This document shows, piece after piece, positions 1 through 64,000 of a DNA stretch of 64,000 nucleotides. How positions within the stretch are numbered: position 1 is the stretch's first letter; every line of letters starts with the position of its first letter. The translations under genes and the position numbers were made by a program. This DNA is from Escherichia virus TH47. The notes under the pieces were generated by a model that did not search any database, was not told where the DNA came from, and was given only the letters and a program-made list of their open reading frames with translations. The stretch is taken from the sequence record MT446416.1. One strand, 5' to 3'.

Positions 1-1
1 A

Positions 2-1051
2 GAAGCTGAAGTAATTGACAATACCCTATCTGATGGTGATAAGGTTATGATATTCACAACTGATGGTGAAGATTATGTGAGATACCAAAACAATGCATGG
101 GAAACCATCTTGAGTGTATCAAAAATCAAAACTGACACCACACCAACCTTGTACACAGTAAGAAACACTGCGAACGGAACTGTAGAACTACTAGATAGTA
201 CTGGAGTTGTACTTCGTTATGATAACATCACTAAACAACAGAATGAACCAGCAATACCTCTAGCATTGAACATCGTTCGTATTAGAACCTTTGCTGATCC
301 AGAATTCTTGGTTGATGGTGTTAAGTTGTATGAAACAAATAGAAATTATGCTATCGACGCAATGAACTATGAAGTATTCTACGACACAACACTATACGGT
401 GGTTCTTATAATGATGGAATTACACCAGATGACGTTGATGTTTGGGTAGTGTCTAACGAGATATTTGAAGTTGATGGTGTTACCATTGATAACGGATATA
501 ACTTACCAATTACTGGTGCAGGTGTTCTTAGTGAGTTAGTGAGAACAAAAATGACTGATAGTGTGGAAATTAACGTGTTCGAGTATGATGTTGGTATTAT
601 TCAACCTGTACTGAATGCTGAAGGGGTATGGGAATATGCATATCCACTAGTTAGTGATACATATATTGGTGTAGTTGGTGGAACAGTAACTAACATTACT
701 GCTATCAGTGAAGAAAATGCTACTTATGTTTCACAACCAGATTCAGTTAGTCCATATAGTGTTACTAATAATGTTCTATCTGGTGCTGGTGCAAGTATGA
801 ATGATATTATTTCTCTTGGTTTTGAAAAAGTTGAAGTACGATTTGCAAATAACTTACTCCGTGGGGTAATGTATAGTGCAGAACACGACTTTAAAGAGAA
901 TGTGACATATTCATTTAATGGATTGAACTTAGGTAAAGTTAATTTACTAAAACGTTATAGTGTTAACAGTTATCCAATCGAACTATCGGTTTACTCCGAT
1001 AGTTTGCAAATAAGTGGTAATGACATTAAAAATCTATTAGAAGTTAAATAA
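2..1051 (+). CDS. hypothetical virion/tail-associated protein, 5' end truncated by window edge
   Basis: Frame open from nt 2 with no stop until TAA at 1049-1051; ORF track start at 47 is an internal Met; followed by hairpin terminator. Confidence 0.5.
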   Translation, partial: EAEVIDNTLSDGDKVMIFTTDGEDYVRYQNNAWETILSVSKIKTDTTPTLYTVRNTANGTVELLDSTGVVLRYDNITKQQNEPAIPLALNIVRIRTFADPEFLVDGVKLYETNRNYAIDAMNYEVFYDTTLYGGSYNDGITPDDVDVWVVSNEIFEVDGVTIDNGYNLPITGAGVLSELVRTKMTDSVEINVFEYDVGIIQPVLNAEGVWEYAYPLVSDTYIGVVGGTVTNITAISEENATYVSQPDSVSPYSVTNNVLSGAGASMNDIISLGFEKVEVRFANNLLRGVMYSAEHDFKENVTYSFNGLNLGKVNLLKRYSVNSYPIELSVYSDSLQISGNDIKNLLEVK

Positions 1052-1054
1052 CAA

Positions 1055-1086
1055 AAAGGAGAGCAAATGCTCTCCTTTTCTTTTTT
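1055..1086. terminator. bidirectional rho-independent terminator
   Basis: Perfect 10-bp stem aaaggagagc/gctctccttt with 4-nt loop, A-run upstream and T-run downstream; sits between convergent genes. Confidence 0.7.
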
Positions 1087-3373
1087 ACGCAATAACTTTT
1101 TCTACTGCTTTAGTTCGTTTAGGTTTGATTGCCAATTTACCATCAATCACATCAAACGTTACGTTACCACCATTAACCAGAGAACCACACAACATCTCTT
1201 TAGCTAGTGGGACACGGATGTTTTGCTCAATAGTGCGTTTCATTGGACGTGCACCCATTCCAACTTTAACACCATTTGTTGCCAACCACTCACGAGCCGC
1301 TTTGGTCAGTGAAACTTTAACTTTGCGGTCTTTGATTTGTTCATTCAAACTTCCCATGAACTTATCAATGATGCTGTCAATCGCTTCGCTGCTTAGGTCT
1401 TTGAATGTCACAATACTATCGATACGGTTGATGAATTCAGGTGGCAAGAATGCTTTAATCGCTTTATCTTGTGCTGTATCACTACCGCTCATCCCAATAC
1501 TACGCTTGGTTGAATCTGCTGCACCAAGGTTAGTCGTCATAATAACAGTTACGTTATTGAAGTAAACAGTTTTACCTTGTGAACCAGTCAAACGTCCTTC
1601 GTCCAGAACCTGTAGGAAGGTTAGTAGTACTTTACGATCAGCTTTTTCGATTTCATCGAGCAACAGTACTGCATTCGGGAACTGCTCAATCTTGTCGAGT
1701 AGCAGACCGTTACCAGAATCGTGACCAACATAGCCTGGAGGTGAACCAATCAGTTTAGCAACAGTATGTTCCTGTGAAAACTCGGACATATCGAAACGAA
1801 TCAGTTCAGAACCAGTTGCATCAGCCAGTGCTTTGGTAATTTCAGTTTTACCAGTACCAGATGGCCCAACAAACATGAATGCACCTTGAACACTTGATTT
1901 ATCACGCAGACCAGCACGAGCTACCATCACGTTATCAACCAGTTTCTGTACTGCTTCTTCTTGACCGTATACACGAGAACGGAGTGCATCTGGTAGATTA
2001 CGCATACGTTCACTTTCAGTGCAAGCAACCACGTTAATATCTAGGTTTGCGATACCTGCAACAACTTCTTGAATCAGTGCAACAGTGATGATGTTATCAT
2101 CAGTTTCACGAGAACGTACTTTCGCTGCCGCCGCATCCATTAGGTCGATTGCTTTGTCAGGGAAGTGTTTGTTCTTCAGGAACTTATCACTTAGTGTAAT
2201 AACTGCATCCATTGCTTCAGTACTGAACTCTACGTTATGGAAAGTTTCATAAGTAGATTTCAAACCATTCACAATCGCACGGGTTTCATCAATTGATGGC
2301 TCAACTACATCAATTTTCATGAAACGACGAGTTAGTGCACTATCTTTTTCGATGTTTTTACGATATTCATCGTAAGTTGTTGCACCGATTACACGAATCT
2401 CACCACGAGATAGTGCAGGTTTGAGCATGTTGCTCATATCCATAGAACCGTTGCTTGCTGAACCAGCACCAACCATAATATGGATTTCATCGATGAACAC
2501 AATAGTGTTTTCACGTTTCTTCAGTTCTTTTAGTAGGTTATCGATACGTTCTTCGAACTCACCACGGTACTTAGTACCAGCAGTCAGTGCACCTACGTTC
2601 AGAGACAGAATTTCAACATCTTTAAGATGCTCTGGTACTTCACCATCAGCGATTGCCTGTGCTAGACCATCAATGATTTGAGTTTTACCAACACCAGCTT
2701 CACCAGTCAGGATGGCATTCTTCTTAGTCTTACGGGCCAGAGTTTCAATCAGTGCAGAAAGCTCTTTCTGGCGACCAATCATTGGGTCAAGTTTACCTTC
2801 TTTTGCAAGTGCTGTTAGGTTAGTGGTGTAATCTTCTAAACCTTTTTGTTTGGACGATGGTTGCTGTTGTGCCACTTTTTTCTCCCCAGTTGGCTCATCA
2901 CTAATGCTTTGAAGGTTGATTCCGTTGTCGATTGCTTCTACGTGCTTCTGTAGAGTTCGTGCTGCTTCAGTACAAGTGATACCCTCTTCACGCAATGCTG
3001 CTTCTAGTGCAGTATTTGGGAAGGACAAACACTCAAACAGTACAAAATAAGCATCAATTGAGAAATCATCACGTTTAAGTTGCTCAATTACTGATTTCTT
3101 AGAAAGTTCCTGAACTACACGGTTCACGAGAAGTGATGTGCGGTTCGCTTCATCACCATCAGCACTTTTAGGTGCATGTGGGAATGTTGTATTCTTCAGA
3201 TATGCAATCAAACGACCGTGTAGGTTGTCTGCATCGATGTTCATATCTTCAAATACTGCTTTGATGCTATCGATTGTCAGTACTGTAGCACTTAGATGGT
3301 CAATAGTCAAGAAGGTATGACCCAGAGAAGTTGCCAGTTCGTCGCTTTTTTTGAATAATTGGGTAAGATTCAT
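1085..3373 (-). CDS. clpA: ClpA-like AAA+ unfoldase (Clp_N domain plus two AAA modules)
   Basis: N-terminal Clp_N-like repeats; D1 Walker A GEAGVGKT and Walker B FIDEIH; D2 Walker A GPSGTGKT and LLLDEIEKA; IGM tripeptide in D2 (ClpP-docking IGF/IGL-like loop); no ClpB middle domain. Start placed at ATG 3373 (GGAGAA SD 6 nt upstream) rather than GTG 3397. Confidence 0.85.
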   Translation of the reverse strand: MNLTQLFKKSDELATSLGHTFLTIDHLSATVLTIDSIKAVFEDMNIDADNLHGRLIAYLKNTTFPHAPKSADGDEANRTSLLVNRVVQELSKKSVIEQLKRDDFSIDAYFVLFECLSFPNTALEAALREEGITCTEAARTLQKHVEAIDNGINLQSISDEPTGEKKVAQQQPSSKQKGLEDYTTNLTALAKEGKLDPMIGRQKELSALIETLARKTKKNAILTGEAGVGKTQIIDGLAQAIADGEVPEHLKDVEILSLNVGALTAGTKYRGEFEERIDNLLKELKKRENTIVFIDEIHIMVGAGSASNGSMDMSNMLKPALSRGEIRVIGATTYDEYRKNIEKDSALTRRFMKIDVVEPSIDETRAIVNGLKSTYETFHNVEFSTEAMDAVITLSDKFLKNKHFPDKAIDLMDAAAAKVRSRETDDNIITVALIQEVVAGIANLDINVVACTESERMRNLPDALRSRVYGQEEAVQKLVDNVMVARAGLRDKSSVQGAFMFVGPSGTGKTEITKALADATGSELIRFDMSEFSQEHTVAKLIGSPPGYVGHDSGNGLLLDKIEQFPNAVLLLDEIEKADRKVLLTFLQVLDEGRLTGSQGKTVYFNNVTVIMTTNLGAADSTKRSIGMSGSDTAQDKAIKAFLPPEFINRIDSIVTFKDLSSEAIDSIIDKFMGSLNEQIKDRKVKVSLTKAAREWLATNGVKVGMGARPMKRTIEQNIRVPLAKEMLCGSLVNGGNVTFDVIDGKLAIKPKRTKAVEKVIA

Positions 3374-3411
3374 GTATTCTCCTAAATGAGTAGTCACTCT
3401 AATTAATAAAC

Positions 3412-3439
3412 ATTATATCACATTCTTTGCGTTTGTCAA
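3412..3439 (-). promoter_or_regulatory. sigma70-type promoter TTGACA-N16-TGaTATAAT driving the ClpA-like gene
   Basis: Minus-strand reading TTGACAaacgcaaagaatgtgaTATAAT; consensus -35 and extended -10, about 32-nt leader to the ATG. Confidence 0.6.
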
Positions 3440-3444
3440 CAAGG

Positions 3445-3450
3445 TAAATA
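3445..3450 (+). promoter_or_regulatory. T4-late-like TAAATA motif 31 nt upstream of ATG 3482
   Basis: One of eight TAAATA sites found 31-36 nt upstream of gene starts in this window. Confidence 0.3.
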
Positions 3451-3481
3451 AAGATATACCCGATTTATTTTGGAGACAAAC

Positions 3482-4978
3482 ATGACATACAGAATGTGGA
3501 AAAAAGGTAGAACCAATGATTACAAGTTCATTGACTCTGCCATAGCAGAACAATACAACATCGGTGGTGTTGACATGTGGCTTTATGCCTATGTCGGACC
3601 AAAACAAGTCGCTGATAACACTGATTTATCATATGGCGGTGATTATTATGGTTCAGATAGTACCGTTGTGTCAAGCATTGGTGATTTAATTTTTGGTGAC
3701 ACTCCAAGTCGTAACTATAATCTCGAAGCTATCACCTTAAGTTGCGTCTACCAAGTCCAAGAAGCAACTCCTGACTTGAAAATCCCAGGATTGTTCTTCA
3801 ACTTTAACACTATGGACATCACAATTCATTATAACACAATGATTCAGCGTTTGGGAAGAAAAATTATGCCAGGTGACGTAATCGAACTCCCTAACTTACG
3901 TGATTTTGATGTACTTGGTAAAGATTCTGGTTTAAATCGCTTCTATGTAGTACAAGATGGGTTTAGAACATCAGAAGGTTACTCAGTTACATGGCAACAT
4001 CACATTTACAAACTCCGTGTTAAACCTCTTACTGATTCACCAGAGTATTCAGACCTTCTAGGTAACAATAACTACCCTGATGACCCAGATGAACCAAACA
4101 ACGGCAATGGTAATACTGATGATGGCTCTTCAGAGAACAGCAGCTATGGTAATGAAATGGACATTATGAACCGTATCATTATGCAAGCTGATGATGAAGT
4201 ACCATACATTCATTTTACTAACGAACACTTGTTCGATGACAGACCAGATACCGTTGATTTGTCTAAGTATATGCTAAATGGATACGAATTACCAGAGGAA
4301 CCAGCAAATAAAATGTATTTCCTCAAGAAAACTTACCCAGTACTGAAAGAACTATCTAATGATACATGGATTTCTGTAGAAGTCAAGCGTGGAACAATCT
4401 TTCCTCGCAAACCGATGGATGGTGACTTCTTCTTTAAAGAAAACGAGGCTGATGTCACTGGCTTCTCATTGTATCAATACGATAAATCTGCCAAAAAGTG
4501 GCTAAATTGTGATGTTGAGTATACTACAGAAAGCACACCACCACAAGGGGTTGATGATTTTTATATTGAATACAAAGAACCACACATTTATCAGTACTTA
4601 AATGGTAAATGGGGAGAACCAGAAGTAACTTACGTTAATGACCCATTCACTTCTAATAGTGTTTATGGAAATATCGATTCACAACAAGATTATCGTCCTA
4701 AGATTCCTCCAGCACGAGGTACAGTTCCTGAAGGTAATATGTTCCCAAGTGATGCAGTTGATGGTGATTACTACTATCGTACCGATTATACACCAGTAAC
4801 CCTATGGGAATACAGTGCATCCAAGAATTCTTGGGTGATTTTCGATTACGGTGGTAGAAAACCGTGGGAAGGTGCAGATCTTGCTCTAACAGAATTTGTT
4901 AATAGCCCGAACCGTGTACCATTACATGATGCAGTTAAACCTAATACAGCGTATCGTATACATAAGGATTCAGAATGA
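3482..4978 (+). CDS. hypothetical protein (possible virion structural)
   Basis: 498-aa ORF; ATG 3482 with GGAG SD; ORF-track start 3470 is TTG; stop overlaps next ATG (ATGA). Confidence 0.5.
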   Translation: MTYRMWKKGRTNDYKFIDSAIAEQYNIGGVDMWLYAYVGPKQVADNTDLSYGGDYYGSDSTVVSSIGDLIFGDTPSRNYNLEAITLSCVYQVQEATPDLKIPGLFFNFNTMDITIHYNTMIQRLGRKIMPGDVIELPNLRDFDVLGKDSGLNRFYVVQDGFRTSEGYSVTWQHHIYKLRVKPLTDSPEYSDLLGNNNYPDDPDEPNNGNGNTDDGSSENSSYGNEMDIMNRIIMQADDEVPYIHFTNEHLFDDRPDTVDLSKYMLNGYELPEEPANKMYFLKKTYPVLKELSNDTWISVEVKRGTIFPRKPMDGDFFFKENEADVTGFSLYQYDKSAKKWLNCDVEYTTESTPPQGVDDFYIEYKEPHIYQYLNGKWGEPEVTYVNDPFTSNSVYGNIDSQQDYRPKIPPARGTVPEGNMFPSDAVDGDYYYRTDYTPVTLWEYSASKNSWVIFDYGGRKPWEGADLALTEFVNSPNRVPLHDAVKPNTAYRIHKDSE

Positions 4979-6318
4979 AAATAGATTATTATTATGATGG
5001 TCAATTTCGTCGAGTACTGAAACATCTTATCAGAGTGTTTGGTGAATTTCAAGTACAAAATGGTGTTGATGCTGACGGAAAACCAAAATATAAGAAAGTT
5101 CCTTGCCGCTATGCAGATATTTCACGTATGGCAGCAGCAATTATTAATGGTAACAGTGAGAACGTGCTTCCAACAGCACCAATCATGACCATTAGTGTAA
5201 ACCAACTTAAACTAGATCGCAAGTCAGTTCGTTCAAACGCAAATGAAACATTAGTTATGGGGACTAACAAGTCCCCTGGAATTAACGAATATACTAAAGA
5301 CTTAGATAAACAGTATAAAGTAACTCGTCATAACCCAGTACCTTGGACATTTACGTTTGATGTTAATATTTGGGTTACACAAACACAAACTAAAATGGAA
5401 CTATTTGAGCAAATTTCAACATTGTTTGCTCCTAGTATTCAATTACAACTCTCCGAGAACCCACTGGATTGGACATCATTGAGTGATGTGGAGTTGATTG
5501 ACTGTCAATTTACTACTCGTGGTTTCCCACAAGGAACCGATAGTGATTTGGATATAATGGTATTGACATTTGAAACCACAATTTGGTTCTCTTTGCCAGC
5601 TATTGTTGAGAAACCAAAACTTATCCAACAAATCACCACCAATATTAAAGGTGCTCGTGATGAACTTGATTTTGAAATTGGTAATTACTCGGATATCATT
5701 ACTGATGTATTCACACCAAAGAACTTATGTATTAAAGTTGATGAAATAACAAACTCTGAACTTAATATCCCAGATACTTACCAACTCACTCTTGTTAGTC
5801 AATCACTATCAGAAACATCACCAAATGGTGGGATTTATTCATGGGAAAAATACCTTAAGTACTTGGACCCAGAATATGAAGACAAGACTGTAGGTATTAA
5901 ATTCCAACAAGCTATAGAAGAGGATAACCCACTAAAAGGACATATCTCTTCATTTGGGGAAGGGGCTGATTCTAACAAGATTGTAGTTCAGCTTGATAAT
6001 AGTAATTATACTGTTGATTATACAATACATGGATTCATTAGTAAAGACTCTTTGTTATATAACGCACTACCTGAACAATATTATGTAAATAATAGCATAC
6101 ATAACATCATTTACAAAGAGACTGAAATCCCAGCGAACTATTTGTTTAAAATTACCAATGATGGAGCAGAACTTATTGAGCCATCGCGAGTACACCACTA
6201 TGTTTATAATATGGAAGATAGTGGATATTATAGATATAATGACAAATTCAAATGGCATAAGAGTATTATGTCAGTATATCGTCAGGGATATTGGAAAATA
6301 ACTTTCACTGACAAATAA
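4975..6318 (+). CDS. hypothetical protein
   Basis: 447-aa ORF translationally coupled to upstream gene; no recognisable motif. Confidence 0.5.
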   Translation: MKIDYYYDGQFRRVLKHLIRVFGEFQVQNGVDADGKPKYKKVPCRYADISRMAAAIINGNSENVLPTAPIMTISVNQLKLDRKSVRSNANETLVMGTNKSPGINEYTKDLDKQYKVTRHNPVPWTFTFDVNIWVTQTQTKMELFEQISTLFAPSIQLQLSENPLDWTSLSDVELIDCQFTTRGFPQGTDSDLDIMVLTFETTIWFSLPAIVEKPKLIQQITTNIKGARDELDFEIGNYSDIITDVFTPKNLCIKVDEITNSELNIPDTYQLTLVSQSLSETSPNGGIYSWEKYLKYLDPEYEDKTVGIKFQQAIEEDNPLKGHISSFGEGADSNKIVVQLDNSNYTVDYTIHGFISKDSLLYNALPEQYYVNNSIHNIIYKETEIPANYLFKITNDGAELIEPSRVHHYVYNMEDSGYYRYNDKFKWHKSIMSVYRQGYWKITFTDK

Positions 6319-6330
6319 GGAGGTGTTGTT

Positions 6331-6795
6331 ATGAATGAAGCAGTAGGTGCTATATTTTTATCTAAAAGTACTGGACACATGATGTTAAACTTGAGATCAG
6401 AAAGAAGTACGTATTCTAACAACTGGGCATTTGTTGGTGGGAAGCTTGAGTATAATGAAACTCCGTTACAGGGTCTTATGCGTGAGATTAAAGAAGAGCT
6501 AGGTGATTCTATTCCAACGATAATAGATATTATACCATTTGATGTATTTTGTACGAAGAATGGTAAATTTAAATATTATTCATTTGTCATTGTAGTTGAA
6601 AATGAATTCGTACCTACTTTAAATCATGAGAGTTCTGGTTATGCATGGGTTAAGATTGGCTCATGGCCCAAACCATTACATCCTGGTGCAAAAAACACAT
6701 TACTTAACACAAATTTAATGAAGGATTTCTATTCATTGTGGGAAAGTATACGACAAGGTACACAGTTTGTCAACAGCTTACCATATCGATATTAA
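6331..6795 (+). CDS. Nudix hydrolase
   Basis: Nudix box GGKLEYNETPLQGLMREIKEELG (G-x5-E-x7-REUxEExGU); AGGAGG SD. Confidence 0.8.
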   Translation: MNEAVGAIFLSKSTGHMMLNLRSERSTYSNNWAFVGGKLEYNETPLQGLMREIKEELGDSIPTIIDIIPFDVFCTKNGKFKYYSFVIVVENEFVPTLNHESSGYAWVKIGSWPKPLHPGAKNTLLNTNLMKDFYSLWESIRQGTQFVNSLPYRY

Positions 6796-6800
6796 TAAAA

Positions 6801-6830
6801 AAAGGAGCCAATGGCTCCTTTTTTCTTTTT
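6801..6830. terminator. bidirectional rho-independent terminator
   Basis: aaaggagcc/ggctccttt stem flanked by A-run and T-run, between convergent genes. Confidence 0.7.
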
Positions 6831-7929
6831 ATACCCCAATTAGTGGGATACCTGTTATATTAAGTAGAACAGATACTTGAAGCTTAACTGACTCACCTGC
6901 CGAAAGGTTGTTTACTATACCATCTACGCGGAACCCTAAGTTTTTATTAGAGTTAAGAGAGTTAATCACCCAGTTTTCGTAATCCGCTTTTGTAATACCA
7001 TTCGGATTTGGGAGAGTTGGGTCAACACCATTAATTACCATAGATACATCCCAATTAGGGCGACTACTTGTAATTACATCCTTGATTGATTCTAGTTGTG
7101 TAATGCGACGTGGGTCTGGAATCTGACTTGCACCAATTGAACCAGGAACAAATTTACCTTGGTTATCAACATAGAACTGACCTTTAATGAAAAATGTTTT
7201 TGAATTATACGGAAGAGAAACAATTTCACCTGATGAATCACTAACTTCACGAATCATAATTTTCAATTCATAAAAATAGTTACTACCAAATTCAAACACA
7301 CCAGTACCATTTGTGAATGTTGTCCAGTTATTTGAATCAACCTGTGAAGTACCACCCATATTGAAGTAAGCTAATGGCTTAGTACTGTTACTTTGTGTAA
7401 ATTCAATATATTTCTTACCTGTATCATAGTTGATATCAAGTAGTGTGGAGTACTCTTTATTTTCTGGACGAGATGTTTGAATTTCACGCCATTCTTTATT
7501 TTTCATTAGGACACGAAGGGAATCACCATTACTGGTAAGAACCATACGACCCATAATACTATTTTCACCATCTGGTACGGTGTTGAAAATTGAAATCATT
7601 GGGATAGATGCCCAGTCAGCTTCAGATGCAGTATCTACTGGCTGACGAGCATTATCAACTAATGCAAGAAGTAGTTCGCCAGTGTTGCCAGTATTTCTGT
7701 ACCAAATCTGACCATTAACGTTACCACGAGGTGCAGTTGCTCCACTGAAGTTCTCAACCAAGTGGAGGAAGTTTTCGTTCCATGCTTGACCGTAACCAAC
7801 TTTATTTCGACCTGCAAAGTTTAACGGTACTGGGTTACTACCAGGTTGGTTTGGTCCTAATATTACGTTATTTGGAATGGTAGCATAAACGCTACCATTA
7901 CTTCTATAAATTGTATAACTTACACTCAT
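6829..7929 (-). CDS. hypothetical protein (possible tail/baseplate component)
   Basis: 366-aa ORF, ATG with AAGGTGA SD; first of three co-oriented genes. Confidence 0.5.
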   Translation of the reverse strand: MSVSYTIYRSNGSVYATIPNNVILGPNQPGSNPVPLNFAGRNKVGYGQAWNENFLHLVENFSGATAPRGNVNGQIWYRNTGNTGELLLALVDNARQPVDTASEADWASIPMISIFNTVPDGENSIMGRMVLTSNGDSLRVLMKNKEWREIQTSRPENKEYSTLLDINYDTGKKYIEFTQSNSTKPLAYFNMGGTSQVDSNNWTTFTNGTGVFEFGSNYFYELKIMIREVSDSSGEIVSLPYNSKTFFIKGQFYVDNQGKFVPGSIGASQIPDPRRITQLESIKDVITSSRPNWDVSMVINGVDPTLPNPNGITKADYENWVINSLNSNKNLGFRVDGIVNNLSAGESVKLQVSVLLNITGIPLIGV

Positions 7930-7941
7930 ATCATCACCTTA

Positions 7942-8550
7942 TTATTGTAGTTGGACACGAACTGTGTATTTGATTTGCAAAACACGGTTAGCACTTTTCT
8001 CAACTGGGTGAAAAATAATATGGGTAAGTGGAATACCGCTATCACCATTTGTATATAAACCCAATTCGTCAAATACATATGTCCCATCCATGCTAGTACC
8101 AGAGCTAACACCTTGGTCAGATGGCTCACCTAAACCTAATGTACAAATACAGACGATATCAGTGTAAGCTTGGCCTGGAATGTGAACAGTTGTAATGTTG
8201 TTATATTGTGAATCAATACCAGCAGAGATACGTGGGTTGATTTTTTTCAGATAAGTCTGAGAATATAGACCACCGAAAGAAGTAACGCGTGGTTTCTTGT
8301 ATGTGATACGACCAGTACTCAAAACTACTGTTCCACCATTACCAAAACGCATCTCACTAATAGATCCAATAGGAATACCAGTACTATCTTGATTATAAGC
8401 CAACGCATTAGCAATAGCAGTACTCATATTTTCAGGGTGAATTGCGTTTGATTTATCCAAAACGATTTTTTGGTTAGATGGATCAGTAACGTCAGTAATT
8501 AGTACATGACCCTTAACAAATAGTTTTGGTTGTTCTGTTTCTAATTTCAT
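7942..8550 (-). CDS. hypothetical protein
   Basis: 202-aa ORF, ATG with AAGGA SD. Confidence 0.5.
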   Translation of the reverse strand: MKLETEQPKLFVKGHVLITDVTDPSNQKIVLDKSNAIHPENMSTAIANALAYNQDSTGIPIGSISEMRFGNGGTVVLSTGRITYKKPRVTSFGGLYSQTYLKKINPRISAGIDSQYNNITTVHIPGQAYTDIVCICTLGLGEPSDQGVSSGTSMDGTYVFDELGLYTNGDSGIPLTHIIFHPVEKSANRVLQIKYTVRVQLQ

Positions 8551-8559
8551 TTCTAATCC

Positions 8560-9057
8560 TTAGTAGTTAATTAAAATTTGTTCTAACTTACCAGCTAAAC
8601 TTTTTTGTACATCAGATGGATACTTGCTAATGTAATCACGGTCAATACCAACTTTCAGATAGGTAAAGTTTCCGGTTAAGGTTTCAGCGAATGTACCAGT
8701 TGTACCTTGTTCTCTAATAAGGTCACCACCATTTGGGTTAAGAATGACATTATCAGTAAATTCAAGATAGAAGTTGCAGCTTTCGGTAAATTTAATTGGG
8801 AACCAATCATCGTCCGATGGATTACTTGCCAGTGTAGCGAGTACGTAAATTCTACCAATGAAGTTACGTAGGGTAAAGGATATTGTATGTAATCCTGTAG
8901 TACTACCATAATAGCCGCCACTAGCTAATGATAATGTTTGTTCGTTCCAATGATAATCTAAGTTAGCAGGATACCAGCTATCTGATTCAGGAAATTCTTG
9001 CCATGAACCATCTTTAGTTTTTCTTTTGAAGAGGAAGTCTTTTGATCTTAATGCCAT
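8560..9057 (-). CDS. hypothetical protein
   Basis: 165-aa ORF; first gene of minus-strand operon. Confidence 0.45.
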   Translation of the reverse strand: MALRSKDFLFKRKTKDGSWQEFPESDSWYPANLDYHWNEQTLSLASGGYYGSTTGLHTISFTLRNFIGRIYVLATLASNPSDDDWFPIKFTESCNFYLEFTDNVILNPNGGDLIREQGTTGTFAETLTGNFTYLKVGIDRDYISKYPSDVQKSLAGKLEQILINY

Positions 9058-9088
9058 TGTTAAGCCCTTTTAGTAGTGAACTTTCATT

Positions 9089-9094
9089 TATTTA
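9089..9094 (-). promoter_or_regulatory. T4-late-like TAAATA motif 31 nt upstream of ATG 9057
   Basis: Recurrent motif and spacing. Confidence 0.3.
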
Positions 9095-9124
9095 TTAATG
9101 GCAACGAAATGTATTTTGTACTGA

Positions 9125-9130
9125 TAAATA
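9125..9130 (+). promoter_or_regulatory. T4-late-like TAAATA motif 36 nt upstream of ATG 9167
   Basis: Recurrent motif and spacing; divergent partner of the 9089 site. Confidence 0.3.
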
Positions 9131-9166
9131 TTGGTATATGACATTAACTCATACAAGGGAAATATT

Positions 9167-10294
9167 ATGACAATTTCATTCAACAATGGGTCAGGTGGTT
9201 CATGTAATAATTCTGGCATCAAAAGTTTAGTTATTAACGCTGCTGGACATTTAATTGTAACCTATTCCGACAATACAATCCAAGACCTAGGTCTAGTGGT
9301 TGGACAAAATGGTGCTAACGGTAGAAACTTTTATCCAAATGAGATAGGTTTTGAAGTTCCTAATGAACTCTTCCGTGTTGGTGAAGAACTAGGGTGGTGT
9401 TATCTTAGTCTTGCAAATGGCACTAGTACTTTATATTTTAAATCAAACGATGCACAAGAAGAAATTAGTACTTGGAACCGTGTAGAGTTTGGTAAAGGTG
9501 ATACTGGCGAAACTGGTAAACCATTCCACATTGACAGTTCTGGTACGGTGTTTCCAACAACTGGTCTTTTCAATAATTACACATTCTATAATACTGAAGA
9601 TGGTAAATTATATTTCTATCAAAGCGTAACTGCAACATGGAGTGATGGTATTCCTTTCCGTGGTGAACAAGGTCTACGTGGTCGTTTCCATATTGATAGT
9701 ACTGGTAGTCAATTCCCAAGTATTGATAATCTACCACAAGATTATTGCTTCTATAACACTACTGATGGTAATTTGTATTATGTTGATATCGTAACTACAT
9801 CATCAACCCCAACTAAAGAGTGGAGTGCTGGAATCTTATTCCGTGGTAAAGACGGTGAAGAAGGTAAGCAAGGTGAGCAAGGTGTTCAGGGTGAACCTGG
9901 TAAAGACACAGTTGTTATCATCAACACTATTGATCATTCATGGACTAACGCATTGTTAGTTATTGGTACATGCCCTGCTGGATACCTAGTAACTAATATC
10001 GAAGTTGACATTAATCAAGCATATGATGAACCAGTAAATGAAATGTTTGTACGTTTCGGTGGTGAAGCACAAGAAGATATTGGTGGTACTGTAATTGCAC
10101 CTGTTGATTATTTCGATATCAACCGCAAAATGCGTTACATTGTTAACGAAACCAACCACGAAGTATCAAGTAAAGATGAAATCATTTCTTGTGTATTCAA
10201 TGATTCCGTAAACAACAGTTCATTTGGTGAAATGAAGATCGTTTGTACTTTATCATGGCAAGCACCTATTCAGCCTATTCAAGATAACATTTAA
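9167..10294 (+). CDS. tail-fibre-like protein with collagen-like G-X-Y tract
   Basis: Seven consecutive G-X-Y triplets (GKDGEEGKQGEQGVQGEPGKD); duplicated ~30-aa segment FHIDSxG...FYNTxDGxLY; ATG 9167 preferred over TTG 9131. Confidence 0.55.
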   Translation: MTISFNNGSGGSCNNSGIKSLVINAAGHLIVTYSDNTIQDLGLVVGQNGANGRNFYPNEIGFEVPNELFRVGEELGWCYLSLANGTSTLYFKSNDAQEEISTWNRVEFGKGDTGETGKPFHIDSSGTVFPTTGLFNNYTFYNTEDGKLYFYQSVTATWSDGIPFRGEQGLRGRFHIDSTGSQFPSIDNLPQDYCFYNTTDGNLYYVDIVTTSSTPTKEWSAGILFRGKDGEEGKQGEQGVQGEPGKDTVVIINTIDHSWTNALLVIGTCPAGYLVTNIEVDINQAYDEPVNEMFVRFGGEAQEDIGGTVIAPVDYFDINRKMRYIVNETNHEVSSKDEIISCVFNDSVNNSSFGEMKIVCTLSWQAPIQPIQDNI

Positions 10295-10308
10295 AAGAGG
10301 GTTGATAC

Positions 10309-10344
10309 ATGGCAGTTTTTTCCAATTTAGAAGGGACCATGATG
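10309..10344 (+). repeat. conserved N-terminal module, copy 1, shared by adjacent fibre genes
   Basis: atggcagttttttccaatttagaagggaccatg versus copy at 12465; encodes MAVFSNLEGTM. Confidence 0.7.
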
Positions 10345-12450
10345 CCAACATTCAAGTTGGGTAAACGTGGTGCTTCTATTAATTTTGTAAACGATTCTGT
10401 CGCAATCAAAGACTTTTTAGGTGAAACGTTCCTACCTGTTAAGGTGGGAACTCCTAATGACGATGATTCCGCAGTAAACGTTATGTATCTTGAAGATAAC
10501 CCAAATGCTTTATTTGGCGTACTTCCACCAACAAATGACATTGGTAAAAATAACAACACTTATTTTCAAGTTGATTCTGAGGGTATTGTTGATATCTTTG
10601 CAAAAACAAATGATGTTTGGGTAAAATCATTATACATTAATAAAAATGTCCTTTCCAGTGTTAACGGTGCTGATTATATCGGACTTATTACTGGAGGAAC
10701 ACTCCAACAGGCACAGTTTTACATAACTCCAGAAGAGTTTGGTGCAAAAGGTGATGGCATCACTGATGACACGGCAGCGGTTAACGCATGTGCAGTTTAT
10801 GCAAAAGAACACCAAATCCAAATTCAAGCTGGTGGTAATTATCGTATCAGAACTGCTGTTTATTTGAATGATATTCAATGGTTTGGTGGAACAATCACTG
10901 GCAACGGTGGCACAATGGTATCAGTACTGAATAGTACAATCCAACAAGCAACATTAACAGGATGTTATTTAAAATTCTTTGGTGGTGATGGTAAATTTTA
11001 TTTTAATAAATTTATTAATATTACAAGTACTGCTACATTTCTAATGCAAGGTATGACTGAATCAGGTACTATCGACTTTTGCTTTAATGAAATGACACAA
11101 TGTAAGTACGGTGTTCTTCAGCAAGGCACTGGTGAGAAAATGACAGTTGGGCGTTATTCATACAACCACATCCATGATATATATGGTGATGCAATTGAAT
11201 TGAACGTAGTCAACTCACATTACCCAGACGGTTTTGTAATAGAAGGTAACTTGATTGAAAACGTAGATGGTACAGATGCACCAATTCCTCTTTCAAACTG
11301 GGGTATTGGTATCGGCGTTGCTGGTTCTGGTCCTTATGATGTGAATGCTGATGATTCACAATATGTAAAAAAATTCGTTATAAAAAATAACCGCTTGTAC
11401 AATGTCCGTCAATGTATTCACGTTGAGTTGGGTAAAGACTTTAAAATTCTCAATAATGAAGTTTATCCATCAACGTTGGTATCAATTGGTACTGGTTTGA
11501 CAACCGCTGGTGTAATTACTTATGGTTCTGTTGATTTTATTATTGATGGCCTATCTGGGCATCTATTAAATGATCCATCAGTAACTAACCGTATGGTTTC
11601 TATTAACTGGGGTGTAACATCTGGTAAATTTGCTGGTCCTCCACGTAACTTTAAATTATGTAATCTCCACATTCCTGAGTCGTCTATTATTGTGTATACT
11701 TCAGGCTCTGATAATTGGCTAAATACTACTGAACTTTCTAATATTACATGTAGTAGAATTCAATGGCGTGGATTGCCGTCATCTTCCAAGTTTAATAATA
11801 TCAGTACTAAAGAACTTGATGTTATTGGACAACACCTTGCAACTGAAGGTGAAGGAGGGGGCTTATATACTCGCTCTAAATATACATATACCAACTGGAC
11901 TAATTGTGTTGTTCAAGATGATTGTAACATATCAAAATATAGTTTCTCAAGAATGTATGTTGACCGTATTGACCAATCATCTAATAACTTTAAAGTAACC
12001 ACTGCAATTGATGGAACTGGACATCGTGGACCTGTAGTAATACCTGTAGTTGAACAGTATTACGTGCCTTATGATGTTTTTCCTGGTGGGAGATATTTCC
12101 CAGAAGGAACAATTATCCATAAACAATCAGGTGGAAAATTTATTGTTACAGTAGGTGGTTCTTTCTTTGGTCGATATGACACAATTAGACAAACAGTTGC
12201 AGGACAAACTTATATCGAAGCATTGGGTGTATCATGGGGTGATAATCAATATGCTAAAGCTGCTGGAACCGAAATCCTAATCACAGGAGCAGGGGAAAAC
12301 GGCGAAGATTTAAAAACATATATCACTAGAGCAGTTTATGTTGTTAATAATGCGTATCGTATCGATATTGCCGATCCGATTGTTACTGCTACCGCAGCAG
12401 GGGCATTATTGAAAGCTGCTCAACCAATAACATATATCACCCTATCTTAA
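10309..12450 (+). CDS. tailspike with pectate-lyase-like beta-helix (putative depolymerase)
   Basis: EFGAKGDGITDDTAAVNA motif typical of pectate-lyase-fold tailspikes; N-terminal 11 aa identical to next gene. Confidence 0.65.
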   Translation: MAVFSNLEGTMMPTFKLGKRGASINFVNDSVAIKDFLGETFLPVKVGTPNDDDSAVNVMYLEDNPNALFGVLPPTNDIGKNNNTYFQVDSEGIVDIFAKTNDVWVKSLYINKNVLSSVNGADYIGLITGGTLQQAQFYITPEEFGAKGDGITDDTAAVNACAVYAKEHQIQIQAGGNYRIRTAVYLNDIQWFGGTITGNGGTMVSVLNSTIQQATLTGCYLKFFGGDGKFYFNKFINITSTATFLMQGMTESGTIDFCFNEMTQCKYGVLQQGTGEKMTVGRYSYNHIHDIYGDAIELNVVNSHYPDGFVIEGNLIENVDGTDAPIPLSNWGIGIGVAGSGPYDVNADDSQYVKKFVIKNNRLYNVRQCIHVELGKDFKILNNEVYPSTLVSIGTGLTTAGVITYGSVDFIIDGLSGHLLNDPSVTNRMVSINWGVTSGKFAGPPRNFKLCNLHIPESSIIVYTSGSDNWLNTTELSNITCSRIQWRGLPSSSKFNNISTKELDVIGQHLATEGEGGGLYTRSKYTYTNWTNCVVQDDCNISKYSFSRMYVDRIDQSSNNFKVTTAIDGTGHRGPVVIPVVEQYYVPYDVFPGGRYFPEGTIIHKQSGGKFIVTVGGSFFGRYDTIRQTVAGQTYIEALGVSWGDNQYAKAAGTEILITGAGENGEDLKTYITRAVYVVNNAYRIDIADPIVTATAAGALLKAAQPITYITLS

Positions 12451-12464
12451 AGGAGATTATAAAA

Positions 12465-12500
12465 ATGGCAGTTTTTTCTAATTTAGAAGGAACCATGAAG
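12465..12500 (+). repeat. conserved N-terminal module, copy 2
   Basis: Near-identical to 10309-10344. Confidence 0.7.
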
Positions 12501-13364
12501 AAGACCTTCATACTTGGTAAAAATGGTGCACAAATTGCCACTAATGGTAATGTTGTTCAAATCCAGAACTACACGGGTACACAACTTCTTCCTGTTTCAG
12601 CAGGTGACCCAACCGCAAATACACACTTGGTTACATTGGGTTATTTGAATACACATAGCGGTGGTGGTGGCGGTTCCGGTATTTTACGTGGAACTATTGC
12701 ACCATCTGAATCAATTGGTGTAGATGGTGACGCTTACTTCTTAGTTGACAGTACTAATATTATTCAGATCTATATTAAAGACCTTGGTGTTTGGAAACCT
12801 CTCCAAAGCACAACTCCAGGTACTGATAGTTCTTACGTTACTACTGAAATCGTTCCTGTATCGGCATTTACATTAGTTCCTGGAACAACAGATCAATATA
12901 CTTATTCTTTACCTGAATCAGTACATGGTCGTGGTCCAGATATTATGGTTCAGCTACAGGGTGACCCTGGTAACATCCCACTTGACACTGTATTCCAAAC
13001 TAACGTCACTGTGAGTGGTATTGGTGACATTACGATTGATGTTATTGGTCAAATCACTGATTATACAAGTGTCAAAGTCAACATCATAGGAGCAACAACA
13101 ATGACAGTACCTTATAGTAAATTAATTAACCAAGCGGATTGGGTAGTATCTAGTGATGAATACACCATTACTATCCCAGCGTCTGAACATAACCAAACAC
13201 CTGATAATTTGTATATTTCAATTTATTCAAATAAAACTCCAGGTAGCACAGCAGCATCACCATTTGAACTGGTAATAACCGAAACTCAAATTGATGCAAG
13301 TGGTAATGTTACATTCACTTCTGACGAAGCGTTTAGTGGTAAAATAGTAATTTCTGGTAAATAA
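12465..13364 (+). CDS. tail fibre protein sharing N-terminal anchor with the tailspike
   Basis: MAVFSNLEGTM N-terminus; poly-Gly linker HSGGGGGSG; AAAGGAG SD. Confidence 0.55.
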   Translation: MAVFSNLEGTMKKTFILGKNGAQIATNGNVVQIQNYTGTQLLPVSAGDPTANTHLVTLGYLNTHSGGGGGSGILRGTIAPSESIGVDGDAYFLVDSTNIIQIYIKDLGVWKPLQSTTPGTDSSYVTTEIVPVSAFTLVPGTTDQYTYSLPESVHGRGPDIMVQLQGDPGNIPLDTVFQTNVTVSGIGDITIDVIGQITDYTSVKVNIIGATTMTVPYSKLINQADWVVSSDEYTITIPASEHNQTPDNLYISIYSNKTPGSTAASPFELVITETQIDASGNVTFTSDEAFSGKIVISGK

Positions 13365-13373
13365 AAAAAATAG

Positions 13374-13406
13374 TCCAGACTACGATTCATCGAGTCTGGA
13401 TTTTTT
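13374..13406 (+). terminator. rho-independent terminator
   Basis: tccagact/agtctgga stem followed by T6. Confidence 0.65.
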
Positions 13407-13482
13407 ATATCAATAACTAAATATATGTATATTAACAAGGTCAAATGTATTTTATGCTTTTTGCCTATTTGGAGGGAACTAA

Positions 13483-16400
13483 ATGTACTCGATTAAAACA
13501 GATCTCGATATAACTGGTGGTGCAACGGTTGGTAAAGATCTTCTTGTGAAAGGCGATGCAGTATTCAATAAAAATCTAACAGTTAATGGAACCGTAACTT
13601 TTGCTGACGCTGTATTCACTGCGATTGAAGCAGGAACTGTAGACATTTCATCTACACTAGATGTTGCTGGTAAAGCATCATTGAATGGTGGGATTGAAGT
13701 TCATGGTAATTCCGTAATTGGTAATTTACCAGTTGGCTCTGATACTGCAACGATTAATTCTAATGCACAATTCCAAAGCCCAGTATCAATGGCAGGTAAC
13801 CTAACACAAACGGCTGGCACTGCTGTACTAAAAGATACCCAAGTGGCATCAATGGATGTTCTTGGAACTTCTTCATTTAAAGGTAATATTACTGCTGAAA
13901 CTGGCACTACCGCAGCATTTGACAAAATAACTGCAACTGATGCAACATTCACAAACACTGCAACTACTGATATCACATCAACTGGAACTGCAAACTTTAA
14001 AGATGTGAATATTTCCGGTACACTAGGTGGAACATTTAGTCTATCTGATGTTAATGCAACAACTCTAACTGTTTCTGGTTTAACCAGTCTACAAGGTGGT
14101 GTTACATTAGGTTCCAACATTACTGGTGTGAATAGTAGTGCAAACTTCCGTGATATTAAAATTGGTTCCAATGCTGCAAACACTAACTACCGTTTGAGCT
14201 TTAACTATTCTGCTCCAAGTCTTCGTCCAACTGTAATTCTACAGAACGAAATCCAATCAGAATTGATGTCTCCAGCTACCCTAAGTGTATTGAAAACTGC
14301 ATCTTTTGGTGATTCGTCATTATCCACTTTTGGTATTACTGGTAATGGTCTAAACAAACTAGATTACCTAACAGTATCTGGTAACTCTGTTCAAGATCCA
14401 ACAACTCCACTATTACAAGTAACTTCAGGTAAAACTAAAGTTCATGATTTCGAAGTAACAGGAACTGCAACTATTCCTAACATTGAAAGTACTGGAACTG
14501 CTAATTTTAATAACATCAACGTATCTGGTACACTCGGCGGTACTTTCAGTCTTGATGATATTGAAGCAAACACTCTAACTGTTTCTGGATTAACTAGCCT
14601 TGTTGGTGGTGTAACTTTGGGTGCTGATATTTCCGGTGCTAATAGTACTGCTAATTTTAAAGCAGTAAGTTTAGGACAAAACGCAGCCGATGCTAACGTT
14701 AAGTATGGTTTTGCTTATTCTGCCCCTGGTGCACGTCCAACTGTAATTCTACAAAATGAAATTCAGTCTGAACTAGTATCTCCAGCAGTACTAAATGTAC
14801 AAAAAACTGCTACCTTCGGTGATGCATCTCTTGCAACCTATGGTATCACAGGTAACGGTCTAAACAAACTAGATTATCTATCTATTACTGGTAATGGTAC
14901 ACAAAGTCCAGCAACGCCACAACTACAAGTAGCTGGTAAATCAGTACTAAATGATGTTGAATTCACTGGTACTGTAACTGGCCTAACAGTTGATGTAAGT
15001 GGTCAAGACCTAACTCCTAAATCTGTTGTTGCTGCTGAAGCAATCAAAGGACAAACCCTTGAATCTGTTGGTCAAACCACCGTAGGAACTAACCTACAAG
15101 TTGGTGGAACAGCTAATGTTGTTGGTGCACTAACTGGTACTGCTGCAACCTTTACTGGTGACGTAAGTGCTGCTAAAGGTACTTTCAGTGGTGATGTTAG
15201 CGTTACTGGGCAAACTGTAACTGTACGTGATTTAGTAGTAACTGGCACAACTACTGGTGTAACTGCCCAAGCTGACGTTGATGGTCTTGATATCGCCCCA
15301 AATAAAGTTGATGTTACAACAACACTATCTGTTGCTGGGGACACTACTTTAGCTGGTCTAACTGCTAGTTCAGTAACAAGTACTGGTGATGTTACTGGTG
15401 CGTCTGTATCTGGTAATACAGTAACTGCGGCTGGTGCACTATCTGGTGGTTCTCTTGCAGTAACTGGTGCTGGTTCTATGGCTTCACTAACTGTTCCAAG
15501 TATTACTGGGGACACTACTTTTGCTAATAACGTAACTATTACTGGAACACTAACTCCGAGTAGTATAGATTTAAGCACTACTGATGTAAGTGCTGCTTCT
15601 TTAACAACTACTGGTAACGTAACTGTTGGTGGTTCTCTTGCAGTAACTGGTGCTATTGATTTGTCTGCTGCTGATGTAGTAACAAAATCAGTTAGTGCAA
15701 CTAACCCAAGTACATTTGGTGTAATTAATGCATCTTCTGTTGCCGCAACTGGTGACGTTTCAGGTGGCACTCTAACTACTACTGGTGCAGCGAAAGTAGG
15801 AACACTAACTAGTACTGGTGTAGTATCTGGTTCGCGTTTGTCTTCTGGTACTGCAACAATCTCAACTTCTGTAACAGTTCCAACTTTACAAGCTGAAGCT
15901 GCTGGTGCTGGTACACTAAATCTAGCAAGTAATGTTGTCGCGGCAAAAGATCTAACTGTCACTGGTGTATTCAAACCTGAAGGTGGTCTTGACCTAACAA
16001 CTGTTGATATTACTGCAAACTCACTAACTACTACTGCTGATGTTAATGTTGGTGGAAACTTAGTAGTTGATGGTACTTTTGACCTAAGTGCTGCTGATGT
16101 ATCAGTTAAATCTCTTGTAAGTGCAGAGGCAATTACTAGTGGTGGTGTGATTACCGTTACCGATTCAACCAATACTAGTTCGTTCCCTAAAATTACTTCA
16201 ACTGATGCAACACTCTTTACAGTAAATGCAGGTACTATTAATGCAACTGGCAACAGTGTACTACAAAGTGTATCAGCTACTCAAGTAACTGCTACTAGTG
16301 CTGAATTTTCTGGTAGTGGCCTTGGTCTTCAAGTTGATAATGATGCAAACGTTGGTGGTGCATTATCTGTTGGTGGCATTGCAACTGTTGGTTCTTTAAC

Positions 16401-18441
16401 AACAACTGCTGCTTCTCTTAATATTGCAAAAAATACTGCAATCAATGGTGATTTAGCTGTATCTGGTACACTAACTGCTGGTTCAATCGACCTAAGCAAT
16501 ACTGATGTAACCGTTAAATCTCTTGATTCACTAGGTAACGCACACATTGCTGGTAACCTAACTGTTGATGGTGCATTCGACTTAAGTGCAACTAACCTTG
16601 TAGCTGCAAGTCTAGCAAGTACTGGTTCTACTACTGTTGGAACTGATCTAGTACTAACAACTGGTGTTGTGACTGGTAGCCCAGCTATCTCTGGTAATAC
16701 AACAATCGGTGGAACTCTTGGTGTAACTGGTGCTGTTAACCTAACTGATATTGTTAATATCGGTAAGAAAGTAACAGTGAGTACTGGTGGTATTCAGGTA
16801 GTTGATGGTGGTATCAATACTAACACAATTAACGTTTCTGGTGCTACTACTCTAGCAGGAACTTCCATTACTGGAACTTTAGGTGTAACTGGTGCTTCTA
16901 CTCTAGCAGGTGTATCTGCAACATCACTAACAGTTTCTGGTGACAGTACTGTTCAGAAACTAACTGTCCAAGGTGAATTGATCCCACAAGGTGGTCTTGA
17001 CCTAAGCGGTGCAGACATTACTGCTAATAGTCTAACTACTGCAACAACTATCAATGCAACTGGCCTAAGTACTCTAAGTGGTGGTGTTAGTACTTCTACT
17101 GTGACTGCATCTGGTCTAGCAACTGTTGGAAGTTTAACTTCTACTGCAAACGCATCAGTTGGTGGTAATTTGGGTGTAACTGGAACTCTAGGTGTTACTG
17201 GTGCAACTACTGTATCTTCACTAACAGCTACTGGTGCAGTGAAAACTGGTACAACCCTAACTGTTGGTACTCCAGTTGGTGAACAACCTGAAACTGTACA
17301 GATCATTCCAGATACTTATATTGCTGGTAAATTGCGTGTAATCGGCGGTATTAACGCTGATATTGATGTTAGTGGTCAAACACTAGAACCATATGCAATT
17401 GAAGCTGCTGCAACACTATCTGCTGTTGGTAACATTACTTCTGGTGCAACCATCGTTTCTAAAGCTGCAACAATTGGTGATGTTGGTTCACAAAACAACA
17501 ACCTAACTGTTAATGGTAACGTAGTAACTAATGGTGACTTCACAGTTACTGGGGTACTAAATGCACAATTGAACCAAGCAGATTCCGATGTAGCTGTTAA
17601 ATCTTTAACTGCAACTAATAACGTTGCGGCTGGTACTTCAATCACTGCTGGTACTTCCATCACTGCAACTGGATTACTTAAAGGTAATACTTTAGAAGTT
17701 ACTACTACTGGTTCATTTGGTGGTGCAGTAACTATGTCAAGTGGTGCAAACATCACTGGTACAGTGGGTATTACTGCTGGTGACCTAACAGTAGGTGGTA
17801 ATATCTCTGCAACTGGCACTGCTGGATTCGGTGCAACAACCGTTTCTACAATTACAACATCAGGTTTGGCTACACTTGCAAGTACATCCGTTACTGGTAA
17901 CGCAACAGTAGGTGGAACACTAGCAGTAACAGGAGCACTAACTGCGAATGGTAACGTAACATTAGGTGACGCAGCGGCTGACGTTCTAACCGTTAATGCA
18001 ACTTCATCATTTAAAGAAAATGCTGTGTTTGATAAGGCAGTAACAGTAACTGGTGAACTAACCACTACTAATGCTAACTTAACTACTACAACAGTAACTA
18101 CCAAAAAGTATGATGTAATCCCAACTCAAGTTACATCATCAGTAATTGCTCCAACCGGAACATGGACTCCAGATGGTACAAGTAACGTGTACTTCATCAC
18201 TCTAGACCAAGATACCACGTTGGCTCCAATTACTGGCCTAATTGGTGGCGGTAAAGCTGCATCAGTATACATCTATGTTAAACAAGATACAACTGGTAAC
18301 AGAAACTTTACAACTGATGGTACTTATGCTGTTGTTGATGGTGAACTAAACAAAACTGCTGGTAGCGTGACCATTTACCAAGTAATTTATGATGGTGTAA
18401 GTCCAGTTACTGATTTGTTCATTGCACAACGTACTGCTTAA
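13483..18441 (+). CDS. giant repetitive fibrous protein (1652 aa)
   Basis: T/G/V/S/A-rich periodic sequence; GGAGGG SD; tandem 170-aa duplication near N-terminus. Confidence 0.6.
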   Translation: MYSIKTDLDITGGATVGKDLLVKGDAVFNKNLTVNGTVTFADAVFTAIEAGTVDISSTLDVAGKASLNGGIEVHGNSVIGNLPVGSDTATINSNAQFQSPVSMAGNLTQTAGTAVLKDTQVASMDVLGTSSFKGNITAETGTTAAFDKITATDATFTNTATTDITSTGTANFKDVNISGTLGGTFSLSDVNATTLTVSGLTSLQGGVTLGSNITGVNSSANFRDIKIGSNAANTNYRLSFNYSAPSLRPTVILQNEIQSELMSPATLSVLKTASFGDSSLSTFGITGNGLNKLDYLTVSGNSVQDPTTPLLQVTSGKTKVHDFEVTGTATIPNIESTGTANFNNINVSGTLGGTFSLDDIEANTLTVSGLTSLVGGVTLGADISGANSTANFKAVSLGQNAADANVKYGFAYSAPGARPTVILQNEIQSELVSPAVLNVQKTATFGDASLATYGITGNGLNKLDYLSITGNGTQSPATPQLQVAGKSVLNDVEFTGTVTGLTVDVSGQDLTPKSVVAAEAIKGQTLESVGQTTVGTNLQVGGTANVVGALTGTAATFTGDVSAAKGTFSGDVSVTGQTVTVRDLVVTGTTTGVTAQADVDGLDIAPNKVDVTTTLSVAGDTTLAGLTASSVTSTGDVTGASVSGNTVTAAGALSGGSLAVTGAGSMASLTVPSITGDTTFANNVTITGTLTPSSIDLSTTDVSAASLTTTGNVTVGGSLAVTGAIDLSAADVVTKSVSATNPSTFGVINASSVAATGDVSGGTLTTTGAAKVGTLTSTGVVSGSRLSSGTATISTSVTVPTLQAEAAGAGTLNLASNVVAAKDLTVTGVFKPEGGLDLTTVDITANSLTTTADVNVGGNLVVDGTFDLSAADVSVKSLVSAEAITSGGVITVTDSTNTSSFPKITSTDATLFTVNAGTINATGNSVLQSVSATQVTATSAEFSGSGLGLQVDNDANVGGALSVGGIATVGSLTTTAASLNIAKNTAINGDLAVSGTLTAGSIDLSNTDVTVKSLDSLGNAHIAGNLTVDGAFDLSATNLVAASLASTGSTTVGTDLVLTTGVVTGSPAISGNTTIGGTLGVTGAVNLTDIVNIGKKVTVSTGGIQVVDGGINTNTINVSGATTLAGTSITGTLGVTGASTLAGVSATSLTVSGDSTVQKLTVQGELIPQGGLDLSGADITANSLTTATTINATGLSTLSGGVSTSTVTASGLATVGSLTSTANASVGGNLGVTGTLGVTGATTVSSLTATGAVKTGTTLTVGTPVGEQPETVQIIPDTYIAGKLRVIGGINADIDVSGQTLEPYAIEAAATLSAVGNITSGATIVSKAATIGDVGSQNNNLTVNGNVVTNGDFTVTGVLNAQLNQADSDVAVKSLTATNNVAAGTSITAGTSITATGLLKGNTLEVTTTGSFGGAVTMSSGANITGTVGITAGDLTVGGNISATGTAGFGATTVSTITTSGLATLASTSVTGNATVGGTLAVTGALTANGNVTLGDAAADVLTVNATSSFKENAVFDKAVTVTGELTTTNANLTTTTVTTKKYDVIPTQVTSSVIAPTGTWTPDGTSNVYFITLDQDTTLAPITGLIGGGKAASVYIYVKQDTTGNRNFTTDGTYAVVDGELNKTAGSVTIYQVIYDGVSPVTDLFIAQRTA
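13978..14997 (+). repeat. tandem duplication (2 x about 510 bp) inside the giant fibre gene
   Basis: Protein segments 166-335 and 336-500 align over their full length (STGTANF...TVILQNEIQSEL...GITGNGLNKLDYL). Confidence 0.7.
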
Positions 18442-18507
18442 TAATTATAATAAAAAAAACGGTGTCATCAATTATGGTGACACCATCTTAACAAGTGAGG
18501 TAGTTAT

Positions 18508-19287
18508 ATGTTTACATATGTAAAAGGTAGTTCTAAAGAAAATTATGAATTGGGTAACATCATCTCCAACCCAGTTGGTGTTAAGGGTTTAAAAGAACGC
18601 CCTGGGGCAACTCCAGATGATGAACAAACATATCGTTATTTGTACAGTGATATTCGTGCACTTTATGGTATTTCAAGTAAAGATGGTTCTGAAATTGAAC
18701 CTAATAACGCTGTTCGCAAAGAAGAGGGTTTCTGGTGGTTGGAATATAAGAATGTTGGTAATGTGAACGCAATTAATGAGAATTTGGAATATATTAAACT
18801 ACAAGATAGTAATCAACCAGTCATCACATTCTTAGAAGAAGCAGAAGGTGAATATAAAGAGTTAACAGTACTGAAAACTTATAATTATGTTGATATGGAC
18901 ATTGCAGCAGTTAAATCTGATCTGAAAGCACGCACAGTATCATCTCGTAGTGATCGTATTAATGCTGGTTATATGTTTAACGGTCATCGTTATAGTACTG
19001 ATCTAGCTGGTCGTCAAATGCTTCTTAATTATTATACACAAGTAACTTCCGGTTCTGATAGCGTTTCGATTTTCCTTGATGACGCAATTGTAAAACTATC
19101 TGCTGCTGAAATGACTCAACTATACACTGAAGCATTTGCTATGGTTGAATCCCTATTTGCAGAGTGTAATAAGCAATGTGCTGACATTGATGCAGTTCCT
19201 GATGCTGATGAAGATGCAATTTATAAAGCACAACAGGCGGCTGTATGGGTATATGAAGGTATTGATATTCCTGAGCGTACTCGTTAA
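18508..19287 (+). CDS. hypothetical protein (possible fibre assembly or accessory)
   Basis: 259-aa ORF with GTGAGG SD; function is a positional guess. Confidence 0.4.
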   Translation: MFTYVKGSSKENYELGNIISNPVGVKGLKERPGATPDDEQTYRYLYSDIRALYGISSKDGSEIEPNNAVRKEEGFWWLEYKNVGNVNAINENLEYIKLQDSNQPVITFLEEAEGEYKELTVLKTYNYVDMDIAAVKSDLKARTVSSRSDRINAGYMFNGHRYSTDLAGRQMLLNYYTQVTSGSDSVSIFLDDAIVKLSAAEMTQLYTEAFAMVESLFAECNKQCADIDAVPDADEDAIYKAQQAAVWVYEGIDIPERTR

Positions 19288-19302
19288 TTTATATTTTTTT
19301 TA

Positions 19303-19335
19303 AAGGTCAACTATGGTTGGCCTTTTCTTTTATCT
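19303..19335 (+). terminator. rho-independent terminator
   Basis: 8-bp stem aggtcaac/gttggcct (one G-U pair) followed by ttttctttt. Confidence 0.6.
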
Positions 19336-19339
19336 AAAA

Positions 19340-19345
19340 TAAATA
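19340..19345 (+). promoter_or_regulatory. T4-late-like TAAATA motif 34 nt upstream of ATG 19380
   Basis: Recurrent motif and spacing. Confidence 0.3.
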
Positions 19346-19379
19346 CTTAATATATAATCTATTCTGAGGAAATATTTAA

Positions 19380-21344
19380 ATGAGTATAAATCGAATTAGA
19401 GGTGATGGTGGTGTAATTATAGATAGTCAGGCATTTCTAGAATTACCTAAAGCACCGACTAAAGAAACCGCTGATGTGGTTAGATCAGGGATGATTAGAT
19501 ACAATAAAGGATGGAAAGCATTTGAAGGTGTACTAGACTTTGAAGATGGTTCAATGGCATATCGACGTTTTGCAAACCTAGATGCGAACGGTAAACTTCT
19601 TACTTCCCAATTACCAGATTCAGTAACTAGTGGTTTACAATTTGTTGGTACATATAATCCCATCCCAGATGATATCGATCCACCTTTAGCACAAACTCCA
19701 CTACCAGCACCATCACCATCGCTTAATGGTGATTATTATGTCGTTCGTGGTATAATGGATGCCGCACAAGCACATTATGAAGCAAATAATCCACAAACAA
19801 GTCCTGTTACATTTACACCTACAAATCCAACTGGACAAGGTAATTGGATTGAAATTTTATATTATGTTGACTCTAATCCAAATATATCTGGTGCTAAACT
19901 AGTAACATACGCTTTTGCTAGAATTATTACTGCATCTATTCCCAGTACTGGACATGATGGCCTTGAAAATTTAGCAACAGATACTGACTTGACCAAACCA
20001 TTTGCATCTGGTGTTCCAATGAACCAAACTGCACTTTCAGATGGCGATTGGATTATTATAACTGAAGATAAGAATATACGTCTTCGTCAGTCAAGAACAA
20101 GCATTTCCGCTGCTTCAGTATTATATGACAATACTGTAATGATTGCAAATCATCGTCAATTTAGAACAAACGCAGGGACCGTTCAAACATCCATAGATAA
20201 CGTTGTGATTGAGTGTTTACGTAGAACTGGCGATTCCATGTATAATGATGGAACAGACGGCTCTGGGCGTTTTGGGGTGGTGTATGGCAGTGCAGCAGCA
20301 CCAGCATTGACATTTAATAATAATCCGTTTGACCCAACGAATAACCCAGGTAATGACCCAACTAAGTGGTCCGATGCTAATACTGGTATATTTCATCCAT
20401 CCGATGACGCAATTGGGTTCAGCACTGCTGGCACAGAACGTGTTCGAATTAATAATGGAACACTAACATTATTCCAAACTACCGCTACACCAGCAGCTAC
20501 GCCAGTAATACGTTTTGATAATGCATCAAACACAAACGTAGGGATAAGTGCAAGTAGTAATATTATTTCTTTAAGTTCAATGAATAAAGTTCAAGTTGAA
20601 TTTAAAAATGGTGAATCACATTTTCATGGAAATATTATTGTAGATGGTTCAACATCACTAACTGGTGATTTAGACGCAGGTAACATCAATGCCAGCGGGA
20701 ATTTAGTTGTTAAAGGTAATACAACACTAGGTGACACTACTGGTGACACTATTACAGTTAATGGTGTTAGTACTTATAATGCAAATACTAATTTCAATGG
20801 AACTAATAACAAATTCAAAAACATAAACTTACTAGAGAATGGTGTATTCACATTAGAAAGTACTACAAACCAAAGTGATATAAAACTACTTGGTGCAGAC
20901 TTACGTTTCACTATGGGAAGTTATGCTGATGTAAGTATATATGATAACGGTGTTATTCGTACTCGTTTCAACCGATATGGTATTCAATTACCAGTACTGG
21001 CTACAATTGATAACTCGGTTGGTGTTGATGGTATGATTGCATACTCAAATACCGAACGTACATCGATGCAGAAGGTTCAAGGACAATGGGTTCCAATTGG
21101 TTCTGGTTCTGTTCGTACTGACCCGTTTGTTGCGTCAGCGTGGGTTTTAAACGGCTCATATTACACATTAACAGTAACTGCTAGTAACATAGTAACTGCT
21201 GAAATTCAAGAACTCGTAAGTACTGGTGTTTACACTCGTGTTGAAGTTGATAGTGTTACATTCAATGGAACAAGCGTAGTGTTCAGTATCCCTGCAACTC
21301 CTGATGTGAGATTTGCCGGACGTACACTGGTTACATTAAGATAA
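19380..21344 (+). CDS. tail-fibre-like protein
   Basis: 654-aa ORF; N-terminal GMIRYNKGWKAFEGV segment and Gly/Asn/Thr-rich body resemble fibre proteins. Confidence 0.5.
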   Translation: MSINRIRGDGGVIIDSQAFLELPKAPTKETADVVRSGMIRYNKGWKAFEGVLDFEDGSMAYRRFANLDANGKLLTSQLPDSVTSGLQFVGTYNPIPDDIDPPLAQTPLPAPSPSLNGDYYVVRGIMDAAQAHYEANNPQTSPVTFTPTNPTGQGNWIEILYYVDSNPNISGAKLVTYAFARIITASIPSTGHDGLENLATDTDLTKPFASGVPMNQTALSDGDWIIITEDKNIRLRQSRTSISAASVLYDNTVMIANHRQFRTNAGTVQTSIDNVVIECLRRTGDSMYNDGTDGSGRFGVVYGSAAAPALTFNNNPFDPTNNPGNDPTKWSDANTGIFHPSDDAIGFSTAGTERVRINNGTLTLFQTTATPAATPVIRFDNASNTNVGISASSNIISLSSMNKVQVEFKNGESHFHGNIIVDGSTSLTGDLDAGNINASGNLVVKGNTTLGDTTGDTITVNGVSTYNANTNFNGTNNKFKNINLLENGVFTLESTTNQSDIKLLGADLRFTMGSYADVSIYDNGVIRTRFNRYGIQLPVLATIDNSVGVDGMIAYSNTERTSMQKVQGQWVPIGSGSVRTDPFVASAWVLNGSYYTLTVTASNIVTAEIQELVSTGVYTRVEVDSVTFNGTSVVFSIPATPDVRFAGRTLVTLR

Positions 21345-21350
21345 TAAAAA

Positions 21351-21380
21351 AGGGAGACATAAGTCTCCCTTTTCTTTTAT
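21351..21380. terminator. bidirectional rho-independent terminator
   Basis: agggagac/gtctccct stem, A-run upstream, T-run downstream; between convergent genes. Confidence 0.7.
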
Positions 21381-22306
21381 ACAGCCATTGGTGCTTTGAT
21401 TGTTGGCATTGGATCGTAATTAACTAATTTGAAAGAATCCATAGTGAAATCTTCAATATCAGTAATAGTAGGATCTAACCATAATTCTGGTAATGTACGT
21501 GGTTCACGTTGGAGTTGCTCTTTTACTTGTTCAATATGGTTTTGATAGATATGGCAGTCGCCACCATTCCAAATAAATTCACCAACATCTAACCCAGTAA
21601 TTTGTGCAATCATATGAGTTAGTAGTGAGTAACTACTAATGTTAAATGGTACACCAAGGAATAAATCAGCACTGCGTTGATGAAGAATACAACTTAGTTT
21701 ACCCTGTACAACACAAAACTGCACAAAGCTATGACAGGGTGGCAAAGTCATAGCATCAAGCTCACCAACGTTCCATGCACTTAGAATGTGACGACGACCG
21801 TATGGATCAGTATTGATACCTTCAATAACTTGTTTTAGCTGGTCAGTTACACGACGCATAATAACACCATGTGAACCAGTATAATCAATAACTTTATACC
21901 CTTTATCTTTTAGTTCTTGAATTTCTTCAGTACTGGAACTGAATTTATAATCTTCCCATTCACGCCATTGTTTACCATAAACTGGGCCAAGCTCACCATC
22001 AGAATACCCAAGGCTTACACCTTGATTAAGGTAGTTGTCTGTCCAAATTGTTTTCTTTTCTACATCACGTGTCCCGTGTAAAATTTCACACAGACGACGC
22101 TCATCGTGAGAACCTTCAATAAACCATAACAATTCTGAAGTCATTGCTTTCCAAGCCAAACGTTTAGTAGTTACTGCTGGGAAACCTTCTTTTAGGTCAA
22201 AACGCATTTGTTGTCCGATTAGCTTGATAGTGCCAACACCAGTACGATCAACGCTTTCGACACCTTGATCCAGAATTCTTTGATATAGTTCTTGTAGTTG
22301 TTTCAT
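21377..22306 (-). CDS. thyA: thymidylate synthase
   Basis: DRTGVGT, LPPCHSFVQF (catalytic Cys), GKLSCILHQRSADLFLGVPFNI, C-terminal IKAPMAV; about 33-aa in-frame insertion relative to E. coli ThyA. Confidence 0.92.
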   Translation of the reverse strand: MKQLQELYQRILDQGVESVDRTGVGTIKLIGQQMRFDLKEGFPAVTTKRLAWKAMTSELLWFIEGSHDERRLCEILHGTRDVEKKTIWTDNYLNQGVSLGYSDGELGPVYGKQWREWEDYKFSSSTEEIQELKDKGYKVIDYTGSHGVIMRRVTDQLKQVIEGINTDPYGRRHILSAWNVGELDAMTLPPCHSFVQFCVVQGKLSCILHQRSADLFLGVPFNISSYSLLTHMIAQITGLDVGEFIWNGGDCHIYQNHIEQVKEQLQREPRTLPELWLDPTITDIEDFTMDSFKLVNYDPMPTIKAPMAV

Positions 22307-22899
22307 TTTACGTCCTTGAAAAATGTAATAAAGTGTTCCATGTGTTTTTGTGTAGCATTACGTGAACCAATCCCAGTCCAGTTACCGTGTGGTGCTGGTA
22401 TTGAGAATGTTTCAGTAAACTCTTTCAGTACTGTATCATAATAAAATACAGAGCGAGTGTTCATATCATAACAATATATTTCTGGATTATCAACTGAATC
22501 CATATACATCTGTACTGCCCATGCAGTTCCACCTGAAACTTGCGTAGGTGATGTAATATTTGCAATACAATATACTCTTTTAGTATTAAGTATCTGATAA
22601 CTATTTCTTGCAAGTAATTTATATACATACGAACCGGGCTTCGGAACTGTTCGGCGTAAAGAGTAACATGCAATGTTTAATTGTTTTAATATTGAACTAT
22701 CACAAAGGATATTGGATGGAATTTCTAATATAGTATTTTCATCTACGCTGCTTTGGTGACCCTTGAATGAAAAATTTATTACTTCAAATCCATTGTCTTT
22801 TGCATAGATAGAAAAAAGGCGGTCAGCACCTGCTGCCCCGCCACTGAAACATACATTAGATAAACCATTGATTGCTTCATCTAATTCTATTTTATTCAT
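22303..22899 (-). CDS. Rossmann-fold protein with DprA/LOG-like G-G-A-x-G-A-D signature, function unknown
   Basis: CFSGGAAGADRLF motif; ATGA overlap with thyA start. Confidence 0.4.
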   Translation of the reverse strand: MNKIELDEAINGLSNVCFSGGAAGADRLFSIYAKDNGFEVINFSFKGHQSSVDENTILEIPSNILCDSSILKQLNIACYSLRRTVPKPGSYVYKLLARNSYQILNTKRVYCIANITSPTQVSGGTAWAVQMYMDSVDNPEIYCYDMNTRSVFYYDTVLKEFTETFSIPAPHGNWTGIGSRNATQKHMEHFITFFKDVK

Positions 22900-22904
22900 T
22901 TATA

Positions 22905-23558
22905 TTATTTTGCTTTACGTTCTGCAAATGCCTGTTTAACTTTCTCAATTGCTTTGGTTTGTGAAATTCCTTCTGGGATTTCAATATAGAAAGTTTTGCT
23001 ATCAGGTGCTACAGGTGTTGCTTGAACTTGTGGACGTAGAGATGGTTCTAAGTTGTAAGCACGTTCAAAGTGCTCTTTAGCCAACTGCTCATAACGTTGT
23101 GCATCTTTAAGTAGTTGCTCAACAATGGTAGCTTCTTCAACAGAAGTATCAACTTCTTGTGGCTTGAATGGGTTGTATTCTTTAACTTTACCATCTTCAT
23201 GTTTTTTAGTATCATTATCATTGATTGCGTTGTTTAGAACATCAAGAGAAATCTTACTGTTTCCGCCAACATGCATATCAATATCACAAGTACGTGCACG
23301 ACGCAAATGTTGTAGATTATGAAGAACATCTAGCATTTTGCGACCGTCTAGATGACCAATCTTATGCATAACTTCCCACAAATCTACATTCGATTGACCT
23401 TGATTCATTACTAAATCTGCAACAGATTGAGCATATGCTTCAGGAAGTGAGTCGCGATAAACAATGAGACAATGTTCTGGATCATCAGGGAGTGAACGCC
23501 ATACCACAAATACTCGTGAACCCGTATTACGTACTACACCAACGTGACGAATAGCCAT
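22905..23558 (-). CDS. hypothetical protein
   Basis: 217-aa ORF with AAAGGAGAA SD. Confidence 0.5.
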   Translation of the reverse strand: MAIRHVGVVRNTGSRVFVVWRSLPDDPEHCLIVYRDSLPEAYAQSVADLVMNQGQSNVDLWEVMHKIGHLDGRKMLDVLHNLQHLRRARTCDIDMHVGGNSKISLDVLNNAINDNDTKKHEDGKVKEYNPFKPQEVDTSVEEATIVEQLLKDAQRYEQLAKEHFERAYNLEPSLRPQVQATPVAPDSKTFYIEIPEGISQTKAIEKVKQAFAERKAK

Positions 23559-23560
23559 TA

Positions 23561-23791
23561 TTATTCTCCTTTATTTTGTTCAGCAGCAGCTTGTGCAGCA
23601 TCAGCTTCTTCTTGTGCTTTGATATCTTCGAGTGCAGAGTTAGCAAACTCAACAAACTTAGATACGACTGGAGCAACATCAACAAGTTCTTCGACTTTAA
23701 ATGAATTACGAGCAACAGCAGCTTCCATGATTTTAGCAGCGTTGATTAGGTCGATTAGGGTTAGTTGAATTTTTTCTGGTTCTTGTTCCAT
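23561..23791 (-). CDS. small acidic hypothetical protein
   Basis: Start placed at ATG 23791 (GGAGAG SD); ORF-track start 23890 would overlap the upstream terminator and promoter. Confidence 0.4.
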   Translation of the reverse strand: MEQEPEKIQLTLIDLINAAKIMEAAVARNSFKVEELVDVAPVVSKFVEFANSALEDIKAQEEADAAQAAAEQNKGE

Positions 23792-23825
23792 TTTAATACT
23801 CTCCATGTATGTTGTTACAAATATA

Positions 23826-23853
23826 ATTATATCACCTTTTTCCAAGCTGTCCC
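23826..23853 (-). promoter_or_regulatory. promoter GGGACA-N16-TGaTATAAT
   Basis: Minus-strand GGGACAgcttggaaaaaggtgaTATAAT; same architecture as sites at 44835 and 57615. Confidence 0.55.
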
Positions 23854-23856
23854 GCT

Positions 23857-23888
23857 GAAAAAAGTAGAGAACGGAATTTTCCGTTCTC
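23857..23888 (-). terminator. rho-independent terminator after the VWA gene
   Basis: Perfect 8-bp stem gagaacgg/ccgttctc with T-run on minus strand; immediately upstream of the promoter. Confidence 0.65.
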
Positions 23889-23900
23889 ATTATTTAGTAC

Positions 23901-25310
23901 TTAGCTACGTTGACGCTTTTTGTCAGCTTCATATTCGTAGTGTACAGTTTCGCCAAATGGTGCTTGTTTGTTAGGATTACTGTGGATAACAAACAGTGTC
24001 TTACAGTAATCAGGATCACCCCATGACTGCCACGGCTCACCATCGGTAAACATAATAAGCTGTTTAGGCTTATAGTTGTCATGCTTCATATGAACCCATA
24101 CTGCTTCAAAGTCAGTACCACCACCACCTTTCACTGGATATTCGAGAATCTTACTCTCTTCACCAGTTTTGTAATCTTTAACAGTATAAACTTCAGTATC
24201 GAACGTCATGATACGGATTTTAAATTGTTTAAACTGCTTAGTGATACCCAGTACTTCACTGATGAAATCACGGAGCATATCTTCAGAGATAGAACCGGAT
24301 GCATCTAGTGCAATTGCAATATCAATATCATCATCTGGTTTCATGCCTGGGAAGATTGGATTCCCGTAGAATGAACCAGTACTACCAAAACCAGCACCCC
24401 ATGAACGACGATTAGGACTTTGATAAGTTGCGTCAGACTTCAACCAGCTACGCAGTGTGCGGTGAAGTTTGGAACGCCAGTCAATCTTAGGTTCTTTGAA
24501 GTTGTTAATCATACGTGCGATTTCAGCAGGAGTACCACCTGCACGAGCAGCATTCATCATTGCTGTTTTGAAATCATCCATATAATCACGTTTTTGTTTA
24601 TCACTTGAACCACCTTCTTGACCTTCTTGTGGAACGTCATGCTGGTCGATTGTTGTACCTTTGCCTTTACCATCTTTGATATCACCAAAAGTACCGCGTG
24701 ATTTACCTTCACCCTCACCACTACCAGCCTGTGGATTTCCTTCACCTTCCCCGTCTTGATCCTGTTTATCTTCTTCTTCGAGAATGTTATAAATCTCTTC
24801 AGCAGTCATACCATCGTACTTTTTATCGTACAGCCATTGGCTTTGGATTTTACCAATTTTATCACGAACAAGAATCTGGTTAATTGCATAGTCAGCAGCA
24901 CGGTTATAACGCTGCGGGTCACGCATACCACGACGCAAGAAGTGGTCATATGCACAGTGAAGAATCTCATGACAGATAACTGCAATCAGGTTTTCATCAG
25001 TCAAACCTTCTGTCATTTCTTTAAGTTGTTCTTCAGTTACTTCAGGATGTTTCTCACGAATTGCTTCTTCGTATGCGGACTTTTTGGATTGGTCCTGAAT
25101 ACCCATGATGAATTCTACGTTGTAGAATAAATGCTTACCATCTACTGCCAAAGTACGACACCATGTATTGTTTGCAACTGGACGCAGACGAGAAGCCAGT
25201 ACACCAAAGAATGGGAATGTTAGCATTAAAGATGTGCGAGCTAAGATCAGACGATCTTGACATTCTTTCTGGAGAGCCGGAGTAACATCACTGAAACGTT
25301 TATCTGACAT
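23901..25310 (-). CDS. VWA-domain protein with N-terminal HExxH metallopeptidase-like domain
   Basis: HEILH motif in N-terminal half; MIDAS-like DASGS in C-terminal VWA region; GAGGAAA SD. Confidence 0.75.
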   Translation of the reverse strand: MSDKRFSDVTPALQKECQDRLILARTSLMLTFPFFGVLASRLRPVANNTWCRTLAVDGKHLFYNVEFIMGIQDQSKKSAYEEAIREKHPEVTEEQLKEMTEGLTDENLIAVICHEILHCAYDHFLRRGMRDPQRYNRAADYAINQILVRDKIGKIQSQWLYDKKYDGMTAEEIYNILEEEDKQDQDGEGEGNPQAGSGEGEGKSRGTFGDIKDGKGKGTTIDQHDVPQEGQEGGSSDKQKRDYMDDFKTAMMNAARAGGTPAEIARMINNFKEPKIDWRSKLHRTLRSWLKSDATYQSPNRRSWGAGFGSTGSFYGNPIFPGMKPDDDIDIAIALDASGSISEDMLRDFISEVLGITKQFKQFKIRIMTFDTEVYTVKDYKTGEESKILEYPVKGGGGTDFEAVWVHMKHDNYKPKQLIMFTDGEPWQSWGDPDYCKTLFVIHSNPNKQAPFGETVHYEYEADKKRQRS

Positions 25311-25342
25311 TTGTATTTCCTCGTTTAGTTAAGATAAAAGAA

Positions 25343-25360
25343 GGATACCATGTGGTATCC
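25343..25360 (-). promoter_or_regulatory. intercistronic hairpin (possible attenuator) between ATPase and VWA genes
   Basis: Palindrome ggatacca/tggtatcc followed on the minus strand by tcttttat. Confidence 0.35.
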
Positions 25361-25385
25361 TCCTTGTCAACACTCTTTTTAATTA

Positions 25386-26714
25386 TTAACCAAGAGAGCG
25401 TGCTTTACGTACTAGGTCAGAGTACTTCATAACGAAGTCTTTAAACGCTGGTACATCTTTAATCGTAATCGCTACTTTATGAAGCGTGATGGTACGAATC
25501 GCCAGTACTGCCAGTTCTGCTTGAGTTGCAGAGAAGTTATGGTCTAGGAAGGTGATGAAGTTGTTGCACAGCTTACCCCAATCTTCCACTGGTAGACGTT
25601 GTTCTTGCTTCTCATTGTAGAGGTCGATAATTTTGTAAACCAGATTCAGAGTGATGAAGTAGTTCGCGGAAATATCAAGCGAAGCATCAATCTCTTTAAT
25701 CTCACCCTGTAGGATGGACATGGTATCTGGTAGTTTAGCTACGTTATCAACATACTCGATGTATTCAGTTGCTACGCCTTCACCAACACGACCTGCAATC
25801 ATCGCACGGAACACTTCTTTATCAATGTTCTTAACTTTCTTCAGATCTTCGTAGCGTGCTACTGCTTCCCATGAACGTGGAGAAGTACCACCACAGTGAG
25901 AAGGATCTTGTGGGCTAAGGGTGTTGAAGTGTTTAGCACCAGTGTTGTTGATGAACGCAACAGTTGCTGGGTTCAAACGCTTGCCAATCGCATAATCGTT
26001 AATCCAATCTTGATGATAAGGAATCATTTCGATGTGGGTCATACGGTCACGCAGTGGTGTAGCTAGAGAGAACGTTACACCGCCATCAGTTTCACGGTTA
26101 CCTGCTGCGAGAATCAGTGCAGTCTTAGGTAGCTTCATCTCACCAACACAACGGTCGAGGATTAGCTGGTAAGACGCTGCCTGTACAATCGGCATTGCAG
26201 AGTTGATTTCGTCAAACAGGATAACACCTTTCCAATCATCGGGCAATTTCAGTACTTTTGGTGCTGCCCACACAACTGCTGTTTCAGCGATGTAATCTTG
26301 TGCACTAGCCAGTTCAGATTCAATCAGTTGCTTACCATCCATATCAAGGAACACTTTCTCTGGAACTGGAATACCACGAAGGTCACTTGGTTCAATCTGA
26401 GACAAACGGAAATCGATAAAGTTAGTGTCTTGGTCGATTAGTTTGGCTTCAAACGCTGCCAGTTCACGGCGAAGTTGATCGGCATTTTCAGTATCAGCTT
26501 CGATTTGTTGTTTCATGAACTCAATTTTTGCCACGTTATCTTTACGCAGTGGGTAGTTCTCATCAGCGTATTGACGTGCGATAGCAGATTTACCGATACC
26601 AGGGCTACCCCAAATCATCAGGCTATCTTGAATCATGTCAGCCAGTGCCATTGCTTCTTTAGCTTTCTTAGGAGTCAGTTTTACGTTCAGGATATCGTTG
26701 TTTTGAGTAGACAT
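25386..26714 (-). CDS. MoxR/CbbQ-like AAA+ ATPase
   Basis: Walker A GSPGIGKS, Walker B ILFDEIN, coiled-coil insertion; AAAGGAAAA SD. Confidence 0.75.
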   Translation of the reverse strand: MSTQNNDILNVKLTPKKAKEAMALADMIQDSLMIWGSPGIGKSAIARQYADENYPLRKDNVAKIEFMKQQIEADTENADQLRRELAAFEAKLIDQDTNFIDFRLSQIEPSDLRGIPVPEKVFLDMDGKQLIESELASAQDYIAETAVVWAAPKVLKLPDDWKGVILFDEINSAMPIVQAASYQLILDRCVGEMKLPKTALILAAGNRETDGGVTFSLATPLRDRMTHIEMIPYHQDWINDYAIGKRLNPATVAFINNTGAKHFNTLSPQDPSHCGGTSPRSWEAVARYEDLKKVKNIDKEVFRAMIAGRVGEGVATEYIEYVDNVAKLPDTMSILQGEIKEIDASLDISANYFITLNLVYKIIDLYNEKQEQRLPVEDWGKLCNNFITFLDHNFSATQAELAVLAIRTITLHKVAITIKDVPAFKDFVMKYSDLVRKARSLG

Positions 26715-26754
26715 GTATATTTTCCTTTTGTTGGATAAAATCGTTTAGGTTTCT

Positions 26755-26783
26755 ATTATAGCCAATCCGTGGGCAAAAGTAAA
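26755..26783 (-). promoter_or_regulatory. proximal promoter P3 (TTTACT-N17-TATAAT)
   Basis: Minus-strand TTTACTtttgcccacggattggcTATAAT about 40 nt upstream of the ATPase ATG. Confidence 0.4.
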
Positions 26784-26823
26784 GGAACTGTGTTAAAAGA
26801 ATTTTTAACTTATCAGTTCCTTT
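26781..26823 (-). promoter_or_regulatory. hairpin (possible attenuator/terminator) between P2 and P3
   Basis: Perfect 10-bp inverted repeat aaaggaactg/cagttccttt with 23-nt loop, followed on minus strand by acttttg. Confidence 0.4.
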
Positions 26824-26885
26824 GTTACTTCATGAATCATCCGTGTATTTAAAAAGGCATTTCTCTTTGCCGTCTTGATGTGGTC

Positions 26886-26913
26886 ATTATATCACATCGT
26901 TCAGGCTTGTCAA
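26886..26913 (-). promoter_or_regulatory. promoter P2 (TTGACA-N16-TGaTATAAT) with A-rich UP element
   Basis: Minus-strand aaaaaaaagttgTTGACAagcctgaacgatgtgaTATAAT; part of a ~70-bp direct repeat. Confidence 0.65.
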
Positions 26914-26979
26914 CAACTTTTTTTTATTTCTTTTTCAATCTCACATCTTGTGATTTTGAAAACTTGCTTCGTGGTGGTC

Positions 26980-27007
26980 ATTATATCACATCATTCGGCG
27001 TTGTCAA
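26980..27007 (-). promoter_or_regulatory. promoter P1 (TTGACA-N16-TGaTATAAT) with A-rich UP element
   Basis: Minus-strand aaaaaaaaagatgTTGACAacgccgaatgatgtgaTATAAT; second copy of the repeat. Confidence 0.65.
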
Positions 27008-27034
27008 CATCTTTTTTTTTCTTTATTTTCGAAG

Positions 27035-27412
27035 CTACATGTGCATCGAAATTAACATTCTAAAATCATCACCACACAATGTTAACTCTGTAACTATCAT
27101 TGCGTCAGAGAGGTATATGTACTGCCCTTCAACATAGTAGGGTGAAGTACATATCCTATCAAGCGATGTAAAGATTATAGAACTTTTGAACTCTCTTTGC
27201 AAGGGGATTTTTGTAAATTCGTAAAGAATGTTTTCTTTACAAATTGTATATCCAAACTTGCTAAGTCTTAAACCACCGCCAGTTCTGAAATTTTCAAAAA
27301 TTGACATCAGAAGCATACGGTCTGTTAATTCAGCGTCTGATCCATGTACTTCTCTAACTTTTAAAAGTACATCGTTTTGAAATTCAGTACTGTTGTGTGG
27401 TTCAGGGATCAT
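27035..27412 (-). CDS. hypothetical protein
   Basis: 125-aa ORF, last gene of a long minus-strand operon. Confidence 0.45.
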   Translation of the reverse strand: MIPEPHNSTEFQNDVLLKVREVHGSDAELTDRMLLMSIFENFRTGGGLRLSKFGYTICKENILYEFTKIPLQREFKSSIIFTSLDRICTSPYYVEGQYIYLSDAMIVTELTLCGDDFRMLISMHM

Positions 27413-27415
27413 ATA

Positions 27416-27808
27416 TTACATCCCCACAAAACCCTGTCTTGCTGCATATGAAGGAGCATCTTTAACTTTATAGTCTTGGACACCATCTTTACCAATTTTC
27501 GGACCCATATCTTTGGTTCCGAAGCAGCAATCAGTGGATTCATCAACTTCTTCAGTACTTTCATCATTATATCGAACATCCGATAAAATGTCACACGCTT
27601 TTTGAAGCTTTTCTACGATTTCTTTTTGATCTTCACCTGATTTAACCTTATCCACAATGTGGATAAGGCATTCGGTGATATCTTTAAGTAAATCGGTGGC
27701 TACAGCATCAGAAGGAGTCTCAACTGCAAAACTTTCTTCTTCAGTAGATTCTTCACTAGAAGTGATTTCATCTAATGCTTCAACCAATTCACGATAATTA
27801 TATCCCAT
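27416..27808 (-). CDS. acidic hypothetical protein
   Basis: 130-aa ORF with AGGGGA SD. Confidence 0.45.
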   Translation of the reverse strand: MGYNYRELVEALDEITSSEESTEEESFAVETPSDAVATDLLKDITECLIHIVDKVKSGEDQKEIVEKLQKACDILSDVRYNDESTEEVDESTDCCFGTKDMGPKIGKDGVQDYKVKDAPSYAARQGFVGM

Positions 27809-27809
27809 C

Positions 27810-28799
27810 TTATTTGTCCCCTAGAAATTGTTGATATTTCTTCTGGAGACTTTCGAAAATGTCTTCGACTTCTTCATCGCTTTCATCTTCTAGTTCTTCG
27901 TTACCTTCCACGGACTCATCACTCTCATTAACATTGAGTGGGTTGTCACCTAGAGCAGTACCTGGAAACTTAGGTTCAAATTTGTGAACACGGTTCTCGT
28001 TACCGTCATTGTCATAGTACTCTGGTTCAGGACGATTGTCAACATCTTCATCAACGACACGTCTCCAGTAGAACTTGTTACCCTTGGTAATAACAACAAA
28101 GTGGTCACCTTCTACACCATTAGTTTTAGCTTGACCGTCACGAACGGCATCAGCTTCAGTGTTGTAAGGTCCAAAATCAGTACTGTCACCTTGTTCTTCA
28201 TCTTCAGAGATGGTTAGGTCTGGTAGGAAAGTGTTTTCTTCAACTTTAACTTCAGTATCTGGGTTACCTTCTACTGAATATTCATCTTCTGGTTCGTCTT
28301 GAAGACCAGCTAGAGATAGCATACGACTGAAATCGAATTCTTCTTCGATGATTTCTTCTTCTTCCTCTTCTTCAACTGATTCTAGTTGAGGTTGACCGGA
28401 AAGATCTAAAGAAAACTCTTCTTCATCTGCAACCCCAGGCTCTTCGAACTCTGCATCCATACTTACTTCTTCAGAATCACCACCAAAATCACCAGCTTCA
28501 GCAGATAGTGAGTCAGCAGCTACTTCCAATGGGTCTTCAACTGGTGCATCAATCGCACCATCCATTGCACCACCAACTTCTTCTTCAGCACCAGCACCAA
28601 TGGAATCCATGTCGAGTGGAGCGATTGGTGGTAGAGAAGGGGTCATAGACCCCATAGAAGGAACTGGAGCAGCAACAGGAGAAGCTTGACGCTCTGCTTG
28701 ACCAGCTAATGCAAGCATACGAGATAGTGTTTCTAGATCTTCAGATTCTAGACCTGCGATATCGATTTTAACTTGTGCTTCATTAATTTTTTTAGCCAT
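27810..28799 (-). CDS. highly acidic (Glu/Asp-rich) protein
   Basis: 329-aa ORF, strongly acidic low-complexity C-terminal half. Confidence 0.5.
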   Translation of the reverse strand: MAKKINEAQVKIDIAGLESEDLETLSRMLALAGQAERQASPVAAPVPSMGSMTPSLPPIAPLDMDSIGAGAEEEVGGAMDGAIDAPVEDPLEVAADSLSAEAGDFGGDSEEVSMDAEFEEPGVADEEEFSLDLSGQPQLESVEEEEEEEIIEEEFDFSRMLSLAGLQDEPEDEYSVEGNPDTEVKVEENTFLPDLTISEDEEQGDSTDFGPYNTEADAVRDGQAKTNGVEGDHFVVITKGNKFYWRRVVDEDVDNRPEPEYYDNDGNENRVHKFEPKFPGTALGDNPLNVNESDESVEGNEELEDESDEEVEDIFESLQKKYQQFLGDK

Positions 28800-28821
28800 T
28801 TTAAATAAATCCTTTTAGTTA

Positions 28822-39256: not shown

Positions 39257-41251
39257 TTAATATTTTTTTGTGTATTTTATATTACCAGAGTTGTAAATCT
39301 TATAATATCCCAATACATCACAGCAAATTTGTCTCTCAGTTAAGTTAATATCATGACCTTTCTTGACCAATTTATGTTTTTGACATTTCTGACGTGAAAT
39401 CCTCTCATGTGTTTGTGGGTCATAATAAAAATATCCGGGTTCTGTATAGCTATCAAACTCAAAGCCAAGAACTGTATAAAGATCACCACTACTCCAATCC
39501 ATATCCGCATATGTCAATAATGATTGTGGATTATATACTGTTTCAAAATATTTTAGTAATTTTGATGCACCACCAACAACTGTACCGGATGAACAGTATC
39601 TGATTAATTCATATTCATAGTTTTTATCAAACCTTGATTTACCAAAGGTCATAACTGCAACTAAATCACTTCCATAGTAAAGTCCAATGTGAATACTTGC
39701 TTGTGCAACACCTTGAATATGGTGTGATTTAGTAAACATATTACTTACTTGTTTGTCTATATTTCTAACAGTACATTTTCTAGCATAAATTCTATTTGAC
39801 ACTAGAAGTTTATTCTTTAAACGTTCCTTGATAATTTTATTTGTTAATGGGTTATCCCATTCATCTTCATAAATGTGAATAAGATTCACCCCATGTTTTA
39901 AACAATCCAATACCTTATCTTGATGTTTAGTGGAATTTACATTTTCATCATTATGCCAATACACACCATTAAATTCAATAGCTAGATTACGGTCTGGGAT
40001 ATACACATCCAACTCTTTAGGTTTCAGCACTGAACGGTCGTTTTCTATAATTTGCATATTTTGTATTAATGATTTTATATAATCAACTAAATCTTTCTCT
40101 TTCAATGAATGACCATTATTTTTCTGACACTTACATTTCACTTTATGATTTTTATACTTACTATAAAACAATTCATCACAATACTCACACCAAAATGGGT
40201 ATTCGTCTGTATTAACTTTCATCATTAGGTCGGTGTTTTCAAATAATGGAATATAGTTTTTATCAATATTTGCAACAATGATATTATATCTTTCGTCTAG
40301 ACGAGCAAGTGACATTTTCTCTTTATACTCATCAGTCTGTGAGTAGTGTTCTGAACCATATCTATTTTTTGTGGTTTCTTTCATTTTTTCAATGATAGAA
40401 TTATTTTGGGCTGGGTGTTTTACACCATATCGCTCCACATTGGTATTATGAACTTTTTCCTGAACACTCATATTGCTCATTGGGTAAAATGAATTATACT
40501 TCAACGTGTTGGTGTTTTTTATTTTATCTTGGACAATTTTATTTGATAGTGGATTGCCACCATATCGTTCAAGATTTGTTTTATTGATTTTTTCACGAAT
40601 CGTCGGTGATGATAAAGAATACTCAGCACCGTATCTTAATATATTTGTGTTTTTGGCTTTCTCTTTTACTTCATTTCTTTTGCTTTGGAATTCAACACCA
40701 TACTTTTTTAAATTTGTTGCTTTTACTTTATTGAATATTTCAGAGTTTTGGTTTGGATATTCACAACCATATCGCTCTATATTAGTTTGTTTGATTTTAT
40801 CTTTAGTTTCTGATGTTTGTAAATTAGATGAGACACCATAACGCTCAATGTTAGTTTTTTCTTTCTTTTGTTTTACTTCTTGTATTTGGGACACATTAGA
40901 TACACCATACATATCCATTAATGTTGATTTTGTTTTATTAGTTCGATTTTTATAATACATTTCATGGCATACATTACATGTATTTTTCTTATTAATCACA
41001 TAGTCATCACAAAATTTATAAAATCCTTTTTGGAAATTTTTGTATCTTGCTTTTTTTCCGCAATATGCAGTTGGAACGGTTGTTATATCATTCATGAACA
41101 TATATAGAATTTTATATATTTCGAAATCAGTTTTTGGTTCTATTCCAAAAGTAGAAAGGAGAACCCTCACACGAGAGTCCCCTTTGTATAAATGTACCCA
41201 TGAATTAATATGTTTTGACAACAAAAGTTTTTTTAATTCTTCATTGTTCAT
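39257..41251 (-). CDS. homing-endonuclease-like protein with ten ~23-aa RYG repeats and a Vsr-like nuclease domain
   Basis: Cys-rich N-terminus; ten ~23-aa R/K-Y-G/N repeats; C-terminal LAIEFNGVYWH motif typical of PD-(D/E)xK homing-endonuclease-like domains. Confidence 0.6.
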   Translation of the reverse strand: MNNEELKKLLLSKHINSWVHLYKGDSRVRVLLSTFGIEPKTDFEIYKILYMFMNDITTVPTAYCGKKARYKNFQKGFYKFCDDYVINKKNTCNVCHEMYYKNRTNKTKSTLMDMYGVSNVSQIQEVKQKKEKTNIERYGVSSNLQTSETKDKIKQTNIERYGCEYPNQNSEIFNKVKATNLKKYGVEFQSKRNEVKEKAKNTNILRYGAEYSLSSPTIREKINKTNLERYGGNPLSNKIVQDKIKNTNTLKYNSFYPMSNMSVQEKVHNTNVERYGVKHPAQNNSIIEKMKETTKNRYGSEHYSQTDEYKEKMSLARLDERYNIIVANIDKNYIPLFENTDLMMKVNTDEYPFWCEYCDELFYSKYKNHKVKCKCQKNNGHSLKEKDLVDYIKSLIQNMQIIENDRSVLKPKELDVYIPDRNLAIEFNGVYWHNDENVNSTKHQDKVLDCLKHGVNLIHIYEDEWDNPLTNKIIKERLKNKLLVSNRIYARKCTVRNIDKQVSNMFTKSHHIQGVAQASIHIGLYYGSDLVAVMTFGKSRFDKNYEYELIRYCSSGTVVGGASKLLKYFETVYNPQSLLTYADMDWSSGDLYTVLGFEFDSYTEPGYFYYDPQTHERISRQKCQKHKLVKKGHDINLTERQICCDVLGYYKIYNSGNIKYTKKY
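40277..40939 (-). repeat. in-frame ~69-bp tandem repeats encoding the RYG modules
   Basis: RYG/KYG/RYN recur every 22-24 residues (protein positions ~115-323). Confidence 0.6.
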
Positions 41252-41277
41252 ATAGTTCTCTTTTTAAATGTTTAAAT

Positions 41278-42069
41278 TTATCCGATAATCATTCCAAGTG
41301 GTTCCCCACCATCTTTATATCGCTTCAACTGTTCTTTTAGTTGTTCTTGTAATTGGATACCTTCATTTCTTAATGTATCACCATCCATTGAAAATGTCCC
41401 TTGCGGTCCAGGCAATGAAGCAAACTTAGCACGGTTACGACCAAGCATAATCATTGCTTCAGACAATGCCCAATCACGAAGCCACGGGTAACTTTGCTGA
41501 CGTTGGAATAACAATGGTTCTGGGATGTTATGATATACATGTAATAATACTTCTTCTGTACCACGAATATCACGATCAATAATAAGTTTCTTAGTCATTT
41601 GGTTGAATTGGAATATAATTTCACGTCCAAACATACGACCAACCAATTCTTGAAATTGAAAGCTGAAATCATATGTTGTTAGGTCATATCCACCTGCATT
41701 CCTAGCAGACGTCAATAGATATGTATTTGTGAATGCCAATGAGAATGGGTCTACGCTGTTACCTGACCCAGAACTTAAATAACCATTACCATAACGATAA
41801 ATCTTTTTAACAATTTCTACTTCTGTTGGTAGCATATATACCGATTGTGAATCATAAAATTTCATATTTAAAAATGCTTCTTCTTTAGAAGCAGAACTCC
41901 ACGCTCTGTAATTTGATACAGCATTATCAATTGCAATTTCTAATTGACCATCAGTAATTTCTACCTCAACTGCACCTGCTCCCAACATTTGAGTGATAAC
42001 ATCTTTCAGTTTTTCACGATGATCAAAATTAGGAGCATCTGGGTTTCCACCCATATAATTGTAAGACAT
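41278..42069 (-). CDS. hypothetical protein
   Basis: 263-aa ORF; its GAGGTG SD lies in the 3' arm of the upstream hairpin. Confidence 0.5.
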   Translation of the reverse strand: MSYNYMGGNPDAPNFDHREKLKDVITQMLGAGAVEVEITDGQLEIAIDNAVSNYRAWSSASKEEAFLNMKFYDSQSVYMLPTEVEIVKKIYRYGNGYLSSGSGNSVDPFSLAFTNTYLLTSARNAGGYDLTTYDFSFQFQELVGRMFGREIIFQFNQMTKKLIIDRDIRGTEEVLLHVYHNIPEPLLFQRQQSYPWLRDWALSEAMIMLGRNRAKFASLPGPQGTFSMDGDTLRNEGIQLQEQLKEQLKRYKDGGEPLGMIIG

Positions 42070-42075
42070 AAAAAA

Positions 42076-42117
42076 AGCACCTCATTAATGTTTATATATA
42101 CATTATTTAGAGGTGCT
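42076..42117 (-). promoter_or_regulatory. SD-sequestering hairpin with TAAATA late-like motif in its loop
   Basis: Stem agcacctc/gaggtgct; 3' arm contains the SD; loop carries TAAATA 34 nt upstream of ATG 42069. Confidence 0.45.
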
Positions 42118-42122
42118 AATAC

Positions 42123-42350
42123 TTATTTTGAATTATACAAGCAGTACAGGTATACCAACGGAGTAAAATGTTCTGAATCTATAGCATATATTAACTGTGT
42201 AACATATATTCCGTATAAATCTCGACTTTTATCTCGGTACATTAACAATGAATTATTAAAGTATGGGTCAACCCAGTACTTTATATTATTTAACATCAAT
42301 GTATTGTTTCTGTATCCTGATAATTTTAAGCATTTAGCCAACTTTTTCAC
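42123..42350 (-). CDS. possible small ORF (75 aa), uncertain
   Basis: GTG start, overlaps upstream gene by 17 nt, no clear SD. Confidence 0.25.
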   Translation of the reverse strand: MKKLAKCLKLSGYRNNTLMLNNIKYWVDPYFNNSLLMYRDKSRDLYGIYVTQLIYAIDSEHFTPLVYLYCLYNSK

Positions 42351-42711
42351 AATTACTTAGTAAGTGTGTGATTACATCGGCAGTGAATGGTCCTAGAACT
42401 AAAACTTCTTCTCCATTACCGAAGATACTCAATGGTACAGATTGTTGTCCTGCTAGATATTCGATTTGTTCTAATTCGAAAATGTCATCAGCAGCATAAA
42501 CAACCTGTTCCATTTCATTATCTTTAATCCATGACTGCCAATGTTCTTTAAACTGCTTCGCTTCGTATTCCAGCACATAGTTAGGTGATTCTGGATTGTA
42601 CTGATGTAGCATTGTCATACCAGCCATGACCAGTTCTTTTGGTGATGGAGTAGAATCTTTCAGTACTACGATAGCTTGGATAGTTTTAACTTTAACGTTT
42701 TGAGCAGCCAT
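42334..42711 (-). CDS. hypothetical protein
   Basis: 125-aa ORF with AGAGGT SD. Confidence 0.5.
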   Translation of the reverse strand: MAAQNVKVKTIQAIVVLKDSTPSPKELVMAGMTMLHQYNPESPNYVLEYEAKQFKEHWQSWIKDNEMEQVVYAADDIFELEQIEYLAGQQSVPLSIFGNGEEVLVLGPFTADVITHLLSNCEKVG

Positions 42712-42723
42712 TAGATACCTCTA

Positions 42724-43032
42724 TTATAGAATGATTTTGTTATCAGGAACAATCAGTGCTGGTTTTTCTTCGATAGCCTTGATTGCTTCAACATAAGCTT
42801 CAACTAGTGCAGGGTTTGCATCACTGATGCTGATGATGTTGGATTTATAAAAAATAACGCCTTTTTCAGAACTAATGAATTCTAGGTAATCACGTAGAAT
42901 GATTTCACCTTGTTCGTCAGTACCTAGCTGTGCTGGGTAGTTAACTACTACTGCTTCAGGTGCATCATTTTGTAGAATTGCTAGTACTGGGCCAACGCTG
43001 TTGATGTTTAGTAGTTTAACGGTCATAGTCAT
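42724..43032 (-). CDS. hypothetical protein
   Basis: Start placed at ATG 43032 rather than TTG 43041. Confidence 0.45.
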   Translation of the reverse strand: MTMTVKLLNINSVGPVLAILQNDAPEAVVVNYPAQLGTDEQGEIILRDYLEFISSEKGVIFYKSNIISISDANPALVEAYVEAIKAIEEKPALIVPDNKIIL

Positions 43033-43051
43033 TTTTGTCAAGTCCTTTTGT

Positions 43052-43528
43052 TTATTTTATAATGTATAAGTGTTTTTCTGCATTAACCAGTCTGTGGTCA
43101 ATGATTTCTTTGATAACGTTCCAGTTACCACCGCCTAAATCGGCTCCAATTTTCGGGAAGTGTACATGAACAGTGCGTTCAACGTTACATAAGTAATTGA
43201 GTTGTTTGAAAACATCATCGATTGCATCATAACTCACATACTTAGAACCGTCATTACCATAGTACTTTTGGGTAATGCAGTTTGCGATAAGCAAATCATC
43301 ACTTATAGAAGAATATGAAATTTGTCCTGTTCTTAGAAATCCCATTTCCTTTTCATATGCTTTATAATCATCATATGCCATCGGGTAACGATTTCTTAGT
43401 TCTTTTGCAAAACCCGAACCCATCTTACCCTGTGCATTACAACCATGAGCGATTATATGCAACGCGGTTTGATCATCAGTAACAGTGTTGAACAATTCAA
43501 ACAAATTACCTAGGTGTTCATGTATCAT
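43052..43528 (-). CDS. macro-domain-like protein (ADP-ribose binding/processing fold)
   Basis: HGCNAQGKMGSGFA and FPKIGADLGGGNW resemble the two glycine-rich macro-domain motifs; GGAGAA SD. Confidence 0.55.
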   Translation of the reverse strand: MIHEHLGNLFELFNTVTDDQTALHIIAHGCNAQGKMGSGFAKELRNRYPMAYDDYKAYEKEMGFLRTGQISYSSISDDLLIANCITQKYYGNDGSKYVSYDAIDDVFKQLNYLCNVERTVHVHFPKIGADLGGGNWNVIKEIIDHRLVNAEKHLYIIK

Positions 43529-43537
43529 TATATTCTC

Positions 43538-43567
43538 CGAAAAGAAAGGACTCTGTAATCAGAGTCC
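43538..43567 (-). terminator. rho-independent terminator/attenuator
   Basis: ggactct/agagtcc stem followed by tttcttttc on minus strand, immediately before the macro gene SD. Confidence 0.5.
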
Positions 43568-43579
43568 TTAATTTATATT

Positions 43580-43837
43580 TTATTCTTCTTCACCGAATCG
43601 AATTTTTTTCAATTCTTTTCGTTGTTTGCGAGCAATGGTACTTTTGTGAAGTCTATTACCACGTTTTGTGTCTTTCGTGATGTACCATGAATCTTCTGGT
43701 GCATTATAATCACAATAACCATCTTCTGTAATCGTCCCTAAGAAAGCAGACTTTTTAGGAATGGATGTTTGAGCTTTAGCAGCGAATTGGCCTTTTGCTA
43801 ATTGTTCACGAAAACTGAGCATAATAGTATCTCCCAA
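43580..43837 (-). CDS. hypothetical basic protein
   Basis: 85-aa ORF, Lys/Arg-rich C-terminus. Confidence 0.4.
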   Translation of the reverse strand: MGDTIMLSFREQLAKGQFAAKAQTSIPKKSAFLGTITEDGYCDYNAPEDSWYITKDTKRGNRLHKSTIARKQRKELKKIRFGEEE

Positions 43838-43867
43838 ATTGTTACGAAGAACTTGTGTTCTTCATTA

Positions 43868-44110
43868 TTATTTAGGGTTGCTCGAAACCTCTACTGAAGC
43901 GATGAATGCCAAAATATCATCTTTACTGAAAGCTTCAATAATATAAGCAACCGCTTTATCGTACTGTTCTTTCTTAGTAGTGTATTCTTTCATTTTGTGA
44001 ATTTTACGTTGTGCTTTAACTTTTGCAGCTTCCATATCAGGCATTTTAAATTCAACACCCAATGTGTCAGCTAAATGTTTTGCACGAGATGATACTTTAT
44101 CAATATTCAT
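43868..44110 (-). CDS. hypothetical protein
   Basis: 80-aa ORF. Confidence 0.4.
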   Translation of the reverse strand: MNIDKVSSRAKHLADTLGVEFKMPDMEAAKVKAQRKIHKMKEYTTKKEQYDKAVAYIIEAFSKDDILAFIASVEVSSNPK

Positions 44111-44358
44111 TAATTCCAGCGACCTTCTTTAAGACCTTCAACGAAACCAGTACAGCCACCTGGAACGTAAACATCGTTTACGAAAATTTGTGGAACCTGT
44201 CGTACTGGCTCGCCACATAGTTCAGATAGTTTAGCACCATCAATACCAGCGGTAACAATATCGATAAACTCCATATCAAATTTGTTATTTTCACATACTG
44301 CTTTTGCAGTGTCGCAGAATTTACAACCAGTAGTGCGACCATAAATTTTAACTTTCAT
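44110..44358 (-). CDS. glutaredoxin/NrdC-like redoxin
   Basis: CKFC active-site CxxC near N-terminus and PQIFVND...GG motif. Confidence 0.65.
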   Translation of the reverse strand: MKVKIYGRTTGCKFCDTAKAVCENNKFDMEFIDIVTAGIDGAKLSELCGEPVRQVPQIFVNDVYVPGGCTGFVEGLKEGRWN

Positions 44359-44758
44359 TTCTTTTCCCTTTATTTCGTTGAAACATCGTAACAGCCTTTA
44401 TTATACTGTTACACATTCGTTCAGTCAAATACTTTTGACAATCTAGTACATCAATGTACATGAACTTATCCAATTCTGGGTGACTTCTACCATATCGGTT
44501 TGTGTAAGTACTCTTACACTCTAACTCTTCTGGTATAGGCTTATCTTTGGCTGTATAGAAAAATAAAACTAAACGTTTCCCCTTTCTATACGATACATCA
44601 CCAAGAAACAGAAGATCATCTTCATCGATTTCATATCCTGTCTCTTCGTAGCATTCGCGAACAGCAGCCTCTTTAAATGTTTCTGTACCTTCAGTTTTAC
44701 CTTTAGGTAAGTCCCAGTGATTCTGTCCGTGTTGTATGCCCGATAAGTATCTGACCAT
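44348..44758 (-). CDS. Nudix hydrolase (second copy)
   Basis: Nudix box GKTEGTETFKEAAVRECYEETGY; start ATG 44758 very close to a -10 element (possible short leader). Confidence 0.65.
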   Translation of the reverse strand: MVRYLSGIQHGQNHWDLPKGKTEGTETFKEAAVRECYEETGYEIDEDDLLFLGDVSYRKGKRLVLFFYTAKDKPIPEELECKSTYTNRYGRSHPELDKFMYIDVLDCQKYLTERMCNSIIKAVTMFQRNKGKRNES

Positions 44759-44834
44759 CACGATAAAATATTATACCACAACTATAACGCATAATCTTAT
44801 CTCTTTATCATCAAGTGATGTTCAGATACTAGTA

Positions 44835-44862
44835 ATTATATCAGAAGATGTTAACTTGTCCC
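44835..44862 (-). promoter_or_regulatory. promoter GGGACA-N16-TGaTATAAT
   Basis: Minus-strand GGGACAagttaacatcttctgaTATAAT just after the CCA-enzyme stop; a second TGgTATAAT lies at 44770-44778. Confidence 0.55.
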
Positions 44863-44867
44863 AGCTT

Positions 44868-45983
44868 TTAGAACATTTGCTTGATTGCTTCAATACGCAA
44901 TTCAGCAACAAAATCACGAATCTCTGATGTTTGGAGTTCACCATCTTTCACTAACTGCTGAATATCAGGTAATTCAACATCAGTATAACGATCATAAACT
45001 TTAATAATCAAATCTTCAAGATCAGAATCAATTTCTTTGTTCAAAATGAAGTTTTCCAGTACTTTGTAAAGGAAATCTTCGCCACCATTGTTTTTGATAT
45101 TCATCTCCAGTAAGATTTGTCCCATTTCAACGGGGGTCTTCTTACGGAAGGTTTTAATATCTTCACGGAAACGCTTGATGTAATTACTAAACTTCACGTA
45201 CTTAACTGGAACCTTAATAGAACCATTAAGTACTGAATCATTATTTACTTCTTCATTTTCAAGAAGTACTGTCCATAAGAAATATGGTTTATATTCTTCT
45301 GTACAATTTGCAGCGATAGCATCAATTAATTCCAGACGTTTCTTGGTAACTGGAACTGTAGTAAATGCCTTTTCGTAATAACCAAATTGTACCAGAGTTT
45401 TGATAAACTTGGAAGGGTTTTCTTCAGAAAGTGCTTTTTCGAATTCAACAAAAACACGATCTGGAACTAGATGGTCTAGTTCACCAGTACTAACCATATC
45501 TTTACACATTGTCATAGTATCATCATGGATTGTAAAGTCTGAGTAACGTGTAGCGAAACGTGCCAAACGTAGTACACGCAATGGATCTTCTTTAAAGTGT
45601 TCTGATACATGACGAAGTACTTTGTTCTTGATATCAGCTTTCCCGCCATAAGGGTCGATGTGAATCTGGAGTACTGGATCATACGCTATGCTATTTACCG
45701 TAATATCCCTTCTGTATAGATCTTGCTCTAGTGTCACGCCTTTAGTATTCACTTCGAAGCCACCGTAGCCAGTACCAGTTTTACGTTCGGTACGTGCCAA
45801 TGCGTGCTCATTACCCTCTGGACTTAGATACACTGGAAAATCCTTACCTACTTGCTTATAGCCAATACTTTGTAAGTACTTAATATCGGATTCGGTAGCA
45901 CCGACAATGACATAATCTTTGTCTTTTGCACGAATACCCATTAAACGGTCCCTCACATAGCCGCCCACCAAATACTTTTTCAT
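44868..45983 (-). CDS. cca: tRNA nucleotidyltransferase (CCA-adding enzyme), head domain only
   Basis: YLVGGYVRD...KDKDYV, EHALARTERK, GYGGF, TLEQDLYRRDITVNS, EDPLRVLRLARF match E. coli Cca as recalled; no HD domain. Confidence 0.85.
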   Translation of the reverse strand: MKKYLVGGYVRDRLMGIRAKDKDYVIVGATESDIKYLQSIGYKQVGKDFPVYLSPEGNEHALARTERKTGTGYGGFEVNTKGVTLEQDLYRRDITVNSIAYDPVLQIHIDPYGGKADIKNKVLRHVSEHFKEDPLRVLRLARFATRYSDFTIHDDTMTMCKDMVSTGELDHLVPDRVFVEFEKALSEENPSKFIKTLVQFGYYEKAFTTVPVTKKRLELIDAIAANCTEEYKPYFLWTVLLENEEVNNDSVLNGSIKVPVKYVKFSNYIKRFREDIKTFRKKTPVEMGQILLEMNIKNNGGEDFLYKVLENFILNKEIDSDLEDLIIKVYDRYTDVELPDIQQLVKDGELQTSEIRDFVAELRIEAIKQMF

Positions 45984-47047
45984 AATATACCTTCCTCTGA
46001 AAGATGTTTTTTTAATACAGTTAAGTGGTCTTCATAATATGTTACACGTATTAATTTAATAAAATTCTTTTCACAATATTGTGTCTTTATAGTATCGTTA
46101 TCCTTGATGTTTTTCAATTTATCTTCTCCACCCCAATGAGGTGATTTCTCAAAATGTTGTTTACCATCATACTCAATACAAATATCATAATCAACCAAAT
46201 AAAAATCAAATCTTAATAACATTTTATTTTTACAGTCACTAAATGTTTGTTCTTTATTAAATTTTATACCATTTTCAATTAAAAAACGTGTTATTTCTCT
46301 ACTAGCTCTGGATTCAGTATGTTCAGATGAGCATATTGGGCAACCTTGTTTTTTATTTTTTGCTATATGAAAATTTGGAATGATATAAAAAGAATTATTA
46401 TGTTTTTTACAAATTATTTCAACATGAGTGCTACTATTAATGTAGATGACTTTTGAATAGTCATATACATTACCATGAATTTCTTTTGCTCGTTCAACAA
46501 ATTCAGCGGTGGTGAATGCGTGTGCTAATCTGGTTTTTTCAAATCGACAAATAGAGCAACCCTGACCACTTTGTATATTACTAATTTCCATTTCATCAAC
46601 GTGACCACATTTTAAGCATTTATAAGTTAATTTGGTTCTTTTATCTTTAATTATTGGTTGTTCTAAAAGTAATTCACATTCACCAGTCATTAGACTTTTT
46701 GAAGTCTTATAAAGATAATATCTATAATTTGCATTGTCATATTTCCCAATGATATATTTCATACCTTTCGTTTTTATATCATTTATATTTCTTTTTGTAT
46801 ATATAATACCATCTTTTTCAACAACAGTTCTTGTAAAACTAGATTTCCATTCATCACTTGATGTTATAGCAAATCCTAAAATATTATATCCTTTTTCTAT
46901 TATTTCTTCAAAATGTTCTTTAGGTGTTTTTGATGTTTTAATTAATTTTGGTGATAAATCTTCGGGACGCATCCATTCGAAACGCATACCTAATTCTTCA
47001 TGGAAATATACCTTCTCGTTATTTTCATTAAAATAAAATTTATACAT
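45980..47047 (-). CDS. homing-endonuclease-like protein (zinc ribbons plus Vsr-like nuclease motif)
   Basis: CLKCGH...CSIC and CPIC zinc-ribbon pairs; RFDFYLVDYDICIEYDGKQHF motif shared with the 39257-41251 protein. Confidence 0.55.
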   Translation of the reverse strand: MYKFYFNENNEKVYFHEELGMRFEWMRPEDLSPKLIKTSKTPKEHFEEIIEKGYNILGFAITSSDEWKSSFTRTVVEKDGIIYTKRNINDIKTKGMKYIIGKYDNANYRYYLYKTSKSLMTGECELLLEQPIIKDKRTKLTYKCLKCGHVDEMEISNIQSGQGCSICRFEKTRLAHAFTTAEFVERAKEIHGNVYDYSKVIYINSSTHVEIICKKHNNSFYIIPNFHIAKNKKQGCPICSSEHTESRASREITRFLIENGIKFNKEQTFSDCKNKMLLRFDFYLVDYDICIEYDGKQHFEKSPHWGGEDKLKNIKDNDTIKTQYCEKNFIKLIRVTYYEDHLTVLKKHLSEEGIL

Positions 47048-47190
47048 TTTCTAATCTTATTCCCCCATCAACCAATCAAGCAAATGTTCCCAGAATCCTT
47101 TAGGCTTATATTCTGGGTATTCATATTCATCAGTTCCTTGTTCGGAAACACCCCAATCTTCTTCTAATACTGTAACCACAATGCCTCCAA

Positions 47191-47613
47191 TTAAATCAAT
47201 CTGTCACGTAGACGGTCGTAATATTTTGCATGTATATCTAGTATACACTGAAATGATGGATAGTCAATACTAAATGTATCATCAATGAACATGTACTGAT
47301 CAAGTGTTTCAGGACCATTATCAACAACTGGCAATGAACCTTCTTTTTTTGACAGTGTGTTCCACATCAACTCACATGTAGTATCGAAAATTGCGTATGT
47401 TAATTCTATCTTACTTTTTCTAAGTGTAATTAATAATTCATCATTCTCTTCTAACGAGTTTCGTATTTTTATACGTACAGTACCCTGAAATTTATTAGTG
47501 GTTAGTACTCTATATTGATTATACGAAATTATACCTCGTATTTCAGTACTGATTTCTTGTTCAGAAAAGAACCTTACTGTACTGTGGAAATTTGGTATTT
47601 TACGAATGTCCAT
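47191..47613 (-). CDS. hypothetical protein, paralog of next gene
   Basis: Shares QYxFIDDTF(S/G)xD(Y/F) motif with 47600-48013. Confidence 0.45.
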   Translation of the reverse strand: MDIRKIPNFHSTVRFFSEQEISTEIRGIISYNQYRVLTTNKFQGTVRIKIRNSLEENDELLITLRKSKIELTYAIFDTTCELMWNTLSKKEGSLPVVDNGPETLDQYMFIDDTFSIDYPSFQCILDIHAKYYDRLRDRLI

Positions 47614-48013
47614 TCAAATTCCTTTCGTATATATGGTATACGTTCATTATACTATTATATAGATCAAAGTCAAATCCAAATGTGTCATCAATGAACTGAT
47701 ATTGTAGATATTCTTCATATGAAGCATCAATTGGTAATGAGCCATTACGCACATCATCTGATTTAAAATCGTCAATGTATCTTAATGTTATGTCTTCATC
47801 AACCGTGATATCTATCATCAACGTATCGTCACTGTACCATAGGTTGTGTATACGGATGTAAAGTCTCTTAGCACGATTAAACCAAGATACATTGGTATAG
47901 CGATGAAGTTTGTCTAAATTGAAGAAAAAACCTGACTCGTTCTTACTTATGTTTTTAATATGTTCTGCAATCGGTTCAATTATATGAACAATGTTGAATG
48001 TTTTCATAAACAA
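47600..48013 (-). CDS. hypothetical protein, paralog of previous gene
   Basis: Shared C-terminal motif; tandem arrangement. Confidence 0.45.
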   Translation of the reverse strand: MFMKTFNIVHIIEPIAEHIKNISKNESGFFFNLDKLHRYTNVSWFNRAKRLYIRIHNLWYSDDTLMIDITVDEDITLRYIDDFKSDDVRNGSLPIDASYEEYLQYQFIDDTFGFDFDLYNSIMNVYHIYERNLNGHS

Positions 48014-48189
48014 ATCTCATAACGGTTTGTGTTTGGATTGTAGCAATAGGTATCATTAATTTTAACACCAGGTTTAAGTGTGATGGTTGTACCTACTTCA
48101 GTACTGGGTTCCGCATCACAGTAAATCATCACACCAACTCCTGCGAGTAAGGCTATGATACATACAATTACACATATGGTATATTCCAT
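48004..48189 (-). CDS. small single-TM membrane protein (holin-like candidate)
   Basis: Hydrophobic segment ICVIVCIIALLAGVGVMIY; GAGGAA SD. Confidence 0.35.
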   Translation of the reverse strand: MEYTICVIVCIIALLAGVGVMIYCDAEPSTEVGTTITLKPGVKINDTYCYNPNTNRYEICL

Positions 48190-48202
48190 TTCAATTCCTC
48201 GG

Positions 48203-48595
48203 TTATAAAAAGTAATTGTACATTTTATTGTACAATATAAAAAGGTCTTTCACATTATCATAAGTAATATTAGATACATCATGAATTAATGATAACTGAA
48301 AAAATGATGCTTCGTCTATATCTACTGGGATTATAACATCATCGTCTTCGTCCATTTTATTGGTGTAGTATTTTATGTGATCAGCATTCATCTCAATAGA
48401 GAACGCAAGGTTGGATTTTGTATAATCTTCAATTAATCCGATAAATTTAGATTTTTCATTAATAAAAAATCCAATCCCAAAACAACGGTTATCTGAATAT
48501 GGATAGTACCATCTATTAAAAACTAGGCTTTCAGGTAAATCATCATCATGTGTTGATACGAGAGATTTTACTACATCTACCCAAACATAATTCAT
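48203..48595 (-). CDS. hypothetical protein
   Basis: 130-aa ORF. Confidence 0.45.
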   Translation of the reverse strand: MNYVWVDVVKSLVSTHDDDLPESLVFNRWYYPYSDNRCFGIGFFINEKSKFIGLIEDYTKSNLAFSIEMNADHIKYYTNKMDEDDDVIIPVDIDEASFFQLSLIHDVSNITYDNVKDLFILYNKMYNYFL

Positions 48596-48648
48596 AATTA
48601 AAACTCCATAAGAAAAGGGACAGAATTAATCTGTCCCTTTATTATATC

Positions 48649-48981
48649 TTACTCTTCGTCTTCAGTCAAGTCTTCTTGAACTGGATGTTCTGGGTGGTTA
48701 CGGCGATGCAATTTGATGCTTTTGTCTTTACCTAAGACAGTTTCCATTTTTTCAAATGAATCACCAATTGCTTTGTATAAATCTGCATCATCGGCTGTAA
48801 CACTCTTACCGCCTGATGTTAAAGTTACGGAATATTGGTTCTTATGCTCTTTCTTCACATGAACACCAATATGCAGTACTGAAGAATCACTAAACTTCGT
48901 TAGTGCATTTGCTTCAGCATGAATTGCGTCATTGATTGCTGGAGTAATATCAACATTACCTTGGATAACTAAATCTAGCAT
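48649..48981 (-). CDS. ribosome hibernation factor-like protein (HPF/RaiA family)
   Basis: Collinear with bacterial HPF as recalled: GNVDIT, VTLTSGGKSV, DLYKAIGDSFEKME, KDKSIK; acidic tail. Confidence 0.6.
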   Translation of the reverse strand: MLDLVIQGNVDITPAINDAIHAEANALTKFSDSSVLHIGVHVKKEHKNQYSVTLTSGGKSVTADDADLYKAIGDSFEKMETVLGKDKSIKLHRRNHPEHPVQEDLTEDEE

Positions 48982-49005
48982 AATTTACCTACCTTTTTTT
49001 TAGTT

Positions 49006-49932
49006 TTAAAGATTACTAACTAACAATTCTGCACGGTTTCCTACTTGACGATACCATAGAGAATTCTTAATTTCTTTTTTGAACTTGTTATCATTTTGAT
49101 TATCAACGCTTTTCCATAATTTATTGAAAGTATTTAACTTATCAACTCCTAATGTAAATGCCATCTCAAATAAAATTCGTTGTTGTTCAGCCGTAAGGTT
49201 TGTTGCATTTCTTTTCTTCAATAATAAAACTAAATCATTATTAGTTCGTTCCATGTCAGACAATAAAAGTTTATGTGCTTGTGACTTCGTAATACCATTA
49301 CGATACTTACTTGCATCTGATTCTTTCTTTCCAAGATAATGTCCGTACCCAATAGTGAAGTTACCTTTTATATCACGATACGGATAAAATTTAGAATTTC
49401 GATATGGAACTCCAACTTTCCCACCAAGTAAACGTCGTTTGTTCTTGGACTGAAATTCAATAGAACCTTCAGCTTCTTTGATGTGATTGACAATTTCTGG
49501 ATCTTTATAATCAAACAGTACAGTCACATCTGGTAACAATACGTGCTTCAAATCCTCTTTTGTTGGGATAAAGATACCCTGAGAAGTATGAAGAGTTGCA
49601 TTTAAGTTGATGTTCTTCAACAAAATGACATAATCTTCAATCTGTACATTTTTAGGTTTAAATTTCTGTGCAATAGAATAATAACTATCACCAGGTTGAA
49701 CCGTATAATGTTTCTCGCTGCTTGGAACTGCTTTTGGTACTGATACCTTTGGTAGTTCCTGCTTTTGAATTTGAGTAAACTGTGGTTTTAAATTATGCAC
49801 CTGACTTTCGTCTAATGATGGTACATGATCACTTTGAGAAAAACCATAAAATCCAATAGCAGCGAATAGGGCTGATGAAACTAATACGCCTACGGCAATT
49901 TTAGTTTTCAGTGCTTTTTTCGCTTTTTTCAA
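49006..49932 (-). CDS. endolysin: N-terminal signal-anchor, LysM, T4-lysozyme-like (GH24) domain
   Basis: TM KIAVGVLVSSALFAAIGFYGF; LysM YTVQPGDSYYSIAQKF; catalytic EAEGS...YRDIKGNFTIGYGH; start likely TTG 49932 after AAGGAGG. Confidence 0.75.
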   Translation of the reverse strand: MKKAKKALKTKIAVGVLVSSALFAAIGFYGFSQSDHVPSLDESQVHNLKPQFTQIQKQELPKVSVPKAVPSSEKHYTVQPGDSYYSIAQKFKPKNVQIEDYVILLKNINLNATLHTSQGIFIPTKEDLKHVLLPDVTVLFDYKDPEIVNHIKEAEGSIEFQSKNKRRLLGGKVGVPYRNSKFYPYRDIKGNFTIGYGHYLGKKESDASKYRNGITKSQAHKLLLSDMERTNNDLVLLLKKRNATNLTAEQQRILFEMAFTLGVDKLNTFNKLWKSVDNQNDNKFKKEIKNSLWYRQVGNRAELLVSNL

Positions 49933-50099
49933 AACGCCTCCTTTGTTGGTTGTTAACAATGAGCAATCACAAAGAGGGCAAAGAGGCCATTTGCAAAAGC
50001 CTCATTGGACTTTCTACAGTACTCAGTTGTTCTTTGGAACATTTAAGTAGTATAGCATACTTTTTAGTTATATCAAGACCTATTTACCAAATAACCACA

Positions 50100-50510
50100 T
50101 TAATCGTAATATGTTCTACCAATGGTGATGTGATATTTGAAATATTTAGATGCTAAACCAAGTTCATCACGAATTTGTGCAATGAAATCATCTTCAAACT
50201 CTATGATAAAGAATGACCCAGGTTTCTTATTGTCTTTTACTTCTTCGATGAAAGGTTCGAACTTAATCTTAACTTTCATACCATCGTACTTTTTCCAGTA
50301 CTCTGGATTTGGTGGCACTTCACCACGAACGATACTGACATGTGCTCCCCATTGGGGGTCTTTAATATCAATATGTAAGTCAGTTCTGATGAAGTACTGG
50401 TAGTATCGAACCAACTGTAATGGAAGTTGCAGTACTAACCAGAAGTCCTTCTTCTTTTTCATAGTGCCACGATCTGGATCATACACCAGAGTTCCTTCCA
50501 TTTCAATCAT
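50100..50510 (-). CDS. 2H phosphoesterase superfamily protein
   Basis: Two H-x-S/T-x motifs, HVSI and HITI, about 67 residues apart. Confidence 0.55.
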   Translation of the reverse strand: MIEMEGTLVYDPDRGTMKKKKDFWLVLQLPLQLVRYYQYFIRTDLHIDIKDPQWGAHVSIVRGEVPPNPEYWKKYDGMKVKIKFEPFIEEVKDNKKPGSFFIIEFEDDFIAQIRDELGLASKYFKYHITIGRTYYD

Positions 50511-50517
50511 ATTTTAC

Positions 50518-50721
50518 CTATAAATTTACATATATGTTTTTATTTTCAATACGAACATAAGTTTCTAAAACATCTTTCGGAATTTTATTACTTGTTTTGT
50601 ACCATGTAGTATTATCTACTAAAACAAAAGTTTCACCTTCAGTTTCACCAAATGTACTTAGTGCATAAATGAAGTAGTTTGGTGATGCACTACAATAAAC
50701 ATCAGCATTAATTTCAATCAT
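50518..50721 (-). CDS. hypothetical small protein
   Basis: 67-aa ORF. Confidence 0.35.
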   Translation of the reverse strand: MIEINADVYCSASPNYFIYALSTFGETEGETFVLVDNTTWYKTSNKIPKDVLETYVRIENKNIYVNL

Positions 50722-50867
50722 ATTTTACACCACAATAAAGCTTAATACAACGAGTGTAATAAACACACCCACAATGGCGGTCATTTCAGGGTTAGCATCG
50801 TATGTATAACGGATGCACTTTAGAAAATCTTTACCAAACTTTTTTAGTCCATTCATATATTTTCCTT

Positions 50868-51224
50868 TCATTTCTTGTGTAAAGGGTCGGCACTTTCATA
50901 ATAGATTGTATCATTGTTTCGCTCAATAGTAAAACTCTTTTGACACAACTCTTCAGCTAAACCCTTAGCATAGTTTAATACATCTCGGTTGAGATATACT
51001 TCTTCTTTTGGAAAGCGTGGGTACTGAATAATACGAGCACACATTCCACTTTCAAGACCACCCGTGTAGATGTATTCACACGGAATCAATTGTACACAAA
51101 AACCAAGATTGAATGTGAACTTTCTTGTGTACTCTCTTGCTGTTTGGATATCACCAGCAATATGAATATTCCAGTACTGCGTTTCAACTGTACCTTTGTC
51201 GATGTATTTCATACTCATCTCCAA
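50868..51224 (-). CDS. hypothetical protein
   Basis: 118-aa ORF. Confidence 0.4.
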   Translation of the reverse strand: MEMSMKYIDKGTVETQYWNIHIAGDIQTAREYTRKFTFNLGFCVQLIPCEYIYTGGLESGMCARIIQYPRFPKEEVYLNRDVLNYAKGLAEELCQKSFTIERNNDTIYYESADPLHKK

Positions 51225-51241
51225 TTATAGCATAAAAAATC

Positions 51242-51637
51242 CTACTTGCCCAAATCTTCTATAATTCTTTTTATGGTATCATTGTTTTCCAGACATAAAG
51301 TACTGAAATTTCTACCTGTTTTTTCATTTAGTTCGCTGATTTCAAGCATAAGATAACCATACGTGATATCTTGAATCCTACTTCGTTTTACCCTTGAGTA
51401 CAGTTTTATGGGTACAGATACACGAGTATTCAAAAAGAATTCTGGTAAATCATAACGATATACCAGGTATTCATTCTTGGAACGTCTACGACTGTACGAT
51501 TCTAAACACTGTGGGAAACGTCTGTCAAAAATACTACTCCTTAACTTAAGGAACATTGGATCTATCTTATGTGAGTAATATGATTTGATTATTTCATCAA
51601 ATCTTTTTGTATGTCGTTTACGCCATCTCATAATCAA
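51242..51637 (-). CDS. hypothetical protein
   Basis: 131-aa ORF. Confidence 0.4.
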   Translation of the reverse strand: MIMRWRKRHTKRFDEIIKSYYSHKIDPMFLKLRSSIFDRRFPQCLESYSRRRSKNEYLVYRYDLPEFFLNTRVSVPIKLYSRVKRSRIQDITYGYLMLEISELNEKTGRNFSTLCLENNDTIKRIIEDLGK

Positions 51638-52077
51638 ACCTTAAAAAATATAATAGGAAAGTATTTTGTTTCCGAATCTGAAATACTGTTACAGTAATCT
51701 TTCAATTCATCATGGATAACATTCAAATGAATAGTAGGATAGTTCATAGGTTTCTGTACTGGGCCAGTGGCATATACGCAATCTGTTCTATCCCAACTTA
51801 CATATTGGGTTGGATAATTATCTTTAGTACGTTCTTCAATAATAATATTATATTCTGGTGTATTCAATACATATATATCACATTGAGAAATGTACTGAAC
51901 ATTAAAATCACCGTCAGTGAGATGGATCATGTTCCCATCGCAATATAAGCATGATGGTTCAGTGTATCCTAAAATTGAAGATAAAGTTCTGAAGTTTGCT
52001 CCTGGACCCAAATATACCAAATTCGTGTGTAAACAAATATCAATGAAACGTTTGAAGACTTCAGTTTCGTTATGCAT
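51634..52077 (-). CDS. hypothetical protein
   Basis: 147-aa ORF, 4-nt overlap with next gene. Confidence 0.4.
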   Translation of the reverse strand: MHNETEVFKRFIDICLHTNLVYLGPGANFRTLSSILGYTEPSCLYCDGNMIHLTDGDFNVQYISQCDIYVLNTPEYNIIIEERTKDNYPTQYVSWDRTDCVYATGPVQKPMNYPTIHLNVIHDELKDYCNSISDSETKYFPIIFFKV

Positions 52078-52120
52078 ATAGATACCTTAAAAAGACCCCA
52101 CATAGTGAGGTCAAACACTT

Positions 52121-52345
52121 TTAAACGTTATCATCATCCAATATTTCACGGTAAACATAATAAACATGTGTACCTAGAAGAACAATGAGTACAATGAAGA
52201 CTAACCAGAATGGTACAAAATGCAGTACAAGTGCAAATGCCATTACGGTAATAATCATTACTACTGAACTGAAAATAAGACTGGTCGCTTTTTTAAATCC
52301 AGATAGTACATCATTCAAAACGCGTTTCATAAATGAATCAACCAT
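52121..52345 (-). CDS. small membrane protein (two predicted TM helices)
   Basis: Two hydrophobic segments. Confidence 0.4.
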   Translation of the reverse strand: MVDSFMKRVLNDVLSGFKKATSLIFSSVVMIITVMAFALVLHFVPFWLVFIVLIVLLGTHVYYVYREILDDDNV

Positions 52346-52922
52346 TTTTCTTCCTCATATAATCCATATAGCAAGTTCTGCATAGACTCTTGTATGATTC
52401 ATCACCACCAATAAAGACTTTATCAGTACTTTCAACTATACGGGCATTCATAGTGGCTTCTTTGCCACACTTCTGATTCTCACACACGTTCTTAAGTTCA
52501 TGTATGTCATCAGCTATTTCGAACAGTCTTTGTGAACCTTCAAAAAGATTGGATTCAAAATCTGTTCGGATTCCATAACAGGAAACATCAACACCATAAT
52601 TATCTGCTATATCAGCTAAATGGTCAATTTGTTCTCTGTTTAAAAATTGACATTCATCAACATAGATACTGTTAATGTCAACGTCATTTTTGAGTGTTTC
52701 TTTAACTTTAAGAAGAACACTAATGTCATTTTTTGGAATTACTTCAGCCTCAGCTTCGATGCCAATTCTCGAAGTAATCTTTCCTGTTCCATAACGATCA
52801 TCAAGTGCACTGGTTAAGTAAATTACCTTCATTCCATTTTTCTTATGGTTATATGCTTTTTGTAAAAGATGAGTACTTTTACCACTAGACATACTACCAT
52901 AGTAATATACTAATTTACTCAT
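52338..52922 (-). CDS. tdk: thymidine kinase
   Basis: P-loop GSMSSGKST, VDECQFL, CYGIRTDF, C-terminal zinc ribbon; collinear with E. coli Tdk as recalled. Confidence 0.9.
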   Translation of the reverse strand: MSKLVYYYGSMSSGKSTHLLQKAYNHKKNGMKVIYLTSALDDRYGTGKITSRIGIEAEAEVIPKNDISVLLKVKETLKNDVDINSIYVDECQFLNREQIDHLADIADNYGVDVSCYGIRTDFESNLFEGSQRLFEIADDIHELKNVCENQKCGKEATMNARIVESTDKVFIGGDESYKSLCRTCYMDYMRKKNG

Positions 52923-53253
52923 TTTTAATCCTTAAGTACGTGTGCTTGCATTTTAATCTATTACCATAGGATGAAATTGGGATATTGAACATTTCTATTT
53001 TACCCTCTTTTAAAAGACGTAAAATATCTGGATCGTTTTTGGTTTGTACACAATGAAGACCATTGACTTGAATTTCTACACCATTATTCAGAAATTCATA
53101 AATCTTCTGTCTACGCTTCCCACCGAAACTTTCATTTCGGATAACATCTCTTAGGTCTTTATATTCTTGTTTTAATTTCCTGTCAAAAAGTGTTCCATCT
53201 TTCTTTCTGATTTCTTCAATACACTTATATTGAGTTTGTCCTCTAAGAGCCAT
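52915..53253 (-). CDS. hypothetical protein
   Basis: 112-aa ORF. Confidence 0.4.
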   Translation of the reverse strand: MALRGQTQYKCIEEIRKKDGTLFDRKLKQEYKDLRDVIRNESFGGKRRQKIYEFLNNGVEIQVNGLHCVQTKNDPDILRLLKEGKIEMFNIPISSYGNRLKCKHTYLRIKNE

Positions 53254-53722
53254 ATTTGACCTCGTTGGGATATTTCTTCATTAACTCATGTAAACGTTGA
53301 ATTTCCTGATTTTTCTTATGTTCTTCATCATACTTCTTAGAAAGATTCTTTCTTGTATTTGATTCTAATAATCTAAAATTAGTACAGAATCTATCATTTT
53401 TAGCAACGTTCTTACGTAACGCATCAAAAACAGTACTGAAATAGTTATCCAATGGAAAAGAAGTGTCAGTGTAATTATAAAAATCCATTACATTTGTCAG
53501 GTTCACATGTTCAATTACCGCACCATTGTGCGTTACAATAAACATTATATCACCATAATTACAATTTGCATCAGTACGGTGCAGATATAAATGATCACGT
53601 AAATAATCTTTTAATTTATGTTCAATACCACTTTGTTCAGTACTTTGAAATACCAAAACTTCACCATAGGTTGTATTACCGTCATATTCATTTGGTTCGC
53701 GGATAATTGTAAGGTTATACAT
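53243..53722 (-). CDS. hypothetical protein
   Basis: 159-aa ORF. Confidence 0.4.
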   Translation of the reverse strand: MYNLTIIREPNEYDGNTTYGEVLVFQSTEQSGIEHKLKDYLRDHLYLHRTDANCNYGDIMFIVTHNGAVIEHVNLTNVMDFYNYTDTSFPLDNYFSTVFDALRKNVAKNDRFCTNFRLLESNTRKNLSKKYDEEHKKNQEIQRLHELMKKYPNEVKYGS

Positions 53723-53730
53723 ATAACTCC

Positions 53731-54021
53731 TTATACCGGAGATACGGTACTCAGCATTAGTAGAGCAGTGTTTTCATCAATTTCATGTTGATTGTCGCAA
53801 ACTAGAGTTTCCAGCAGATCTGGATTGTAATAATAATGTTCATAATCTGTATCATTTGGAATATGGTGATAGGTGAATACAATGTCAAATACATCATCAT
53901 CATTTTCACTTTTGAAACGCTTTAATTCTTCTACACTTTCAACAAAGCCATACTCTTCAAAAGCAGTAGTACCATCTTGTAGTTTCATCCATGCACTTGC
54001 GACAATTTTCATAAATTTCAA
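53731..54021 (-). CDS. hypothetical protein
   Basis: 96-aa ORF. Confidence 0.4.
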   Translation of the reverse strand: MKFMKIVASAWMKLQDGTTAFEEYGFVESVEELKRFKSENDDDVFDIVFTYHHIPNDTDYEHYYYNPDLLETLVCDNQHEIDENTALLMLSTVSPV

Positions 54022-54025
54022 ATCC

Positions 54026-54613
54026 TTATTCTTTTGTAATGTTTAGTTTAGAAACGAAATGGTTTTTTGCTTCTTCAAATGTCATTGAAGTATATACTGG
54101 GTTCCAATTATCGTCAAGATCTGTAAGTACTTTAACTTCCATTACATCTTCAGGTGTGTAGAATTGCCATGTATTATGGTCTGGCTCATAATTAGGATCT
54201 AGTACAAAAACTGTTCCATTCTGACCATAAACTTCCCCATCATTTAATAGTTCACTGAAGAAATCTTCACCTGTTGTTGGGTCTTCGTATGCATTATAAA
54301 AACGAAAAACAACATTCTCAACATCAGTTCGGGTAGTACCATCGTCTTCATCATATTCCACCAAACGGTCCTGATGAAATACTAGGTCAATAGCACCAAT
54401 GCGAGGTTTATTATGTGGAGTTTTGATTTCTTGCTGGGAATTGTAATCCATACGTTCAGTACTGATGAATACACCACTTGGTGTGATTTCAATACCAGAC
54501 ACATTTTCTGGTGAATAGTACGCTTCACACATATCATCAATATACATGTGCTCATGATACACTTCCATTTCAGGGTTCTGCATCAACAGTGCTGCTAGGT
54601 CTTTTGCTTTCAA
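54026..54613 (-). CDS. hypothetical protein
   Basis: 195-aa ORF. Confidence 0.4.
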   Translation of the reverse strand: MKAKDLAALLMQNPEMEVYHEHMYIDDMCEAYYSPENVSGIEITPSGVFISTERMDYNSQQEIKTPHNKPRIGAIDLVFHQDRLVEYDEDDGTTRTDVENVVFRFYNAYEDPTTGEDFFSELLNDGEVYGQNGTVFVLDPNYEPDHNTWQFYTPEDVMEVKVLTDLDDNWNPVYTSMTFEEAKNHFVSKLNITKE

Positions 54614-55002
54614 TCTTCAATCTCCATAGAGTCATCACTTTCGTAATCATCACTAGTGTACTTAGTTTTTACCTCAATACCATTCTCATGTAGGTATGTG
54701 ATAAAACCATTACCATGAACGAATTGATTATAATATGTATTTTCTTCTACATGTGAGTCATAATCATCTTCGTAATATGTGGGCATTGTAACATCATGAC
54801 CAGCACTTTGCAAGTACTGGAACAATTCTTTCAGTACTACTTCGATATCACCTTCTTCTGTACCATAACAATATGCAGGTTCACCGTGAGTGAATTTGAA
54901 TCCTTTACAGGAAACTGTATAAATGTCACTCATGTTCATACCACAATCATCACATTCATGTATAGAACAATGCTGGTGGAATTTAATCTTTTTGATTTGC
55001 AT
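54610..55002 (-). CDS. hypothetical protein
   Basis: 130-aa ORF, Cys/His-rich N-terminus, acidic C-terminus. Confidence 0.4.
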   Translation of the reverse strand: MQIKKIKFHQHCSIHECDDCGMNMSDIYTVSCKGFKFTHGEPAYCYGTEEGDIEVVLKELFQYLQSAGHDVTMPTYYEDDYDSHVEENTYYNQFVHGNGFITYLHENGIEVKTKYTSDDYESDDSMEIED

Positions 55003-55351
55003 TTAGAAAATCCTGTAAAGATGTAGTAGACATTGGACTATCAGCACCATCATACCACAGTGATGTATATGGCTGAACTGAACTAATATCAATACACAAC
55101 CCTTCACGCTCACATTTTTGAGCGAATTCTTCAGTAGTTTGTTTGTTACCAAAAGAAATCTCAAATTCATAACTCTCAAATTCATAACTAGACATATCAA
55201 TATCAGTACTGTAAATTAATGCACCATCATATGTAATATGGAGTTTAGAATCTGCGTCAAAAAGACGATCTGAAATAGCTTCATAATCATCTTCAGGAAC
55301 TGCTTCAATAAGACGGGCCATTAGTCCAGATGTTACGCGGTAATCACTCAT
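54983..55351 (-). CDS. hypothetical protein
   Basis: Start at ATG 55351 (GGAGAA SD) rather than GTG 55381. Confidence 0.4.
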   Translation of the reverse strand: MSDYRVTSGLMARLIEAVPEDDYEAISDRLFDADSKLHITYDGALIYSTDIDMSSYEFESYEFEISFGNKQTTEEFAQKCEREGLCIDISSVQPYTSLWYDGADSPMSTTSLQDFLNANQKD

Positions 55352-55362
55352 ATATATTCTCC

Positions 55363-55392
55363 AAAAGAAAAGGAGAGTCACAATGACTCTCC
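55363..55392 (-). terminator. rho-independent terminator
   Basis: Perfect 9-bp stem ggagagtca/tgactctcc with T-run on minus strand. Confidence 0.6.
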
Positions 55393-55399
55393 ATATATT

Positions 55400-55843
55400 T
55401 TATTGTAAAACTTTAAGTTTGTAAAGCATTCCTTCACAAAAACTCATAATGTCTTCTAGTGTGTTAGTACTGCCATAGTCTTCAGCCTCTTCAAGCATAG
55501 CATGAATGGCTTTACATTGACTAACATATTCTTCAAGAATTGGTACACAATCCTCGATAGGGGTAAAACGATAACTGTTACCAGTACCTACCTGTAATGC
55601 CCCGCGAGTGTTCATAATACCCTCTACAAATGCATCAACGTACTCAGGTAACTCTTTGTATAGTTCATCCAATTGTAGATGCTTAGTGTAGAAATGGCTC
55701 TGTAAATGCCAGTTGTGAGCAGCAGCACTTAAAAATAAACTATTCTCAATAAATGTAAGTAGTACTTCATCATAAGAACTATCTTCTTCAGTATCTCCAA
55801 TAAAGTCCATAACGTGGCGAAGTGTTGATATATCTTCATTCAT
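55400..55843 (-). CDS. hypothetical protein
   Basis: Start at ATG 55843 (GAGGATG SD) rather than 55876. Confidence 0.4.
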   Translation of the reverse strand: MNEDISTLRHVMDFIGDTEEDSSYDEVLLTFIENSLFLSAAAHNWHLQSHFYTKHLQLDELYKELPEYVDAFVEGIMNTRGALQVGTGNSYRFTPIEDCVPILEEYVSQCKAIHAMLEEAEDYGSTNTLEDIMSFCEGMLYKLKVLQ

Positions 55844-55872
55844 ATAATTACATCCTCTATGTGTATTCATAT

Positions 55873-56514
55873 TCATATTTTATTTATAGTAATGGTGATA
55901 TTAAAACTTTCTATATCATTCTTTAATATATCAACTCGTTTTCGTAAACCATCTATAACTTCTGGTATTACATCATTTTTATACATCTCTATTAACTCTT
56001 CTATATATTTTTTCTTTTCTATCTGCCACGCACGATGTGCATCTTCTGGAGTTTCATAAACACCAATGTATGTTGTTTTATTATATATTGTTATTTTAGC
56101 ACAATAAGGTTTGGTATATTCACTCACCATGTCTTTTGGACGTTTTCTGTATATCACTCCCATTCCATATGGTGATGCATTTGCAGCACTGTCTAGTATA
56201 CAGTAATTCAATTCTTTGGGAACAAATGCACATGTTTCAGGAGAATAGATTTTCTTACTCCCACCAATAATATCTTTATCTAATTGATATCCTTCTTTAT
56301 AATGTGATTTGTACCAAATTTTAAATTTTGAATAATACTTCCACTCATCACATACAACAGTTCCAATATAAGAACCCTTAGCCTTATCGGAATAGCATCG
56401 GTCTAACATACGTTGCCATGCACAATATATTGCTCGATCTGGATTTGTTATACTAGCATCACCTTTTATATCACAGATGCCATGACCATAAAACTTCTTC
56501 ATTAATTTATCCAT
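55873..56514 (-). CDS. putative DNA-binding protein with AP2-like domain
   Basis: W..M..RCY...Y.G..VC.EW module and C-terminal YIGVYETPEDAHRAWQ AP2-like motif; no nuclease motif seen. Confidence 0.45.
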   Translation of the reverse strand: MDKLMKKFYGHGICDIKGDASITNPDRAIYCAWQRMLDRCYSDKAKGSYIGTVVCDEWKYYSKFKIWYKSHYKEGYQLDKDIIGGSKKIYSPETCAFVPKELNYCILDSAANASPYGMGVIYRKRPKDMVSEYTKPYCAKITIYNKTTYIGVYETPEDAHRAWQIEKKKYIEELIEMYKNDVIPEVIDGLRKRVDILKNDIESFNITITINKI

Positions 56515-56524
56515 ATTTTTGTAA

Positions 56525-56953
56525 TTAGTTAATAATAAAGGTAACTTCAGGATTCATTTCTGAAACTGCATTTCTTTTACTTCTATTCCATAGTACTCTA
56601 TTGTTATATAATGAAGAATCACAAATTATAAGTAAGCAATTCCTTAATCTACTTACAGTACTTTGATTACTTAAATCAGTTTCTGTAACAAAAAATACAT
56701 TATCAGGAACTTCTACAGGAATTGATTTATCAAAGAAGAAAACTACAATAGGTCTGTTTGTATGAACTAAATTAATAAAGTCTAAAATACTGTTATAAAA
56801 TTCAGTTCCTTTGTTTAAACTTAATGGATCTTTGATCCTCTTCAAATATGTCTGAACCAATTTATGATCGTTTTTGATTTGATACTCAAAATATTCTTTG
56901 AATAACATTTGTGTTAATTCAGATGTATTGGATATTTTCGTTGTGTTACTCAT
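56525..56953 (-). CDS. hypothetical protein
   Basis: 142-aa ORF directly downstream of the non-coding unit. Confidence 0.45.
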   Translation of the reverse strand: MSNTTKISNTSELTQMLFKEYFEYQIKNDHKLVQTYLKRIKDPLSLNKGTEFYNSILDFINLVHTNRPIVVFFFDKSIPVEVPDNVFFVTETDLSNQSTVSRLRNCLLIICDSSLYNNRVLWNRSKRNAVSEMNPEVTFIIN

Positions 56954-57091
56954 TCACTTCGTTCTCTCGTAACTCAAGAAGTCACTACGTTTACTTCGTA
57001 AACTAGTTCCTTCTGAAAATGATAATGTACTTTAAAAGCTTGACGGGATTTGTTGAGGACTATTTCATCCCCCCGCAGGGGAATGAAGGTA

Positions 57092-57116
57092 ATAAAAAAG
57101 AGACAATTAAGTCTCT
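57092..57116 (-). terminator. rho-independent terminator ending the candidate ncRNA
   Basis: Perfect 6-bp stem agagac/gtctct, 6-nt loop, T6-7 on the minus strand only. Confidence 0.55.
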
Positions 57117-57608
57117 CTTGACGATGATGGCATCGGATATTATCGAATTGCGAATTTCTCAAATTTTGGACGGATCTTTCTTGTACCAAAATTTAGAGAG
57201 CGAAAGCGGGTTGCTCGGTTTCTCTCTATCGCAGTCATATGCAACGGTCGCTGGTCTTTTCATCAACAGCACTCAGTACTAAACTCTATTCGATCAAAGT
57301 AGTACCTGTTCTCAAATTTTGGACGCAACTTTCTTGTAAAATCGCGTCCACAATCCTTGAACTCCCTTAGCAAATTCGTAAGGTGCGAACCTTATACATC
57401 TATCTAGGAACTCTCTGTGTGCTTATTGGAGTTCTTTATACAGCCGTGTCGCCGTGATTCGTGGTCTTATCTCGTGTTTGTTTGATTGCCAGTACTCTAA
57501 CAGGTTTCTTTTGCTGTTCGCTACAACGGTAAAGCTCATCTATCCTTTACATTTTCAAGAGAAGTAGGTTCTCATTATCCATTTTTCAATGTCCGTTGTC
57601 ATTTTACA
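57092..57608 (-). ncRNA. candidate structured non-coding RNA (~515 nt), promoter-to-terminator unit without ORF
   Basis: Own promoter at 57615-57642 and own terminator at 57092-57116; all frames interrupted by stops; 17-nt direct repeat at 57156-57172 and 57309-57325; several GC-rich hairpins. Confidence 0.4.
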
Positions 57609-57614
57609 ATATAC

Positions 57615-57642
57615 ATTATATCACTAGGATGTATTATGTCCC
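57615..57642 (-). promoter_or_regulatory. promoter GGGACA-N16-TGaTATAAT driving the non-coding unit
   Basis: Minus-strand GGGACAtaatacatcctagtgaTATAAT just after the stop of the 57644-58057 gene. Confidence 0.55.
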
Positions 57643-57643
57643 G

Positions 57644-58057
57644 TTACATGTATACCTTTTTCAAATCCTTGGAACAACGGTCAAAAATTGTTTTGATGAA
57701 TTCGACATCCTCTTTGATATTGGAGTCTATAGCATCATTCTCGTTTCTTGTCGTGTTCCTGTATTTGTGTTCAGGGTGATTGTATACCACCTTGACTACA
57801 TTATTTAGGTCTACAAAAAATGACGATTTTTGCGTATAGGAAGCCTGAAGCTTAATGAGTTTACCATCGTTTTGTAGATTAGTCTTGTGAATTAGTTCTT
57901 CAATACCATCTAAATGGCTATAGCTATCCTGTTCTTTGACGAATGTAACAGTTACCAGTACTGACTTCTCATCTCCAAAGTCAGAGATATTTTTAACAGC
58001 ACTGATGATTTCTAAGTTTGAAAAATCTAATTCTTTTAGCATTACAAGTATTTCCAT
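57644..58057 (-). CDS. hypothetical protein
   Basis: 137-aa ORF. Confidence 0.45.
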   Translation of the reverse strand: MEILVMLKELDFSNLEIISAVKNISDFGDEKSVLVTVTFVKEQDSYSHLDGIEELIHKTNLQNDGKLIKLQASYTQKSSFFVDLNNVVKVVYNHPEHKYRNTTRNENDAIDSNIKEDVEFIKTIFDRCSKDLKKVYM

Positions 58058-58398
58058 AAAGTTCGATAAGTGATAATTTCTTCTCTGGTAACAGAAACTT
58101 CATAGCACTTAACACCATCAGTTTCATTTCTGAATGGTTCTGCTGGTCTATCTTCTGTTAAACCTCGTTCATACGTACAATGATAATATTTGTTCGTGTT
58201 CATGTCAAGAAAAACTAGATCAAATTCTTCTGTCCATCGTCTATGCCCTTTACTTTCATTACTAATGATTTTGTACTTAACATCTGGATTGAATGATTCA
58301 GTACTGTCATCCCATGTACCATAGTCAGTATATTCATCATCTTCATCTAACTCTGCCAGATGCCACATTAACTGCGGTAAAAAGATTTTAGATTTCAT
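58042..58398 (-). CDS. hypothetical protein
   Basis: 118-aa ORF. Confidence 0.45.
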   Translation of the reverse strand: MKSKIFLPQLMWHLAELDEDDEYTDYGTWDDSTESFNPDVKYKIISNESKGHRRWTEEFDLVFLDMNTNKYYHCTYERGLTEDRPAEPFRNETDGVKCYEVSVTREEIITYRTLWKYL

Positions 58399-58452
58399 TT
58401 ATTTTCTCCAAAAAAATAGGGACTCGATTTCTCAAGTCCCTATCATAACACA

Positions 58453-59064
58453 TTAATTGTGATTATTCAATTTCTTTTGTTCTTTTTTTAGAGCTTTCAT
58501 ATGTCGTCCAAAATCACGGACATGCCATATATGGTCGGTTTCCCATAGTTCTGTACGTAAACGGCGTTCTTCCAATTCTTCTGGAGTAGGAATTTTAGAT
58601 TTCTTCTTATCTTTATTGAAAAAATCATTCATATGTTCTTCCAGTAGATTTCTACCCTTAACTTTTTCCAGGAATTCATCTACTGATTCAGTTTTATTAG
58701 AACGAAGACTGTTACAACGTGAACACATTGTGTTGTAATTTGACTCTAAATCAGGTCCACCCTTAGATGCTAGTTGGTTATTATCTACTGTCATCAGTAC
58801 TTCATATAGACCACAAACTGCATAGACATTTAAGTGAGGTTTACCATATACCGGATCTGTGCTATGTGAACGCTCAATGCGAACTTCAGTAGCTTCAATG
58901 CCACACGCAACGCATTTGCAATTCTTAACGAATGTCAGTACTTTTTGTGGGAAGTATCGGAAAGTAACACCGTTATATGTATAGCGTTTCATCTGTGTAC
59001 TTCTTTGATTTAACTCATTAAGAAGTGATAGTTTGGCAACATAGTAGACCTGATATTTTGACAT
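58453..59064 (-). CDS. Cys-rich zinc-finger protein, possibly HNH-like
   Basis: CKCVAC...H...CSRCNSLRSNK; canonical HNH histidines not all present. Confidence 0.35.
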   Translation of the reverse strand: MSKYQVYYVAKLSLLNELNQRSTQMKRYTYNGVTFRYFPQKVLTFVKNCKCVACGIEATEVRIERSHSTDPVYGKPHLNVYAVCGLYEVLMTVDNNQLASKGGPDLESNYNTMCSRCNSLRSNKTESVDEFLEKVKGRNLLEEHMNDFFNKDKKKSKIPTPEELEERRLRTELWETDHIWHVRDFGRHMKALKKEQKKLNNHN

Positions 59065-59066
59065 TT

Positions 59067-59381
59067 TTAATCCTCGGATTTAATTTTAACCTTAACATCT
59101 TGATTTTGTAAATCACGAATAGTTTTAATTAATGCATCATGTTTTAGTGCACAGTCATTGTACATTGCATCCCATTTTGCAAGTACTGCAAGAATTTCAG
59201 CACCATCATATCCTCTGAACCCGTTTTTATCGACCATGATCTTACTTGGTAGTGGTGTGTTTTCATCACAACGTTCAAGTAAGATTTCTTGTTCTACAAT
59301 TGGCTTAGGTTGATACTTAATTTCTTCAGCACAACCACTAATTAATAGAAAAGAAATTGCAAATACTAAAGCGTATTTCAT
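59067..59381 (-). CDS. outer-membrane lipoprotein, o-spanin candidate
   Basis: Signal peptide with lipobox LISGC; 4-nt overlap with upstream i-spanin candidate. Confidence 0.5.
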   Translation of the reverse strand: MKYALVFAISFLLISGCAEEIKYQPKPIVEQEILLERCDENTPLPSKIMVDKNGFRGYDGAEILAVLAKWDAMYNDCALKHDALIKTIRDLQNQDVKVKIKSED

Positions 59382-59752
59382 TTGAATTTATTCCTCGCTG
59401 CAAGGGAATTCTGTTTAAGTTCATTCAGAAGTTTAACGCCATCTTCATCTAGACATACGTTTTTGTAAACTTCTCTTTCTACTATAATAGGCACTTGTGT
59501 CTCGATAACTTTAGCATTATCTTGCATTATCTTTTTGGTTTCGATATAGTTTTTTGCATTTTCTTGCTGCATCTTAGCGAGTGCAGAATCAACTTTCTTT
59601 TCTATTTTTTGGTCAATACTTTCTTTATAACCAGTATAATAAGTATTTGCTGACCATCCACCATAAACACAACCTGCCATTACTCCTACTACCAAAATTG
59701 GTTTCCAATATGGTATTAAAACTTTTGAAACAATAATTTCTAGTACACTCAT
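59378..59752 (-). CDS. i-spanin candidate (N-terminal TM plus periplasmic coiled coil)
   Basis: TM ILVVGVMAGCVYGGW followed by charged helical region. Confidence 0.5.
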   Translation of the reverse strand: MSVLEIIVSKVLIPYWKPILVVGVMAGCVYGGWSANTYYTGYKESIDQKIEKKVDSALAKMQQENAKNYIETKKIMQDNAKVIETQVPIIVEREVYKNVCLDEDGVKLLNELKQNSLAARNKFK

Positions 59753-59805
59753 AATAACATCTCCTATAGTTGGTAATATTATTTAGAGTGTACTATATTA
59801 TATGT

Positions 59806-60222
59806 TTACAACATTTTTTGAATATGATCTACGAGTTTACATAGCATTGTATCATTATCTTCGTACTTTTGATCAACTTCAACTTTGAATTCTTCTTCAA
59901 GTTCCATGATCATTTCAATCCAGTCAAGCCAATCGAATTTAAATTTATCTTCAATTTCCCATTTCTTAAGATGGAAGTTCATTGATACATCTTTCTCTGA
60001 TGCATTTTTGTCGCGACTTGTAATGAATTTGACAATTGCTTTTTCAACGTCAGTTAGTTCACGTGTGCGATATTCTGGATCAAGATACCATTCGCCATTA
60101 TTGATAGCTTCCAACGAAAGTCTAAGTTCATGCATTAGTTTATAACGATCAGTACTTTTCTGGATGCGGTTAACTTCGCGATTCAGTACACGTAGTGCGT
60201 CTTTGATTTGTTCGTTTAGCAT
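59806..60222 (-). CDS. hypothetical protein
   Basis: Start at ATG 60222 (AAGAGGA SD) to avoid overlap with upstream gene. Confidence 0.4.
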   Translation of the reverse strand: MLNEQIKDALRVLNREVNRIQKSTDRYKLMHELRLSLEAINNGEWYLDPEYRTRELTDVEKAIVKFITSRDKNASEKDVSMNFHLKKWEIEDKFKFDWLDWIEMIMELEEEFKVEVDQKYEDNDTMLCKLVDHIQKML

Positions 60223-60232
60223 AACAATCCTC

Positions 60233-62509
60233 TTATTTTTTACTGTACCATTGCATTTCACGGATATCTAATAGTACCTTCGTAGCCAACTTTATGTTTG
60301 GTCGCTTCGGTAGATGGGTTTTATGATACGCCACATTTCGGATGTAGTCAACCTTTTCGTTGAAATAATCCATAACTTCTTGATACAACCACTTCCCGTT
60401 ACGAATGTCCATCAACATAGCAGCATCTGGTCGGTGAACTTGGATGATGCCAGTTTCAAGTGCTTCCTCGGCTGTATTCAGCAGCCTGATTGTATGCATA
60501 GCATGTTTGCAATTTCCATGTAATGCGGTTTTTCCATTTCTACGAGTAATGAGTGTTCCGTTGGGAACAGAAAAACACACAGTTCTGTAATTAGTAACTG
60601 GAATTTTTTCAAGATTTTGTTTCATGTTCATTTTTTCGGTTTTGGGTTTCATATTGATATGAATTTGATATATATCAACACTACCAAAATTGGTTTCGTT
60701 TGTGTATGGTCCCCATTTTGATGTTTCATAACCACATAGCAATGCTAGTTTTTGAACATCATCAGCTAATAATGAATTGGTAGTATAATATACAAATGTA
60801 TCATTGTCATTAACTAAATTTCGTTTTGTTCCATCACCTTGTAACAAACCTTTCAGAAGGAAATCCATTTTACGTTTTGTTAAATCAAATACCCAATTTG
60901 GAATTCGTTTATTATATGAACCATGTCCACAATCATTATATAATGCTTCAGCTACTTCACTTGGGAATGTATATCTTGATTCGTCATTAGCTTGATAATC
61001 TTTCTTTTCTATAATGTATTCATTAAACATTAATTGACCAGATTTTTTGTATTTTGATAAAGCACAACGCATACCTTGACTAGTTTTTGACTGGGAAATA
61101 TATAAAGATTTTACTTTACCATCCCTGAAATTTATGCACCCATCTGAAATAAACCATCCCATGAGTTGAAGATAAACTTTGATATCCATGTAGTCAATTG
61201 GACTTTTTTTATCTTTGTGTTCTTTAGTTATTGGGGATATTGTATTCAAAATTTTATATGTTTCTTTTAATTGTGCTGCTTCTACAAATTTCCAATCAGA
61301 CATATCTTTTTGTTGATTTCGTGCATAATCCTTAACATACATTCGGTGGTTAGCAGTCACTAAAGTATCTTGGTGATGACCAGTGAAATGGTATAGATTG
61401 CCATTATATAAATTATCAAAACGTTCAGTGTATTTCTGATATTCAACTTTGTGATTTTTGTCAAAAGTAGCTAATAGATCGTTTTCAGTAATATCATCAA
61501 ATAACTTCCAACCATCTTTAGTTAAGAATTCAGTATCAAAACTATAACAGTCATAACCGTGGTGTGATTCAAGAATAGCACGTTTGGCATTACGGTTCTG
61601 CTTCCATTTGTGATAACTCTTACGGTTCTCACTATTTTCTTTGTATTCCTTTTCATTGAATTTTACAATGAGTTCAGGACGAACTTTTAATTCTTCCGAA
61701 GTACGTTCTTTATTGAAGTAACGTAGTGAACCATCAGCATTCACTGTACTTTCATTCGGGTTGATAATTACCCCAAAGATGTTTTCACCGTAATGGATTA
61801 GTTCATATCCAGAATTGTAATTCAATAAATTGAAATCACGATCTAATACTTTGTCAGTACTATAATTATGTACTAAACGTACAAAATGATATTGTTTCAA
61901 TGCTTGTGTTGAAACTAATTGTAATGAAGTATCACGCATGTATTTTTCGAAATCAATTTTTGTAGCATTGAATGGGTGAAGATTGGATTTATTCAAACGG
62001 TCAACCAAATACTGCGGGAATGTATCATACATCCATGAAAGTACTTCGTCAACTGGATGTTCTTCTAAAATTTCATTTAGTTTACGTTCAGCAATTCGTT
62101 CCTTATCGAGCCATCCGTGGTGATTCGACATACGCTTAACCTGATTGTATGCATAACCACTGTATGAATGAGCAATCTTTGAACTCAATAATTGCTGATT
62201 GAATGAGCGTAGATAGTCATAGATTTCAGTACTTTCTACGATGTGTTCCGGTTTAACCCATAGTGATTCAAGAATGTTTGGGTTAGCTTCTGTATAAAGA
62301 CTTAAGTACTGATTGACTTCATAAAATTTAGTATCTTCTTCAGAAGGATCTGAAACTTCCTTAACATTAAAAAAAGGAGTTAGGATAAATTCTTTGTTTG
62401 CAAGGAAGATACCACGATAATCGGTATCACTTTCTGGTGTGCTTGTGCCATACGCCTGTGAACCCGCTAAGTGTTTAACAATTGTTTGTTCTAGAAAATT
62501 GTTTTTCAT
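60233..62509 (-). CDS. Pol-beta-superfamily nucleotidyltransferase-like protein interrupted by an intein
   Basis: N-terminal GS-x9-SDTD nucleotidyltransferase signature; 346-aa insertion with intein and LAGLIDADG motifs; ATGA coupling with upstream gene. Confidence 0.65.
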   Translation of the reverse strand: MKNNFLEQTIVKHLAGSQAYGTSTPESDTDYRGIFLANKEFILTPFFNVKEVSDPSEEDTKFYEVNQYLSLYTEANPNILESLWVKPEHIVESTEIYDYLRSFNQQLLSSKIAHSYSGYAYNQVKRMSNHHGWLDKERIAERKLNEILEEHPVDEVLSWMYDTFPQYLVDRLNKSNLHPFNATKIDFEKYMRDTSLQLVSTQALKQYHFVRLVHNYSTDKVLDRDFNLLNYNSGYELIHYGENIFGVIINPNESTVNADGSLRYFNKERTSEELKVRPELIVKFNEKEYKENSENRKSYHKWKQNRNAKRAILESHHGYDCYSFDTEFLTKDGWKLFDDITENDLLATFDKNHKVEYQKYTERFDNLYNGNLYHFTGHHQDTLVTANHRMYVKDYARNQQKDMSDWKFVEAAQLKETYKILNTISPITKEHKDKKSPIDYMDIKVYLQLMGWFISDGCINFRDGKVKSLYISQSKTSQGMRCALSKYKKSGQLMFNEYIIEKKDYQANDESRYTFPSEVAEALYNDCGHGSYNKRIPNWVFDLTKRKMDFLLKGLLQGDGTKRNLVNDNDTFVYYTTNSLLADDVQKLALLCGYETSKWGPYTNETNFGSVDIYQIHINMKPKTEKMNMKQNLEKIPVTNYRTVCFSVPNGTLITRRNGKTALHGNCKHAMHTIRLLNTAEEALETGIIQVHRPDAAMLMDIRNGKWLYQEVMDYFNEKVDYIRNVAYHKTHLPKRPNIKLATKVLLDIREMQWYSKK
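60512..61549 (-). mobile_element. intein with LAGLIDADG homing endonuclease (346 aa)
   Basis: Starts CYSFDTEFLT (block A), block B TANH, LAGLIDADG motifs LMGWFISDG and LLQGDG, ends HGN before Cys +1; codons checked against DNA. Confidence 0.7.
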
Positions 62510-62907
62510 AAGTAAATCGTTAACTCCTTTAGAAAACCATTATAGTATCGTTTAAAATCATGATCCAGTACTTGGTAGTCATTGTAACTAAAACCTAGAT
62601 TTATAATAGTATCTTCTTGGAAGAATTTCTCTTCATTCATTACTTCGATAGGTTCATATACTTTTCCACCTTTATATACTTTAGTAAAGAACATACCATC
62701 ATTGTTAATTTCAACGTACATGAAATTATTTTCTGGATCTCGTGGACACACAATGTTTAATGAACTGGTTCCGTTGTTATTATATTCGTATGAGATAATA
62801 TCAAAAGAATCGATACCATAACACTTGGACTTTTCTTTGTCACCAAAGACTTTTCTATCTGTACTCATATTGCGTATAGTACTATAGATATCATCAACTG
62901 TAGTCAT
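62506..62907 (-). CDS. hypothetical protein
   Basis: 133-aa ORF. Confidence 0.45.
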   Translation of the reverse strand: MTTVDDIYSTIRNMSTDRKVFGDKEKSKCYGIDSFDIISYEYNNNGTSSLNIVCPRDPENNFMYVEINNDGMFFTKVYKGGKVYEPIEVMNEEKFFQEDTIINLGFSYNDYQVLDHDFKRYYNGFLKELTIYL

Positions 62908-62909
62908 AA

Positions 62910-63419
62910 TTAACCACCGTACTTTGACTTGTATGTTTCTAATGATAAAGAAATACGATTTTGCTTTTTAATTCTTTCATCAATATCCTTTGAATTCTTC
63001 ACACTTCTGTATACATCAGCTAATAAATTATAATCTTCTTTATTTGAACTATGCGGTGACCAACCTATATCTGTTTTGATTCGAACATATGCTTTATTTG
63101 ATGTGAAATAAAAACTGAATCCGTTGGACCCATCAAAAATATCATAAGTATCTACCCAATCGCCATAAGGGAAACTCATTGGTACTGACTCGTGATCAAT
63201 AGTGATATCCGATAAATTTTTAGAACAGTACTTTGCAAAGTGATATACAATCGGATCGCATTTTGATAATTCATATTTGTATTCAATGATAGATTTTCTA
63301 TTAGTATCATTGATGGCATATTCTTTCATCAAAGGACTTTTTTTGATGATAAGAGTCCACAGAAACGATTCTAATCCAGTTTCATCAACTTTTTCTTTCT
63401 TTTTGAAAAATGAAATCAT
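62910..63419 (-). CDS. hypothetical protein, weak paralog of next gene
   Basis: 169-aa ORF; shares E.KY.LSK pattern with 63416-63937. Confidence 0.45.
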   Translation of the reverse strand: MISFFKKKEKVDETGLESFLWTLIIKKSPLMKEYAINDTNRKSIIEYKYELSKCDPIVYHFAKYCSKNLSDITIDHESVPMSFPYGDWVDTYDIFDGSNGFSFYFTSNKAYVRIKTDIGWSPHSSNKEDYNLLADVYRSVKNSKDIDERIKKQNRISLSLETYKSKYGG

Positions 63420-63937
63420 TTATATAAACCCTTAATTTTCTGTCTATTATGTATATCATTTTGCTGAATTTTCAAATTAGTAAGATTGTGTCTTACACCT
63501 TCAACACCACGCATTATTTGTAACATAATTAGTGATTCATCATAGGTTAGCACATTGCTATTATTATCGATATACACCTTCACTCCACTTTCAAGATAAT
63601 CATTTTCTTTGGAGTTGAAGTTTCTAATAGCAAACTTGACTCCATTTGTTGTATCCGTGAATACATATCGTTCAGCACCGTAGAATGTTCTACCACGAAA
63701 TAAACTGCCGTCTTCCCACTTCCAACGACTGGAATCATAATCATTAACGTAATCAATGATTAATGGTAGCAAAGGGTGTTTGCTCAATTTATATTTTGCT
63801 TCTAACAGAACACGACGATCTTGATCTGTATTGATACTATCTTTAAGTGAAAAACTTTTTGATATAATTTTAAAGATAATTTCATGCCAAATTAAAGTAC
63901 TGTTTTGTTTTCCAACTGGGCCAAAAAACATATTCAT
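63416..63937 (-). CDS. hypothetical protein
   Basis: 173-aa ORF. Confidence 0.45.
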   Translation of the reverse strand: MNMFFGPVGKQNSTLIWHEIIFKIISKSFSLKDSINTDQDRRVLLEAKYKLSKHPLLPLIIDYVNDYDSSRWKWEDGSLFRGRTFYGAERYVFTDTTNGVKFAIRNFNSKENDYLESGVKVYIDNNSNVLTYDESLIMLQIMRGVEGVRHNLTNLKIQQNDIHNRQKIKGLYK

Positions 63938-64000
63938 TCCTCATTAATATAAATCAGTAATGTCTTTGTATGCATTAAACTGTAACAGTTTAATGCATAC

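Follow-up and report, generated by a model that had tools for sequence, protein, structure and literature searches.

A 664-residue open reading frame (ORF) on the minus strand of Escherichia virus TH47 is, on the evidence of sequence comparison, likely to be a functional free-standing homing endonuclease gene belonging to the Hef-like branch of the Vsr-like (EDxHD) family. The gene lies within the window analyzed here, a 64,000-nucleotide stretch of an Asteriusvirus jumbo phage (MT446416.1), and is embedded in a 4-kb patch of UE-S1-type sequence within a vB_Ec-M-J-type backbone, a pattern consistent with homing in which the flanks were co-converted. Free-standing homing endonucleases are abundant in jumbo and T4-like phages and, as a gene call, the ORF is ordinary, since phages are rich in such genes and the family label is already in use. 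Taken together, TH47, vB_Ec-M-J and UE-S1 nevertheless record a probable natural homing event with unusual clarity: a 2-kb gene and roughly 2 kb of apparently co-converted flanks interrupt a backbone that is otherwise 99-100% identical. The trio defines a donor/recipient pair, confines the putative cleavage site to 4 kb and offers a cultivable E. coli phage system for setting against each other the two published readings of this protein architecture, as a homing endonuclease and as a restriction-modification-like Mom fusion, in a very large family whose C-terminal domain alone accounts for some 16,000 cluster representatives. The original prediction of a homing endonuclease stands in describing a free-standing, sporadic and mobile gene for a Vsr-like nuclease; it was mistaken in assigning the gene its own terminator, and it overlooked a C-terminal Mom-like domain that changes the possible functions of the protein.

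The predicted ORF is intact and exact at both ends (Table 1), and its product is recognized by the PHROG 3339 'homing endonuclease' profile, while tblastn matches to genes annotated as Hef-like reach E values of about 2e-56 at best. Relatives were detected in 438 phage records, many of them annotated 'Hef-like homing endonuclease', at up to 12 places per genome; copies of the family number up to 12-21 per genome, with differing N-terminal modules, and Hef-like genes elsewhere are free-standing, intergenic, sporadic and multi-copy. The gene is a member of this known, widely annotated but little-studied family, not the founder of a new one. Hef-like proteins have in common a core made up of a zinc ribbon, a Vsr-like nuclease and a C-terminal Mom-like domain (aa ~363-664 in TH47), over which the TH47 protein is 30-44% identical to proteins annotated as Hef-like. 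Many Hef-like proteins of T4-like, ViI-like, Campylobacter and jumbo phages (PHROG 3339) carry 0-2 repeats, whereas the TH47 protein has ten DUF7487 repeats and an additional N-terminal helical domain. Hef-type enzymes have been assigned to the EDxHD family (PMC3239194), and the tie to U5 Hef itself is one of annotation and of this literature assignment. The ratio dN/dS is about 0.10 overall and 0.07-0.15 across all domains, and all residues invariant in the family, as gauged from 50 homologues, are kept. The gene has a GC content of 29.5%, against 36% for the window. No paralogue was found within the TH47 window, no NCBIfam match was returned for the protein, and PADLOC defence-system models yielded no family at E<=0.01.

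Table 1. Coordinates of the gene, its predicted domains and its surroundings in the TH47 window
Feature	Position	Strand	Evidence
Predicted Hef-like homing endonuclease ORF, stop included	39257..41251	-	ORF; PHROG 3339 E=4.7e-163; intact in three phages
N-terminal four-helix domain, aa 1-55	41087..41251	-	AF2 model, pLDDT ~90
First zinc ribbon, aa 56-100; C64, C81, C92, C95	40952..41086	-	Homologue conservation and model
Ten 23-aa helical repeats, aa 103-331, Pfam DUF7487	40259..40945	-	Pfam, repeat HMM, lag test, model
Second zinc ribbon, aa 350-380; C355, C358, C373, C375	40112..40204	-	Homologue conservation and model
Vsr-like / EDxHD PD-(D/E)xK nuclease domain, aa 383-483	39803..40105	-	phmmer, Foldseek, conservation
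C-terminal Mom-like GNAT-fold domain, aa 484-664	39260..39802	-	Foldseek, conservation
2021-bp insertion relative to gene-less relatives, replacing ~6 bp of the empty site	39256..41276		blastn and junction alignment
26-nt leader, adaptor-gene stop to ATG	41252..41277	-	Direct sequence reading
Predicted intrinsic terminator right after the stop codon	39229..39255	-	11-bp stem followed by a T run
Left flank, apparently co-converted: 3' half of the dNMP kinase gene and 89-aa ORF, UE-S1-type allele	38386..39255		80.1% identity to vB_Ec-M-J, 97.9% to UE-S1
Right flank, apparently co-converted: head-tail adaptor gene and start of ORF 42334-42711	41277..42397		84.7% identity to vB_Ec-M-J, 96.6% to UE-S1, 95.4% to ph0011; SNP breakpoints

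Evidence for mobility comes from the distribution of the gene and from the sequence that surrounds it. The DNA of the gene is present at this site in two of 49 related phage records, with the rest aligning across an empty site, and its bearers at the site, among some 50 Asteriusviruses, are TH47, UE-S1 and ph0011. Outside positions 38386-42397, TH47 is 99-100% identical to the gene-less vB_Ec-M-J. The backbone matches this phage at 99.7% and 99.2%, dropping to 80.1% and 84.7% for the flanks within the patch, whereas against UE-S1 the backbone values are 84% and 86% and those along the patch are 97.9%, 95.9% and 96.6%. The breakpoints are sharp at the SNP level, falling between 38377 and 38386 on the left and between 42397 and 42403 on the right, and the flanks (870 and 1121 bp) are centred on the insertion. 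Two gene-less phages, vB_Ec-M-J and BF17, agree with each other at 99% identity throughout the patch, which identifies the TH47 allele as the derived one; the converse proposal, that vB_Ec-M-J is the recombinant, was rejected because BF17 shares its allele and the same pattern of 93-95% overall identity recurs in nine gene-less relatives. The right-flank allele is common to all three gene-bearing phages (95.4% identity to ph0011), and ph0011 shares this flank only, implying separate events. Compared with vB_Ec-M-J, no other stretch below 90% identity across 17-64 kb is as large as the patch, the region being otherwise 97-100% identical; a second strong divergent patch (45.5-49.5 kb) likewise lies around an inserted endonuclease-like gene, and other, smaller divergent stretches occur in the window. 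Fixed differences between gene-bearing and gene-less phages are spread across the patch, and their density indicates no cleavage site. The co-conversion patch points to recent movement of the gene and, together with its sporadic presence, supports the suggestion that it is a selfish insertion. Alcyoneusvirus, the sister genus, has an orthologue at the same locus in both inspected genomes (RaK2 and Muenster), where it may have a phage-useful role, and four further Klebsiella records contain equivalent repeat-domain matches.

[quoted passage not shown] The leader contains AAAGAGAA, a ribosome-binding-like site, and a promoter scan returned sites no more frequently than in shuffled sequence, with no separate promoter evident. 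The hairpin that follows the stop codon had been taken for the gene's own terminator. The same single-copy hairpin, however, stands directly after the head-tail adaptor gene in the gene-less vB_Ec-M-J, 121Q and Turkey5, and it is the ancestral terminator of that upstream gene. A group I intron origin was rejected, with no Rfam family detected in 38000-42600.

The protein architecture put forward in the original prediction (a Cys-rich N-terminus, ten tandem repeats, a second zinc knuckle and a Vsr-like nuclease motif) is recovered by the domain analysis. The N-terminal domain is modelled as four helices (residues 3-12, 15-24, 26-35 and 42-53) and has no match in a Pfam search. In the first zinc ribbon, for which the model shows beta-hairpins at 67-72 and 76-81, C64 and C95 are kept in all 50 homologues and C81 in 49, and the first zinc knuckle of the TH47 protein deviates from the family consensus CxxC. 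The four cysteines of the second ribbon are each kept in 44-47 of the 50 homologues, and the model places beta-strands there at 350-355 and 360-365.

Between the two ribbons, the array matches Pfam DUF7487 with E=4e-38. Its units conform to the consensus [IV]KEKIKxTNLE[RK]YGVENPxQ[SN], with [RKM]-Y-[GN] sites at residues 114, 137, 160, 183, 206, 229, 251, 274, 297 and 321, spaced by 23, 23, 23, 23, 23, 22, 23, 23 and 24 residues. Identity at lag 23 over residues 101-330 is 0.333, whereas in 2000 shuffles the maximum over all lags had a mean of 0.117 (sd 0.009) and stayed at or below 0.170. A repeat HMM recovers nine clear units (E<=3e-6) and a degenerate tenth (E=0.89). The repeat units are old, sharing on average 34% of their amino acids and 49% of their nucleotides. 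TRF found no 69-bp tandem repeat in the DNA, the units being too diverged for this program, and the periodicity was accordingly demonstrated on the protein. In the AF2 model each unit forms a 15-residue helix followed by a short turn, and the array is basic (pI 9.6, net charge +15).

The nuclease domain carries candidate catalytic residues D415, E426, N428, H433 and D445. Residues 392-467 match 3r3p_A (I-Bth0305I) with phmmer (E=0.0045), the domain matches Vsr (1cw0_A) with Foldseek (E=2.3e-3), and homologues carry PF18741. D415 and E426 are found in 50 of the 50 homologues and H433 in 49, while the last Asp of the E, D, H, D motif, D445, is alignment-dependent and coincides with a position at which the family consensus is Asn. 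The motif that had been called Vsr-like, LAIEFNGVYWH, aligns with 'LAIEVNGVYW(H)' in the catalytic core of I-Bth0305I, the EDxHD prototype (PDB 3R3P), placing D415, E426, N428 and H433 at its D196, E206, N208 and H213 (PMC3239194); the two residues mutated in the I-Bth0305I crystal construct are the aligned counterparts of D415 and H433. The 266-aa I-Bth0305I is encoded in a group I intron, has two NUMOD/HTH DNA-binding motifs and lacks a Mom-like domain, whereas the TH47 protein is free-standing and has a GNAT domain after the nuclease. Pfam identifies no NUMOD or HTH family in the TH47 protein, whose N-terminal region comprises instead the helical domain, zinc ribbon and DUF7487 repeats; DNA binding presumably falls to the zinc ribbons and the repeats. 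Vsr (PDB 1CW0) has the same PD-(D/E)xK variant fold and catalytic Asp/His positions (PMC3239194), but it is a single-domain, mismatch-specific nicking repair enzyme that is not mobile and contains neither repeats nor a GNAT domain.

In Foldseek, the C-terminal domain comes closest in structure to Mom of phage Mu (8bv8, E=3.4e-7), an enzyme that modifies adenine at N6 in a tRNA-dependent manner, ahead of the next GNAT match (2.4e-4); a Mom protein in BFVD also matches structurally (E=4e-8). Sequence identity to Mu Mom is 17%, a profile of the domain found nothing among PDB sequences, Mom included, and the link is thus visible in fold comparison only; the Pfam Mom family (PF25680) scores below threshold on the domain (E=0.002, 18.3 bits against a gathering cut-off of 27.1), although some homologues do carry it. 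R551 and Y592, equivalent to Mom R111 and Y159, are invariant in the 50 homologues, R111 being the Mom-specific substrate arginine (PMC7261163, PMC13219725), and D583 (Mom D149) is present in TH47 and kept in 37 of 50. Mom R151 aligns with D585, and TH47 has M584 and D585, with no Arg at either position; homologues have Arg at 584 in 30 of 50 cases and at 585 in 19. Essential residues of Mom are R111, D149, R151 and Y159 together with S124, H58 and Y59; the equivalents of the last three are ambiguous in an alignment to which hhalign assigns a low probability (4%). Unlike Mom, the TH47 domain retains a Gly-Gly loop (G560, G561) similar to the classical motif for CoA binding, and it is fused to a nuclease whereas Mu Mom stands alone. 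It is also the part most conserved with respect to the Muenster orthologue (64.6% identity), shows a dN/dS of 0.07-0.08 and is represented by 16,396 cluster representatives. Mom-nuclease fusions of jumbo phages have already been noted (Iyer et al. 2021, PMC7824862); their architecture is the same as that of the TH47 protein, and the PA5oct 'momylating enzymes' among them include a close structural match to it (rank 2). The repeat array lies outside the discussion in that work.

The mechanism we consider likely for a functional homing endonuclease begins with the position of the gene, which is flanked by the head-tail adaptor gene and that gene's terminator: transcription would probably result from read-through of the adaptor gene, with translation from the gene's own ribosome-binding site. 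The zinc ribbons and the ten-unit basic array would bind a long target in the gene-less allele, which the Vsr-like domain, with D415, E426, N428 and H433 intact, is predicted to cleave. Repair from a gene-bearing, co-infecting genome would then copy the gene with some 0.9 kb of left and 1.1 kb of right flank, the outcome seen in TH47. The break may lie anywhere in 38386-42397; the adaptor-gene side is more likely, as the allele there is common to all three gene-bearing phages. Our best guess for the Mom-like GNAT domain is that it helps engage DNA, either through adenine handling or by dimerising nicking domains to yield a double-strand break, and a role as a site-directed adenine modifier appears the less likely alternative. 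A homing endonuclease has no need of a GNAT domain, which counts against simple homing, and its standing as the most conserved part of the protein suggests that the simple homing picture is incomplete.

The GNAT domain takes on a different meaning if the protein is a single-chain, restriction-modification-like conflict module serving inter-genome warfare more than self-copying, with the Mom-like domain acylating the phage's own adenines and the nuclease attacking unmodified host or co-infecting phage DNA. Such a role, predicted for jumbo-phage fusions of Mom and restriction-fold nucleases (PMC7824862), agrees with the strong conservation of the domain, the retention of R551, Y592 and, in most homologues, D583, and the sheer abundance of the domain. 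The absence of an Arg where Mom has its essential R151, the subthreshold Pfam score and the lack of a PADLOC match weigh against it. U5 Hef, to our knowledge the sole family member tested by experiment, reportedly cuts both gene-bearing and gene-less DNA in vitro, an observation that, if correct, leaves room for protection by modification. Genome-wide protection, on the other hand, would be expected genus-wide and not in three of some 50 Asteriusviruses; the gene lies inside a co-converted patch, and the high copy numbers and varied N-terminal modules of its relatives are a better fit to site-specific selfish elements. Presence/absence and co-conversion in TH47 hence point to homing where the published account reads restriction-modification, and we regard the conflict module as unlikely to be the principal explanation, even though the two readings are not mutually exclusive.

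The patch could also be the product of ordinary homologous recombination, given that phage genomes are mosaic, in which case the gene would be a passenger, its nuclease uninvolved in spread and perhaps domesticated or regulatory. The smaller divergent stretches elsewhere in the window are in line with such mosaicism, and the shared locus of the inspected Alcyoneusvirus orthologues could mean a resident gene with a host-useful role. The centring of the largest divergent stretch in 47 kb on the insertion, between flanks of similar size, is harder to accommodate, as are the second strong patch around another inserted endonuclease-like gene, the intact catalytic residues under purifying selection and the multi-copy, sporadic, intergenic distribution of the family, which is typical of homing genes; we judge a passenger origin very unlikely. 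Least credible of all is a decaying homing endonuclease that has lost cutting. Free-standing homing genes often degenerate after fixation, and both the degenerate tenth repeat and the off-consensus first zinc knuckle could be read in that light, but the ORF is full-length in three phages, with low dN/dS in every domain and all family-invariant residues present, and the 96-98% identity of the patch to UE-S1 points to recent activity.

Within the preferred homing reading, DNA binding by the DUF7487 array is plausible from its sequence properties. Pfam assigns the array only to DUF7487, a domain of unknown function, and not to a known non-DNA-binding domain; a fold search of the repeat against solved structures gave no match, and a literature search (DUF7487, PF24308, Hef-like) found nothing on it. 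The module is found nearly always in nuclease genes, in Vibrio phage Va1 fused to a different, TnsA-like nuclease, and its copy number ranges from 5 to 14 across 50 homologues. Like NUMODs and TAL effectors, it is portable, copy-variable, basic and attached to more than one type of nuclease, with a conserved scaffold alternating with variable positions, a likeness of functional analogy alone. Under a modular-reader interpretation, each 23-aa unit may contact a short DNA step, with specificity that may be set by variable positions 5, 7 and 17-19. That DUF7487 is an unrecognised class of modular DNA-reading repeats and that the Mom-like domain also places a self-protective, site-specific adenine modification is a combination we think improbable; if both were true, Hef-like enzymes would be homing endonucleases with built-in, chemistry-based immunity. 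Along the unit, conserved scaffold positions are interleaved with variable positions 3, 5, 7 and 17-19, and positions 5, 18 and 19 are identical in six of nine orthologous units between TH47 and Muenster.

The 664-aa open reading frame (ORF) described in the original prediction was recovered, and its whole product matches phrog_3339 'homing endonuclease' in PHROGs (E=4.7e-163). Comparison across related phage genomes indicates that it is quite probably an active Hef-like homing endonuclease of the free-standing type, whose recent homing was accompanied by co-conversion. The window derives from an Asteriusvirus (121Q/PBECO4-like) jumbo coliphage, and the proposed synteny comparison located the DNA of the gene in only 2 of the 49 phage records matching the surrounding 9 kb, UE-S1 (96% identity) and ph0011 (93%), with the remainder aligning across an empty site. 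Relative to the gene-less phage vB_Ec-M-J, homology ends at 39255 and restarts at 41277, leaving a 2021-bp insertion in place of about 6 bp. As anticipated, the gene is wedged between conserved genes, the insertion separating the head-tail adaptor gene (stop codon at 41278) from the terminator of that same gene. The terminator had been attributed to the inserted gene itself, but three gene-less phages (vB_Ec-M-J, 121Q and Turkey5) have it too, 3' of the adaptor gene, and it is therefore ancestral.

The strongest new evidence of the analysis is a co-conversion patch encompassing the insertion. At sites separating vB_Ec-M-J from UE-S1, the allele type flips between 38377 and 38386 and reverts between 42397 and 42403. 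A second gene-less phage, BF17, shows 99% identity to vB_Ec-M-J across the patch, from which it follows that the gene-less allele is ancestral in the backbone clade and the window allele derived. Within window positions 17-64 kb, the patch constitutes the longest stretch below 90% identity to vB_Ec-M-J, and the only comparable divergent stretch encloses another inserted endonuclease-like gene. Repair of a double-strand break in a genome lacking the gene, with a gene-bearing genome as the template, would be expected to leave this pattern; the putative break is confined to the patch, and a search for its position inside the patch did not narrow it further. The right flank is common to all three gene-bearing phages (95-98% identical) and the left flank of ph0011 differs. 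Because ph0011 shares the right flank only, we infer that the gene was exchanged at least twice, with conversion tracts of unequal length, and the common right flank argues that the adaptor-gene side is more tightly linked to the gene. The sporadic distribution, the precise insertion and the patch together bear out the earlier selfish-insertion reading, and the comparative evidence favours homing as the reason for the location of the gene. Its GC content is 29.5%, versus 36% for the window. Comparison of the three copies gives a dN/dS of about 0.10 for the gene as a whole, with 0.07-0.08 for the nuclease and Mom-like domains and 0.13-0.15 for the repeats, implying that the gene is maintained and not decaying.

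Coordinates of the gene, its predicted domains, the terminator and the co-conversion segments (nucleotide positions in the window unless marked aa)
Feature	Position	Strand	Details
Left backbone	35000-38377		window identity: vB_Ec-M-J 99.7%, UE-S1 84.1%, ph0011 83.9%
Left patch	38386-39255		window identity: vB_Ec-M-J 80.1%, UE-S1 97.9%, ph0011 82.6%
Inserted gene	39256-41276		window identity: vB_Ec-M-J absent, UE-S1 95.9%, ph0011 93.1%
Right patch	41277-42397		window identity: vB_Ec-M-J 84.7%, UE-S1 96.6%, ph0011 95.4%
Right backbone	42403-44000		window identity: vB_Ec-M-J 99.2%, UE-S1 86.2%, ph0011 85.4%
Intrinsic terminator, head-tail adaptor gene	39255..39229	-	
Hef-like homing endonuclease ORF	39257..41251	-	664 aa
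N-terminal domain	aa 1-55		four helices (AlphaFold2 model)
First zinc ribbon			beta-hairpin between N-terminal domain and repeats (AlphaFold2 model)
Repeat array			ten units, each a 15-residue helix and short turn (AlphaFold2 model)
Second zinc ribbon			after the array (AlphaFold2 model)
Nuclease domain	aa about 383-483		alpha/beta (AlphaFold2 model)
C-terminal domain	aa 484-664		alpha/beta (AlphaFold2 model)

An imperfect 17-bp direct repeat flanks the insertion (39239-39255 and 41249-41265, CATATAGGAGTCTTTTT and CATATAGTTCTCTTTTT, 14/17 identical). The downstream copy makes up the first (5') half of the ancestral terminator; its upstream counterpart overlaps the ATG and ribosome-binding site of the gene and, lacking the other half of the stem, should not terminate. 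The repeat could have arisen as a target duplication, or it could be left over from a previous insertion on the 3' side of a terminator, the arrangement seen in Klebsiella phage Muenster. Just upstream of the neighbouring 89-aa ORF, a motif at 39190-39215, TTAATATTATCATTATATCAC (minus strand GTGATATAATGATAATATTAA, including TATAAT), is kept in the window, UE-S1, vB_Ec-M-J and 121Q, with Turkey5 retaining just the 3' portion, CATTATATCAC; the motif is a possible conserved phage promoter for the 89-aa ORF and the dNMP kinase gene.

Relatives of the protein were detected by tblastn in 438 phage records, sharing a core of zinc ribbon, nuclease and Mom-like domain (aa about 363-664) and bearing annotations such as 'Hef-like homing endonuclease' and 'putative nuclease/acetyltransferase protein'. 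They include F-LimIII and F-LimX of Dickeya phage LIMEstone1, whose Hef-like genes have been described as free-standing homing endonucleases (PMC3296691), and U5 hef is known to cleave nrdB (Edgell review, PMC2988022). Campylobacter phages carry such genes at 10-12 places per genome, and Lak megaphages, in a search with the repeat domain, at up to 18. In the sister genus, Alcyoneusvirus, an orthologue (54% identity, likewise with ten repeats) occupies the same locus, between a connector gene and the dNMP kinase gene, as inspected in Muenster (L010 3965-5968) and RaK2 (L015 2168-4171); four more Klebsiella records contain equivalent repeat-domain matches. That locus is devoid of the 89-aa ORF, and in Muenster a terminator lies upstream of the orthologue. 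The gene lineage thus seems resident in Alcyoneusvirus and sporadic in Asteriusvirus. The gene is a further member of a known, widespread and biochemically almost untouched family, ordinary as an annotation and valuable as a clean natural record of homing and as a way into two uncharacterised modules.

The domain layout was derived from an AlphaFold2 model built with 50 homologues as input (mean pLDDT 89). The cysteines noted at the N-terminus (C64, C81, C92, C95) all precede the array, and the second zinc knuckle corresponds to a CxxC...CxC ribbon past it (C355, C358, C373, C375). The nuclease domain, described beforehand as Vsr-like, does match Vsr in Foldseek (1cw0_A, E=2.3e-3) and also the catalytic domain of I-Bth0305I (PDB 3r3p, E=0.0045). 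The two positions mutated in the 3r3p crystal construct correspond to D415 and H433 in the alignment, and E426 and N428 pair with E206 and N208 of I-Bth0305I, in which the residue roles have been reported (PMC3239194); Taylor et al. assigned Hef-type enzymes to the EDxHD family (PMC3239194). D415 and E426 are present in 50/50 homologues and H433 in 49/50. The original prediction was largely right as a whole, the corrections being the ancestral terminator and an overlooked Mom-like C-terminal domain.

Ten [RKM]-Y-[GN] motifs spaced by 22-24 residues span residues 114 to 321, and nine of the ten predicted repeats are recognized by a repeat HMM (E<=3e-6), the tenth being degenerate. Identity at lag 23 (residues 101-330) reaches 0.333; the highest value at any lag in shuffled sequence had a mean of 0.117 (sd 0.009), and none of the 2000 shuffles rose above 0.170. 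The units are mutually 34% identical in amino acids and 49% in nucleotides, and Tandem Repeats Finder detected no DNA-level tandem repeat in the gene, so the array must be old, with no recent duplication. The suggested Pfam search returned DUF7487 (E=4e-38), a repeat of which we found no mention in the literature searched. Unit number ranges from 5 to 14 (mode 9-10) among 50 full-length homologues, and many Hef-like proteins among the tblastn relatives have 0-2. The consensus of 446 units, [IV]KEKIKxTNLE[RK]YGVENPxQ[SN], contains near-fixed (K4, T8, Y13, G14, Q20) and variable (3, 5, 7, 17-19) positions. Positions 5, 18 and 19 are the same in 6/9 corresponding units of the window protein and the Muenster orthologue, a weak hint that they might carry repeat-specific information. 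Among phages the repeat domain turns up in 101 records, and the genes concerned are almost always annotated as endonucleases; BFVD matches reach zinc-ribbon nucleases of giant eukaryotic viruses. The array is basic (net charge +15, pI 9.6); given this charge, its modularity and the gene context, DNA binding may reasonably be inferred, and we lean towards the array as the predicted main DNA-binding module. In Vibrio phage Va1 the array is fused to a TnsA-like nuclease without a Mom domain. The DUF7487 model (220 positions) covers several repeats and then the N-terminal domain of the TnsA-like nuclease in this 298-aa protein (L011 1375-2271), and the window protein matches model positions 1-118 only; in its present definition, Pfam DUF7487 thus combines the repeat and a portion of a nuclease domain.

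In Foldseek the C-terminal domain is structurally closest to Mom of phage Mu (8bv8, E=3.4e-7), with generic GNAT acetyltransferases next. The window protein scores below the Pfam Mom threshold (18.3 vs 27.1 bits), and several homologues carry PF25680. In a profile alignment to Mu Mom, of low statistical confidence and in agreement with the fold match, Mom R111 and Y159 pair with R551 and Y592 (each in 50/50 homologues) and D149 with D583 (D in 37/50). Mom R151 pairs with D585; the window protein has no Arg at 584/585, where homologues have it at 584 (30/50) or 585 (19/50). R111 is conserved within the Mom group and not in GNATs at large, and its proposed role is recognition of the substrate adenine (as R101 in PMC7261163); Mom activity requires R111, S124, D149 and R151 (PMC13219725). 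Unlike Mom, the family keeps a G560-G561 loop resembling the classical CoA-binding motif. Identity to the Muenster orthologue is highest in this domain (64.6%, versus 57% in the nuclease and 46.5% in the repeats). Used as sole query, the domain retrieved 16,396 cluster representatives (E<=1e-3), and in the best 150 of these its position is nearly always C-terminal. The domain might engage an adenine while the target is being recognised, might bring two nicking domains together as a dimer (Mu Mom is a tight dimer, PMC13219725) or might carry out site-directed modification, and we make no firm call among these candidate roles. Jumbo-phage Mom-nuclease fusions have been interpreted by Iyer et al. 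as restriction-modification-like modules (PMC7824862), and one such fusion, from PA5oct, is the second-best BFVD match to the model.

Three further segments of the window have no counterpart in vB_Ec-M-J. The segment 45985-47041 falls within a 355-aa ORF (45980-47047, minus strand; 26.5% GC), whose product has a zinc finger of the treble-clef type (DUF4379), matches the homing endonuclease families PHROG 559 and 9084 and carries a C-terminal nuclease-like motif, 'IEYDGKQHF'. The flanks of this ORF are diverged too (just 75.8% identity at 49001-49500), and it probably represents another free-standing homing endonuclease, again with a co-conversion patch around it. Segment 55820-56520 contains a 213-aa ORF (55873-56514, minus strand; 30.8% GC) that has no match in Pfam. 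Its alignment to PHROG 953 'HNH endonuclease' is limited to the C-terminal half (positions 194-402 of 420), and the ORF may be what is left of an HNH homing endonuclease, either truncated or reduced to DNA binding. Lastly, a 758-aa RlaP-like nucleotidyltransferase (60233-62509, minus strand) harbours an in-frame insertion of ~1.04 kb (about 60512-61547; 30% GC), starting near 'CYSFDTEF' and ending near 'HGN/C', which matches LAGLIDADG_3 and has the look of an intein containing a homing endonuclease of the LAGLIDADG type.

Follow-up and report, generated by a model that had tools for sequence, protein, structure and literature searches.

A predicted T4-type translational lock with a late promoter between its arms at the neck gene of a RaK2-like jumbo coliphage

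In bacteriophage T4, long early transcripts of the lysozyme gene e hold the Shine-Dalgarno (SD) sequence and the AUG in a helix (McPheeters et al. 1986, as reviewed in PMC3014915). The 5' strand or the loop of this helix is encoded by DNA that also holds a late promoter of the TATAAATA type, and the late transcripts lose the 5' arm and are translated (PMC3014915). Translation is 100-fold lower on the long transcripts (PMC3014915, PMC2988022), and the arrangement is conserved among related phages (PMC3014915). Late transcripts of I-TevI, I-TevII, I-TevIII, segB and Aeh1 mobE are likewise too short to form the hairpin that sequesters the ribosome binding site, and the T4 and Aeh1 homing-endonuclease genes with regulatory hairpins belong to early or middle polycistronic units (PMC2988022). 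Further late genes of T4 that are carried on long polycistronic RNAs, namely soc, 49, 39, 25 and 26, have initiation regions masked by structure (PMC3014915, PMC2988022); of these, soc and 49 follow the same scheme as gene e and I-TevI. For Aeromonas phage Aeh1 a late promoter, CTAAATA, has been predicted, beginning at -12 relative to the putative start (PMC1524935). In the literature that we searched we found no description of such a lock in RaK2-like phages.

Here we analyse a 64-kb stretch of phage DNA (the window). Its identity is 92-93% with the Asteriusvirus coliphages UE-S1 and ph0011 and ~86% with 121Q and PBECO4, and we assign it by sequence to an Asteriusvirus-like, RaK2/121Q-like jumbo coliphage. 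RaK2-like phages are jumbo myoviruses with genomes of ~350 kb, and T4 is only distantly related to them. We consider it likely that the neck gene of this phage is under a transcript-dependent translational lock of the T4 type, in which the start site, the read-through and the effect on translation are inferred.

A two-tier hairpin ahead of the neck gene

The gene under study encodes a protein of 263 aa that matches the neck protein/head-tail adaptor Ad2 family (phrog_211, 3.6e-42). The same ORF is annotated as "neck protein" in the records of relatives, and the Muenster record notes homology to the T4 protein NP_049772 (e-value 7.6e-6). A Pfam search with the neck protein and with a 75-aa ORF upstream of it gave no match, and the neck identity came from PHROGs. 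The start codon differs between records (1486 in RaK2, L007; 1498 in Muenster, L006; 1516 in UE-S1, L002), the RaK2 start being an ATG that overlaps the SD and the UE-S1 start lying 15 nt downstream. We favour the ATG equivalent to window position 42069 because of the hairpin/SD geometry and the conservation of the N-terminus.

Three co-directional genes precede the neck gene, in an order (macro, hypothetical, Pth-like, neck) that is kept across the clade:

43052-43528, minus strand: macro-domain phosphatase gene
42724-43041, minus strand: gene of no known function
42334-42711, minus strand: Pth-like gene
41278-42069, minus strand: neck protein gene, with its ATG at 42069-42067

Further upstream, also on the minus strand, lie genes for a NUDIX hydrolase and a thioredoxin-like protein and two small genes without assignment. 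From their contents the upstream co-directional genes (NUDIX, thioredoxin, macro/phosphatase, Pth-like) appear to be of early type, and transcripts of the macro and Pth-like genes would be expected to run into the neck hairpin. A strong, terminator-like hairpin stands directly before the SD of the macro-domain gene (43569-43546, minus strand), and a scan for terminators from 43546 to 42117 called none before the neck hairpin. A sigma70-like promoter with an extended -10 (GGGACA-16-TGATATAAT; 44835-44862, minus strand) is seen upstream of the NUDIX and thioredoxin genes. The -35 motif TGAAACG, proposed for middle promoters of CBB, is not enriched in the window (13 copies against 8.3 expected) and is absent near the neck locus, and no promoter could be assigned to the upstream operon in that way.

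Two insertions vary between relatives. An extra segment of ~200 bp between the Pth-like gene and the hairpin (42123-42333, minus strand) is found in most Asteriusvirus genomes and is missing from Turkey5 and from other genera, in which the gap is ~50-60 nt. The segment holds a TATAAT hexamer (42137-42132) and the 75-aa ORF mentioned above (42123-42350), which has a GTG start and no Pfam or PHROG match and is unannotated in several records checked. Directly after the neck gene lies a homing/HNH endonuclease gene (664 aa; 39257-41251, minus strand; phrog_3339, DUF7487), present in this phage, UE-S1, ph0011, RaK2 and Muenster and absent from fEgEco12, Turkey5, 7t3, GAP32, CBB and others. No separate promoter or hairpin accompanies this gene, and it would share the neck late transcript.

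On the minus strand the neck leader reads ...attAGCACCTCTAAATAatgtatatataaacattaatGAGGTGCTttttttATG, in the order attAGCACCTC-TAAATA-atgtatatataaacattaat-GAGGTGCT-tttttt-ATG, and its parts are as follows:

42117-42110, minus strand: 5' arm of the outer stem, AGCACCTC; anti-SD-like, and contained only in transcripts begun upstream
42109-42104, minus strand: TAAATA, the putative late-promoter core (CTAAATA at 42110-42104), adjoining the 5' arm directly and lying between the arms
42105-42086, minus strand: inner stem-loop of 6 bp, UAAUGU (42105-42100) paired with ACAUUA (42091-42086)
42097-42100, minus strand: TATA element over the predicted +1, made up of the final base of the inner 5' arm and three bases at the start of the apical loop
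42099-42092, minus strand: apical loop of 8 nt, AUAUAUAA, closed by the inner stem
42083-42076, minus strand: 3' arm of the outer stem, GAGGTGCT; a perfect 8-bp complement of AGCACCTC that contains the SD
42076-42070, minus strand: run of 7 T in the spacer between SD and ATG; a possible U-tract of an accessory terminator in this lineage

The 5' arm is intergenic, the upstream ORF ending at 42123, and the SD GAGGTG (42083-42078) stands 8 nt ahead of the ATG. The original prediction had placed this SD in the 3' arm of an 8-bp hairpin and TAAATA in the loop, exactly 34 nt before the ATG (42103-42070), and the coordinates of both bear this out. It had taken the structure for a simple hairpin: the outer stem is real, and the element is in fact two-tiered, with the inner 6-bp stem and its 8-nt loop. 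It had also passed over the T-run, which in this lineage could terminate transcription as well.

The 42-nt element folds at -16.4 kcal/mol, compared with -4.1 +/- 2.1 for dinucleotide shuffles (z = -6.0; as good in 0/200), and in two 91-nt contexts z is -3.8 and -3.2. The predicted energy needed to open positions -14 to +3 within an RNA spanning -100 to +40 is 14.6 kcal/mol, which makes the neck initiation region the second most occluded among 82 genes of the window (mean 5.3 +/- 3.1 kcal/mol). An Rfam search returned only two sub-threshold chance matches (E = 0.21 and 0.65), neither of which is the hairpin, one of them overlapping the 3' arm on the opposite strand. An RNase III site was considered and rejected, since stems of 8-12 bp are, as a matter of general knowledge, too short.

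Neck upstream regions were collected from 20 genomes, for which we used GenBank phage records since a scan of IMG/VR gave only 121Q. All 19 RaK2-like genomes examined, from Asteriusvirus, Alcyoneusvirus, Mimasvirus, Eneladusvirus and unclassified phages, carry an SD-sequestering hairpin at the neck gene (-17 to -25 kcal/mol), and in all 19 leaders TAAATA either adjoins the 5' arm or overlaps with it; among the distinct aligned relatives the motif does not vary (13 of 13). The hairpin is kept across genera with ~67-80% protein identity, its arms showing compensatory changes between relatives (CCTC/GAGG versus CCCC/GGGG), and most of them are predicted to have an inner stem as well, its sequence varying. 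The outer arms (5'/3') are:

Asteriusvirus: AGCACCTC / GAGGTGCT
RaK2, Muenster: TAGCACCTC / GAGGTGCTA
7t3, Kae01: GCACCCCTA / TAGGGGTGC
Hallingskeid: AGCACCTCTAAA / TTTAGAGGTGCT
GAP32, CBB, BF, XbC2, Yen9-04: (TA)CCCCTAAATATG / CATGTTTAGGGG(TA), with one G-U pair
EJP2: AGCATCTCT / AGAGGTGCT, with one G-U pair

In a MAFFT alignment of the 13 distinct leaders, 86% of cells are paired as against 40-58% when the partners are slid, and double changes occur at three pairs. The covariation score of 0.168 was reached in 0/500 shuffles (0.107 +/- 0.018), the covariation amounting to few independent events and the split at column 11-51 (UA 6, CG 6, UG 1) largely tracking the split between clades. 7t3 stands one column out of register because of a TA insertion (TATAAATA), and the pairing reported from this alignment is therefore slightly understated. 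RNAalifold recovered the same helix independently. The neck leaders of the more distant relatives PA5oct and Atu_ph07 were examined and the hairpin is absent from both; in Atu_ph07 the gene upstream of neck is divergent. By these sequence measures the neck hairpin is a real, conserved regulatory element.

TAAATA as a late-promoter core and the recurrence of the design

TAAATA is 2.6-fold depleted in the window (39 copies against 101 +/- 9 expected) despite a G+C content of 36%, and TATAAATA occurs once where 8.5 copies are expected, a scarcity that fits selection against stray copies. The same hexamer, in the orientation of the gene, precedes the start by 33-65 nt at 15 of 83 predicted genes, nearly all of them structural or lysis genes: neck, tail sheath, two tail-tube paralogues, fibre, a tail protein, several virion proteins and an Rz-like spanin (for example at 3445, 9125, 13418, 19340, 34387, 38230 and 42109). 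For structural genes of CBB and GAP32, the CBB paper reported an upstream motif with the MEME consensus ATAAATA. Its authors found a gp55-like sigma factor and no homologues of gp33 or gp45 in CBB, and late initiation may therefore differ in detail from that of T4. CBB gp244 matches the late sigma factor family phrog_234 (5e-19), matches occur in 32 Escherichia phage records, with homologues ~75% identical in the sampled E. coli relatives (e.g. WPEC5), and the gene is located outside the 64-kb window. Taken together, the sequence evidence indicates that TAAATA is the late-promoter core of the clade, of the gp55 type.

Under the T4 spacing rule, which places the motif at -13 to -6, the neck late +1 is predicted by extrapolation from T4 to lie near 42098, in the apical loop and ~6 nt past the motif; the late RNA would therefore be without the 5' arm. 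The same spacing would put late starts near 38219 at the sheath gene and near 59774 at the spanin gene. The combination TAAATA-N1-7-TATA (mostly N3-5) occurs at nine of the 15 late promoters, neck included, against a background of 5.3% (p = 1.3e-8). Late promoters of the window thus look bipartite, with TATA over the predicted +1; in the stretch of CBB examined the downstream TATA is rarer (about 3/12). Sequences 5' of TAAATA are not common to the 15 promoters, and an UP-like element was rejected. TAAATA-N3-5-TATA may serve as a definition of the late promoter in the RaK2-like group and should help annotation, several records having no neck annotation or other start codons. Our literature search found no 5'-end mapping, expression or translation data for RaK2-like phages, and only in silico predictions of late motifs, for CBB and GAP32. 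The promoters reported in the RNA-seq study of PA5oct are sigma70-like only (PMC7318152), and promoters are not mentioned in the paper on the RaK2 genome.

The neck hairpin does not stand alone, and while the original prediction was right about it, the recurrence of the design, in about five instances within the window, was left out. We compared the 28 nt predicted to be absent from each late RNA (20 nt, the motif and 2 nt) with the initiation regions. Cognate pairing averaged -9.1 as against -6.5 +/- 2.6 for non-cognate combinations (permutation p = 1e-4), with the spanin (-17.6), the virion protein gene at 3482 (-17.1), neck (-16.3), sheath (-14.7) and gene 43822 (-11.8) as outliers. Late-promoter genes are also more occluded than the other genes of the window (p = 7e-4). 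Four of the five strong locks lie at same-strand junctions from non-structural to late genes, the exception being 3482 (plus strand). Besides neck, the following were delimited:

38178-38241, minus strand: tail-sheath lock; AAATCCTTCAA at 38241-38231, TAAATA at 38230-38225, TTGGAGGATTT at 38188-38178
59741-59795, minus strand: Rz-like spanin lock; TAGTACACTC at 59795-59786, TAAATA at 59785-59780, GAGTGTACTA at 59750-59741
3431-3437 and 3440-3448, plus strand: 5' parts of the lock of a virion structural protein, GTTTGTC and CAAGGTAAA
3464-3472 and 3475-3481, plus strand: 3' parts of the same lock, TTTATTTTG and GACAAAC, around the SD GGAG

In the sheath lock the 3' arm masks the SD GGAGG, and the arrangement (AATCCTCCAA / TAAATA...TTGGAGGATT) is kept in all RaK2-like relatives. 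In Pseudomonas phage PA5oct the sheath gene is preceded by a hairpin (L016, upstream of 2999) with this topology and an unrelated sequence, GTGTTATATCT...AGATTATAACAC, and TAAATA is in its loop. In the spanin lock (TAGTACACTC / TAAATA ... ATGAGTGTACTA) the 3' arm has the G of the ATG (59752-59750) as its first base and extends into the coding sequence. It is the strongest predicted switch in the window, with an opening energy that falls from 14.7 to 1.7 kcal/mol. In 121Q the spanin lock shows a compensatory change from C-G to U-A that also alters a codon from Val to Met, and in other genera it is rebuilt from other sequence, with the topology kept in Kae01. The virion gene (3482-4978, plus strand) has a divergent upstream neighbour, a ClpA-like gene at 1085-3397; in its CBB orthologue, gp234, the arms differ (TCCAAAAA / TAAATA...TTTTTGGA).

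A probable T4-type lock and its alternatives

According to the T4-type model, RNA begun upstream, in the early/middle-type genes, would carry both arms of the hairpin. The anti-SD-like arm AGCACCUC would pair with the SD arm GAGGUGCU, so that the 30S subunit would be excluded and no neck protein made, and in this lineage the U7 run may also end part of the read-through transcripts immediately ahead of the AUG. In the late phase of infection, host RNA polymerase with the gp55-like sigma factor of the phage would start at the CTAAATA between the arms, giving an mRNA with a leader of ~29 nt that holds the 3' arm only; its SD would be free and the mRNA translated. The predicted opening energy of the neck initiation region falls from 14.6 to 3.8 kcal/mol when the RNA begins at the predicted +1, and the short late leader has no significant structure (z = -0.1).

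Three features by which the T4 class is known are found here: the SD is predicted to lie in a stable helix, a gp55-type motif lies in the DNA of the hairpin, and the clade encodes a sigma factor of the gp55 family. The gene order agrees, the neck gene being downstream of and co-directional with presumed early/middle genes, whose transcripts may read through into it. The match to the T4 mechanism that had been proposed for this locus is thus supported in silico in its helix, promoter motif, gene order and sigma factor; every part of the model that can be tested on sequence holds, the support being computational throughout. The original prediction had also given the T4 precedent correctly. Several observations weigh against the model nonetheless. 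No strong lock is seen at ten of the 15 genes preceded by TAAATA, and one of the strong locks (3482, plus strand) has a divergent neighbour from which read-through is not expected. The macro-Pth operon upstream of neck is itself preceded by the terminator at 43569-43546. Moreover, T7 follows the stem in the window, and in this lineage the element could act chiefly by termination.

This last point leads to the alternative that survives best, which we nonetheless consider unlikely: that the element is mainly an intrinsic terminator ending the macro/Pth-like unit, in which the late promoter is embedded by happenstance and the pairing of the SD is incidental. A stem containing G+C followed directly by 7 T in the window is what such a terminator would look like, 6-7 T are also found in BF, fHe-Yen9-04, GAP32 and 121Q, and other late promoters of the window sit just past a terminator (e.g. 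34387, 13418). However, the T-run varies while the helix stays intact, being absent from RaK2 and Muenster (CTATATG) and reduced to 2 T in Hallingskeid, 3 in EJP2 and 4 in 7t3. With 26 nt enclosed by its outer stem, the element falls outside the usual geometry of terminators, and the terminator scan passes over the hairpin because its loop exceeds 8 nt. The sheath and spanin hairpins, moreover, have no U-tract and end at or past the AUG. As the T-run is not conserved, termination is at most accessory and not the conserved function; as an addition to the lock in this lineage it is plausible, given the U7.

A more improbable alternative still is that transcription starts upstream of the 5' arm, so that every neck mRNA contains the hairpin, which acts as a constitutive attenuator or as the site of a trans-acting activator or repressor. 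Neck proteins of T4 are needed in few copies per virion, and a low copy number of the neck protein would suit attenuation; with gp33 and gp45 not detected in CBB, the geometry of the promoter might also differ from that in T4. Against this, the tail-sheath gene, with a product that is needed in very high copy number, has the same architecture, and from the presence of a lock on so abundant a protein we infer that the 5' arm must be missing from the main late mRNA. Furthermore, the 5' arm always lies directly upstream of TAAATA or overlaps it, and never past the predicted +1. In leaders of the GAP32 type the 5' arm includes the motif, and an RNA that starts past this -10-type element therefore cannot contain that arm. 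That the hairpin is a functionless inverted repeat arisen by chance in AT-rich intergenic DNA, as its mere 8 bp and the simplicity of SD-like and anti-SD-like strings might suggest, is effectively refuted by the z of -6.0, the compensatory changes across genera and the p of 1e-4 for cognate pairing.

If the T4-type lock operates at neck, changing the 5' arm from AGCACCTC to AGCAGGAC is predicted to raise translation strongly. More tentatively, and with slightly less than even confidence, we suggest that the neck hairpin is one copy of a clade-wide cassette that marks early-to-late junctions in RaK2-like phages and PA5oct. The proposed order of the cassette is an arm against the initiation region, TAAATA, a TATA initiator and an arm with the SD or AUG. 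By blocking translation it would shield the neck, sheath and spanin genes, along with some of the virion genes, from transcription that comes from upstream; in some lineages it would terminate transcription as well, and it would at the same time be the late promoter. The promoter hexamer of Mimasvirus and Eneladusvirus would also serve as part of the RNA arm. Were this so, post-transcriptional timing of late genes in genomes of 350 kb would be far wider than in the handful of cases in T4. The element may also be of use as a compact natural part for expression restricted in time in engineered therapeutic coliphages.

Comparison with known systems

The neck element resembles an intrinsic terminator, in this lineage, in its stem and T-run, and differs from one in its 26-nt loop with an inner stem, in a U-tract that is not conserved in the clade and in a 3' arm that is the SD. 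The late-promoter heptamer predicted for Aeh1 is identical to the neck context CTAAATA, Aeh1 being a T4 relative of the Straboviridae type. Among the T4 genes soc, 49, 39, 25 and 26 there is no neck or sheath gene, and the likeness to them lies in initiation regions masked by structure. The genes of the I-TevI group encode homing endonucleases, whereas here a core structural gene would be locked and the endonuclease gene of the window (39257-41251) has no such hairpin.

The closest likeness is to gene e, in the placing of a late promoter within the DNA of an SD-masking hairpin, known here from sequence. In contrast to gene e, the gene concerned encodes a neck protein and not a lysis enzyme, the spanin of the window being the closer functional parallel, and the promoter has a shorter core, (C/A)TAAATA, followed by a TATA element. 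The neck element is thus a well-supported further example, on sequence grounds, of a device known from T4, and the mechanism itself is not new. Previously known carriers of this scheme were lysozyme, soc and homing endonucleases; with the locks described here it would reach a distant lineage of jumbo phages and, besides a spanin, the core structural genes for neck and sheath.

What the first reader, a model, noticed from the sequence alone, without database searches (positions are those of the whole stretch)
43052..45983. Cluster of macro-domain-like protein, redoxin, Nudix hydrolase and CCA-adding enzyme
Macro domains and Nudix hydrolases both act on ADP-ribose or NAD-derived nucleotides, and a CCA-adding enzyme restores tRNA 3' ends. 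Together, under a GGGACA-type promoter, they look like a module for countering host defences that use ADP-ribosylation, NAD depletion or tRNA 3'-end cleavage. No tRNA gene is visible in this window.
Basis: inference. Interest (0 to 1): 0.6.

Follow-up and report, generated by a model that had tools for sequence, protein, structure and literature searches.

The report
Jumbo-phage accessory genes, frameshifted Nudix gene
The four genes are real, but they are a known, conserved run of separate accessory genes in 121Q/Rak2-type giant coliphages (the macro protein resembles T4's anti-DarTG2 factor), and the only unexpected feature is that the Nudix gene can be read in full only if the ribosome shifts frame by +1 at the phage's rarest codon.

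Summary
The window comes from an Asteriusvirus-like (121Q/PBECO4/fEgEco12) jumbo coliphage. All four predicted domains are present at the stated coordinates, on the minus strand.

- **Macro (43052-43528):** a homologue of T4 Tk.4/AdfM, the anti-DarTG2 factor, and of SCO6735/BT1257. It keeps their NxxTQ motif.
- **Nudix:** the orthologue of T4 NudE.1.
- **Redoxin:** a GrxA-type glutaredoxin.
- **CCA enzyme:** an E. coli-type head and neck without the HD domain.

The genes do not form one unit under one promoter. The conserved (G/T)GGACA-N13-CTGATATAAT promoter lies after the CCA gene. A conserved terminator separates the Nudix/Grx group from the macro gene.

The same gene order occurs in Yersinia, Klebsiella, Serratia and Erwinia jumbo phages. 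T4 carries the macro and Nudix homologues in the equivalent genome arm.

Close relatives encode tRNAs elsewhere, and three of six lack an encoded CCA. This gives the CCA enzyme an ordinary job.

One feature appears to be new. In the eight E. coli-clade sequences examined (this window and seven relatives), nudE carries a 1-nt insertion that needs a +1 shift at ACA-ACA-C-GGA. The zero-frame codon there, CGG, is the rarest in the window, and both halves show the substitution pattern of coding sequence.

A counter-defence role is plausible for the macro protein only. The NAD-depletion idea is unsupported.

The parts
45980..47047 (-). Free-standing homing endonuclease gene (355 aa), inserted just upstream of the CCA gene and overlapping its start by 4 nt. 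It is not part of the conserved block.
   Evidence: PHROG 559/9084 HNH/homing endonuclease, E 1.8e-51. It is absent from fEgEco12. In phage A4 it sits at the same site with 98.9% aa identity, while the flanking genes are about 86% identical.
44868..45983 (-). Class II tRNA nucleotidyltransferase (CCA-adding type), 371 aa. It has an E. coli-type head and neck, no HD phosphohydrolase domain, and a lineage-specific C-terminal half.
   Evidence: Pfam PolyA_pol plus PolyA_pol_RNAbd. NCBIfam NF008137 matches positions 1-204 of 409, E 1.2e-82. PDB hits are CCA- and A-adding enzymes, over the N-terminal half only. The motifs GGYVRD/DKD, RRD and EDPLR can be read in the translation. Full-length relatives occur in only 73 phage records.
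44835..44862 (-). Sigma-70-like promoter: GGGACA, 16-nt spacer, TATAAT, with an extended -10 (TGATATAAT). It lies between the CCA stop and the nudE start.
   Evidence: In eight phages (G/T)GGACA and CTGATATAAT are conserved while the 13 nt between them vary. Sister sites with the same architecture lie at 23853..23826 and 57642..57615.
44730..44792 (-). nudE, first segment: ATG at 44792 plus 21 codons (MRYSCGIIFYRDGQILIGHTT), in the frame that then meets ACA-ACA-CGG.
   Evidence: Read. It is preceded by a conserved AAGAG Shine-Dalgarno-like sequence. It is identical in length to the N-terminus of the intact orthologues in Yersinia, Salmonella and Klebsiella phages. Variable sites by codon position are 1/0/6.
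44729..44729 (-). Extra C that forces a +1 shift (ACA ACA C GGA). [quoted passage not shown]
   Evidence: It appears as a 1-nt insertion relative to Yen9-04 and phiKp_21 in the alignment. It is shared by all eight E. coli-clade sequences examined. CGG occurs 2 times in 19,443 codons in the window.
44348..44728 (-). nudE, second segment (126 codons plus stop). It carries the Nudix box GKTEGTETFKEAAVRECYEETGY and is the orthologue of T4 NudE.1.
   Evidence: Pfam NUDIX 8e-12 and PHROG 1185 1e-45. The joined protein is 38% identical to T4 NudE.1, E 5e-20. Variable sites by codon position are 23/13/77.
44110..44358 (-). GrxA-type glutaredoxin (82 aa, active site CKFC). Its start overlaps the nudE stop.
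   Evidence: Pfam Glutaredoxin 1e-8. NCBIfam GrxA family 5.8e-18, below that model's curated cutoff. Best PDB match is E. coli glutaredoxin 1, 1EGO, E 9e-10. It is fused in frame to the Nudix protein in phages EJP2 and Hallingskeid.
43868..44110 (-). Small ORF (80 aa), function unknown.
   Evidence: PHROG 34640, unknown function. Conserved in Asteriusvirus phages and in Klebsiella phage phiKp_21.
43580..43837 (-). Small basic ORF (85 aa), function unknown.
   Evidence: PHROG 15319, unknown function. Conserved in all three genera examined.
43546..43569 (-). Intrinsic terminator (10-bp stem, 4-nt loop, T-rich tail) immediately upstream of the macro ribosome-binding site.
   Evidence: The hairpin is kept through compensatory changes in A4, 121Q, Yen9-04 and phiKp_21.
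43052..43528 (-). Stand-alone macrodomain protein (158 aa) of the ALC1-like class, SCO6735/BT1257 subclass. It is a homologue of T4 Tk.4/AdfM.
   Evidence: PHROG 335 7e-46. PDB sequence hits: BT1257 1e-15, SCO6735 3e-11, DarG. AlphaFold2 model pLDDT 93. Foldseek top hits are BT1257, SCO6735, Poa1p, DarG and TARG1. BLASTP against T4 Tk.4 gives 29% identity, E 5e-12. N83/T86/Q87 are invariant, including in T4 Tk.4.
42724..43041 (-). ORF of about 100 aa, function unknown. The likely start is the ATG a few codons inside the listed TTG.
   Evidence: PHROG 527, unknown function, 3.8e-22. Conserved in synteny.
42334..42711 (-). 125-aa protein with a Pth2 (peptidyl-tRNA hydrolase 2)-like fold. The stretch holding the archaeal RDAG motif is deleted, so activity is uncertain.
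   Evidence: Homologue P0130 carries PF01981. A profile search of PDB puts archaeal Pth2 on top, E 0.04. The AlphaFold2 model has pLDDT 74. The 12 best Foldseek hits are all Pth2/Bit1, E 7e-6 to 1e-4, and the next hit is at E 0.1.
42123..42350 (-). Small ORF (75 aa) not annotated in fEgEco12, followed by a hairpin plus T-run (42117..42070) that abuts the neck-gene ATG.
   Evidence: ORF. The coding sequence and the hairpin AGCACCTC...GAGGTGC-T7 are conserved in 121Q; the hairpin is also conserved in A4. No PHROG match.

Best explanation
The interval is a conserved stretch of individually acting accessory genes in a 121Q/Rak2-type jumbo coliphage. It lies between a nucleotide-metabolism and early-gene arm (thymidine kinase, lysozyme) and the neck, dNMP-kinase and tail-sheath genes. 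It is not one operon.

**Transcription, as read from the sequence**
- The homing endonuclease and CCA genes are read from further upstream.
- A conserved sigma-70-like promoter then drives nudE, grx and two small ORFs up to a conserved terminator.
- The macro gene, a ~100-aa ORF, a Pth2-like ORF and a small ORF follow, up to a second hairpin before the neck gene.

**Functions, inferred from homology**
- *Macro:* an orphan-antitoxin-type ADP-ribosyl hydrolase like T4 AdfM and SCO6735. It would remove ADP-ribose that DarT2-type toxins place on thymidine in phage ssDNA.
- *Nudix:* the NudE.1 orthologue. It would hydrolyse ADP-ribose, Ap3A and FAD and remove NAD caps from RNA. It could also dispose of ADP-ribose released by the macro protein.
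- *Glutaredoxin:* a GrxA-type reductant, most simply for ribonucleotide reductase.
- *CCA enzyme:* adds or repairs the 3' CCA. It has a ready substrate in the phage's own tRNAs, half of which lack an encoded CCA.

**The nudE frameshift**
In the E. coli-infecting clade, full-length NudE can be made only by a +1 ribosomal shift at ACA-ACA-C-GGA, where the ribosome would pause on the very rare CGG codon.
For: **Identity and synteny**
- The window is 96.6% identical to WPEC5 and 96.5% to fEgEco12, and about 85% identical to 121Q/PBECO4.
- The order CCA-Nudix-Grx-(p80)-p85-macro-p105-p125-neck is kept in Asteriusvirus, Eneladusvirus (Yersinia) and Alcyoneusvirus (Klebsiella).
- T4 carries the same PHROGs in the equivalent arm: tk 592, macro 335, nudE 1185 and dNMP kinase 139.

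**Transcription signals**
- The promoter hexamers are conserved while the spacer varies.
- The terminator is kept through compensatory changes.

**Macro**
-.
- A T4 tk.4 knockout is sensitised to DarTG2.
- SCO6735 Gln85 is essential and the enzyme cleaves thymidine-linked ADP-ribose.

**Nudix, glutaredoxin, CCA**
- Nudix. T4 NudE.1 substrates.
- Glutaredoxin.
- CCA. In fEgEco12, tRNA-Asn and both tRNA-Thr lack CCA.

**Frameshift**
- The insertion is present in all eight E. coli-clade sequences checked. Orthologues are intact in Munch, EJP2, Hallingskeid, Yen9-04 and phiKp_21.
- Both segments show third-position bias: 1/0/6 and 23/13/77.
- CGG is used 2 times in 19,443 codons.
- CGG is a documented +1-prone A-site codon in E. 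coli (PMC2790909).
Against: - No activity was measured for any protein here.
- The macro protein is only 29% identical to T4 AdfM. The AdfM result itself is a preprint and a genetic result, with no biochemistry.
- The macro gene sits directly behind a terminator with no promoter of its own found, so its expression is unexplained.
- The P-site tRNA-Thr cannot re-pair in the +1 frame (ACA to CAC). No conserved Shine-Dalgarno-like stimulator was seen upstream, so shift efficiency could be very low.
- The third-position test on the N-terminal segment rests on only 7 variable sites.
- T4 also has tRNAs without an encoded CCA, yet has no CCA enzyme. The tRNA-maturation role is therefore not compulsory.
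- The tRNA evidence comes from a close relative, not from this phage's own sequence outside the window.
Confidence: 0.6

Rival explanations
1. One reading: the four genes form one co-regulated counter-defence module under a single promoter. Together they would neutralise ADP-ribosylating, NAD-depleting and tRNA-3'-end-cleaving host systems.
For: - The adjacency is conserved across three phage genera.
- The macro protein is homologous to an anti-DarTG2 factor.
- A chain from macro to free ADP-ribose to Nudix is chemically sensible and was proposed for jumbo phages (PMC7824862).
- The T4 counterpart arm also holds tk.4/adfM.
- A related contig carries Acb1 near its CCA and Nudix genes.
Against: - The promoter lies after the CCA gene, and a conserved terminator precedes the macro gene.
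- In T4 the macro and Nudix genes are about 6 kb apart and there is no CCA gene.
- In the more distant contigs L007 and L008 no macro gene was detected in the fetched flanks of about 8 kb around the CCA gene.
- These genomes are collinear over tens of kilobases, so adjacency carries little information.
- Nothing here restores NAD.
- The glutaredoxin has no evident defence link.
Confidence: 0.15
2. Pure housekeeping, with no anti-defence role. The macro protein would be an ADP-ribose-1''-phosphate phosphatase like yeast Poa1p, clearing by-products of NAD-dependent RNA repair or splicing. The Nudix enzyme would finish the job. The CCA enzyme and the Pth2-like protein would service phage tRNAs, and the glutaredoxin would feed ribonucleotide reductase.
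For: - Poa1p is among the sequence and fold matches (E 2e-6).
- PHROG 335 is labelled "phosphatase".
- CCA-less phage tRNAs exist in the lineage.
- The surrounding arm is rich in nucleotide-metabolism genes: tk, dNMP kinase, NrdD/NrdG.
Against: - BT1257, SCO6735 and DarG match better than Poa1p in sequence, and BT1257 and SCO6735 also rank above it by fold.
- The NxxTQ motif is the one needed for SCO6735 activity on ADP-ribosylated DNA.
- The T4 family member has a defence-dependent phenotype.
- No Tpt1/KptA or RNA ligase gene was seen in the window, though the rest of the genome was not searched.
Confidence: 0.15
3. The nudE frameshift is a fixed inactivating mutation. NudE is a pseudogene in the E. 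coli clade, or only an N-terminally truncated product is made from the internal GTG/ATG that the GenBank records annotate.
For: - Every GenBank record inspected in this clade annotates only the short ORF.
- The site has no re-pairing potential and no recognised stimulator.
- The clade is fairly young, with 83-99% DNA identity over this region.
Against: - Both segments keep open frames of exactly orthologous length in eight sequences down to about 83% identity.
- Substitutions are concentrated at third positions. The upstream 63 nt are more conserved (7 of 63 sites variable) than the downstream part (113 of 363).
- The true ATG has a conserved Shine-Dalgarno-like sequence, while the internal start has none.
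- The truncated product would lack the first 21 residues of the intact protein, which by inference form the first two beta-strands of the Nudix fold.
- The shift site places the genome's rarest codon in the A site.
Confidence: 0.25

Closest known systems
T4 Tk.4 / AdfM (anti-DarT factor, macrodomain)
   Same: - Same PHROG (335).
- Stand-alone protein of about 155 aa.
- 29% identity, E 5e-12.
- Shared HGCN...MGSG and NxxTQ motifs.
- Located in the same tk-to-tail genome arm.
   Different: - Low identity.
- The loop after the TQ motif is 4 residues longer here.
- The gene sits after nudE rather than next to tk.
- No phenotype is known for this protein.
SCO6735 / BT1257 subclass of ALC1-like macrodomains, with DarG and TARG1 as more distant relatives
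   Same: - Best sequence and fold matches.
- Gln at the position of DarG Lys80 / TARG1 Lys84. This Gln is essential in SCO6735.
   Different: - This is a phage protein with no partner toxin.
- It lacks the C-terminal DarT-binding domain of DarG.
- The mobile loop is 2 residues shorter than in BT1257.
T4 NudE.1 (gene e.1) Nudix hydrolase
   Same: - Same PHROG (1185).
- 38% identity over the whole reconstructed protein.
- REC.EETG Nudix-box core.
   Different: - Here the gene is split by a 1-nt insertion and needs +1 recoding.
- It overlaps a glutaredoxin gene, and is fused to it in EJP2 and Hallingskeid.
E. coli multifunctional CCA protein (Cca)
   Same: The head and neck match positions 1-204 of the 409-position model (E 1.2e-82), with motifs A-D present.
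   Different: - There is no HD domain, so none of the 2',3'-cyclic phosphodiesterase or phosphatase activities.
- The C-terminal 165 residues have no detectable match outside Rak2-type phages.
E. coli glutaredoxin 1 (GrxA) / T4 NrdC
   Same: About 82 aa, CxxC active site, cis-Pro (VPQIF) and GG motifs. Best PDB hit is 1EGO.
   Different: The active site is CKFC rather than CPYC. The score is below the NCBIfam cutoff. T4 NrdC itself was not among the hits.
+1 frameshifting at slowly decoded A-site codons (E. coli prfB; yehP GTT-CGG-C; yeast Ty3; influenza PA-X)
   Same: [quoted passage not shown] CGG is a documented +1-prone codon in E. coli.
   Different: - No stop codon at the site.
- No conserved upstream Shine-Dalgarno-like stimulator.
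- The P-site tRNA cannot re-pair, which is more like Ty3 than like prfB.
- Nothing has been tested experimentally.

Membership tests
ALC1-like macrodomain, SCO6735/BT1257/AdfM type | Macrodomain fold | tested here: met
   AlphaFold2 pLDDT 93. Foldseek probability 1.0 to BT1257, SCO6735, DarG and TARG1, TM-score 0.73-0.83.
ALC1-like macrodomain, SCO6735/BT1257/AdfM type | Gln at the position of the DarG/TARG1 catalytic Lys (SCO6735 Gln85) | tested here: met
   Q87 in CITQ aligns with MIGQ of BT1257. It is invariant in 36 homologues and is present in T4 Tk.4. Its role in SCO6735 is from PMC9411070.
ALC1-like macrodomain, SCO6735/BT1257/AdfM type | Hydrolysis of thymidine-linked ADP-ribose on ssDNA; protection against DarT2/DarTG2 | not testable with these tools
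   Needs an enzyme assay and plaque assays.
DarG antitoxin (type II TA) | Macrodomain plus C-terminal DarT-binding domain, encoded next to darT | tested here: not met
   Only the macrodomain part of the DarG models is matched: positions 19-136 of 329 and 20-140 of 338, at 33 bits against a cutoff of 250. No darT-like neighbour is present.
Nudix hydrolase, T4 NudE.1 type | Nudix box GX5EX7REUXEEXGU | tested here: met
   GKTEGTETFKEAAVRECYEETGY can be read in the translation. The two U positions are C and Y, as in T4 (RECLEETGF).
Nudix hydrolase, T4 NudE.1 type | One uninterrupted reading frame covering the whole fold | tested here: not met
   A 1-nt insertion at 44729 splits the gene. A full-length product needs a +1 shift.
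Class II CCA-adding enzyme | Head-domain motifs A (GGxVRD, DxD), B (RRD), D (EDxxR) and the flexible loop | tested here: met
   GGYVRD...DKD, ARTERKTGTGYGGF, RRDITVN and EDPLRVLR are in the translation. Pfam and NCBIfam matches.
Class II CCA-adding enzyme | Adds C, C, A rather than poly(A), or CC only, or A only | not testable with these tools
   The score against E. coli-type CCA (278 bits) is far above PcnB (91 bits) and the A-adding model (66 bits). Specificity still needs an assay.
Multifunctional CCA protein (E. coli Cca) | C-terminal HD domain | tested here: not met
   No HD match in Pfam or NCBIfam. The model is matched only over positions 1-204 of 409.
GrxA-type glutaredoxin | Thioredoxin fold with a CxxC active site and cis-Pro | tested here: met
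   CKFC and VPQIF are present. Pfam Glutaredoxin scores 35.7 bits, above the cutoff of 22.9. 1EGO alignment. The equivalog cutoff is not reached: 64.8 against 84.
Peptidyl-tRNA hydrolase 2 (Pth2) | Pth2 fold | tested here: met
   The 12 top Foldseek hits are all Pth2/Bit1, though on a model of only moderate confidence (pLDDT 74).
Peptidyl-tRNA hydrolase 2 (Pth2) | Catalytic motif region (RDAG loop of archaeal Pth2) | tested here: not met
   In the profile alignment, the chain residues rda and the following loop fall opposite gaps in the phage family.
Single co-transcribed counter-defence operon | One promoter upstream of all members, with no internal terminator | tested here: not met
   The promoter lies between CCA and nudE. 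A conserved terminator lies between p85 and macro. This rests on sequence only, with no transcript data.
Programmed +1 ribosomal frameshift | Both frames under purifying selection across the shift, a conserved shift site, and a slow zero-frame A-site codon | tested here: met
Programmed +1 ribosomal frameshift | Demonstrated trans-frame protein product | not testable with these tools
   Needs mass spectrometry or a reporter assay.

The most novel reading that the evidence does not exclude
In the E. coli-infecting Asteriusvirus clade, NudE would be made only through a conserved programmed +1 ribosomal frameshift at ACA-ACA-C-GGA. The ribosome would stall there on CGG, the rarest codon of the genome.

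This would be a natural bacterial-virus example of shifting at a hungry arginine codon without re-pairing of the P-site tRNA. It is currently mis-annotated as a truncated gene in every clade record inspected.

A more speculative extension follows. Shift efficiency, and with it the dose of NudE and the overlapping glutaredoxin, would track the supply of charged tRNA-Arg(CCG). That would tie the gene to the state of the tRNA pool, which the neighbouring CCA enzyme and Pth2-like protein also touch.
Probability: 0.5. Interest if true: 0.55.

Novelty: new member of a known kind. Interest (0 to 1): 0.38.

Why it matters
- **The cluster is already known.** These genes are annotated in dozens of deposited jumbo-phage genomes. 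Their general counter-defence reading was published in 2021-2022, and the T4 member of the macro family was tied to DarTG2 in 2025.
- **A testable prediction for the macro protein.** 121Q/Rak2-type therapeutic candidate phages should resist DarTG2 through this gene.
- **A correction for the CCA enzyme.** It is mislabelled "multifunctional" in several records, although it has no HD domain. Before any anti-defence role is invoked, note that half the phage's own tRNAs lack an encoded CCA.
- **The nudE split is the new item.** A conserved 1-nt insertion is tolerated in every clade genome examined, with coding constraint on both sides and the rarest codon at the junction. If confirmed, it adds a natural phage case of +1 frameshifting at a hungry arginine codon. 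It would also correct the annotation of a whole genus.

Tried and rejected
- **tRNAs and known RNAs.** ARAGORN found no tRNA in the window. Rfam at E<=1 over 38-50 kb gave only a sub-threshold sRNA match.
- **Related loci.** A viral-contig scan with the CCA protein returned only 3 loci. That is too few to test co-occurrence statistically. In the two distant loci no macro gene lies near the CCA gene.
- **Flanking endonucleases.** I asked whether the two homing endonucleases flanking the block form a repeat-bounded cassette. They are barely related and share no DNA repeat.
- **Late promoter before macro.** I looked for a T4-type late promoter (TATAAATA). A near match in this phage is not conserved in relatives.
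- **Frameshift suppressor tRNA.** I asked whether a phage tRNA-Thr could read a 4-base codon. Both tRNA-Thr(UGU) genes of fEgEco12 have ordinary 7-nt anticodon loops (read).
- **Transcriptional slippage.** Rejected as the frame fix, because the site has no homopolymer run.
- **p125 as an active peptidyl-tRNA hydrolase.** Not accepted. The fold matches, but the catalytic loop is deleted.
- **NAD-depletion countermeasure.** Rejected. No NAD-salvage gene is in the block, and the Nudix orthologue hydrolyses ADP-ribose-type dinucleotides and NAD caps rather than restoring NAD.
- **Virion proteomics.** The phAPEC6 virion-proteome paper's main text does not mention any of these proteins; its protein tables were not searched.

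Full report
**What the window is**

The 5.1 kb around the finding matches 37 phage records. The best matches are Escherichia jumbo phages WPEC5 (96.6% identity) and fEgEco12 (96.5%). The 121Q/PBECO4 group follows at about 85%. All genes in this part of the window lie on the minus strand.

**Checking the observation**

The four proposed proteins are real ORFs at the stated coordinates.
- 43052-43528 hits Pfam Macro only weakly (E 5.7e-4, below the gathering score). It hits PHROG 335 at 7e-46, and the DarG models of NCBIfam and PADLOC at 3.7e-8 and 1.2e-10.
- 44110-44358 is a glutaredoxin (Pfam 1e-8; GrxA family 5.8e-18; best solved relative E. coli Grx1).
- 44348-44761 is a NUDIX protein.
- 44868-45983 has the head and RNA-binding domains of class II nucleotidyltransferases. 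It matches the E. coli-type CCA model over positions 1-204 of 409 at E 1.2e-82, with no HD domain.

No tRNA gene is present in the window. Two small conserved ORFs of unknown function lie between the glutaredoxin and macro genes.

**The promoter claim**

A GGGACA-16-TATAAT site with an extended -10 lies at 44862..44835. In eight related phages the elements (G/T)GGACA and CTGATATAAT are kept while the 13 bases between them vary. That is the footprint of a real promoter.

The site lies between the CCA stop codon (44868) and the Nudix start, so it cannot serve the CCA gene. A 10-bp hairpin with a T tail at 43569..43546 sits between the 85-aa ORF and the macro ribosome-binding site. It is preserved through compensatory changes in A4, 121Q, Yersinia phage Yen9-04 and Klebsiella phage phiKp_21. 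A second hairpin with a T-run abuts the neck-gene ATG.

The block is therefore at least three transcription segments, not one unit. This rests on sequence only, with no transcript data.

**Synteny**

The order CCA-Nudix-Grx-small ORFs-macro-p105-p125-neck is the same in Asteriusvirus, in Eneladusvirus (Yersinia fHe-Yen9-04) and in Alcyoneusvirus (Klebsiella phiKp_21). In Serratia BF only the CCA-Nudix-Grx part was examined, and it has the same order.

The surrounding arm runs from thymidine kinase (52338-52922) through a lysozyme-domain protein to dNMP kinase (38269-38949) and the tail sheath. T4 has the same PHROG families in the corresponding arm: tk, then Tk.4 (PHROG 335), lysozyme, NudE.1 (PHROG 1185), the tRNA cluster, dNMP kinase and the tail genes.

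The co-location is inherited genome architecture. It cannot be scored against chance within this lineage. In two more distant CCA-bearing contigs no macro gene was detected in the fetched flanks. One of them has CCA, a HAD hydrolase, a glycosyltransferase, Nudix, an AlkB-like oxygenase and, further on, Acb1.

**The macro protein**

An AlphaFold2 model built on 36 homologues has pLDDT 93. Its best solved neighbours are BT1257, SCO6735, Poa1p, DarG and TARG1. Sequence search gives BT1257 at 1e-15 and SCO6735 at 3e-11.

SCO6735 removes ADP-ribose from thymidine in DNA and rescues DarT toxicity. It has an essential Gln85 where DarG and TARG1 have the catalytic lysine (PMC9411070). The phage family has an invariant N-x-x-T-Q with Q87 at that position, and T4 Tk.4 has it too.

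T4 Tk.4 was recently named AdfM, because a tk.4 knockout becomes sensitive to DarTG2 (bioRxiv 10.1101/2025.11.20.689424). The window protein is 29% identical to it (E 5e-12).

The best inference is an orphan-antitoxin-type ADP-ribosyl hydrolase acting on phage DNA. It is not a DarG: it lacks the DarT-binding domain and has no toxin neighbour.

**The Nudix gene and its frameshift**

The listed ORF begins at an internal GTG with no Shine-Dalgarno sequence. Thirty bases upstream, behind a conserved AAGAG, an ATG at 44792 opens 21 codons in another frame: MRYSCGIIFYRDGQILIGHTT. These are the normal N-terminus of this Nudix family.

The orthologues in Yen9-04, phiKp_21, Salmonella phage Munch, EJP2 and Erwinia phage Hallingskeid are uninterrupted and read GHTTGQxHW. 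The E. coli clade carries one extra C, giving ACA ACA C GGA. The sequences checked are this window, fEgEco12, PBECO4, 121Q, JNE01, Turkey5, UE-S1 and A4.

Across those eight sequences the variable sites fall 1/0/6 by codon position in the upstream segment, read in its own frame, and 23/13/77 in the downstream segment. The upstream 63 nt are the more conserved part. My own calculation gives about 0.007 for the chance of 6 or more of 7 sites at third positions, on few sites.

The zero-frame codon after the second ACA is CGG. It is used twice in 19,443 codons of the window, about ten times less often than the next rarest codon. CGG is a documented +1-prone A-site codon in E. coli (PMC2790909).

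I therefore favour a conserved +1 ribosomal frameshift over a pseudogene, at roughly 50-60%. Three points weigh against it: the P-site tRNA cannot re-pair, no upstream stimulator is conserved, and nothing has been measured.

The joined protein is 38% identical to T4 NudE.1 (E 5e-20). NudE.1 hydrolyses ADP-ribose, Ap3A and FAD and decaps NAD-RNA in vitro.

**Glutaredoxin**

It is GrxA-like, with a CKFC active site. Its start overlaps the nudE stop. In EJP2 and Hallingskeid the two are a single 225-227-aa ORF. The simplest role is as a reductant for ribonucleotide reductase. Why it is coupled to NudE is unexplained.

**CCA enzyme**

Motifs A, B and D and the flexible loop are present. The score against the CCA models far exceeds that against PcnB or the A-adding model. 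The HD domain is absent, so the label "multifunctional CCA protein" used in several records does not apply.

About 495 phage records encode relatives of the head domain. Only 73 match over the full length.

fEgEco12 has six tRNA genes about 170 kb away. The tRNA-Asn and both tRNA-Thr genes lack an encoded CCA. That gives the enzyme an immediate housekeeping substrate in a host whose own tRNA genes all encode CCA (established knowledge).

T4 also has tRNAs without an encoded CCA and no CCA enzyme, so this role is helpful rather than obligatory.

Repair of defence-clipped tRNA tails remains possible. The Cas12a3 paper states that viral countermeasures to tail cleavage are unknown.

**Extra member**

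The 125-aa ORF at 42334-42711 is called an aminoacyl-tRNA hydrolase in some records. One homologue carries PF01981. The 12 best fold matches are all Pth2/Bit1, on a model of moderate confidence. The stretch holding the archaeal RDAG motif is deleted, so I file it only as Pth2-like in fold.

**Comparison with what is known**

Macro, Nudix, NADAR and CCA genes of jumbo phages have already been interpreted as tools against ADP-ribose-based defences and for RNA repair. T4-like NudE genes have been noted next to late and lysozyme genes (PMC7824862 and PMC9503650).

The finding is thus a new member of known kinds. It is plausible but unproven for the CCA enzyme. It is wrong about a shared promoter and about NAD depletion.

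**Verdict**

This is an ordinary, already-annotated accessory block of a known phage group. It contains one unexpected and testable feature, the conserved +1 split of nudE.

Noticed in passing
window 44729-44792 (minus strand); L011-L014, L001, L002, L006: nudE is split by a 1-nt insertion (ACA ACA C GGA) in all eight E. coli-clade sequences examined, with the window's rarest codon (CGG, 2 of 19,443) at the junction. Every clade GenBank record inspected annotates only the truncated downstream ORF.
   Followed up: yes
L016 314-991 (Escherichia phage EJP2); L017 316-999 (Erwinia phage Hallingskeid): Nudix and glutaredoxin form one continuous ORF of 225-227 aa. In the window the two genes overlap by 11 nt in different frames. 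This hints at a functional or translational coupling that I cannot explain.
   Followed up: partly
window 45980-47047: The homing endonuclease gene is 98.9% identical in protein to the one at the same site in phage A4, although the flanking genes are only about 86% identical. It is absent from the much closer fEgEco12. This looks like recent lateral homing next to the CCA gene.
   Followed up: partly
window 39257-41251: A second, unrelated homing endonuclease (664 aa, PHROG 3339/559) carries many tandem ~23-aa units ending in ERYG. It lies between the neck and dNMP-kinase genes. fEgEco12 has only a 279-nt ORF there.
   Followed up: partly
window 3412, 26886, 26980 (TTGACA class); 23826, 44835, 57615 (GGGACA class), all minus strand: There are two families of strong promoter-like sites sharing TGATATAAT: near-consensus TTGACA-N14-TGTGATATAATG and GGGACA-N13-(C/G)TGATATAAT. 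GATATAAT occurs 19 times, against 5.3 expected.
   Followed up: partly
window 42123-42350 and 42070-42117: A 75-aa ORF not annotated in fEgEco12 fills most of the 260-nt gap before the neck gene. A conserved long hairpin plus T7 ends right at the neck ATG.
   Followed up: partly
L005 (fEgEco12 290000-300000): 3201-3273, 4988-5061, 5068-5141: Three of the six phage tRNA genes (Asn and two Thr-UGU) lack an encoded CCA. Ser-UGA, Ser-GCU and Met encode it.
   Followed up: yes
L007 8001-14309 (340-kb IMG/VR contig): A more distant jumbo phage has CCA, a HAD hydrolase, a GT4 glycosyltransferase, Nudix, an AlkB-like 2OG-Fe(II) oxygenase and, 2.5 kb further on, an Acb1 anti-CBASS gene.
   Followed up: partly
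L009 2804-3130 (fEgEco12 97803-98129, just beyond the window's right end): A DUF4326 ORF sits between the anaerobic ribonucleotide reductase (NrdD-like) gene and its activase gene. The jumbo-phage survey links DUF4326 to NAD/ADP-ribose systems.
   Followed up: no
window 47191-47613 and 47600-48013: Two adjacent, overlapping ORFs of about 140 aa are paralogues: they cross-hit each other's positions in related phages at 33-45% identity over 42-89 residues. Function unknown.
   Followed up: no

Follow-up and report, generated by a model that had tools for sequence, protein, structure and literature searches.

In Escherichia virus TH47 a 355-aa open reading frame lies directly upstream of the gene for a CCA tRNA nucleotidyltransferase (CCA gene), which raises the question of what this protein is, how its gene reached this place and which DNA it may act on. 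We analyzed 64,000 nt of one strand of the record MT446416.1, which is here called the window. A first-pass annotation of the same DNA had placed the reading frame at 45980-47047; this was exact, and the gene lies on the minus strand. The protein matched PHROG 559 (E 1.8e-51) and PHROG 9084, 'homing endonuclease' (E 2.4e-25). PHROG 559 and several GenBank records carry an HNH label. However, no HNH family was found in Pfam and NCBIfam scans, and because the only nuclease-like domain of the protein has a Vsr fold, this label was rejected as a misnomer. We classify the protein as a free-standing EDxHD/Vsr-type homing endonuclease with the CapR/DUF723 zinc-finger architecture that was described in 2025. 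The features of the locus are collected in Table 1.

Table 1. Features of the endonuclease locus, the adjacent CCA gene and the second endonuclease gene (window positions)
Feature	Position	Strand	Remarks
Homing endonuclease gene, free-standing	45980..47047	-	355 aa, ATG start, stop included in coordinates
N-terminal domain, aa 1-112	46712..47047	-	No zinc ligands, no Pfam match
Zinc module 1, CapR/DUF4379-like, aa 113-175	46523..46711	-	C144, C147, C164, C167
Zinc module 2, canonical DUF723-type repeat of ~60 aa, aa 176-245	46313..46522	-	C213, H216, C236, C239
Vsr-like (EDxHD-type) nuclease domain, aa 246-355	45983..46312	-	D281, E292, D294, H298, D318
Insert relative to gene-less genomes	45984..47058	-	Net +1,072 nt; 11-nt leader (AAGATTAGAAA) + ORF
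Shine-Dalgarno sequence for the CCA gene, GAGGAAGG	45990..45997	-	Within last codons of endonuclease ORF
Small upstream ORF, ~40 codons	47059..47181	-	123-nt CDS annotated in relatives; stop abuts insert
CCA tRNA nucleotidyltransferase gene, probable target gene	44868..45983	-	NCBIfam NF008137
Co-converted tract, CCA nt 1-300, A4-type ancestry	45684..45983	-	
Candidate recognition/cleavage and immunity patch, CCA nt 265-300	45684..45719	-	Codes L-Y-R-R-D-I-T-V-N-S-I-A (RRD motif)
664-aa free-standing endonuclease gene	39257..41251	-	DUF7487 repeats, EDxHD/Vsr-like core aa ~390-470, further 190-aa domain
Imported tract around the 664-aa gene, 4.0 kb	38386..42397	.	871 nt + gene + 1,146 nt

The nuclease motif FDFYL...IEYDGKQHF, pointed out in the first-pass annotation, was located at aa 280-299 and contains the family-invariant residues D281, E292, G295 and H298. 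The C-terminal ~100 aa follow the nuclease family consensus SKGE..FL....FDFYLP..N.CIEYDG.QHF.....ND.IK..YC...NI.LIRI. At E<=1e-5 this family comprises 1,298 database proteins, most of them with PF14311 and PF05265 and some named very-short-patch-repair endonuclease. Searches of PDB sequences with the whole protein, the family profile and the nuclease-domain profile gave nothing usable (only AbaSI, E 0.024). Therefore, the fold was established by structure prediction, according to which the C-terminal domain is a Vsr-type alpha/beta nuclease. The sequence link to the structure 3r3p is transitive only, leading from the family profile to a second, 664-aa endonuclease of the window (E 1.5e-5) and from there to 3r3p (E 0.0045). 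Among the EDxHD residues, D281, H298 and D318 are invariant, D294 is nearly so, and E292 adds a further acidic residue. The first Glu of the motif (SKGE in the family) is replaced by Ser249 in the window, in phage A4 and in the orthologue P0002. This Glu was considered by Taylor et al. to be only a possible participant in catalysis (PMC3239194).

Both zinc ribbons that had been noticed initially (CLKCGH...CSIC and CPIC) are present, and a family alignment of 30 sequences shows their ligands to be invariant or almost invariant. In module 1, C144-x2-C147...C164-x2-C167 gave a Pfam DUF4379 match of 31.8 bits against a cut-off of 24.5 (E 1.7e-7, whole protein); the segment alone scored 24.6 bits with DUF4379 and 23.5 bits with CapR. 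DUF4379 is a treble-clef zinc finger. In module 2, the CPIC cysteines pair with C213/H216 (ICKKH), and the module aligns with invariant ligands to the family repeat consensus TxEFIxKAKxIHGxKYDYSxVxYxNxxTKVxIICxxHGxFxQxPxxHLxGxGCPxC. DUF723 is contained in the precomputed annotation of a 99%-identical protein (P0001). A local hmmscan with Pfam returned no DUF723 and only a weak DUF4379 match for this module (E 0.037), and the assignment of module 2 rests on the family alignment. Two zinc modules can thus be recognised ahead of the nuclease. In phage homing endonucleases, DUF723/CapR modules are taken to be DNA-binding repeats (PMC10448857), and here they most likely read the DNA target. The N-terminal domain is conserved in the clade, is kept in P0002 (dN/dS 0.15) and is covered by the PHROG 559 profile; a Pfam scan of aa 1-112 matched no family. 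Its AlphaFold model is poor, with a pLDDT of 35-57 in the N-terminal third of the protein. Possibly this region also binds DNA.

The 664-aa endonuclease served as a comparator. It matched Pfam DUF7487 (E 4.4e-38) and PHROG 3339 'homing endonuclease' (E 4.7e-163). The first-pass annotation had described the two proteins as sharing a paralogous nuclease core, located C-terminally in the longer one, and had suggested a pairwise alignment. This alignment revealed a likeness that is confined to the catalytic core (BLASTP, 16/61 identities, 26%, E 0.009), and in the 664-aa protein the core is central. With the family profile the match to the 664-aa protein reached E 1.5e-5 over 54 columns. When 541 six-frame segments of the window were searched with the nuclease-domain HMM, only the 355-aa (4e-46) and the 664-aa (4e-4) reading frames were found. 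Thus a shared core holds up, but a likeness of only ~60 aa at 26% does not carry the term paralogous: judged by sequence, the common motif is a remote homology above chance and not a close paralogy. Since the 664-aa protein matches 3r3p directly, both belong to the same nuclease lineage. Their DNA-binding modules differ (DUF723/DUF4379 zinc fingers vs DUF7487 repeats), and nothing suggests that one endonuclease descended from the other within a TH47-type genome.

We then compared the locus with related phages. The survey of presence and absence that had also been suggested found the 355-aa gene at this locus in 1 of 36 related phage records (A4, 98.9% aa identity) and the 664-aa gene in only 2 of 42. 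Further carriers were found by exact-sequence cluster look-up, and the comparison included the window, A4, L024, L019/L020 and L021, with L006 as an orthologous carrier. Scans of IMG/VR and metagenome contigs for more clade members returned only distant family members. In a Munch/7t3-like relative among Salmonella phages, an orthologue with 60% identity is found at the same junction, again ahead of the CCA gene. The insert junctions were aligned with vB_Ec-M-J, PBECO4, UE-S1 and 121Q, and the empty site in these gene-less genomes is clean (GGGGGAAT-RAY-ATG). At 26.4%, the GC content of the insert is the minimum among all 1,075-nt windows of the 64 kb (mean 36.0, SD 3.3).

The insert fits tightly into its surroundings. 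The downstream gene matched NF008137 'multifunctional CCA addition/repair protein' with E 1.2e-82 and is annotated likewise in the relatives. The endonuclease stop and the CCA start overlap as ATGA, read from the sequence; every genome that carries the gene has kept this junction, the one with the 60%-identical orthologue among them. As the last endonuclease codons provide the CCA ribosome-binding site and the overlap, the insertion should spare the CCA gene. On the other side, a GGGGGA of the small upstream ORF is now located 13 nt upstream of the endonuclease ATG. No convincing promoter or terminator of its own was detected for the gene (22 promoter-like sites vs 16.8 +/- 3.3 expected, 0 terminators). 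The 355-aa gene is a promoter-less cassette within a long minus-strand operon.

The ancestry of the flanking DNA revealed how far the imported sequence extends. Compared with the gene-less vB_Ec-M-J (J), the window is ~99% identical across 29250-45669, towards the CCA gene, and 95-99% identical beyond the endonuclease gene. The insert itself is 99.6% identical to A4, whose flanks reach only ~85%. CCA nt 1-300 are 98.7% identical to A4 vs 88.5-92% to every gene-less genome. The ratio of A4-type to J-type informative sites was 38:1 in 45684-45983 vs 7:189 in 44800-45683 (Fisher p 1.7e-35), and the switch occurs between 45669 (J-type) and 45684 (A4-type). L024 displays the same co-conversion pattern. 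As judged from these alignments, the insert and CCA nt 1-300 are shown to be foreign to the vB_Ec-M-J-like backbone, which the gene entered recently. Upstream of the gene no haplotype common to the carriers was found in any of them, and the 145 nt upstream in the window contain five substitutions private to it. This leaves both the actual donor and the tract's upstream boundary uncertain. A strictly one-sided tract with A4 as direct donor was softened in view of these private changes and of 47200-47700, which in the window is PBECO4-like rather than J-like; both point to a donor that is unsampled. The genome is a mosaic at other places as well, such as 49000-49500.

The 664-aa gene lies in an imported tract of its own. 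Inside this tract identity was 94-99% to UE-S1 and 78-88% to J, outside it was 99-100% to J, with breakpoints at 38377 (J-type)/38386 (UE-S1-type) and 42397 (UE-S1-type)/42403 (J-type). On these identities its donor is UE-S1-like. The earlier statements that two such genes occur within 8 kb (the span is 7.8 kb) and that endonuclease invasion is ongoing are supported by the finding that each gene sits in its own tract from a different donor, A4-like and UE-S1-like. Such tight tracts around both genes match the prediction of nuclease-driven exchange (PMC10448857).

Probably, then, the 355-aa gene is a mobile homing endonuclease gene of the CapR/DUF723 + Vsr family that arrived by homing-type gene conversion. 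We infer that the protein would be active and would introduce a double-strand break. An improbable alternative is a decaying or inactive remnant that moved together with the CCA 5' end by ordinary homologous recombination, without a break of its own. Ser249, the lack of the zinc ligands of canonical repeats in the N-terminal 112 aa and the mosaicism elsewhere in the same genomes would fit such a remnant. The four differences from A4 in the 1,075 nt of the insert are all nonsynonymous, which is compatible with relaxed constraint, although the sample is tiny. However, the reading frame is intact in every carrier found. The 60%-identical orthologue shares the Ser, and relative to it dN/dS was 0.21 for the gene and 0.15-0.25 in each of three gene regions, the N-terminal domain included. 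Also against a remnant is the foreign tract that fits the gene exactly, with the same situation around the 664-aa gene 5 kb away.

Under homing-type conversion, a carrier phage and a gene-less relative would infect the same cell, and the enzyme would cut the gene-less CCA allele, with the C-terminal Vsr-like nuclease as the cutter behind the clade-specific N-terminal domain and the two zinc modules. The most likely place for the cut would be nt 265-300 or its vicinity, where the conserved RRD motif is encoded, ~300 bp from the insertion point. Repair off the carrier genome would then transfer the endonuclease gene to the recipient, together with the resistant patch and the 300 nt that lie between them. 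Among T4 free-standing endonucleases, it is usual that the cassette lacks a promoter and that the enzyme cuts far from where the cassette inserts (PMC2988022).

The patch was examined in all carriers. All gene-carrying alleles read CTATACAGAAGGGAYATTACRGTAAATAGCATAGC, whereas all gene-less alleles compared read YTRTATCGYCGTGAYCTNACAATNAA...; the complete 36-nt carrier patch is CTATACAGAAGGGATATTACGGTAAATAGCATAGCG. It is present in every carrier (window, A4, L024, L019/L020, L021) and in 0 of the gene-less alleles compared, and none of 31 gene-less records aligned across it. In L019 it forms an island, 92% identical to the carrier alleles, within otherwise unrelated or gene-less-type sequence. 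Likewise, the orthologous carrier L006 reads AGA CGA at the codons that are CGT CGT in its gene-less relative 7t3. Lineage-specific backbones start just past the patch in the window, L024, A4 and L019, and the shared tract ends lie at nt 300-315. The window and L024 may stem from a single homing event, and these are therefore about three independent endpoints, not four. Even without the gene, alleles differ unusually strongly in CCA nt 241-300 (identity of J to the other gene-less alleles 77-82%), and the patch could thus partly reflect a fast-evolving spot. Taken with the gene-patch linkage, the tract ends tip the balance modestly towards nt 265-300 as the cleavage and immunity site.

It is also conceivable, if rather unlikely, that the enzyme cuts the empty junction (GGGGGAAT-RAY-ATGAAAAAG) or the first CCA codons and that the patch is a hitch-hiking marker of co-conversion. 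The prototype I-Bth0305I cuts directly beside its own insertion site (PMC3239194), and insertion breaks the junction in every carrier, which by itself would give immunity. In addition, the window, A4 and L024 share five private synonymous changes in CCA nt 16-36 (LVGGYVRD codons). In contrast, the carriers L019 and L021 are of the gene-less type in nt 16-36 and throughout nt 1-60 (98% identical to UE-S1) and have kept the patch. Therefore nt 16-36 were rejected as an obligatory immunity site. A cut at the junction also leaves unexplained that three backbones switch ancestry <=15 nt past nt 300 and that no haplotype is shared upstream of the gene.

Very improbably, the phage has domesticated the protein as a nuclease or DNA-binding factor that benefits it by competitor exclusion, anti-satellite activity or regulation of the CCA operon, with mobility being secondary. 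CapR-type modules have been recruited in ICP1/PLE to serve as repressors and as anti-satellite nucleases (PMC10448857), and according to PMC13096335 a T4-type homing endonuclease can aid immune evasion. Long-term purifying selection and the lasting link to the CCA gene in two phage groups would be in line with such a role. But the gene is missing from ~97% of related genomes, and the lineage thus does not need it. Marker exclusion is the population-level side of homing and not a separate function (PMC2988022), and no defence- or satellite-related neighbours were found near the gene.

With mobility by homing as the favored reading, the gene class is an ordinary one, since free-standing homing endonucleases abound in phages and the architecture was described bioinformatically in 2025. 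The findings correct the common labels 'HNH endonuclease' and 'hypothetical protein'. Two unrelated-looking endonuclease genes in sharply bounded tracts within a ~99% backbone illustrate how such elements drive the local exchange of genes among jumbo phages of 350 kb. Through its linkage to 36 nt of the CCA gene, the 355-aa gene offers a cheaply testable prediction of the target for a nuclease family that is very large and uncharacterised. In a near-isogenic pair of alleles, vB_Ec-M-J would supply the susceptible and L024 or the window the resistant one. The chances are about even that the RRD codons of the CCA gene hold a natural target and immunity site of ~36 bp for an enzyme of the zinc-finger-array + Vsr-nuclease class. 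If so, a target would for the first time be defined for a member of that class. The enzyme would then be a modular zinc-finger nuclease of bead-on-a-string design with a decipherable specificity code, and the change from Glu to Ser would mark the EDxHD Glu as dispensable.

Among known systems, the order of zinc modules followed by a Vsr-like domain corresponds to the 'large unrecognized outgroup of EDxHD/Vsr HEGs' (NAR 2025, PMC12350094), with which the protein shares ~60-aa Cys/His zinc modules, a C-terminal nuclease of ~100 aa and phage hosts. Canonical family members in our alignment have 3-5 repeats and the same nuclease consensus. In contrast to that outgroup, the 355-aa protein has two zinc modules, a ligand-free N-terminus of 112 aa and Ser for the first Glu. 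The published examples lie within group I/II introns of the virion RNA polymerase gene, whereas the 355-aa gene is free-standing and intergenic. The EDxHD prototype I-Bth0305I (PDB 3R3P) is likewise intron-encoded, in recA, and binds DNA via NUMOD/HTH instead of zinc fingers (PMC3239194). Its motif is E170, D196, N208, H213 and D222 (numbering checked against the 3r3p alignment), and E170 takes the position of Ser249; a direct sequence match between the two proteins was not found.

Hef of the T4-like phage U5 was compared by description, as given in the accounts that cite it (Sandegren et al. 2005 via PMC2988022, PMC3239194). According to these it is also a free-standing phage endonuclease gene, was assigned by Taylor et al. 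to the Vsr-like/EDxHD lineage, and adjoins and targets a conserved nucleotide-metabolism gene, which resembles the CCA locus. It differs in being tied to the nrd genes, where it replaces mobE. With the consensus LDVYIP...IEFNGVYWH, the 664-aa protein looks closer to the Hef type, as described there, than the 355-aa protein does. The T4 enzymes SegF, SegG and MobE have the same lifestyle: their genes are sporadic, intergenic and promoter-less cassettes, the neighbouring gene is co-converted, the cut falls hundreds of bp away from the insertion point, and the endonuclease ORF contains signals that serve the gene downstream (PMC2988022). However, their nuclease folds (GIY-YIG, HNH) and DNA-binding domains are unrelated to those of the 355-aa protein. 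The T5orf172 (GIY-YIG-like) endonucleases of ICP1 and other phages contain the same kind of CapR/DUF723 repeats and lie at the boundaries of recombination tracts (PMC10448857), but their catalytic domain differs from the Vsr-like domain found here.

The window is part of the genome of an Asteriusvirus-group jumbo coliphage (the group of 121Q and PBECO4). The first-pass annotation had described a gene for a 355-aa protein here, and the minus-strand ORF bears this out exactly (see table). Thirty-six phage records matched the interval 44000-49000, the closest being vB_Ec-M-J (95.9%). Among them only phage A4 carries the 355-aa gene at this locus (98.9% amino acid identity). In about 30 other relatives the gene is missing, and the alignment spans 78-79% of the 5-kb query. 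In gene-less phages the junction reads ...GATTGGTTGATGGGGGAAT-(GAT/AAT/AAC)-ATGAAAAAG, and in the window ...GGGGGAAT-AAGATTAGAAA-ATG[ORF]...TCAGAGGAAGGTATATT-ATGAAAAAG. The stop codon of the endonuclease and the start codon of the CCA gene share bases (ATGA), and GAGGAAGG lies inside the last endonuclease codons, 7 nt upstream of the CCA start. The insert leaves no room for a promoter of its own, and scans for one gave nothing convincing. Seven free-standing T4 endonucleases are likewise promoter-less cassettes, often with the signals of the downstream gene embedded in their ORFs (PMC2988022); the insert, with the CCA signals inside its ORF, matches this arrangement. Its GC content of 26.4% is the lowest among all 1,075-nt windows of the 64 kb (mean 36.0, SD 3.3).

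Features of the two endonuclease regions
Feature	Position	Strand	Remarks
355-aa endonuclease gene	45980..47047	-	within long co-oriented gene run, between ~40-codon ORF and CCA gene
CCA tRNA nucleotidyltransferase gene	44868..45983	-	NCBIfam NF008137, E 1.2e-82
Insert	45984-47058		net gain 1,072 nt; almost all ORF
664-aa endonuclease gene	39257..41251	-	
UE-S1-like 4.0-kb tract around 664-aa gene	38386-42397		94-99% to UE-S1 vs 78-88% to vB_Ec-M-J

The ancestry of the region was followed by identity profiles against vB_Ec-M-J and A4 in 100-nt bins. Identity to vB_Ec-M-J was 94-100% over 43000-45699 (97-100% in all bins but the two of 45500-45699), was mostly 95-100% over 47200-48299, and fell to 84-91% over 45700-45983. 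Against A4, identity was 98-100% over 45700-45983 and the insert, and elsewhere mostly 66-93% with one bin at 57%. At sites that distinguish the two phages, the window is A4-type at 38 of 39 within 45684-45983 and J-type at 189 of 196 within 44800-45683 (Fisher p 1.7e-35 between the two tracts). The switch falls between 45669 and 45684 (nt 300-315 of the CCA gene). Four substitutions, all nonsynonymous, separate the 1,075 nt of the insert from A4, too few to weigh for function. As the simplest reading, an A4-like carrier would have given the gene and 300 nt of the CCA gene to a J-like recipient. The immediate donor is unsampled. A4 itself stands without close relatives here (84% at most).

Further differences were seen on the upstream side. 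The 145 nt preceding the gene (47059-47203) hold five substitutions private to the window (47079, 47085, 47096, 47176, 47197); A4, vB_Ec-M-J, PBECO4, UE-S1 and 121Q do not vary at these sites. Two of the five replace an Arg, one with His and one with Leu, where the ~40-codon ORF ends. Possible causes are an unsampled donor, relaxed constraint or error-prone repair. Over 47200-47700 the window is 97-99% identical to PBECO4-type phages and only 95-98% to vB_Ec-M-J, so that to the right of the gene even the J-like backbone is mosaic. Identity to vB_Ec-M-J is also low at 48250-48500 (88%, against 93% to UE-S1) and at 49000-49500 (65-82%, within a LysM/lysozyme gene, 49006..49959). No endonuclease gene was seen adjoining these two patches.

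The exact-sequence cluster of the 355-aa protein contained two further variants, and their contigs supplied the loci L019-L024. The leader AAGATTAGAAA and the downstream junction are common to all Asteriusvirus carriers. Directly upstream of the leader each carrier has a separate backbone, and L024 is identical there to vB_Ec-M-J. Window and L024 may go back to one ancestral homing event. At the insertion junction itself, L024 (3868-3987) also has one extra nucleotide where the small upstream ORF ends (GGGGTGAATAA vs GGGGGAATAA); this 1-nt insertion moves the stop and shortens that ORF to 39 codons. A 60%-identical orthologue, P0002, likewise precedes a CCA gene with an ATGA overlap. Its contigs have their nearest match (76%) in Salmonella phages of the Munch/7t3 type, and those phages are without it. 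In these contigs (L006 405-1466, L007 986-2047) the orthologue follows an HPF/RaiA gene after a 95-nt spacer. It takes the place of three small 7t3 ORFs (~960 nt; L008 560-1515) between the HPF and CCA genes.

Comparison of the carriers narrowed the co-inherited unit. At CCA nt 265-300 all carriers have CTATACAGAAGGGAYATTACRGTAAATAGCATAGC, whereas all gene-less alleles compared have YTRTATCGYCGTGAYCTNACAATNAA.... The differences fall in the YRRD(L/I)T(I/V)N codons (TAT>TAC, CGY>AGA, CGT>AGG, CTN>ATT, ATN>GTA and others). At the same codons the orthologous carrier L006 has AGA CGA and gene-less 7t3 CGT CGT. With the 300-nt tract as query, all 31 gene-less records aligned only from position 32 or 37, missing the patch, and A4 aligned throughout. 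Past nt 300 the carriers part onto different backbones. Window and L024 are J-type from nt 315, and identity between A4 and UE-S1 leaps from 73% to 98%. L019 is UE-S1-like at nt 1-60 (98%) and private at nt 121-240. At nt 241-300 its identity is 92% to carrier alleles and 68-75% to gene-less ones, and at nt 301-360 it is 95% to A4 and UE-S1. Since the patch is present in all carriers while the backbones around it differ, the smallest unit always co-inherited is gene plus patch. Such linkage would be expected if the patch were the resistant form of the enzyme's target, because a carrier with an unprotected site would be cut by its own enzyme. Cleavage hundreds of bp away from the gene is known from free-standing T4 endonucleases (PMC2988022). 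We infer, leaning slightly in its favor, that the patch is the target of the 355-aa enzyme. A second private synonymous cluster at nt 16-36 is not required, because L019 and L021 lack these changes.

In Pfam, a DUF4379 treble-clef zinc finger (CapR is a near-equivalent) was found at aa 133-168 above the curated cut-off. A database search at E<=1e-5 gave 1,298 relatives; almost all carry DUF4379 and DUF723, and several bear the name 'very-short-patch-repair endonuclease'. In an alignment of 30 sequences, a ~110-aa domain (ESKGE..I..FL...FDFYLP..N.CIEYDG.QHF....ND.IKN.YC..NNIKLIRI) is preceded by three to five repeats of ~60 aa (TxEFIxKAKxIHGxKYDYSxVxYxNxxTKVxIICxxHGxFxQxPxxHLxGxGCxKC). Of the repeats in the window protein, the last (aa 176-245) is canonical, with ligands C213, H216, C236 and C239. 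The penultimate one (aa 113-175) is diverged and keeps four ligands (C144, C147, C164, C167). Residues 1-112 have no zinc ligands and no Pfam match, and are well conserved with P0002. Several other family members at other loci of related jumbo phages (e.g. JP4 97405-98448, vB_Ec-M-J 328707-329756, seven places in Klebsiella phage KP13-7) are 31-33% identical along their entire length, N-terminal domain included. Their labels vary ('HNH endonuclease', 'homing endonuclease', 'homing endonuclease EDxHD', hypothetical).

PDB sequence searches with the protein and family profiles were negative. The AlphaFold model, built on the alignment, was confident at aa 250-355 (pLDDT 91-98) and poor at aa 53-104, and Foldseek matched the predicted structure to Vsr (probability 0.99-1.00). 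PHROGs assigned phrog_559 'HNH endonuclease' (E 1.8e-51) and phrog_9084 'homing endonuclease'; the HNH label was unsupported by any Pfam or NCBIfam scan. The EDxHD family, which includes Hef-type phage endonucleases, is defined by I-Bth0305I with motif residues E170, D196, N208, H213 and D222 (PMC3239194). With I-Bth0305I numbered from the 3r3p sequence, D281, E292, D294, H298 and D318 correspond to D196, E206, the N208 position, H213 and D222, and are invariant or nearly so in the family alignment. The first Glu (E170) is replaced by Ser249 in window, A4 and P0002. The ORF is intact in every carrier, and dN/dS against the L006 orthologue is 0.21 overall (N-terminal domain 0.15, zinc modules 0.23, nuclease 0.25), at a dS of ~1.5, near saturation. 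Low dN/dS and intact ORFs argue for long-term function, Ser249 notwithstanding.

A nuclease motif in common with the 664-aa protein had also been proposed, and this held: the family profile matched the 664-aa sequence at E 1.5e-5. BLASTP joined only aa 280-340 with aa 414-463 of the 664-aa protein (26% identity, E 0.009). Among 541 six-frame segments of the window, a nuclease-domain HMM hit only these two ORFs (4e-46 and 4e-4), and the 664-aa protein matched 3r3p directly (E 0.0045). Unlike the 355-aa protein, it has DUF7487 repeats, and its nuclease is followed by another domain of 190 aa. Judged by these matches, the two proteins have one catalytic lineage in common and nothing else. The ~190-aa domain (aa ~475-664; 39257-39830) has no Pfam or NCBIfam match and is covered only by PHROG 3339 and PHROG 29804. 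Several copies of the 664-aa protein are filed under Escherichia coli accessions (347-349-kb contigs), probably phage genomes deposited as bacterial assemblies.

Of 42 related records, only two, UE-S1 and ph0011, carry the 664-aa gene. Window and vB_Ec-M-J are 99-100% identical across 29250-38250 and 42500-45500, and the UE-S1-like tract has sharp breakpoints (38377/38386 and 42397/42403). It also brings donor alleles of most of a dNMP kinase gene, a small ORF and a head-tail adaptor gene. From both tract analyses, two endonuclease genes within 9 kb each lie in an imported tract of their own, from different donors. This agrees with nuclease genes sitting at boundaries of genetic exchange between phages (PMC10448857).

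The locus is of modest interest for its CCA-gene association, for natural co-conversion tracts that are very clean, and for a specific candidate target that can be tested. Proteins in which ~60-aa modules of CapR/DUF4379/DUF723-like type precede a ~100-aa EDxHD/Vsr-like domain have been described as a large, unrecognised outgroup of the EDxHD/Vsr homing endonucleases; thousands of its members are unannotated (PMC12350094). The 355-aa gene is a free-standing member of this outgroup, and differs from the published architecture in fewer repeats, an extra N-terminal domain and the Glu-to-Ser change. In its behavior it resembles the T4 seg and mob genes.
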